A stretch of DNA of 10,170 nucleotides. Source: a virus. Its lineage: Duplodnaviria; Heunggongvirae; Uroviricota; Caudoviricetes. This document shows, piece after piece, positions 1 to 10,170 of this stretch. Under the pieces are notes generated by a model. The model was not told where the DNA came from. It saw only the letters and a program-made list of their open reading frames with translations, and searched no databases. The DNA lies in the IMG/VR virus record IMGVR_UViG_2609460354_000005, positions 1 to 10,170 of that record. One strand, written 5' to 3'. Made by a program: the position numbers and the translations under genes. Numbering within the stretch: position 1 is the first letter of the stretch; every line of letters starts with the position of its first letter.

Positions 1-91
1 TTTTGACAAACATATAATATTTTCAACAATATCCTGAGCCAGGTATATTCCAGTATAAGGCTCTGCCGGAAGGAATCTGGAAGAATGAATA

Positions 92-168
92 TGGCGCGCT
101 GTACTGGATTCGAATCAGTGACCGATTGCTTAGAAGGCAATTGCTCTGTCCGGCTGAGCTAACAACGC
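92..168 (-). tRNA. tRNA-Arg (anticodon UCU), phage-borne, argN-like
   Basis: Reverse complement folds as a 77-nt cloverleaf ending in CCA: 7-bp acceptor stem (one G-U), D-stem GCUC/GAGC, anticodon stem AUUGC/GCAAU with loop CUUCUAA (U33, UCU, A37), T-loop UUCGAAU. The T-stem pair next to the loop is A-C rather than the usual G-C. Position downstream of Q and tR' matches the ileZ-argN arrangement of Stx-type lambdoid phages (from memory). Confidence 0.75.
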
Positions 169-268
169 TGAATACCGATAATGGACCGCCATCGGGGACC
201 CGCCCCCGCACCAACAACCCTGTTATCGTGTCGTCTGCTCTTCCTGATAAGCTAATGGCGGTTTGTGA

Positions 269-344
269 TGGTGGCCCTTGCTGGATTTGAACCAGCGACC
301 TGGCGATTATGAGTCGCTCGCTCTCACCACTGAGCTAAAGGGCC
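269..344 (-). tRNA. tRNA with anticodon CAU, ileX/ileZ-like (tRNA-Ile2, lysidine-type, or Met)
   Basis: Reverse complement is a 76-nt cloverleaf GGCCCUU...AAGGGCCACCA with anticodon loop CUCAUAA and T-loop UUCAAAU. It closely resembles my recollection of E. coli ileX; Ile versus Met identity cannot be decided from sequence alone. Confidence 0.8.
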
Positions 345-380
345 GGGAGCAGAATAATAACGGTCCGTAATTAATTCCGC

Positions 381-407
381 AATAAAAAACCCGCTCGGCG
401 GCGGGTT
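381..407 (-). terminator. Rho-independent terminator, tR'-like, downstream of Q
   Basis: On the minus strand: GC-rich hairpin ACCCGC-cgccga-GCGGGU followed by UUUUUUAUU. Lies between the Q stop codon and the tRNA genes. Confidence 0.65.
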
Positions 408-448
408 GTAGAAACTCTTCTAACGTCAGGCATAAAAAGCCCATCGTT

Positions 449-483
449 ATGACGAATTTACCACAAATTCCGGAAAAATCAAC
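449..483 (-). promoter_or_regulatory. Candidate late promoter (pR'-like) with presumed Q-utilisation region
   Basis: Minus-strand TTGATT (477-482), 16-bp spacer, TAAATT (455-460), about 50-60 nt upstream of the tR'-like hairpin and just after the Q stop. Motif match only. Confidence 0.3.
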
Positions 484-487
484 CTTG

Positions 488-1309
488 TTACCTAGTTACC
501 TTTTTTAACTGCCGCTCAGCCCATGCTTCTTCAATATCAAACCGGGTCACCAGCGCATCATAGAATTTCTTAACTGTTTTTTCCCATGACGCGCGTGTTA
601 TCTGGTTTGTCACCTCGCATATAGCATTAAATGCCTCCGTTGATGGTAGTCTTTCATAGCCACGACCACCACAACGCTGGCAGTCTCTGATAACAGGCAT
701 ACCACGTTTTACCGACTCTTCACGGTGAATGGCGACACCACGCCCACGGCAATCCTTACAGGCGGTGGAAACCTCACCTTTTCCGCCACACTCCGGACAG
801 GCAACTTTTACCACCTCCCTGACTTTTTTCCATTCTTCCCAGTAAGACGGATACACACCTTTCGTACACTTTGCCCATACCGGCGGCTTACCATCCGGAT
901 ACTGGACCTTGTTTGTAAAAACTACGCTTTCAATAAATTTTTCCCCATAGCAACAAGGGCACTGCTTTTTACTCGCTGCGCTGCGGGCATAATCCTCAAA
1001 AGCGTACGAAGCCATAATGCGCATCACTAACGGTTTTATTTCTGCCGGAAGTTTTCTCAACGCCGCCACACGATCGCACCGACTGAGTGCATAATCTGCC
1101 AGTAATTCTGTTGCCCGCGCCCTGTCATTCATACTGATGCCCATTTTCCCCAGGAACGCAGAAAACCCCATCTCAGCCCGATTCTGTGTCATGCCCTGCG
1201 CGGCCATCACATCAGTGATACTCAGCGCATCTTTTGACGTTGAGGCCGATGCATCGGTCAGGCAAGGGGATTTTGGGGAGTAGTATTTCGGTAAATCTTC
1301 CAGTTTCAT
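488..1309 (-). CDS. Late-gene antitermination protein Q (phage 82 / Qin quuQ-ydfT type)
   Basis: 273-aa ORF with several CxxC zinc-finger motifs (CPCCYGEK, CPECGGKG...CKDCRGRG, CQRCGGRG). Its ATG overlaps the rusA stop (ATGA). Position immediately upstream of the terminator and tRNAs is typical of lambdoid Q genes. Confidence 0.7.
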   Translation of the reverse strand: MKLEDLPKYYSPKSPCLTDASASTSKDALSITDVMAAQGMTQNRAEMGFSAFLGKMGISMNDRARATELLADYALSRCDRVAALRKLPAEIKPLVMRIMASYAFEDYARSAASKKQCPCCYGEKFIESVVFTNKVQYPDGKPPVWAKCTKGVYPSYWEEWKKVREVVKVACPECGGKGEVSTACKDCRGRGVAIHREESVKRGMPVIRDCQRCGGRGYERLPSTEAFNAICEVTNQITRASWEKTVKKFYDALVTRFDIEEAWAERQLKKVTR

Positions 1310-1686
1310 TTTTTGACCTGCTCTTCATGCATTATGGGGTAAATCTTCACCCCCATACGTCCACCAGATACTGGCTGACCACGAACGATATTGATTTCAT
1401 CAAACTGCTCATCGTCCATTAACACTCCCGCATGCGTCAGCGCATCCAGTGGTGCTTTCAGGATATTGTCCAGGTCACGACGGCGCTTATCCGATGGCTC
1501 TGCAATAATCTTTATCGCCAGCCTTCCGGACAGGTTTAATTTCAACCGCTGCTGGCGAACAATTAGCGCCACATCACGGCGATAACGCTTTCCGGCTTCC
1601 GAGATGAAATACGTATTGCCATGACGTCGCCAGTAGGTATTCACCGTCGGCGGGTAAGGCAAAACAAATTCTATGCGTTCAGTCAT
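1306..1686 (-). CDS. rusA: Crossover junction endodeoxyribonuclease RusA (Holliday junction resolvase)
   Basis: 126-aa ORF with RusA-family signatures (VLPYPPTVNTYWRR...KRRRDLDNILKAPLDALTHAGVLMDDEQ), similar to my recollection of E. coli RusA. Lies directly upstream of Q, as in lambdoid nin regions. Confidence 0.85.
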   Translation of the reverse strand: MTERIEFVLPYPPTVNTYWRRHGNTYFISEAGKRYRRDVALIVRQQRLKLNLSGRLAIKIIAEPSDKRRRDLDNILKAPLDALTHAGVLMDDEQFDEINIVRGQPVSGGRMGVKIYPIMHEEQVKK

Positions 1687-2742
1687 TCATGCTTTCCACT
1701 TCAGGACACCCGAATTTCTCGCGTGCATTAAAAAACGAATCAGCAACAACAGCTGGCTGCCGTGTTTTTCTTCAAAATCTTTTACCCCGGCGTGCAGTTC
1801 GTTATGACATTTACGGCACAGCGGAATAACAAACAAATCATCAGCCTTTGTTCCCATCCCTCCCAGTCCATGACCAATGATGTGATGCGGATCATCTGCC
1901 TGATTACCGCACGTCATGCATTTCTGCGTTTTTACCCAGCGCGTGTATACAGGCATCTCTTCCCGTTGTGGTTTCTGGCGCTGGAGATACTGAGCCGGTG
2001 ACTCCGGATCAACGGCAATGCTTACCACCGTCTTTTCCTGTGGCGGGTTTTGCTGGTGGGCGTGAGGCATCGGCGCAAGATTTTTTGTGCGCTGCTTCAG
2101 TATGCTGGTGGCGGTCTGCTCTCCCGGCACGATGTCGCTTTCGCGGTACACCGAGCAGTTTTTTTCCGCTGGTAATCCCAGCGAGCGACGTAATACCGCT
2201 TCCGGTAGCGCGTCCGCCACCTGATTGCGGACCGCCCACCAGGATAATTCAGCCAGAGATAATTCACGCTCCTGCGTACCGCTTATTGCGTGACCGATGA
2301 CGTCAATCATCCATGCTGACAGGTTTTGATGAGCAAGTTGCTCGAGTGATTCGGATGTCTGGTCACGCAGCTGGTTGTCGCAGTGCCAGCACAACACCAT
2401 TGCGCCGGTACCATAACGGTGAATAACGGTTTCGCTGTGATGATAATCGCCGTGTGGCCACTGGCAGGATTTAATATGGCGCAACAGCCAGTCAGACAAT
2501 GCACCAGCACCACCAGCAGCACGAATTACCCGTGCGTTACTGAAAAACGGCAGCAATGTTTTGTCTTCCACCAGCGGCTGGCGAACGGCAGGAACGACCC
2601 CGGACGGCAGATTACGCATGCTTTTCGGTTCCGGCTCCACCAGTACCCGGGTATTGTGGAATACCGGCATGGATTCACGGCCCGGCTTAACGACCACCAG
2701 CCCGAGTTCCGGTACCAGAACAGGTCGAAGTAATACCCGCAC
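1687..2742 (-). CDS. DUF968-family phage protein (YdfU-like) with C-terminal Cys/His HNH-like motif
   Basis: 351-aa ORF with GTG start preceded by GGAGGT. C-terminus carries CMTCGN...HHIIGHGLGG...CRKCHNELH. Placement between rem-side genes and rusA matches ydfU in Qin. Start codon uncertain. Confidence 0.6.
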   Translation of the reverse strand: MRVLLRPVLVPELGLVVVKPGRESMPVFHNTRVLVEPEPKSMRNLPSGVVPAVRQPLVEDKTLLPFFSNARVIRAAGGAGALSDWLLRHIKSCQWPHGDYHHSETVIHRYGTGAMVLCWHCDNQLRDQTSESLEQLAHQNLSAWMIDVIGHAISGTQERELSLAELSWWAVRNQVADALPEAVLRRSLGLPAEKNCSVYRESDIVPGEQTATSILKQRTKNLAPMPHAHQQNPPQEKTVVSIAVDPESPAQYLQRQKPQREEMPVYTRWVKTQKCMTCGNQADDPHHIIGHGLGGMGTKADDLFVIPLCRKCHNELHAGVKDFEEKHGSQLLLLIRFLMHARNSGVLKWKA

Positions 2743-2743
2743 G

Positions 2744-3022
2744 TTACCTCCAGATGCGTTGCTGGAATGTACGGGACGGACGCGGTGGGCGTTCGGAGTA
2801 AGGCAATCTGACTGAGATTATCCAGTGACGGTAGTCGAGACTAAGAGCTTTCTTAACCTCGTATCCGCGCCTGCGGTAACACTGAATTATCCATTCAGCC
2901 TGCTCTTCAGTGCATGGAGGGTGCTGGAACCATTCAGACTTGAATGCGTGAGAATACCGCTCGTGCGTGCAGGCAAGAACGGGCGAATTATCAGAATTGA
3001 AATATTTTACGTTGCGTGCCAT
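2744..3022 (-). CDS. Hypothetical small phage protein (92 aa, Cys/His-containing)
   Basis: ATG at 3022 preceded by GGAGAAAACCG; stop 1 nt before the DUF968 start, so it is tightly packed in the same minus-strand operon. No family recognised. Confidence 0.45.
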   Translation of the reverse strand: MARNVKYFNSDNSPVLACTHERYSHAFKSEWFQHPPCTEEQAEWIIQCYRRRGYEVKKALSLDYRHWIISVRLPYSERPPRPSRTFQQRIWR

Positions 3023-3088
3023 CGGTTTTCTCCGGTGGCACGGTGTTACTCAGCGGGAGTTCAGCCCCGCGCAAGATTGTAGATGAGT

Positions 3089-3340
3089 TTATTCTTCTGC
3101 AAAAGCTGAAAAGCCTGCTTTTATTCCGATCTCTTTCAGTGCCTGTAATGAAGTGACAAACTCACCTTCGCGCAAGATAAATCCGTCTGTCACTCGACCA
3201 TCCACAAAATTAATTAACGCAGCCCCATTCTTTCGCAAACACATAATGCGGTAATGACTAACAAGATTTCCATTTTCAACGCACACAGCATAGAGGCCAT
3301 CTTCACAAAAAATTTTACGCAGTTCTTCGATGTTCATCAT
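3089..3340 (-). CDS. rem: Rem-like protein (Qin prophage Rem homolog)
   Basis: 83-aa ORF starting MMNIEELRKIF, preceded by GGAAGGA. Size and position next to hok match rem of K-12 Qin (recollection, not a database hit). Confidence 0.6.
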   Translation of the reverse strand: MMNIEELRKIFCEDGLYAVCVENGNLVSHYRIMCLRKNGAALINFVDGRVTDGFILREGEFVTSLQALKEIGIKAGFSAFAEE

Positions 3341-3455
3341 CAGAATCCTTCCGGATAATTAGCTCTCCCCTTTAAGGGACCATCCCTCTTATCCCTGCGC
3401 GCTACTTAAGTATTTTTGATTCTATTCCGGCACCGTCCAGAACTTCAAACGCGTG

Positions 3456-3487
3456 AAAATAAAAACAAAAACCCGCCGAAGCGGGTT
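3456..3487 (-). terminator. Rho-independent terminator at the 3' end of the hok mRNA
   Basis: Minus strand: ACCCGC-UUCG-GCGGGU (UUCG tetraloop) followed by UUUUUGUUUUUAUUUU, about 70 nt downstream of the hok stop. Confidence 0.7.
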
Positions 3488-3555
3488 AAGTGCGGGTGCG
3501 TTGAGGATGCCTGCCACATCAGAGGTGGCGAGGGATTTCTCCCTCGCCGGATCTC

Positions 3556-3711
3556 TTACTCCTCAGGTTCGTAAGCTGTGAAGACAGCGACCTCCGTCTG
3601 GCCGGTTCGGATTCGTACCTCGCAGAGGTCTTTCCTCGTTACCAGTGCCGTCACTATGACGGTTAAACAGATGACGATCAGGGCGATTAACATCGCCTTT
3701 TGCTGCTTCAT
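3556..3711 (-). CDS. hokD: Hok-family type I toxin (HokD/RelF-like, 51 aa)
   Basis: Internal ATG of the 70-aa track ORF gives MKQQKAMLIALIVICLTVIVTALVTRKDLCEVRIRTGQTEVAVFTAYEPEE: single transmembrane helix plus conserved Hok C-terminus. AAGGAGAAG Shine-Dalgarno lies 7-8 nt upstream. Confidence 0.85.
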   Translation of the reverse strand: MKQQKAMLIALIVICLTVIVTALVTRKDLCEVRIRTGQTEVAVFTAYEPEE

Positions 3712-3768
3712 AGCCTGCTTCTCCTTGCCTTTCGGCACGTAAGAGGCTAACCTACATGTGTCTAGCAT
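3556..3768 (-). CDS. mok-like overlapping reading frame (N-terminally extended frame sharing the hok stop)
   Basis: In-frame ATG 19 codons upstream of hok, same stop; mirrors the mokC/hokC arrangement in K-12 as I recall it. Confidence 0.5.
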   Translation of the reverse strand: MLDTCRLASYVPKGKEKQAMKQQKAMLIALIVICLTVIVTALVTRKDLCEVRIRTGQTEVAVFTAYEPEE

Positions 3769-3835
3769 GAAATTGGCCTCAGATTAATGTTAAGCGTCTC
3801 GCAGGACGCGTAATGTTAACTGGGGCTTTTCTCTA
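3758..3835 (+). ncRNA. Putative Sok-like antisense RNA with promoter (approximate)
   Basis: Inferred from hok/sok architecture: antisense to the mok start region. Plus-strand TTGCCT (3725-3730), 17-bp spacer, TAACCT (3748-3753) could drive it. Ends not defined; no clear terminator found. Confidence 0.3.
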
Positions 3836-4176
3836 TCTGCCGTTGGTGTTCATGCCCGAGGCAGATAGCCTCAAGCACCCGCAGCCATTCTACTTAACTA
3901 CCGTTACCTCGCCAATGTGAAATCAGTCAGAAAGGCGATCCATAAGAACAATAGCAAGACAATAAATCGCCATTACAGCCGTAATAGCCAGCGCACATTT
4001 GAGAACCAGCACCACAACCTCCTGTATTGGACGTACACCAGTCCTGATGAATATGAGGCTGTCTCGTCAGTGATTCAATACAACTATTGGGTATAGTTTC
4101 TCTGATTTTTTCTGTGGAAATGGGGCTCAACCACTAGTCATTTAATACGCAAAGTCCGATACAAGCTAACCTTCTA

Positions 4177-4200
4177 GTCCGCTTTGAGCGAAAAGCGGAC
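4177..4200. repeat. Palindromic hairpin GTCCGCTTT-gagcga-AAAGCGGAC (downstream flank of the HAD gene)
   Basis: Perfect 9-bp inverted repeat; the stem is the same as in the element at 5643-5666. No U-tract on either strand. Confidence 0.6.
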
Positions 4201-4260
4201 GTTGGAAGTTTAAAACTCGCGAACTACTCAGCGTCCATTGATGCGTATTGTGTAACGTGA

Positions 4261-4899
4261 TTAACCACAGATGATATTGAAACGTTCTCCGGAAATCTTG
4301 ACCATAATGTCAGACAGTTTGCTGACGGCATGGGCTTCAGATGATCCCAGAGCGTCAGGCTGAACAGCTATTACCGAAGCTCCACTTGCCAGCCCTGCTT
4401 TTATACCCGCAGATGCATCCTCAAATACCACGCATTCACCAGGCTCAAGGCCCAAAGCCAAAGCTGCTTTGATGTAACCCTCGGGACTTGGTTTTCCCGT
4501 CATTACATCTTCTGCACACACCATTACTATGGGTAAGGGGAGATTAGCCGCTTTCATCCTGTTTTCGGCAAGCATTCTGCCTGCAGAAGTGACAAGTGCC
4601 CAGCTATCCGGTGGCAGTTTTGATAAGAGTGCAGCGGCCCCTTTTACTTCAGTAACGCCTTCTGTCATGTTGATTTCAACCTCTTCGAGTGAGGCCGCGA
4701 TTTTATTGGTTTTCTCACCTGCACCAATAAAATGCGTCAGTGTATCAATCGTTTGCCGCCCGTGTGCGTAAGCAATCACAGCCTGAGTATCAAGACCGTA
4801 TTCTGCACAAAAATCTCTCCAGACGCTTTCCACTACGGCTGTTGAATCAACCAGCGTACCGTCCATATCGAATAAAAAACCCTTAGCGTTGAATATCAT
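4261..4899 (-). CDS. HAD-superfamily hydrolase (subfamily IA, beta-phosphoglucomutase / sugar-phosphatase-like)
   Basis: Motif I FDMDGTLVDS (DxDGT), motif II LVTSAG, conserved Lys in GKPSPEG, motif IV FEDASAGIKAG. Start placed at the second ATG (4899), which has AAGGA at optimal spacing; the track ORF begins 2 codons earlier at 4905. Confidence 0.8.
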   Translation of the reverse strand: MIFNAKGFLFDMDGTLVDSTAVVESVWRDFCAEYGLDTQAVIAYAHGRQTIDTLTHFIGAGEKTNKIAASLEEVEINMTEGVTEVKGAAALLSKLPPDSWALVTSAGRMLAENRMKAANLPLPIVMVCAEDVMTGKPSPEGYIKAALALGLEPGECVVFEDASAGIKAGLASGASVIAVQPDALGSSEAHAVSKLSDIMVKISGERFNIICG

Positions 4900-4928
4900 T
4901 GCCATTCCTTAATGGTTGCAGAAGAAAG

Positions 4929-5567
4929 TTAATCAAACCATGTTTTTTCATCACCTTTCGCTACTCTCAGGCTGACAGCAATCTGCTCAGGCACAATTCT
5001 TGAAAGCGACAATTCAGGCAGGTCGTTGACATCAAAAAAATCAGCATCGAGTGACTCATGGCTGATTGACAGGCTGCCACCTACTTCTTCACAGAGAAAA
5101 ATCAGCTTGTAAACATGCCAGGGTAAAGGCGGATGGCCGTGAAGATTACGATCCCAAACTCCCAATAGTTTAGTCACTCTGACTTTTAATCCGGTTTCTT
5201 CTTCGACTTCTCGACGCACAGCTTCAGAAGGTGTATCTCCAACATCTGCCCATCCGCCAGGAAGACTCCATAATCCATCTGCAGCCTCTTTCACCATCAG
5301 AATACGATTATTACGCAGGATAAACGCACGCACATCTGTTTTGGGCGTCGCGTAACCCGTTTCCGATACATGAAACAAATCATTGCGGCTAATATCAAAC
5401 TGCGAACTCAGCAGTCCAGCGGCAATTTCACGCAAGGCTTCATAGCGTTCCTTGTCAAAGACGTCTTTTGAATAGGTCAGGCCTGACTGCGCGAGGGCCT
5501 TTAGTCTCTGGGCAACAAAAATAAGCTTTTCTTGGGTCAACACTTCAGACATGTTTTTCATCTTCAT
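4929..5567 (-). CDS. Nudix hydrolase with N-terminal extension (Nudix_N-type, ADP-ribose pyrophosphatase-like)
   Basis: Near-canonical Nudix box GWADVGDTPSEAVRREVEEETGL preceded by an approximately 70-aa N-terminal domain. About 25-30 nt upstream of the HAD gene on the same strand. Start codon uncertain (ATGs at 5567, 5561, 5552; no strong Shine-Dalgarno). Confidence 0.8.
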   Translation of the reverse strand: MKMKNMSEVLTQEKLIFVAQRLKALAQSGLTYSKDVFDKERYEALREIAAGLLSSQFDISRNDLFHVSETGYATPKTDVRAFILRNNRILMVKEAADGLWSLPGGWADVGDTPSEAVRREVEEETGLKVRVTKLLGVWDRNLHGHPPLPWHVYKLIFLCEEVGGSLSISHESLDADFFDVNDLPELSLSRIVPEQIAVSLRVAKGDEKTWFD

Positions 5568-5642
5568 TTATGTATTCAGAGTTCCTGTTAAGGATACTGC
5601 TCAATTCAATGAAGAATAACAAATGCATCTGGCACCTGCTAT

Positions 5643-5666
5643 GTCCGCTTCTGGCACAAAGCGGAC
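5643..5666. repeat. Palindromic hairpin GTCCGCTT-ctggcaca-AAGCGGAC (upstream flank of the Nudix gene)
   Basis: Perfect 8-bp inverted repeat with the same stem as 4177-4200. Confidence 0.6.
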
Positions 5667-5763
5667 AACCACGCCAGATCTACCCTGTGCCATGAAAAAT
5701 GAGAATGTCAATTCACTCCTGAACTAATGCTTTTTAATCTAGTAACGTCTAAAATACCTAACA

Positions 5764-6165
5764 TTATCCCTGATAAAATGCCAGTATGCGCTGCATAACT
5801 TCACTCATCCGGCACTCGCGACAGATTATGTTTAGGCGACTGTCGTAGCGACGTATTTCTCCATCAGGTAACGACCAGATAAGGTCCGGATCAACCACAG
5901 CTGTTTTCTTCACCTTTGCCCTCGAGAGTTTTTTGCGGGCGTTTTGCCAGTCCTTACGCGCCTGTTCAGACGGGAATAACCCGTAGCCGGAGTTGTATAC
6001 ATCGCCACTGGCTACCAGCTCTCTGGCAAGAACGCTCATCAGATATCTAGTCGCACCTGTTTTAGCTTCCAGTTGCCGTAACGTCTCACGACCGCTCTGG
6101 CGCACGAGTTCCACCACCTGCCCTTTAATTTTTTCCCGCTCTTCTTGTGTAAAAACTTTTGCCAC
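5764..6165 (-). CDS. Hypothetical protein (133 aa) downstream of the replication initiator gene
   Basis: GTG start preceded by a strong AAGGGGGA Shine-Dalgarno, about 40 nt after the initiator stop. No family recognised; not lambda P or DnaC-like by size or sequence. Confidence 0.5.
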   Translation of the reverse strand: MAKVFTQEEREKIKGQVVELVRQSGRETLRQLEAKTGATRYLMSVLARELVASGDVYNSGYGLFPSEQARKDWQNARKKLSRAKVKKTAVVDPDLIWSLPDGEIRRYDSRLNIICRECRMSEVMQRILAFYQG

Positions 6166-6205
6166 AAGTCCCCCTTAAAATTACCTCATGACCTGAAATC
6201 AAAAC

Positions 6206-7171
6206 TTATCCTCTGAAACCAGGCGGAATTTCTGTATCCGGTTCAGAAATATGATTAACACAACGCTGTACAGGTGAACGTCCCAGGCGGATGACCAGTT
6301 CGTCCCATTTTTCGCGGAGCTTTGACGGGCTCATGATGTTTTTTACCCAGAATGGATCCCGCTGTACCCGACCAAACATTTCACAAATTTGTCTGTGGCT
6401 TCTGCCATCCAGCATCCGCATTGTGCGCACATCATTGGCCCAGACAGTCCAGTTAGGCTCTTTTGGTCGCATGATCTCGCCATCATCACTGGCGGCCTGT
6501 TCGTAGAGACCCACGATCCGCCCCCATATCCACTGCGCACACGCCAGATCCTCCTGGCTACCCCACTGGCGTTTTTTCGCACTAAACACAACTGCGCCAG
6601 GGTGCCGGATTAAAAAATCCTGTTCAGCCGTCTGCGGGTCCGGTTGCGAAGCTTCCGGACGAAAAGTGTTTTTATTCTCTGTAGTAATCTCTGTTGTATT
6701 CTCTGTAGGATCATCGGGCCATTTTGACCCGATGACATTGGGTCGTTTTGAACCAATGGAGCGTTTCATTTTGACCTCTTCCATCGTGTCATTTTGACCT
6801 GATGGAGCGGCGCATTTTGAACCGATGGATTCGCTCAATTTGCCATCATCTAAAAGCTCGCTCCCATAGTTAATCGTGTAGAAATTGGTCATATCGCGCT
6901 TTGATTTATTGAGCTTTTCACAACGCAAAAGCCCCAGCGTTTTCAGACTTGCAAACGCGCGCTTTAACGTTGACTCTGACCAGAATGGGAACTGTTCCAG
7001 CCATTGTTCCGTTGTGTTGTAAATCCAGCGAACACCATCACATTCCATGCCGGAATTGGTATCTCTCAACCAGTAATGCAACTGCTGCAACACAATGGCT
7101 TCATTTAAGCCAATCTTCATCGCAAGCTGTGTGTTTATAACCAGTGGGCGTTCAGCAAAAAGAAGGCTCAT
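6206..7171 (-). CDS. Phage replication initiation protein (lambda O-like replisome organiser) with internal origin repeats
   Basis: N-terminal helix-rich domain, a middle linker encoded by iterons, and a C-terminal domain. Start placed at the first ATG (7171); the track ORF begins at a TTG at 7225. Identity rests on the lambda-O-style architecture. Confidence 0.6.
   Translation of the reverse strand: MSLLFAERPLVINTQLAMKIGLNEAIVLQQLHYWLRDTNSGMECDGVRWIYNTTEQWLEQFPFWSESTLKRAFASLKTLGLLRCEKLNKSKRDMTNFYTINYGSELLDDGKLSESIGSKCAAPSGQNDTMEEVKMKRSIGSKRPNVIGSKWPDDPTENTTEITTENKNTFRPEASQPDPQTAEQDFLIRHPGAVVFSAKKRQWGSQEDLACAQWIWGRIVGLYEQAASDDGEIMRPKEPNWTVWANDVRTMRMLDGRSHRQICEMFGRVQRDPFWVKNIMSPSKLREKWDELVIRLGRSPVQRCVNHISEPDTEIPPGFRG
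6661..6828. repeat. Putative phage origin of replication: five approximately 23-bp-spaced iterons, three 12-bp repeats and an AT-rich tract
   Basis: Iterons of consensus ATTTTGA(A/C)C(C/T)GATGG at 6719-6736, 6744-6759, 6766-6780, 6789-6805 and 6812-6828. TCTCTGT(A/T)G repeats at 6674-6708 within an AT-rich stretch 6661-6710. All inside the initiator coding sequence, as with lambda ori in gene O. Confidence 0.65.
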
Positions 7172-7673
7172 AATTCCATCCAGCTTTTTGTTGGTATTGC
7201 TGTCGATACGCAAGTTTGAAAGCAATTGCTTTTTCTATAAGTTCGTCAGTTTCACGATCCACTACGGCAGGATCAGCAAAAAGCAGTCCGGACTCCACCA
7301 CATCGCCATATTCTTTGTTTAACCCGGCGATCATGTACGTGATGCTTTTTCCGTCACTAATTTCACGATACAACCTGAAATCATTAATCCGGATAGCCTC
7401 CATAATTGCAGGCACTAGCGCCGTGAACTTTTCACGCTTATCCCTAGTGTCGATAGCCTTCCAGCGTTCGAATATCTTCACTCGATTAACGCCAAGCGCT
7501 CGCTGATCAACCGCGCCACCTTCATCTGTGACACGCTGAACATCGATGTTCGGGCGCTCTTTCAAAGCCCAGAATGCTTCAGTGATTAATATCGTCGCCT
7601 GCTCCTGTGTCATTCCTGGTCGACATATCCAGGCATCCAGAGCCTCACGAGCCTGTTCAGGAGTGATTTTCAT
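7152..7673 (-). CDS. Hypothetical early protein (173 aa), possibly a YdaT-like / CII-analog regulator
   Basis: ATG ORF overlapping the cro-like stop and the initiator start. Sits between cro and the replication gene, where Rac carries ydaT. Family assignment is tentative. Confidence 0.4.
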   Translation of the reverse strand: MKITPEQAREALDAWICRPGMTQEQATILITEAFWALKERPNIDVQRVTDEGGAVDQRALGVNRVKIFERWKAIDTRDKREKFTALVPAIMEAIRINDFRLYREISDGKSITYMIAGLNKEYGDVVESGLLFADPAVVDRETDELIEKAIAFKLAYRQQYQQKAGWNYEPSFC

Positions 7674-7884
7674 TGTTCAACCGCCCCGCCCGCTTCGTCT
7701 TACGATATTCGTCATAAACTTTGGGATCATACTGAAGCTCCCCGCCAGATGCCTCCTGTAGACGCATCGCGCGACCTTCAGGAACTAGCTCTTGCCATTG
7801 AGAAACAGCAGATGGGTCAACGCCAGCAGCTTTCGCTACTTTGGCTTTCGTACCGTAAAAATTAATTACGTCTGATTTAAACAT
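7657..7884 (-). CDS. dicC: Cro-like repressor (DicC-type, 75 aa)
   Basis: Internal ATG at 7884 with GGAGGT Shine-Dalgarno (the track ORF starts at an upstream TTG). HTH-like segment VINFYGTKAKVAKAAGVDPSAVSQW. Divergent from the dicA-like gene. Confidence 0.6.
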   Translation of the reverse strand: MFKSDVINFYGTKAKVAKAAGVDPSAVSQWQELVPEGRAMRLQEASGGELQYDPKVYDEYRKTKRAGRLNNENHS

Positions 7885-7961
7885 CGCACCTCCAATATTG
7901 AGTTTTCTCAATGCTAATCACTCAAGGAATCTCAAGTCAAGGGTTATTAAGATATCTAAAT
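7885..7961. promoter_or_regulatory. Divergent promoter/operator region between the cro-like and dicA-like genes
   Basis: 77-bp intergenic region with perfect palindrome TTGAGttttCTCAA (7898-7911) and further CTCAAG half-site repeats at 7921-7926 and 7931-7936. Confidence 0.55.
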
Positions 7962-8369
7962 ATGAACGAGAAAACTTTAGGTCAACGCATTAGAGAAAGA
8001 CGTAAGCAGGTAGGCTTAAGTCAAAACGGTTTAAGCAAAGCTGCTGGCGTATCTGGCTCATCAATTTCATTATGGGAAAGTGACCATACAGCCCCGCGCG
8101 GGCAAAATTTGCATCGCCTCGCCGAGGTATTGCAATGTTCACCAACCTGGATACTGTTTGGCGACGAGGACAAAACACCAGCTCCCCCTGTTTCACTCGA
8201 TAGTGCCTTAGACTTATCGGAAGATGAGTTAGAGATGCTGCGTTTGTATCGCGCACTTCCTAAATCAGAGCAACAAGCACAACTCAGCGAACTCCGCGCC
8301 CGCGTTGAGAATTTTAATCGCCTGTTCACCGAGCTATTAGAGGCTCGCAAACGCAACAAGCATCAATAA
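7962..8369 (+). CDS. dicA: DicA-like HTH (XRE-family) repressor, 135 aa
   Basis: From the internal ATG at 7962 the product is 135 aa, the length of K-12 DicA. Segment LHRLAEVLQCSPTWILFGDEDK and C-terminal LSELRARVENFNRLFTELLEARKR match my recollection of DicA. Confidence 0.8.
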   Translation: MNEKTLGQRIRERRKQVGLSQNGLSKAAGVSGSSISLWESDHTAPRGQNLHRLAEVLQCSPTWILFGDEDKTPAPPVSLDSALDLSEDELEMLRLYRALPKSEQQAQLSELRARVENFNRLFTELLEARKRNKHQ

Positions 8370-8561
8370 TCATCCCTTCACAAAATTTTAAAGCCTTACA
8401 TTTCAATGTATTGGCTTTATCTTGCGCCAATACTTGAGTTTTCTCATCAAAAAACCTTGACGAAAAATAATGAGAAAACTAAATTACCTCCATCAAGACA
8501 CCGCACGGTGTTCTCAGCAAACAGTTCCGCTACCCCGGCGTTAAGGGGAAATGAGGTCAGC

Positions 8562-8717
8562 ATGGATACTATCGATCTTGGCAACAGCGAATCTCTGGTA
8601 TGTGGCGTGTTCCCCAACCAGGACGGTACGTTCACCGCAATGACGTATACCAAAAGCAAAACGTTTAAAACCGAATCTGGAGCGCGTCGCTGGCTGGAAA
8701 GAAACTCAGGTGAGTGA
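8562..8717 (+). CDS. ydfA: YdfA-like small protein (DUF1391, 51 aa)
   Basis: Internal ATG with GAGG Shine-Dalgarno; product MDTIDLGNSESLVCGVFPNQDGTFTAMTYTKSKTFKTESGARRWLERNSGE. Position after dicA as in Qin. Confidence 0.7.
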   Translation: MDTIDLGNSESLVCGVFPNQDGTFTAMTYTKSKTFKTESGARRWLERNSGE

Positions 8718-8718
8718 T

Positions 8719-9231
8719 ATGGATTTCGACACAATCATGGAAAAGGCTTACGAAGAATACTTCGAAGGCCTTGCCGAAGGCGAAGAAGCTCTCAGCTTCA
8801 GTGAGTTTAAACAGGCACTCAGAATAAGAATGTGCTCTCACAATGACGCGGAGCACAAATATGAGAAGCAAAATCAGACCGCAGAAAATTTTGTTCTGGA
8901 ACCCGGAGAAACGCTTTTCAAAATTCCCGTTACGTGCCCCATTTGCGGTTTTACATCAGAAGAACTTGACGACTCCTGTAATAATCAGGAAACAACCAAG
9001 TATGTCGAAGATGATACCGAGTGCGCACGAAGAACGATTATATCCACGAGTCCAAACTCCAGGACCAATAAATCTCACTTTGAGAGGGTGATTAATCCAC
9101 TCCCCCAAACCAATAAAAAAGATGCCGGAGGACAAAAAACCAATGGAACAACGGGATATCTGTCAAAAAAAGACGTTCCATTAAAGACAAACAACGCAGC
9201 GCCAACAACTGTAAGCGCTTTATACCAGTAA
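8719..9231 (+). CDS. Hypothetical protein (about 170 aa) at the ydfB/ydfC position
   Basis: ATG at 8719 preceded by AGGTGAG; acidic N-terminal half with a CPICGF motif, low-complexity Asn/Thr-rich C-terminus. Occupies the slot of the two short K-12 genes ydfB and ydfC. The 3' extent is uncertain. Confidence 0.5.
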   Translation: MDFDTIMEKAYEEYFEGLAEGEEALSFSEFKQALRIRMCSHNDAEHKYEKQNQTAENFVLEPGETLFKIPVTCPICGFTSEELDDSCNNQETTKYVEDDTECARRTIISTSPNSRTNKSHFERVINPLPQTNKKDAGGQKTNGTTGYLSKKDVPLKTNNAAPTTVSALYQ

Positions 9232-9552
9232 TCAATTTTCATGTTCTTAAGCGGATTTATTGGTGGTTGCGACATTGCTTAATGAATCCTTAAAACTGTG
9301 GTGATTTTAAGGATACCACCTCGCCTGACGTGGTTAAAAGCAGGCACACAACACGAAAGCGCACGGCGAAGTTCGTCTCACTGTACGGTGTCGTTAAATT
9401 TAATTCGACCGTGCGCTTCCGGTTGTGGCAACCCGCAAAATGGCGCGGCGGTAAGTATGGCGGGGGTATTCCTTCCCCCTTGAGGACACCGAGTTGTCAG
9501 GTTGACCATACGCTTAAGTGACAACCCCACTGCAACGCCCTCTGTTATCAAT

Positions 9553-9610
9553 TTTTTGGTGACGTTTGGCGGTATCAGTTTTACTCCGTGACTGCTCTGC
9601 CGCCGTTTTT
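9553..9610 (+). ncRNA. dicF: DicF small regulatory RNA (ftsZ-targeting)
   Basis: TTTTTGGTGACGTTTGGCGGTATCAGTTTTACTCCGTGACTGCTCTGCCGCCG followed by TTTTT; near-identical to my recollection of K-12 dicF, including the GGCGG/CCGCC terminator stem. Lies between the ydfC-like ORF and dicB. Confidence 0.85.
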
Positions 9611-9779
9611 AAAGTGAATTTTGTGATGCGGTGAATGCGGCTAAGCGCACGCGGAACAGTTAAAACCAAAAACAGTGTTATGGGTGGATTCTCTGTATCC
9701 GACGTTAATTGTTAACTGGTTAACGTCACCTGGAGGCACCAGGCACTGCATCACAAAATTCATTGTTGAGGACGCGATA

Positions 9780-9989
9780 ATGAAAACGTTATTACCAAAC
9801 GTTAATACGTCTGAAGGTTGTTTTGAAATTGGTGTCACTATCAGTAACCCTGTATTTACTGAAGATGCCATTAACAAGAGAAAACAAGAACGGGAGCTAT
9901 TAAATAAAATATGCATTGTTTCAATGCTGGCTCGTTTACGTCTGATGCCAAAAGGATGTGCACAATGGGTAATGACTCCAACTTATTGA
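9780..9989 (+). CDS. dicB: Cell-division inhibitor DicB with a 7-residue C-terminal extension read from the IS1 end
   Basis: ATG at 9780 with GAGGA Shine-Dalgarno. The first 62 aa ([26 protein letters not shown]...MPKGCAQ) match DicB; the frame then continues WVMTPTY into IS1 before a TGA. Confidence 0.8.
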
Positions 9990-10170
9990 TAGTGTTTTAT
10001 GTTCAGATAATGCCCGATGACTTTGTCATGCAGCTCCACCGATTTTGAGAACGACAGCGACTTCCGTCCCAGCCGTGCCAGGTGCTGCCTCAGATTCAGG
10101 TTATGCCGCTCAATTCGCTGCGTATATCGCTTGCTGATTACGTGCAGCTTTCCCTTCAGGCGGGATTCAT
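9968..10170 (-). mobile_element. IS1 insertion sequence (partial; canonical right end, continues beyond the window)
   Basis: From 9968 the plus strand reads GGTAATGACTCCAACTTATTGATAGTGTTTTATGTTCAGATAATGCCCGATGAC..., the reverse complement of the IS1 terminal inverted repeat and insB 3' region, continuous to the window edge. Confidence 0.9.
9983..10170 (-). CDS. insB: IS1 transposase InsB, C-terminal part (partial CDS)
   Basis: Minus-strand frame ending ...HYLNIKHYQ with a TAA stop at 9983-9985; the start lies outside the window. Confidence 0.8.

Follow-up and report, generated by a model that had tools for sequence, protein, structure and literature searches.

Two short palindromes in a Caudoviricetes sequence are best read as the boundary sites, one of L type and one of R type, of an exchangeable accessory-gene cassette inserted between a DUF977 gene and the hok/nin region, and we put the probability of this reading at roughly three in four. 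The cassette carries a Nudix hydrolase gene and a HAD-superfamily phosphatase gene, and sequence comparison strongly supports that it has passed between unrelated phages and a genomic island, with the exchange falling exactly at these sites. All positions below refer to the window, i.e., the whole stretch of DNA that was analysed (10,170 nucleotides).

The palindrome pair and its architecture

In direct reading, the site at 4177-4200 is GTCCGCTT TGAGCGAA AAGCGGAC (a 9-6-9 division is equally possible) and the site at 5643-5666 is GTCCGCTT CTGGCACA AAGCGGAC. The first-pass annotation was thus right about two palindromes with a common stem, as GTCCGCTT-N8-AAGCGGAC is found at both, and about their spacing, as 75 nt separate the upstream site from the Nudix ATG and 60 nt separate the HAD stop from the downstream site. 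The pattern GTCCGCTT-N4..12-AAGCGGAC has exactly two matches in the whole window and matches in none of 200 dinucleotide-preserving shuffles of it (chance expectation 0), which rules out a chance origin of the pair. The predicted hairpins of both sites are stable as RNA (-14 to -20 kcal/mol) and as single-stranded DNA (about -10 to -11 kcal/mol), with z = -2.5 to -4.3. Intrinsic (rho-independent) terminators were rejected because no U-tract directly follows either hairpin; a T-run is absent after either site on both strands and a terminator scan calls neither, in line with what had been noted earlier.

The two elements are not the twins they had been called but represent two distinct site types with different invariant 6-bp cores. 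Both types have the arms GTCCGCT(T)/(A)AGCGGAC around this asymmetric core, and the two sites of a cassette share the same stem in direct orientation. In the site profile, the L core GAGCGA (4186-4191) is conserved in 40-41 of 41 unique L sites at every core position, and the R core TGGCAC (5652-5657) in 54-57 of 57 unique R sites; neither the sites nor their cores are assigned a strand. When sites are ascertained by their arms only, positions 10-15 are near-invariant, positions 8, 9, 16, and 17 are variable, and the flanks outside the sites are conserved on the cargo side only. Across unrelated flanks, about 20 of the 24 site positions are conserved.

Junction mapping shows that site polymorphisms divide between backbone and cargo about the core. 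In the L site, positions 1-15 (4177-4191) track the lambdoid backbone and positions 16-24 (4192-4200) track the cargo, which places the backbone/cargo junction in the core or at its edge; in the R site (5643-5666), positions 1-9 track the cargo and positions 10-24 the backbone. Judged by these polymorphisms, the outer arm and the core stay with the backbone, and the inner arm and two more conserved bases stay with the cargo, so that the cassette bears 10-11-bp terminal inverted repeats of the form AAGCGGAC-RT ... AY-GTCCGCTT. Such a divide is no proof of enzymatic cleavage in the core, since recombination limited to the identical stretch gives the same pattern. Compensatory covariation in the stem was looked for across the sites and none was found (positions 8/17 are essentially unpaired and the other changes are one-sided), which leaves the hairpin without comparative support.

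As a separate observation, an IS110-family element sits exactly between positions 16 and 17 of one L site.

The cassette, its cargo, and its neighbors

The cassette runs from site to site (4176-5666, minus strand), and both its cargo genes lie on that strand. The first (4929-5567) encodes a Nudix hydrolase with a Nudix_N domain, which source names place in the YjhB-like ADP-ribose pyrophosphatase family and which weakly matches the defence candidate PDC-S07. The second (4261-4905) encodes a HAD-superfamily phosphatase, which NCBIfam matches best to a sugar phosphatase model, with a score short of that model's cutoff. A Nudix homolog with 84% identity is likewise bracketed by sites; no sites accompany the homologs with 69-73% identity that lie in ordinary chromosomal contexts of Cedecea and Pseudescherichia. 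For these two genera, it is therefore unsupported that the gene was captured together with repeats that flanked it in its native chromosome.

The slot belongs to a lambdoid prophage, between the replication module and hok/nin. Upstream of it lies the DUF977 gene (5764-6165, minus strand), the final gene of the replication module, which is transcribed toward the R site. Downstream of it the backbone continues, again on the minus strand, with the hok toxin open reading frame (ORF; 3556-3768) and the sok antisense RNA (3706-3880), together spanning 3556-3880.

Exchange between replicons

Compared with P2-like phages, the window is 99.3% identical over exactly the segment 4176-5666, and the similarity ends at the palindromes. 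In these phages, the Nudix-HAD cassette lies between genes G and FI. Altogether, this cargo was found in three backbones plus a fourth (locus L255) whose integrase is a P4-type island integrase; the backbones concerned are lambdoid (several of them), P2-like, and an integrase-adjacent island.

The reverse also holds, as one backbone can host many cargos. Our census comprises 41 L-to-R cassettes with 22 cargo clusters and 16-18 backbone (flank) clusters. The lambdoid slot alone holds seven cargos, i.e., at least six besides Nudix-HAD, within the same sites. In phage mEp460, the same backbone position contains a different cargo between variant sites, namely the defence gene PD-T7-1, and the P2 slot is occupied by Nudix-HAD in some phages and by fun(Z) in P2. 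Given the unrelated backbones, the identity that ends at the palindromes, and the other cargos between the same sites, the earlier suggestion of recombination scars bounding an acquired module is strongly supported.

Cassettes can also be stacked. Arrays with tight R-linker-L doublets, whose linkers recur, are present in phage contigs and on a Pantoea plasmid, and site duplications of the same type surround single cargos at three loci (L246, L249, and L265). Where an array reads R-X-R-Y-L or L-X-L-Y-R, it suggests that circles with a single site may integrate as well. A circular cassette junction was looked for and none was found. A fixed polarity of the cargo genes relative to the sites was likewise looked for and is absent, the orientations being mixed.

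The first-pass annotation had asked whether one copy marks the empty site in cassette-negative relatives, and this was not seen in E. coli genomes or viral contigs. A hybrid (empty) site that combines the left part of L with the right part of R occurs neither in 2.9 million viral contigs nor in enteric loci, and in the E. coli genomes the two lambdoid flanks are nowhere within about 750 bp of each other. Yersinia phage P37 has a G-terminator-pF arrangement without any site.

Distribution of the site family

Sites of the family occur in 2,726 of 5,426 E. coli genomes, with a median of one place per genome and a maximum of eight; of four places sampled, three belong to lambdoid prophages or to a plasmid that carries phage-type genes. 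Phage lambda has no sites. Beyond E. coli, sites are found on plasmids of Pantoea, Klebsiella, and Enterobacter, where they bracket other cassettes. Relatives with the same arms and other cores form tandem clusters resembling repetitive extragenic palindromes (REPs) and their mosaic elements (BIMEs) next to ordinary genes in Alpha-, Beta-, and other Gammaproteobacteria; in the genome-contig scan for the family, the matches listed are mostly from non-enteric genomes. There, a recurrent neighbor of the related repeats is an ABC substrate-binding paralog. No recombinase or transposase recurs near the related repeats among the annotated or recurrent ORFs of about 260 loci, and the REP-associated RAYT transposase is absent from those same ORFs in a survey limited to these loci.

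Whether the motif is a genome-wide repeat, as the first-pass annotation had asked, thus receives a divided answer. A genome-wide REP is rejected for E. coli, given so few places per genome, whereas the family at large does occur in many unrelated contexts, with REP/BIME-like relatives elsewhere. That the arms are nearly identical between bacterial classes points to a conserved recognizing factor.

Relation to known systems

The closest precedent is the Z/fun locus of phage P2. According to Nilsson, Karlsson & Haggard-Ljungquist (2004, Mol Biol Evol 21:1), as relayed by a review (PMC8987985), inverted repeats at fun(Z) enable site-specific exchange. In the P2 genome (NC_001895), gene G is followed by an R-type site, GTCCACTC-TGTGCCAA-AAGCGGAC, and pF is preceded by a degenerate L-type site, TTCCGCTT-CTCGCTCA-AAGGAAAC; this pair brackets fun(Z). 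The two systems have arms and cores of the same sequence family, a fixed place in the backbone where the cargo between the repeats varies, and a cargo shared by different replicons with its junctions at the repeats, and the window's own cassette occupies the P2 locus in other phages; they differ in that the window slot lies in a lambdoid prophage, from DUF977 to hok. On the review's account, the site family is thus already known from the fun(Z) repeats reported in 2004, and the window pair is a further member. In the literature searched, no paper was found that prints the 24-mers.

Integron cassettes are promoter-poor accessory genes with imperfect palindromes (attC), which form arrays and have their junctions inside the site. 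All these features are shared here, and the same-type duplications are compatible with circle integration. However, no intI, attI, or Pc adjoins the arrays (L116, L070, L028, L249, L246, and L260), the sites are 24 bp long with a profile that lacks the RYYYAAC/GTTRRRY (R''/R') cores of attC, a cassette is bounded by two unlike sites, and cargos are found in both orientations.

REPs and BIMEs are GC-rich short palindromes of several types with shared arms, occurring as doublets between genes, with a GTAG-type head and RAYT transposases. Like them, the present sites come in types with common arms but different centers and form extragenic doublets with short linkers, and their relatives in other Proteobacteria cluster beside binding-protein genes. 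In contrast to them, the sites lack the GTAG head, no RAYT was found in the loci examined, E. coli has only 0-8 places per genome, in prophages and on plasmids, and arm conservation extends over bacterial classes, whereas REPs are species-specific.

The pdif modules of Acinetobacter plasmids are discrete modules flanked by XerC/D-type sites. Short inverted arms, a 6-bp center, accessory modules on mobile replicons, and an enzyme that would be encoded elsewhere are common to both systems, but there is no sequence similarity to dif, and the two sites of a cassette here have the same orientation and different cores. Compared by eye, the sites bear no resemblance to dif of E. coli. Read on the opposite strand, the R core includes GTGCCAA, which is also the core of the R64 shufflon sfx sites; as the arms are unrelated, we treat this likeness as coincidence. 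Finally, Arbiol and colleagues reportedly described in 2010 promoter-early stem-loop (PeSL) cassettes of T4-type phages, in which stem-loops are said to flank accessory ORFs in hyperplastic regions with a proposed role in shuffling. These share the repeated stem-loop motifs around accessory ORFs of phage genomes and differ in that PeSLs are about 70 bp long with a promoter, belong to one phage group, and are thought to act through homologous recombination.

How the exchange may work

The comparisons show the cargo being replaced by recombination inside the cores, and in the mechanism we propose L would pair with L and R with R. Because the two cores differ, such like-with-like exchange would swap the cargo without deleting it, much as heterospecific sites do in engineered cassette exchange. 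We give catalysis by a site-specific enzyme about even odds. A scan of 30 cargo ORFs, which stand for 21 of the 22 cargo clusters, found no Pfam recombinase domain and no transposase; since no cassette encodes such an enzyme, the host or another element would have to provide it in trans. It could be a tyrosine-type recombinase acting on duplex DNA, which the 9-6-9 geometry would fit, or an HUH-type nuclease that nicks the loop of a folded hairpin. The layout typical of tyrosine recombinases, inverted arms flanking a center of 6-8 bp that partner sites have in common, is present, with positions 10-15 invariant within each of the two classes. Known tyrosine-recombinase sites do not usually have their least-conserved positions beside the core, as is the case here (8, 9, 16, and 17).

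The main rival of an enzyme acting in trans is exchange by homology only, in which REP/BIME-like repeats with another primary role merely offer a shared stretch of 15-24 bp, within which RecA, annealing of the Red/RecT/Erf type, or template switching at stalled hairpins crosses over. This is a serious contender, if not the one we would back. The identical-arm relatives are indeed extragenic repeats in tandem clusters next to ordinary genes in many Proteobacteria, no enzyme is linked to the cassettes (neither in the 30 cargo ORFs nor among recurrent neighbors), and the division of polymorphisms between backbone and cargo is just what crossovers confined to an identical stretch would leave. Moreover, lambdoid phages have been reported (PMC3945230) to recombine via Rad52-like recombinases where homology is short and diverged. 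Yet P2-type and lambdoid L sites share only about 15 nt and two such crossovers would be required, whereas the boundaries are precise for all 22 cargos in the 16-18 backbones and the Nudix-HAD copies have 99% identity. Homology also leaves unexplained the roughly 20 conserved positions, the two discrete invariant cores, and the one-sided conservation of the cargo flank, and it sits poorly with cargo homologs in ordinary chromosomal contexts that lack the repeats.

RNA processing or stability hairpins were also among the initial suggestions; as the primary role, with recombination incidental, this appears unlikely to us. The hairpins would then stabilize or process a read-through transcript and insulate the cargo in the early-right operon (lambdoid phages) or the late V operon (P2). 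The sense-strand hairpins are predicted to be stable (-16 to -20 kcal/mol), and the sites adjoin coding regions, just outside them. As the cassette has no detected sigma-70-like promoter, its cargo may rely on read-through, and the backbone gene beside R is transcribed into the cassette at 11 of 15 loci (8 of 12 distinct backbones, a trend only). Nevertheless, the arms are conserved in sequence without stem covariation, the opposite of the usual RNA-structure pattern, cargo orientation relative to the sites is mixed, and Rfam has no match to the sites at E <= 1. Nor does an RNA role explain why identity between replicons stops at the sites.

The hairpin version of the trans-enzyme model, a sub-case of it, holds that an HUH (Y1) enzyme akin to RAYT or IS200/IS605 transposases cleaves folded single-stranded hairpins in their loops and that the segment between them moves. 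A 7-bp stem and a 10-nt loop with six conserved central nucleotides do resemble a loop-recognized hairpin, both sites have the same stem in direct orientation, the single-stranded hairpins are predicted to be stable, and the grammar of two types and linked doublets is REP/BIME-like. We nonetheless consider this version improbable, as no Y1 transposase was found in any locus examined, the REP-typical GTAG head is missing, the pairing lacks covariation, and copy number in E. coli is very low. No transposase is among the 30 cargo ORFs scanned, which sets these cassettes apart from IS200/IS605-type elements and PATEs, with their tnpA (Y1) or tnpB or a related autonomous copy.

That the palindromes are operators at which one transcriptional regulator controls the cassette, another of the initial suggestions, has only the inverted-repeat architecture in its favor and is very unlikely, since in phages and plasmids these sites surround over 20 cargos unrelated to one another, mostly without a regulator gene and with no regulator common to them, one site lies downstream of the operon, and the two invariant cores differ.

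Taken at its broadest, our preferred reading would be an integrase-less, integron-like system, in which two heterospecific 24-bp sites and a trans-acting enzyme swap and stack accessory and anti-phage defence genes among lambdoid and P2-like phages, islands, and conjugative plasmids of Enterobacterales, with other-core cousins in Alpha-, Beta-, and Gammaproteobacteria. This wider picture is tentative, and we hold it to be less likely than not.

Significance for phage defence hotspots

Among the main sources of new anti-phage defence genes are the variable hotspots of P2-like phages, along with the slots that match them in lambdoid prophages. For the turnover of hotspot cargo, Rousset et al. 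(2022) offered only speculation on cos-proximal recombination and called for experiments. A 24-bp site pair with an invariant core, common to unrelated phages and plasmids, makes this turnover directly testable. With the sites as a sequence handle, the limits of cassettes and new cargo can be sought in prophages and plasmids; the L/R pair also offers a natural design for two-site cassette exchange. If the integrase-less cassette reading is true, it would supply the missing mechanism of cargo turnover in phage defence hotspots.

The Cassette and Its Slot

The window spans the early-right region of a lambdoid prophage; transcription runs on the minus strand, with the gene order repressor/Cro, YdaT-like, replication genes, DUF977, Nudix-HAD, hok/sok, rem, DUF968, rusA, and Q. 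The Nudix-HAD cargo lies between two palindromes, GTCCGCTT-TGAGCGAA-AAGCGGAC (L site, 4177-4200) and GTCCGCTT-CTGGCACA-AAGCGGAC (R site, 5643-5666), a pattern found twice in the window and in 0 of 200 shuffles. The first-pass annotation, working from the sequence, had placed both exactly, and its distances (75 nt to the Nudix start, 60 nt to the HAD stop) and its remark that neither palindrome has a U-tract are correct. Directly downstream of the cassette slot lie the hok toxin ORF and the sok antisense RNA (3556-3880; sok Rfam 115 bits). The window also holds a DicF antisense sRNA gene in the immunity-left region (9554-9605, plus strand; Rfam 72.5 bits), followed by a weak, sub-threshold STnc100 match (9603-9812), and prophage tRNA-Arg(TCT) and tRNA-Met(CAT) genes downstream of the Q antiterminator gene (92-168 and 269-344, minus strand).

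The palindromes are the ends of a mobile unit. When window positions 4100-5760 were compared with sequenced phages by megablast, the segment from palindrome to palindrome (4176-5666) was 99.3% identical in the P2-like phages Peduovirus P24C9 and 10W, where it sits between the tail-fibre assembly gene G and the sheath gene FI; beyond the palindromes, the two phage types have nothing in common. Among lambdoid phages the nearest relative is mEp460, which agrees with the window up to the palindromes; between them, framed by variant copies of both sites, it has another cargo of 1.9 kb, the anti-phage defence gene PD-T7-1 (E = 4e-157; mEp460_ev081, L001 4956-6305). A further cargo at this slot (L009) matches the defence candidate PDC-S39. 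As both these cargos occupy it, the lambdoid slot is a defence hotspot.

Two further phage records deserve mention. In Escherichia phage 11W (NC_070902; L003 4090-5320) many N and ambiguous bases interrupt the Nudix-HAD region, whose sole annotation is "similar to hypothetical protein"; it is apparently the same cassette, badly resolved in the assembly. In the P2-like Yersinia phage P37, from which cassette and sites are both absent, the left half of the G-FI terminator (L245 440-500) is AAGCGGAC, identical to a site arm; it may be a deletion scar or a coincidence.

A Family of Cassettes

Scanning IMG/VR with the pattern GTCCGCTT-N8-AAGCGGAC gave at least 119 contigs. Among the matches listed, 41 L-cargo-R cassettes were counted, which make 22 clusters by cargo and 16-18 by backbone flank; the window's backbone position holds seven different cargos, and the Nudix-HAD cargo occurs in three backbones. 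A fourth Nudix-HAD backbone (L255) lies beside a P4-type integrase, next to yjjG-rimI-holD, its upstream site removed by IS66. Accessory or defence modules of typical kinds make up the cargos (DarT-DarG, GmrSD+HEPN, SIR2+adenosine deaminase+Ham1, PDC-S39, glyoxalase, LysR+SDR, and several without a Pfam match), and their genes run in either direction relative to the sites. A Pfam scan of 30 cargo ORFs showed no recombinase or transposase domain; the cassettes themselves encode no catalyst.

Cassettes also follow one another in series, an R and an L site forming a doublet with 11-18 nt between them; some of these linkers recur (L116, L028, L070, L122). A Pantoea plasmid array reads L-[metallophosphoesterase]-R/L-[GGCT-family gene]-R/L-...-R/L; its gene annotated as gamma-glutamylcyclotransferase family (L260 12001-12513) forms a single-gene cassette. 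A gene with the gamma-glutamylcyclotransferase annotation also lies in an E. coli 2017.15.01CC prophage slot (L249 1935-8697), where large metabolic cargos stand in an array (LysR + gamma-glutamylcyclotransferase + MFS transporter; BCCT transporter + DUF2254). Same-type duplications are found in E. coli prophages (L-X-L-Y-R and L-X-R-Y-R) and in metagenome contig SRR27258020_18028 (R-Nudix-R-[LysR-SDR]-L; L265 3389-7168). In the latter, a Nudix homologue (84% identical) without a HAD partner stands between two R-type sites, and the neighbouring LysR+SDR cassette, with gene types as in cargo C7 of L013, is closed by an L-type site, past which lies a MazE antitoxin gene. Such duplications would be expected if a one-site circle had integrated; neither circle junction nor empty site was found in E. 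coli genomes, viral contigs, or enteric loci.

Anatomy of the Sites

When sites are ascertained by their arms alone, there is hardly any variation at positions 10-15, which read GAGCGA in the 41 unique L sites and TGGCAC in the 57 unique R sites; positions 8, 9, 16, and 17 are variable. Within a backbone, the outer arm and core stay constant across cargos and the inner arm changes with the cargo: with other cargos in the window's slot, the inner L arm is AAACAGCC, GAGCGGAC, CAACGGAA, or GAGTGGAC. Across backbones the Nudix-HAD cargo shows the reverse: its inner arms stay fixed, and the outer ones become GTCTGCTT-G and GAGCGGAC in P2-type backbones. Arm polymorphisms thus follow the backbone on one side and the cargo on the other, which places the junction within the 6-bp core or at its edge. 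Past the arm, conservation continues on the cargo side only (A-Y before GTCCGC at R, mirrored by R-T after GCGGAC at L), and each cassette therefore carries 10-11-bp terminal inverted repeats. The palindromes are cassette boundaries of two site classes, with the junction inside the site.

P2-type outer flanks lengthen the palindrome (aatctgaca | site ... site | tgtcagatt; L002 3990-4003 and 5492-5505, L247 5025-5040, and the outer flanks of L028, L116, and L255). The tgtcagatt-type flank also adjoins the island integrase in L255 and an R site beside a dynamin/patatin island in the E. coli M-17 chromosome.

On the Enterobacter hormaechei IncHI2 plasmid NZ_CP126832, the IS110-family element ISEsa2 interrupts an L site precisely after position 16 and before position 17 (L263 5218-6734; GTCCGCTA AGAGCGAG / IS / AAGCGGAC-at), at the core/arm boundary to which the cassette junctions map. 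This suggests that the IS targets the site family, and it shows the site to be a discrete target for other recombination systems too.

Distribution in E. coli and Beyond

A 48-nt R+L probe matched 2,726 of 5,426 complete E. coli genomes, at a median of one place and a maximum of eight (3,970 places chromosomal, 156 on plasmids). Four places were sampled: two turned out to be lambdoid prophage slots (DUF977 to hok or DUF1367), the third belongs to a plasmid carrying phage-type genes, and the fourth is chromosomal, its outer flank being of P2 type; phage lambda has no copy. The motif is therefore not REP-like in E. coli, and the common genome-wide repeat that the first-pass annotation named as a refuting outcome is not what we see there.

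The site family is not phage-specific. Matches extend to 2,352 plasmid records, mainly of Klebsiella, Enterobacter, and Pantoea; as two sampled Klebsiella IncFIB/FII plasmids share a site after hxsDBCA, many Klebsiella records may be one lineage. Among the matches listed, the same arms with other cores (TTGACCCA/TGGGTCAA, TGGGCCAA, TGTGCCAA, TTAGCCAA, and others) are common in Alpha-, Beta-, and other Gammaproteobacteria (Pseudolabrys, Hyphomicrobiales, Sphingomonas, Rhizobium, Lysobacter, Dyella, Telluria, and others), in tandem clusters with ~21 nt spacing beside ordinary genes, most commonly ABC substrate-binding paralogues (ABC_sub_bind), and no recombinase recurs nearby. These clusters and gene-by-gene arrays (L123-L242, e.g., L197, L214, L232, L175, L226, L150) resemble REP/BIME repeats. 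The outcome of the refutation test is split: the motif is no genome-wide repeat in E. coli, but the family is found in many unrelated contexts, and its other-core relatives behave like REP/BIME repeats.

Origin of the Nudix-HAD Cargo

Exact copies of the Nudix protein are very widespread, in 2,319 blocks of the collection (index listing); Cedecea, Leclercia, Pseudescherichia, Pantoea, and their relatives have homologues of 60-84% identity. Sites bracket the 84% homologue within its array and are absent from copies of 69-73% in ordinary chromosomal contexts of Cedecea and Pseudescherichia; an 80% Nudix-HAD pair beside an integrase also lacks them. The sites therefore seem to come with entry into the mobile pool; inheritance from the cargo's native chromosomal context is not supported for Cedecea or Pseudescherichia.

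Mechanism and Precedent

We favor a site-specific enzyme acting in trans, with a probability of about 0.5. Recombination of like with like (L with L, R with R) would swap the cargo, and the differing cores would guard the cassette against deletion. A tyrosine-type recombinase on duplex DNA fits the conserved arms and class-specific 6-bp center, though we hold this identity only tentatively. The other trans-acting candidate, an HUH nuclease on the folded hairpin, which would suit the 7-bp stem and conserved loop center, is improbable. Somewhat more credible than the tyrosine-type enzyme, if behind trans-acting catalysis in general, is recombination over short homology, or template switching, at a repeat of REP type; the other-core relatives behave like such repeats. 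An RNA-level role may exist alongside any of these mechanisms. The hairpins are computed to be stable as RNA or single-stranded DNA, Rfam has no family at the palindrome positions, and no compensatory covariation was found in the arms, so that comparison speaks neither for nor against a hairpin.

A review (PMC8987985) credits Nilsson et al. (2004) with inverted repeats at P2 fun(Z) enabling site-specific exchange; the repeats go unmentioned in later hotspot papers, and the 24-mers were not found printed in the literature searched. In our comparison, fun(Z) lies between two members of the window's site family, one R-type and the other a degenerate L-type, and the window is therefore a lambdoid instance of an already known kind.

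What the first reader, a model, noticed from the sequence alone, without database searches (positions are those of the whole stretch)
4261..5567. Nudix hydrolase + HAD phosphatase cassette in the prophage accessory slot
Two co-oriented, closely spaced genes (about 25-30 nt apart) with apparently intact catalytic motifs sit between the replication module and the hok locus. In K-12 Qin, as I recall it, this position holds relBE and other accessory genes, and it is a known variable slot in lambdoid phages. Neither enzyme has a role in phage replication or morphogenesis. A pyrophosphohydrolase acting with a phosphatase could break a nucleotide-derived molecule down in two steps (for example ADP-ribose or NAD-type compounds to a free sugar or nucleoside). 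That would fit either counter-defence against nucleotide-signalling immunity or manipulation of host nucleotide pools, but both ideas are speculative. I do not recognise this pair as a described phage system.
Basis: partly seen in the sequence, partly recalled or inferred. Interest (0 to 1): 0.7.

Follow-up and report, generated by a model that had tools for sequence, protein, structure and literature searches.

The report
Mobile Nudix–HAD hydrolase cassette in prophages
Two intact small-molecule hydrolase genes (a Nudix pyrophosphatase and a HAD phosphatase) form a rare 1.5-kb cassette with a short DNA hairpin at each end that has recently hopped between the accessory/defence hotspots of unrelated E. 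coli prophages, but what it does for phage or host is unknown.

Summary
Two co-oriented minus-strand genes encode a Nudix hydrolase (ORF 4929-5567) and a HAD-IA phosphatase (ORF 4261-4905). They lie between the O/Ren-like replication genes and hok/sok of a DicA/DicC (Qin-type) lambdoid prophage. The Nudix belongs to the Nudix_N "CDP-Chase/UDP-Xase" clade, and all clade motifs are present. The HAD is nearest to the sugar/polyol-phosphate phosphatases YfbT/HxpA and Gpp1. The pair is one 1,491-bp unit (4176-5666) ending exactly at two 24-nt palindromic hairpins. At 99% identity or more, this unit occurs in lambdoid ren-hok slots, in both P2 defence hotspots, at a lambdoid tail-fibre end and in an integrase island. 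It is rare: 21 of 5,426 E. coli genomes. Diverged copies (HAD 83-89%), with the same hairpins, sit in ordinary chromosomal neighbourhoods of other Enterobacterales, and both genes are under purifying selection. The same hairpins bound known defence cargos (PD-T7-1, 3HP, P2 fun(Z)) and also plainly non-defence genes. Most likely this is a captured two-step NDP-X degrading operon carried as passenger cargo. An antiviral role is possible but unproven. The counter-defence idea has no specific support. I found no published description.

The parts
5643..5666 (.). R-type boundary hairpin GTCCGCTTCTGGCACAAAGCGGAC (8-bp stem, loop containing TGGCAC); the upstream end of the cassette
   Evidence: Homology to P2_4C9, L005 and L109 ends at 5666, and homology to L006 ends at 5662. 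Other cargos share the flank up to 5637-5643. DNA fold dG is -7.5 kcal/mol, z = -3.9. Chance expectation in the window is 0.00.
5553..5642 (-). Non-coding leader between the R hairpin and the probable Nudix start; no consensus sigma-70 promoter found
   Evidence: The leader is homologous to the leaders of the diverged units L231 and L233 at about the level of synonymous sites.
4929..5567 (-). Nudix hydrolase of the Nudix_N / CDP-Chase-UDP-Xase clade. The ORF is 212 aa; the probable true start is Met6 at 5552, giving 207 aa.
   Evidence: Pfam. PDB hits: 3Q1P 7e-50 (about 45% identity), 3O8S 4e-42, 4HFQ 2e-37. All clade motifs from PMC3655063 are present (plus direct reading). dN/dS is 0.10 against L017.
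4900..4928 (-). Short intergenic spacer with an AAGGA ribosome-binding site for HAD; no terminator, so the two genes are probably co-transcribed
4261..4905 (-). HAD-IA phosphatase. The ORF is 214 aa; the probable true start is Met3 at 4899, giving 212 aa.
   Evidence: Pfam HAD_2 2.2e-22. Nearest NCBIfam is PRK11587 sugar phosphatase (YfbT/HxpA) at 188 bits, below the cutoff of 282. Best PDB match is yeast Gpp1, 2QLT, 1.9e-22. dN/dS is 0.11-0.18.
4201..4260 (-). Non-coding trailer between the HAD stop and the L hairpin
   Evidence: Homologous in L231, L233, L232 and L017.
4177..4200 (.). L-type boundary hairpin GTCCGCTTTGAGCGAAAAGCGGAC (9-bp stem, loop GAGCGA); the downstream end of the cassette
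   Evidence: Homology to P2_4C9 starts at 4176, L006 at 4177, L109 at 4178 and L005 at 4185. dG is -8.6 kcal/mol, z = -4.1.
5764..6165 (-). Ren-like DUF977 gene; upstream flank of the slot (context, not part of the cassette)
3556..3880 (-). hok toxin gene (3556-3768) and sok antisense RNA region (3706-3880); downstream flank of the slot (context)

Best explanation
Window 4176-5666 is a discrete mobile cargo cassette, not a phage-evolved system.

It is a two-gene operon that existed as a unit in chromosomes of environmental Enterobacterales. The neighbours of the diverged copies point to Pantoea/Rouxiella-type genomes. It has recently been shuffled, by recombination at its two terminal 24-nt hairpins, into several E. 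coli prophage accessory slots.

Biochemically it most likely runs a two-step breakdown. First, the Nudix enzyme (CDP-Chase/UDP-Xase clade) cleaves the pyrophosphate bond of a nucleoside-diphosphate-X compound. The characterised relatives use CDP-choline, UDP-MurNAc(-Ala) and UDP-glucose. The products are NMP plus X-phosphate. Second, the HAD-IA phosphatase, which resembles sugar/polyol-phosphate phosphatases, removes the phosphate from X-phosphate, or possibly from the NMP. This makes the degradation irreversible.

In the prophage it is most likely passenger 'house-cleaning'/metabolic cargo that changes a nucleotide-activated metabolite pool of the lysogen or infected cell. It is probably not a dedicated immune or counter-immune device.

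Shown: gene integrity, family and clade membership, unit mobility, hairpin-defined ends, purifying selection, rarity.
Inferred: enzymatic coupling, substrate class, expression by read-through from the upstream phage operon, and the biological role.
For: Families and motifs. The ligand and catalytic residues of CDP-Chase (Y22, R31, W98, E163) are conserved.

One unit at 99% identity or more appears in five mobile-element contexts:
- Qin-type lambdoid backbones of 83-99.9% identity;
- the P2 G-FI slot;
- the P2 A-Q slot;
- a lambdoid tail-fibre end;
- an integrase island.
All breakpoints fall within 9 nt of the hairpin edges.

Four diverged units (HAD 83-89%, Nudix 87-93% nt identity) have the same order, the same 26-28-nt spacer and the same R/L hairpins. 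Their neighbours are ordinary chromosomal genes such as SDR, epimerase, biotin carboxylase, UbiD, LysR, GGDEF and AraC. dN/dS is 0.10-0.18.

The Nudix alone is a stand-alone chromosomal gene in Cedecea, Pseudescherichia and others.

Other hairpin-bounded cargos include detox or metabolic genes: a glyoxalase, NmrA+HxlR, LysR+GNAT and HTH-cupin+GNAT.

Neither protein is a member of a PADLOC defence family. The HAD has no hit, and the Nudix gives only 36.8 bits to the candidate PDC-S07.
Against: The slots it occupies are recognised defence hotspots, and about 5 of 8 alternative cargos in the ren-hok slot match defence-database models (PMC9122126, PMC9519451). A neutral passenger would not obviously spread at 99% identity or more across so many prophage backbones.

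No substrate is known. The characterised clade members have low catalytic efficiencies, and their physiological substrates are disputed.

Coupling of the two enzymes rests only on conserved adjacency within one fairly shallow clade. Nudix homologs at 69-84% identity and a HAD homolog at 68% identity occur without the partner.

No promoter was detected, so expression is unverified.
Confidence: 0.45

Rival explanations
1. Anti-phage or superinfection-exclusion module that works by depleting a metabolite. The cassette would be expressed in the lysogen and constitutively drain a nucleotide-activated sugar or alcohol, for example UDP-glucose. The host can spare this compound, but incoming phages need it, either to glucosylate hmC DNA or because it builds the LPS or glycan receptor they adsorb to.
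For: The cassette sits in three documented defence-rich slots: P2 GpA-GpQ, P2 fun(Z) (PMC9519451) and the lambdoid ren-hok slot. The ren-hok slot otherwise holds PD-T7-1, 3HP, DUF262 pairs, PDC-S39 and a SIR2+deaminase+Ham1 set. The cassette has spread recently across diverse prophages. Clade relatives hydrolyse UDP-glucose and UDP-MurNAc. HAD-containing systems from P4/P2 hotspots do defend (the HAD-like hydrolase + TM system, and a DprA+PRTase system whose PRTase has a HAD domain). E. coli has no chromosomal Nudix_N-type enzyme, so the activity would be new to the host; this last point is from my own knowledge.
Against: There is no sensor, toxin or effector architecture. Neither protein is a member of any defence-database family. 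The diverged units are not in defence islands. The hairpin cassettes also carry clearly non-defence genes. No own promoter was detected for expression in the lysogen. Some copies are decaying: one has an internal deletion in HAD and one has an IS3 in place of the Nudix gene. No nucleotide-sugar-depletion defence has been described.
Confidence: 0.27
2. Counter-defence. The cassette would be expressed early in the lytic cycle from the pR operon and destroy a pyrophosphate-containing immune signal or toxin, such as ADP-ribose-derived Thoeris signals or NAD-derived products.
For: In every phage context seen, the cassette is co-oriented with the upstream phage operon, which would allow read-through expression in the lytic cycle. 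Phage Nudix enzymes have been proposed to degrade ADPr-derived signals (PMC9503650). CDP-Chase can hydrolyse ADP-ribose suboptimally.
Against: The clade differs from the phage NudE and NadM Nudix clades; NadM-type models score about 27 bits against cutoffs of 350-450. The S. suis homolog showed no notable activity on ADP-ribose or cADP-ribose. Anti-defence genes are very rare in P2 hotspots (PMC13586616). Identical units live in non-phage chromosomal contexts. The pair is present in only 2 distinct phages out of 50,697 phage records.
Confidence: 0.1
3. The two enzymes are functionally independent. They are merely neighbouring house-cleaning genes that happen to lie between the same two recombinogenic hairpins, and there is no shared pathway.
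For: Close homologs of each gene occur alone: Nudix at 69-84% identity and HAD at 68%. In two units a third, unrelated gene (GGACT) shares the cassette. Both families are notoriously promiscuous.
Against: Five independent diverged instances keep the same order and the same 26-29-nt spacer, and both genes stay under purifying selection. The product of a Nudix reaction is by definition a phosphomonoester, which is the substrate class of a HAD phosphatase.
Confidence: 0.15

Closest known systems
Bacillus cereus CDP-Chase (PDB 3Q1P/3Q4I/6NCH/6NCI) and Streptococcus pneumoniae UDP-X diphosphatase SP_1669 (4HFQ)
   Same: The architecture is the same: a Nudix_N three-helix domain plus a Nudix domain, 200-210 aa. 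All subfamily motifs are present (HLH GLTYSKDVFDKERY, YATP hinge, LPELS, subfamily Nudix box). The ligand and catalytic residues Y22, R31, W98 and E163 are conserved. Identity to CDP-Chase is about 45%.
   Different: The protein is found in Gram-negative Enterobacterales and on prophages, whereas the family was described as Gram-positive only. It has no link to cell-wall or sporulation genes. It is paired with a HAD phosphatase. Its substrate, asymmetric dimer formation and RNA exonuclease activity are untested.
E. coli YfbT/HxpA sugar (hexitol) phosphatase and yeast Gpp1 glycerol-3-phosphatase (HAD-IA, C1 cap)
   Same: The HAD-IA fold and all four catalytic motifs are present. These are the best curated and solved matches (NF008610 1.2e-55; 2QLT 1.9e-22).
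   Different: The score is below the equivalog cutoff (188 against 282 bits), so the protein is not an ortholog. The nearest non-cassette relatives, at 50-55% identity, are actinobacterial 'sugar phosphatases'. Specificity is unknown.
Accessory cargo of the P2 hotspots (old/tin between A and Q; fun(Z) between G and FI) and the 'moron' concept
   Same: The cassette occupies exactly these two P2 slots (L109, L001) and an analogous lambdoid slot. It is non-essential, rare and swapped as a block (PMC9122126, PMC9519451, PMC13586616).
   Different: No antiviral phenotype is known for it. It is made of metabolic hydrolases that have chromosomal, non-mobile-element copies. No promoter or terminator of its own was detected.
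HAD-containing antiviral systems from P4/P2 hotspots (the 'HAD-like hydrolase + TM protein' anti-T7 system; the DprA + HAD-PRTase system) (Rousset 2022)
   Same: A HAD-superfamily domain is carried in a phage or satellite hotspot.
   Different: The partners differ (a membrane protein or a PRTase, not a Nudix). No sequence relationship was tested or evident, and PADLOC gives no hit for this HAD.
REP/BIME elements and integron attC-bounded cassettes (as analogies for the hairpins)
   Same: The hairpins are short palindromic units of two alternating types lying at gene ends. L-then-R pairs sit about 15-18 nt apart at junctions, and the cargo between units is swappable.
   Different: The hairpins are only 24 nt long and their sequence is unlike the E. 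coli REP or attC consensus (from my own knowledge). No associated RAYT transposase or integron integrase was identified. They occur inside phage genomes.

Membership tests
Nudix hydrolase superfamily | Nudix box G-x5-E-x7-R-E-U-x-E-E-x-G-U on the Nudix fold | tested here: met
   GWADVGDTPSEAVRREVEEETGL: G1, R15-E16-V17-x-E19-E20-x-G22-L23 are all present, and position 7 is D instead of E. Pfam PF00293 7.9e-19, 68 bits against a cutoff of 21.
CDP-Chase/UDP-Xase (Nudix_N) subfamily, as defined in PMC3655063 | 200-210 aa; N-terminal HLH motif G-U-x-x-ar-x2-D-x-x-ar-D-x-[ED]-R-x-ar; YxTP hinge; LPxLS; subfamily form of the Nudix box | tested here: met
   207 aa from Met6. GLTYSKDVFDKERY, YATP and LPELS are present. 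The Nudix box matches with K replaced by R at one position. Pfam Nudix_N PF12535 7.6e-18. PDB 3Q1P 7e-50 and 4HFQ 2e-37.
CDP-Chase/UDP-Xase (Nudix_N) subfamily | Asymmetric homodimer with two distinct active sites; hydrolysis of CDP-choline or UDP-X; 3'-5' RNA exonuclease activity | not testable with these tools
   This needs biochemistry and structure work on the oligomer. Only conservation of Y22, R31, W98 and E163 could be read from the alignment.
CDP-Chase/UDP-Xase (Nudix_N) subfamily | Restricted to Gram-positive bacteria and linked to cell-wall or sporulation genes (as proposed by the authors) | tested here: not met
   There are more than 100 close homologs in Enterobacterales (Cedecea, Leclercia, Pantoea, Kluyvera, Sodalis and others), with unrelated neighbours. 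This widens the family's range rather than excluding the protein.
HAD superfamily, subfamily IA phosphatase | Motif I DxDG(T/V); motif II S/T; motif III K; motif IV (E/D)D; C1 cap between motifs I and II | tested here: met
   FDMDGT (D13, D15), VTS (T106/S107), GKP (K138) and FEDASAG (E161-D162) are present. HAD_2 2.2e-22; TIGR01509 HAD-SF-IA-v3 58.9 bits against a cutoff of 29.4.
YfbT/HxpA sugar phosphatase equivalog (NF008610) | Score at or above the curated cutoff of 282 bits | tested here: not met
   188.3 bits. This is the nearest curated family, but the protein is not an ortholog.
Known or candidate anti-phage defence system (PADLOC-DB v2) | Proteins match the models of a described system | tested here: not met
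   The HAD has no hit. The Nudix domain gives only 36.8 bits (6.6e-10) to the single-gene candidate PDC-S07, over the generic Nudix fold.
Phage NAD/ADPr-related Nudix clades (T4 NudE; NadM/NatV Nudix of NARP2) | Specific sequence relationship to those clades | tested here: not met
   NadM-type bifunctional models score 23-28 bits against cutoffs of 350-450. NudE scores 19 bits against 169.
Moron (independent transcription unit inserted between genes that are adjacent in related phages) | Insertion between otherwise adjacent genes | tested here: met
   Related prophages have other cargo between the same flanks. P2 relatives carry fun(Z) at the same place.
Moron | Own promoter and terminator | tested here: inconclusive
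   The consensus scan found no sigma-70-like promoter upstream of the Nudix gene and no T-tract terminator after the HAD gene. The scan is crude, and the hairpins lack U-tracts.

The most novel reading that the evidence does not exclude
The Nudix-HAD pair is a sensor-less antiviral or receptor-remodelling module. It would protect the lysogen by constitutively draining a nucleotide-activated sugar or alcohol that competing phages depend on. It would be one cargo of a previously undescribed hairpin-defined cassette-exchange system. That system has two heterotypic 24-nt palindromes (R and L), analogous to recombinase-mediated cassette exchange. It would shuttle defence and metabolic genes between P2-like phages, lambdoid phages, islands and chromosomes of Enterobacterales. 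This would explain how near-identical defence systems move between unrelated mobile elements.
Probability: 0.13. Interest if true: 0.8.

Novelty: new member of a known kind. Interest (0 to 1): 0.45.

Why it matters
Prophage hotspots are now mined systematically for new immune systems. This cassette lies in three such hotspots but is built from ordinary house-cleaning enzymes that also have non-mobile chromosomal copies. It is therefore a useful test of whether position in a hotspot predicts an antiviral function.

If it does defend, depletion of a nucleotide-sugar or CDP-alcohol would be a new defence principle.

Independently of function, the exact coincidence of all breakpoints with two conserved hairpin types gives a concrete, testable handle on an open question raised in recent work (PMC13586616): how near-identical cargo moves between unrelated mobile elements. 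The hairpins are seen around Nudix-HAD, PD-T7-1, 3HP and P2 fun(Z), and around chromosomal copies.

Tried and rejected
1. Housekeeping E. coli genes: rejected. Only 21 of 5,426 complete E. coli genomes carry the cassette, always in mobile-element contexts.
2. A long-standing phage-specific pair: rejected. Among 50,697 phage records only P2_4C9 (two records) and 10W have it, and all copies are at least 99% identical.
3. Plasmid carriage: none found. Only single-gene distant matches appeared.
4. Member of a known defence family: rejected.
5. The 'ADP-ribose pyrophosphatase' annotation used by COG, JGI and PDB 3O8S: treated as unsupported after reading the substrate screen.
6. A diverged copy in phage 11W as evidence of long association with P2: rejected. 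That stretch has 386 Ns and is of low quality.
7. Extra conservation of the leader or trailer as evidence for a regulatory element: rejected. Identity there equals third-codon-position identity. Rfam found nothing in the cassette.
8. Source species of the cassette: the reference-genome scan found no close HAD relative (best 54%, Leifsonia). The scan is based on exact peptide words and may miss 70-90% orthologs. Cluster look-ups gave no organism names for the L017 neighbours except the GGACT gene (Pantoea, Rouxiella).
9. Hairpins as classical intrinsic terminators: rejected, because no T/U tract follows them.
10. Hairpins in the old/tin region of reference P2: none found with my pattern.
11. 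Papers I could not read: Nilsson et al. 2004 (Mol Biol Evol 21:1), Odegrip 2006 and Duong-Ly 2011 are not held. Prior description of the hairpins in P2 therefore cannot be excluded.
12. Structure prediction and fold search were not run. About 45% identity to solved structures already fixes the folds, and the tools cannot predict substrates.
Full report
OBSERVATION

The window is a DicA/DicC (Qin-type) lambdoid prophage segment. Read on the minus strand, the gene order is:
- DicC 7657-7911, with DicA 7911-8369 divergent on the plus strand;
- a cII/YdaT-like gene, 7152-7673;
- an O-like replication initiator, 6206-7225;
- a Ren-like DUF977 gene, 5764-6165;
- the two genes of the finding;
- hok 3556-3768 with sok RNA 3706-3880;
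- rem-like small genes;
- a DUF968/HNH gene, 1687-2742;
- RusA, 1306-1686;
- antiterminator Q, 488-1309;
- two tRNA genes.

The Nudix ORF is 4929-5567 (212 aa) and the HAD ORF is 4261-4905 (214 aa). Both are on the minus strand and lie 23 nt apart. All homologs begin at MSEVL... for the Nudix and M(T/I)F(N/S)(V/A)KGF... for the HAD. The true starts are therefore probably Met6 (5552, 207 aa) and Met3 (4899, 212 aa). The second is preceded by AAGGA at good spacing, and the resulting gap is 29 nt. The catalytic motifs are intact in both proteins.

WHAT THE PROTEINS ARE

The first protein has a Nudix_N domain (PF12535, 7.6e-18) followed by a NUDIX domain (PF00293, 7.9e-19). Its best solved relatives are:
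- B. cereus CDP-Chase (3Q1P/6NCH, E 7e-50, about 45% identity);
- the S. suis protein 3O8S (4e-42);
- S. pneumoniae UDP-X diphosphatase 4HFQ (2e-37).

PMC3655063 defines this subfamily by length (200-210 aa) and four motifs. All four are present here: GLTYSKDVFDKERY, YATP, LPELS and the subfamily form of the Nudix box, with one K-to-R change. The residues that contact ribose or phosphate in the CDP-Chase co-crystal, and the catalytic loop Glu, are also conserved.

The known activities of the clade are hydrolysis of CDP-choline and of UDP-MurNAc, UDP-MurNAc-Ala and UDP-glucose, plus a 3'-5' RNA exonuclease activity. Catalytic efficiencies are low. ADP-ribose is a suboptimal substrate of CDP-Chase. 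The S. suis homolog was deposited as an 'ADP-ribose pyrophosphatase'. In a 74-compound screen that included ADP-ribose and cADP-ribose, it showed only weak activity on dinucleoside polyphosphates. The authors concluded that the real substrate had not been found. The ADP-ribose label on this clade is therefore not evidence.

The second protein is a HAD-IA phosphatase (HAD_2, 2.2e-22). Its nearest curated family is the YfbT/HxpA sugar phosphatase, but the score is below the equivalog cutoff (188 against 282 bits). Its best solved match is yeast glycerol-3-phosphatase Gpp1.

IT IS A DISCRETE MOBILE CASSETTE

The DNA shared with the P2-like phage P2_4C9 (99.3% identity) is window 4176-5666. It begins and ends exactly at two 24-nt palindromes:
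- L-type, 4177-4200, GTCCGCTTTGAGCGAAAAGCGGAC;
- R-type, 5643-5666, GTCCGCTTCTGGCACAAAGCGGAC.

These hairpins occur twice in the window, against 0.00 expected by chance. They fold stably as hairpins.

The same unit, at 99% identity or more, occurs in these contexts:
- the ren-hok slot of Qin-type prophages whose backbones are only 83-99.9% identical to the window (18 E. coli genomes and 10 IMG/VR contigs);
- between tail-fibre assembly gene G and sheath gene FI of P2_4C9 and phage 10W, which is the fun(Z) slot;
- between nickase A and portal Q of another P2-like phage, which is the old/tin slot (L109);
- at the tail-fibre/Lom end of another lambdoid prophage (L005);
- next to an integrase in an island, where the HAD gene carries an internal deletion (L006).

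One further copy has lost the Nudix gene to an IS3 insertion (L007). In every case the breakpoints lie within 9 nt of a hairpin edge.

The cassette is rare. It is in 21 of 5,426 complete E. coli genomes, in 2 distinct phages among 50,697 phage records, and in no plasmid.

ORIGIN

Nudix homologs at 60-84% identity are stand-alone chromosomal genes in Cedecea, Pseudescherichia, Leclercia, Pantoea, Kluyvera, Sodalis and others. None of the three examined has a HAD neighbour.

Five diverged copies of the pair do exist (HAD 71-89% identity). All keep the Nudix-then-HAD order and a 26-28-nt spacer. Four of them (L231, L233, L232, L017) lie among ordinary chromosomal genes: SDR, epimerase, biotin carboxylase, UbiD, LysR, GGDEF, AraC and MFS. 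These four are again bounded by an R-type hairpin upstream and an L-type hairpin downstream, and L-then-R pairs about 15 nt apart sit at the junctions. In two of them a GGACT-family gene shares the cassette. Members of that gene's protein cluster come from Pantoea and Rouxiella.

The leader and trailer are as diverged as synonymous sites. The whole R-to-L unit is therefore what is inherited and moved. Both genes are under purifying selection, with dN/dS 0.10-0.18.

THE SLOTS AND THE HAIRPINS

In the lambdoid ren-hok slot, the same flanks and hairpins enclose other cargos:
- PD-T7-1 (4e-157);
- the three-gene 3HP system;
- a DUF262 (NsnA/PD-T4-2-like) protein with an AlbA_2-like partner;
- a PDC-S39 candidate, with an IS21 insertion;
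- a TetR + adenosine deaminase + Ham1 + SIR2 set;
- two proteins of unknown function;
- an IS110 + HTH-cupin + GNAT set.

Next to P2 FI, a DUF262 + HEPN pair is bounded in the same way. In reference phage P2, fun(Z) itself lies between an R-type hairpin just after G (15335-15358) and a degenerate L-type hairpin just before the conserved FI-side flank.

Loop sequences fall into a few families, dominated by the R and L types. Some R..L cargos are plainly not defence genes: a glyoxalase, NmrA+HxlR and LysR+GNAT.

Published work recognises the P2 A-Q and fun loci as defence hotspots, and notes that P2 defences are shared with non-P2 prophages by an unknown mechanism (PMC9122126, PMC9519451, PMC13586616). 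I found no mention of these hairpins in the held papers. Nilsson et al. 2004 could not be read.

HOW IT MOST LIKELY WORKS

A Nudix reaction on NDP-X yields NMP plus X-phosphate, and both products are phosphomonoesters. A HAD-IA phosphatase of the sugar/polyol-phosphate type, encoded 29 nt downstream and conserved in that position, is the obvious second step. Together the two enzymes would irreversibly destroy a nucleotide-activated small molecule. The clade assignment points to pyrimidine-linked sugars or alcohols rather than ADP-ribose or NAD, but this is an inference.

No promoter or terminator was detected within the cassette. In all the phage contexts seen, the genes are co-oriented with the upstream phage operon. 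Read-through expression is therefore plausible but unverified.

ROLE

I weigh three readings.

1. Passenger metabolic or house-cleaning cargo (about 0.45). In favour: the unit has chromosomal, non-defence neighbourhoods in its diverged copies, it lacks any sensor or effector architecture, it has no defence-family membership, and other detox-type cargos lie between the same hairpins.
2. Defence by metabolite depletion or receptor remodelling (about 0.27). In favour: the unit occupies three defence-rich slots, and it has spread recently across prophages.
3. Only the orientation and general analogy support it. Clade membership, the substrate screens and the rarity of anti-defence genes in these slots argue against it.

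A fourth possibility is that the two enzymes are not functionally coupled at all (about 0.15).

COMPARISON AND NOVELTY

The enzymes are new members of known families. The Nudix extends the CDP-Chase/UDP-Xase clade to Gram-negative bacteria and to phages. The locus is a new, uncharacterised cargo of known prophage hotspots. I therefore classify the finding as a new member of a known kind, of moderate interest.

The more unusual result, which lies outside the original finding, is the hairpin-defined cassette architecture. It is shared by P2-like phages, lambdoid phages, islands and chromosomes. It deserves a dedicated survey and a recombination assay.

Noticed in passing
window 4177-4200 and 5643-5666; also L001 5978-6001/7444-7467, L002 174-197/3507-3530, L004 1560-1583/3501-3524, L232 2976-2999/4802-4825/4841-4864, L233 4194-4217/5657-5680, L236 (phage P2) 15335-15358: Two types of 24-nt palindromic hairpin (R loop TGGCAC, L loop GAGCGA) mark the exact ends of swappable cargo in several places: lambdoid ren-hok slots, the P2 G-FI slot (including fun(Z) of reference P2), the P2 A-Q slot, islands and chromosomal sites. 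L-then-R pairs about 15-18 nt apart occur at cassette junctions. R is always on the upstream side relative to transcription of the flanking phage operon. The mechanism is unknown; possibilities are short-homology recombination, a site-specific recombinase, or REP/BIME-like behaviour. I did not find it described in the held literature.
   Followed up: partly
L139 1793-5305 (IMG/VR contig, next to a Ren-like gene): The same slot and hairpins enclose a four-gene cargo: a TetR-like regulator, an adenosine deaminase (PF00962; PADLOC CARF_ADA-like, 1e-35), a Ham1/ITPase (PF01725) and a SIR2_2 protein (ThsA-like, 9e-32). This looks like an uncharacterised nucleotide-targeting defence candidate.
   Followed up: partly
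L109 7062-9283: In the P2-like phage that carries the cassette in the A-Q hotspot, three further ORFs (377, 142 and 215 aa) follow it. They match PHROGs 12777, 11490 and 9664. None has a PADLOC hit, and the two tested against Pfam (377 and 215 aa) have no hit. This may be a second, unknown cargo.
   Followed up: partly
L017 5982-6317 and L232 3083-3409: A GGACT/AIG2-like (gamma-glutamylcyclotransferase family) gene sits inside the same hairpin-bounded unit, upstream of the Nudix-HAD pair, in two diverged chromosomal copies. It is absent from the E. coli cassette. Any functional link is unknown.
   Followed up: no
L112, L120, L140, L148, L151, L167, L171, L226 (IMG/VR): A different hairpin pair has the same stems but loops TCGGTCAG and CCGGCCAG. 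It recurs with a constant 1,513-bp spacing in at least 8 viral contigs that lack the lambdoid and P2 markers. This is another common cassette, and I did not examine its cargo.
   Followed up: no
window 95-168 and 272-344 (minus strand): Two tRNA genes lie just downstream of antiterminator Q (Rfam 62 and 72 bits), as in many lambdoid and Stx-type phages. I did not determine the anticodons.
   Followed up: no
window 9554-9605 (+) and 7657-8369: A DicF sRNA (72.5 bits) and the DicC/DicA immunity pair confirm the Qin-type backbone. The replication genes that are deleted in K-12 Qin (O-like, Ren-like) are intact here, so this prophage is less decayed than K-12 Qin.
   Followed up: partly
window 8406-9231 (+): Two ORFs downstream of dicA (103 and 173 aa) match PHROGs 751 and 35040, both of unknown function. 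The region is AT-skewed (AT skew up to 0.31).
   Followed up: no
L006 4029-4466 and L007 4863-6076: Some copies of the cassette are decaying. Two E. coli genomes share a 234-bp internal deletion in the HAD gene, and in one genome an IS3-family element replaces the Nudix gene. The cassette is therefore not under uniformly strong selection.
   Followed up: partly
L230 2440-3870 (phage 11W, NC_070902): The G-FI slot of phage 11W gives patchy matches to the cassette at about 91% identity, but the stretch contains 386 Ns. It is a sequence-quality artefact rather than a diverged copy.
   Followed up: yes

Follow-up and report, generated by a model that had tools for sequence, protein, structure and literature searches.

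An IS1A element within the dicB stop codon of a Qin-like prophage in Escherichia coli 2-156-04_S3_C3

In the Qin-like prophage of Escherichia coli 2-156-04_S3_C3, a copy of the insertion sequence IS1 splits the stop codon of dicB after its second base, directly 3' of the ATG with which the overlapping gene ydfD begins. The dicB reading frame runs from its own last codon into the terminal repeat of the element, and the protein gains seven residues, WVMTPTY. Very probably, a single copy of IS1A transposed into this stop codon, and the event, with a tail that is functionally neutral, represents strain-specific decay of the prophage. The insertion is an ordinary one, of a known kind, and both the gene and the family of cryptic prophages to which it belongs are familiar. 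Its significance is small: it provides a clean example of IS1 insertion in a cryptic prophage. The lengthened protein is itself already known, having been deposited in RefSeq, and annotated as DicB, under the accession WP_072003911.1. We refer throughout to the stretch of DNA that was analyzed, 10,170 nucleotides in all, as ‘the window’; it is the entire contig JNPG01000031.1 of the draft assembly GCA_000703745.1. The features at its right end are as follows.

9768–9772, plus strand: Shine–Dalgarno sequence of dicB, GAGGA, 7 nt 5' of the ATG (read from the sequence)
9780–9965, plus strand: native coding part of dicB, 62 codons (100% identity to WP_000854559.1; Pfam PF05358)
9952–9967, plus strand: orphaned translation start of ydfD, comprising AAGGA (9952–9956) and ATG (9965–9967), placed by the native ATGA overlap
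9966–9967, plus strand: TG of the native TGA stop, the last native bases before IS1 (from alignment)
9966–9989, plus strand: the seven added codons, WVMTPTY, and the new TGA at 9987–9989 (from the list of open reading frames and the sequence; KDW09696.1 / WP_072003911.1)
9968–10170, minus strand: the right-end 203 bp of IS1A, with its transposase gene on the minus strand and its terminal inverted repeat starting at 9968 (203/203 identity)
9983–10170, minus strand: 3' end of the IS1 transposase gene (61 C-terminal codons, InsB part), interrupted by the end of the contig (Pfam PF03400, DDE_Tnp_IS1)

The identity of the gene is secure. Residues 1–62 of the window protein are identical, 62/62, to WP_000854559.1, the DicB of both K-12 RP437 and strain 15A, and to DicB of the Qin (Kim) cryptic prophage of K-12. 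The Pfam DicB family, PF05358, matches over positions 1–62 of 62 (136 bits, E = 2.8e-40), as befits a full-length member. The initial annotation had named the gene and given 62 residues as its native length, correctly in both cases. Translation starts at the ATG at 9780, and codon 62 is CAA, at 9963–9965. The codons that follow are TGG GTA ATG ACT CCA ACT TAT TGA, and these specify WVMTPTY and a stop, at 9987–9989, within the IS1 terminal repeat, just as had been read initially. Except for its first two bases, the whole of 9966–9989 is IS1 sequence. The product is therefore 69 residues long rather than the native 62, and is the same as that of the database entries KDW09696.1 and WP_072003911.1, ‘dicB family protein [Escherichia coli 2-156-04_S3_C3]’. 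A sequence search of the PDB found no solved structure of DicB.

Where the insertion lies can be seen by comparison with genomes that have no IS1 at this place. In the alignment, these read ...GCACAATGAATTC... at the end of dicB, and the TGA stop codon overlaps the ATG of ydfD. The native 3' end is ...GGA TGT GCA CAA TGA ATT C..., in which the dicB stop and the ydfD start form an ATGA overlap. The window follows the native sequence through ...CACAATG (9967), and then switches to GGTAATGACTCCAACTTATTGATAG..., the right end of IS1. In terms of the locus L001, the left flank ends at position 3468, and the dicB coding sequence there ends at 3469. The initial annotation put the insertion ‘exactly at’ the dicB stop codon. 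That location stands, and is refined here to a point inside the codon, after TG and directly after the ydfD ATG; its proposal that the native stop be looked for in dicB loci lacking IS1 is borne out by the overlapping TGA.

The element can be assigned with equal precision. From 9968 to 10170, 203/203 bases are identical to those of a complete, 768-bp IS1A in strain 33-6, the copy of which is annotated as ‘IS1-like element IS1A family transposase’. The terminal inverted repeat from 9968, GGTAATGACTCCAACTTATTGAT..., matches the ends of complete 768-bp IS1A copies. Among these, the complete 768-bp elements of PKF8, 94EC and 22F46 begin with the same first bases and have 9-bp target duplications on either side, and this fixes the end of the present copy at 9968. 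Both the element and its boundary had thus been recognized rightly at the outset. The sequence identities on the two sides of the junction are far beyond chance. The position of the insertion in a stop codon is not statistically remarkable, since many IS1 insertions are seen around dicB. In comparison with described IS1 insertions in operons and prophages of E. coli, the element and its terminal sequence are the same, an operon is likewise interrupted, and a reading frame likewise runs a few codons into the repeat. What differs is the site.

The junction is rare. The 69-residue protein occurs on one contig only among about 15 billion proteins, and none of the 40 members read, of the 610 in its 90% cluster, is a C-terminally longer DicB. 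The initial annotation had allowed that reference DicB proteins might end naturally in WVMTPTY; among those 40, none does. The exact dicB–IS1 junction, sought with an 86-base query, is absent from 5,426 complete E. coli genomes (0/5,426 with IS1 inside the dicB stop and after the ydfD start), where the query matched only as two pieces joined in one hit, with IS1 at least 63 bp away. An exact 38-base junction pattern found no match among the GTDB species representatives, which comprise one genome per species and so are uninformative on strains.

The prophage that surrounds the junction is, by its gene content, a Qin-like lambdoid prophage. Of the complete genomes, that of E. coli O111:H21 strain 15A is the closest, matching 93% of the window at 99.7% identity; there, ydfD, an exonuclease gene and an excisionase gene come after dicB, in that order. 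The principal features, other than those already given, are these.

92–168, minus strand: tRNA-Arg gene, anticodon tct
269–344, minus strand: tRNA-Met gene, anticodon cat
3556–3880, minus strand: hok/sok-type toxin–antitoxin module (sok RNA RF01794, 115 bits, at 3706–3880)
7657–7884: P22_Cro-like gene
7962–8369: DicA-like helix-turn-helix (HTH) repressor gene, intact
8562–8717: ydfA (DUF1391)
8719–9231, plus strand: open reading frame of 170 residues with no Pfam match on record, occupying the place of ydfB and ydfC of K-12
9554–9605, plus strand: DicF small RNA, intact, upstream in the dicB operon (Rfam RF00039, 72.5 bits; gathering score, 48; full-length match to model positions 1–52/52)

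dicB is found, then, in its accustomed setting, a lambdoid immunity region in which a DicA-type repressor gene, ydfA and DicF precede it. The order of genes upstream is that of Qin in K-12—a Cro-like gene in the place of dicC, the DicA-like repressor, ydfA, DicF and dicB. The two differ in that the window has the 170-residue open reading frame where K-12 has ydfB and ydfC, and in that the lambdoid gene set is more complete than that of Qin (Q, rusA, hok/sok and tRNAs). They differ, too, at the end of dicB: in K-12, the TGA is followed directly by ydfD, whereas in the window IS1 intervenes and DicB has 69 residues. We infer the native ATGA overlap of the present prophage from these relatives. 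Its other genes include those for antiterminator Q, RusA, a DUF968 protein, Rem, a DUF977 protein, a replication-type protein and YdaT. Both tRNA genes (92–344) share a strand with the Q gene and lie downstream. The sok RNA (3706–3880) overlaps a 70-codon minus-strand open reading frame at 3556–3768. Genes for a HAD-family hydrolase and a NUDIX hydrolase, at 4261–5567 on the minus strand, are situated between the replication genes and hok/sok, and look like cargo. In strain 15A, the region of the 170-residue reading frame (8719–9231) is interrupted by IS2.

The window ends inside the element, the right end of the contig lying 203 bp into IS1. Repeats such as IS1 are the usual break point of short-read assemblies, and the stop is most likely an assembler break, because IS1 is a multi-copy repeat. 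The right edge of the window is thus the end of a draft contig and not a biological boundary. The proposals of the initial annotation that the insertion cuts off the DNA downstream, and that IS1 may mark where the prophage was truncated, concern the far side of the element, which is outside the contig. Windows that end within an insertion sequence are usually contig ends, and permit no inference about what is beyond them. This one exemplifies how the end of a contig in a draft assembly can mimic biological truncation. The initial annotation took a heavy load of IS1 as pointing to a Shigella-like host; the source is an E. coli, and many complete E. coli genomes carry 40 or more pieces of IS1, so that such a load is not peculiar to Shigella.

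The likelier effect of the insertion is on ydfD and the genes beyond it, which would be uncoupled from the dicB operon. The product of ydfD causes lysis, which DicB offsets; the two genes overlap and are transcribed together (PMC8835842). In the window, the Shine–Dalgarno sequence and ATG of ydfD are still joined to dicB, ahead of IS1, and the ATG now opens a frame of 27 codons into IS1, with its stop at 10046–10048 (seen within the open reading frame at 9911–10048). This frame runs antisense to the end of the IS1 transposase gene. Classically, IS1 is polar in either orientation. With IS1 between dicB and ydfD, its polarity implies that ydfD, and exo, xis and int after it, should be disconnected from the promoter that DicA controls. 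With the DicA-like repressor gene intact, the operon is presumably kept silent for the most part.

The sequence of events can be pictured as follows. IS1A transposed into the early-left operon, which dicA controls, and split the dicB stop codon, TGA, after its G; dicB now ends seven codons later, at the TGA in the IS1 terminal repeat, to give the 69-residue protein. If the usual 9-bp duplication was made, it would be TGCACAATG; this would restore an ATG to ydfD, but neither its Shine–Dalgarno sequence nor its translational coupling to dicB. A simple insertion would then read ...GGCAGCATCACC-TGCACAATG-AATTCAGCATTTGCG..., in which the left end of IS1 is followed by the 9-bp duplication and then by ydfD, intact; read outward, that end of IS1 would be ...AAGTTGGCAGCATCACC. 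The lysis gene ydfD and the downstream exo, xis and int genes would have been disconnected from the operon, or else deleted by IS1 in an adjacent deletion. The event would be a neutral or mildly beneficial step in the decay of the prophage, confined to one strain, and of these neutral decay is the most likely.

Readings of the junction diverge on whether the DNA beyond the element was kept or lost. An IS1-mediated adjacent deletion may have followed the insertion, in which case IS1 marks the end of a truncated prophage that no longer has ydfD, exo, xis and int. Such a deletion is a special case of the explanation given above, and differs from it only beyond the far end of IS1, on which the window has no bearing. 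Its plausibility can be gauged from other copies of IS1 near dicB. At least seven complete E. coli genomes (L003–L009) have an insertion within approximately 1 kb of dicB, all at positions other than that in the window.

22F46: inside dicB, in the orientation of the window, with the duplication TACCAAACG
JX21CE8: at codon 8 of dicB, in the orientation of the window, with a deletion from codon 8 to the integrase gene
33-6: in ydfD, in the orientation of the window, with 32 bp lost
94EC (L008, 3054–3821): near the 3' end of the ydfD homologue, in the orientation of the window, with the duplication GATAAAGTT
E8: between ydfD and exo, in the orientation of the window, with about 218 bp lost
PKF8: in exo, in the orientation of the window, with the duplication AGTTCGACA
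300033: in exo, in the orientation of the window

Both junctions were identified in six of the seven, the tally leaving out L007, in which the far end was not identified. Three of these six (33-6, E8 and JX21CE8) have lost between 32 bp and several kb of adjacent DNA, and the other three (PKF8, 94EC and 22F46) are simple insertions with 9-bp duplications. With the two outcomes equally frequent, we regard a deletion at the present site as quite possible, though somewhat short of an even chance. These copies resemble that of the window in the element involved and in their neighborhood of roughly 1 kb. The resemblance is closest in 94EC, in which the ydfD homologue (annotated as a DUF1482 protein) acquires the same kind of tail, and has 77 residues instead of 63 by reading into IS1. 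Several of the others have disrupted dicB or ydfD, or removed DNA next to the element; the insertion in the window, by contrast, spares all 62 codons of DicB.

Two apparent patterns among these neighboring insertions were considered and rejected. The first is a bias in orientation. The search joined pieces of the same strand only, and found 11 insertions near dicB, every one in the orientation of the window; a synthetic query with IS1 flipped found the opposite orientation in 22 genomes, most of them belonging to one ETEC clone, so that the uniformity was an artefact of the search. The second is a hot spot for IS1 at dicB and ydfD. About 60,000 chromosomal places of IS1 in 5,331 genomes correspond to a density of about 2.2e-6 per bp, and this figure, multiplied by 8,900 dicB places, 835 bp and 0.5, leads to an expectation of about 8 neighbors in each orientation. 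The estimate is a rough one, and 11 and 22 were seen, the latter mostly clonal. The count near dicB is thus about what chance predicts, and gives no sign of a hot spot there, nor of selection.

As to the effect of the tail on DicB itself, the initial annotation supposed that a longer C-terminus could alter the MinC-dependent inhibition of division by DicB, and published experiments speak against this. Fusions of MBP or EGFP to the C-terminus (DicB-MBP, DicB-EGFP) are as lethal as the wild type, and DicB without its last eight residues is lethal still (PMC4967827). It is the N-terminus that is essential: loss of even Lys2, or masking of this end, weakens toxicity (PMC4967827). Since DicB tolerates both large C-terminal fusions and the loss of its last eight residues, the WVMTPTY tail is probably neutral in function, and the 69-residue protein is expected to retain MinC-dependent inhibition of division. 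These assays register gross toxicity under over-expression, and would overlook moderate shifts in activity or stability, as well as any consequence for the ManYZ or phage-exclusion phenotype. DicB blocks phages that use ManYZ, and its phage-exclusion and ManYZ phenotypes depend on its interaction with MinC (PMC6832061). Were the tail to alter DicB, the window would supply a ready-made natural allele for structure–function work on a small toxic protein, an outcome that the C-terminal fusions render unlikely.

The opposing reading is that the tail changes the activity or stability of DicB, and that the allele was selected, as a weakened inhibitor of division, for example, or as an anti-phage DicB freed from ydfD. 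It draws on the toxicity of DicB and YdfD when expressed, on the ability of DicB to block ManYZ-using phages (PMC6832061; PMC8835842) and on the recurrence of insertions near dicB and ydfD. That recurrence, however, is about what the genome-wide density of IS1 predicts. The 69-residue form is a singleton, DicA, the normal repressor of the operon, is intact in this prophage, and the fusions and the eight-residue deletion leave toxicity unimpaired (PMC4967827). We consider selection of this kind improbable. A broader form of the idea is that the insertion was favored because splitting the ATGA silences ydfD and keeps DicF, and a DicB that is fully active or subtly retuned, under DicA control, so that dicBF is domesticated for phage exclusion or control of division, or else because the tail measurably changes the stability of DicB or its interplay with MinC, ZipA or ManYZ. 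This, too, we judge to be decidedly improbable, and prefer insertion followed by neutral decay.

Two further readings would do away with the insertion altogether. The first is that the join is a chimera made by the assembler at a repeat. Support for the junction consists of a single draft contig, and that contig ends in a multi-copy repeat. A chimera would be expected within shared sequence, but dicB and IS1 share none here; the join coincides to the base with the start of the IS1 terminal repeat, as in genuine insertions, and it is followed by 203 bp of perfect IS1. An artefact is thus very improbable indeed. The second, a naturally longer DicB allele ending in WVMTPTY and unrelated to IS1, is refuted by the data: it is the IS1 terminal repeat that encodes the tail, residue 62 is the last that the Pfam model covers and no other C-terminally longer form is present among the 40 members read of the 610-member cluster.

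A longer DicB of another sort has been annotated in Shigella dysenteriae and Shigella flexneri (P0011; 93 aa), and was considered as a natural C-terminal extension and rejected, the extension being N-terminal. It stems from an upstream in-frame start, and is a variant of annotation in which the C-terminal end is unchanged. The upstream open frame of this 93-residue protein is present in the window also, from 9675.
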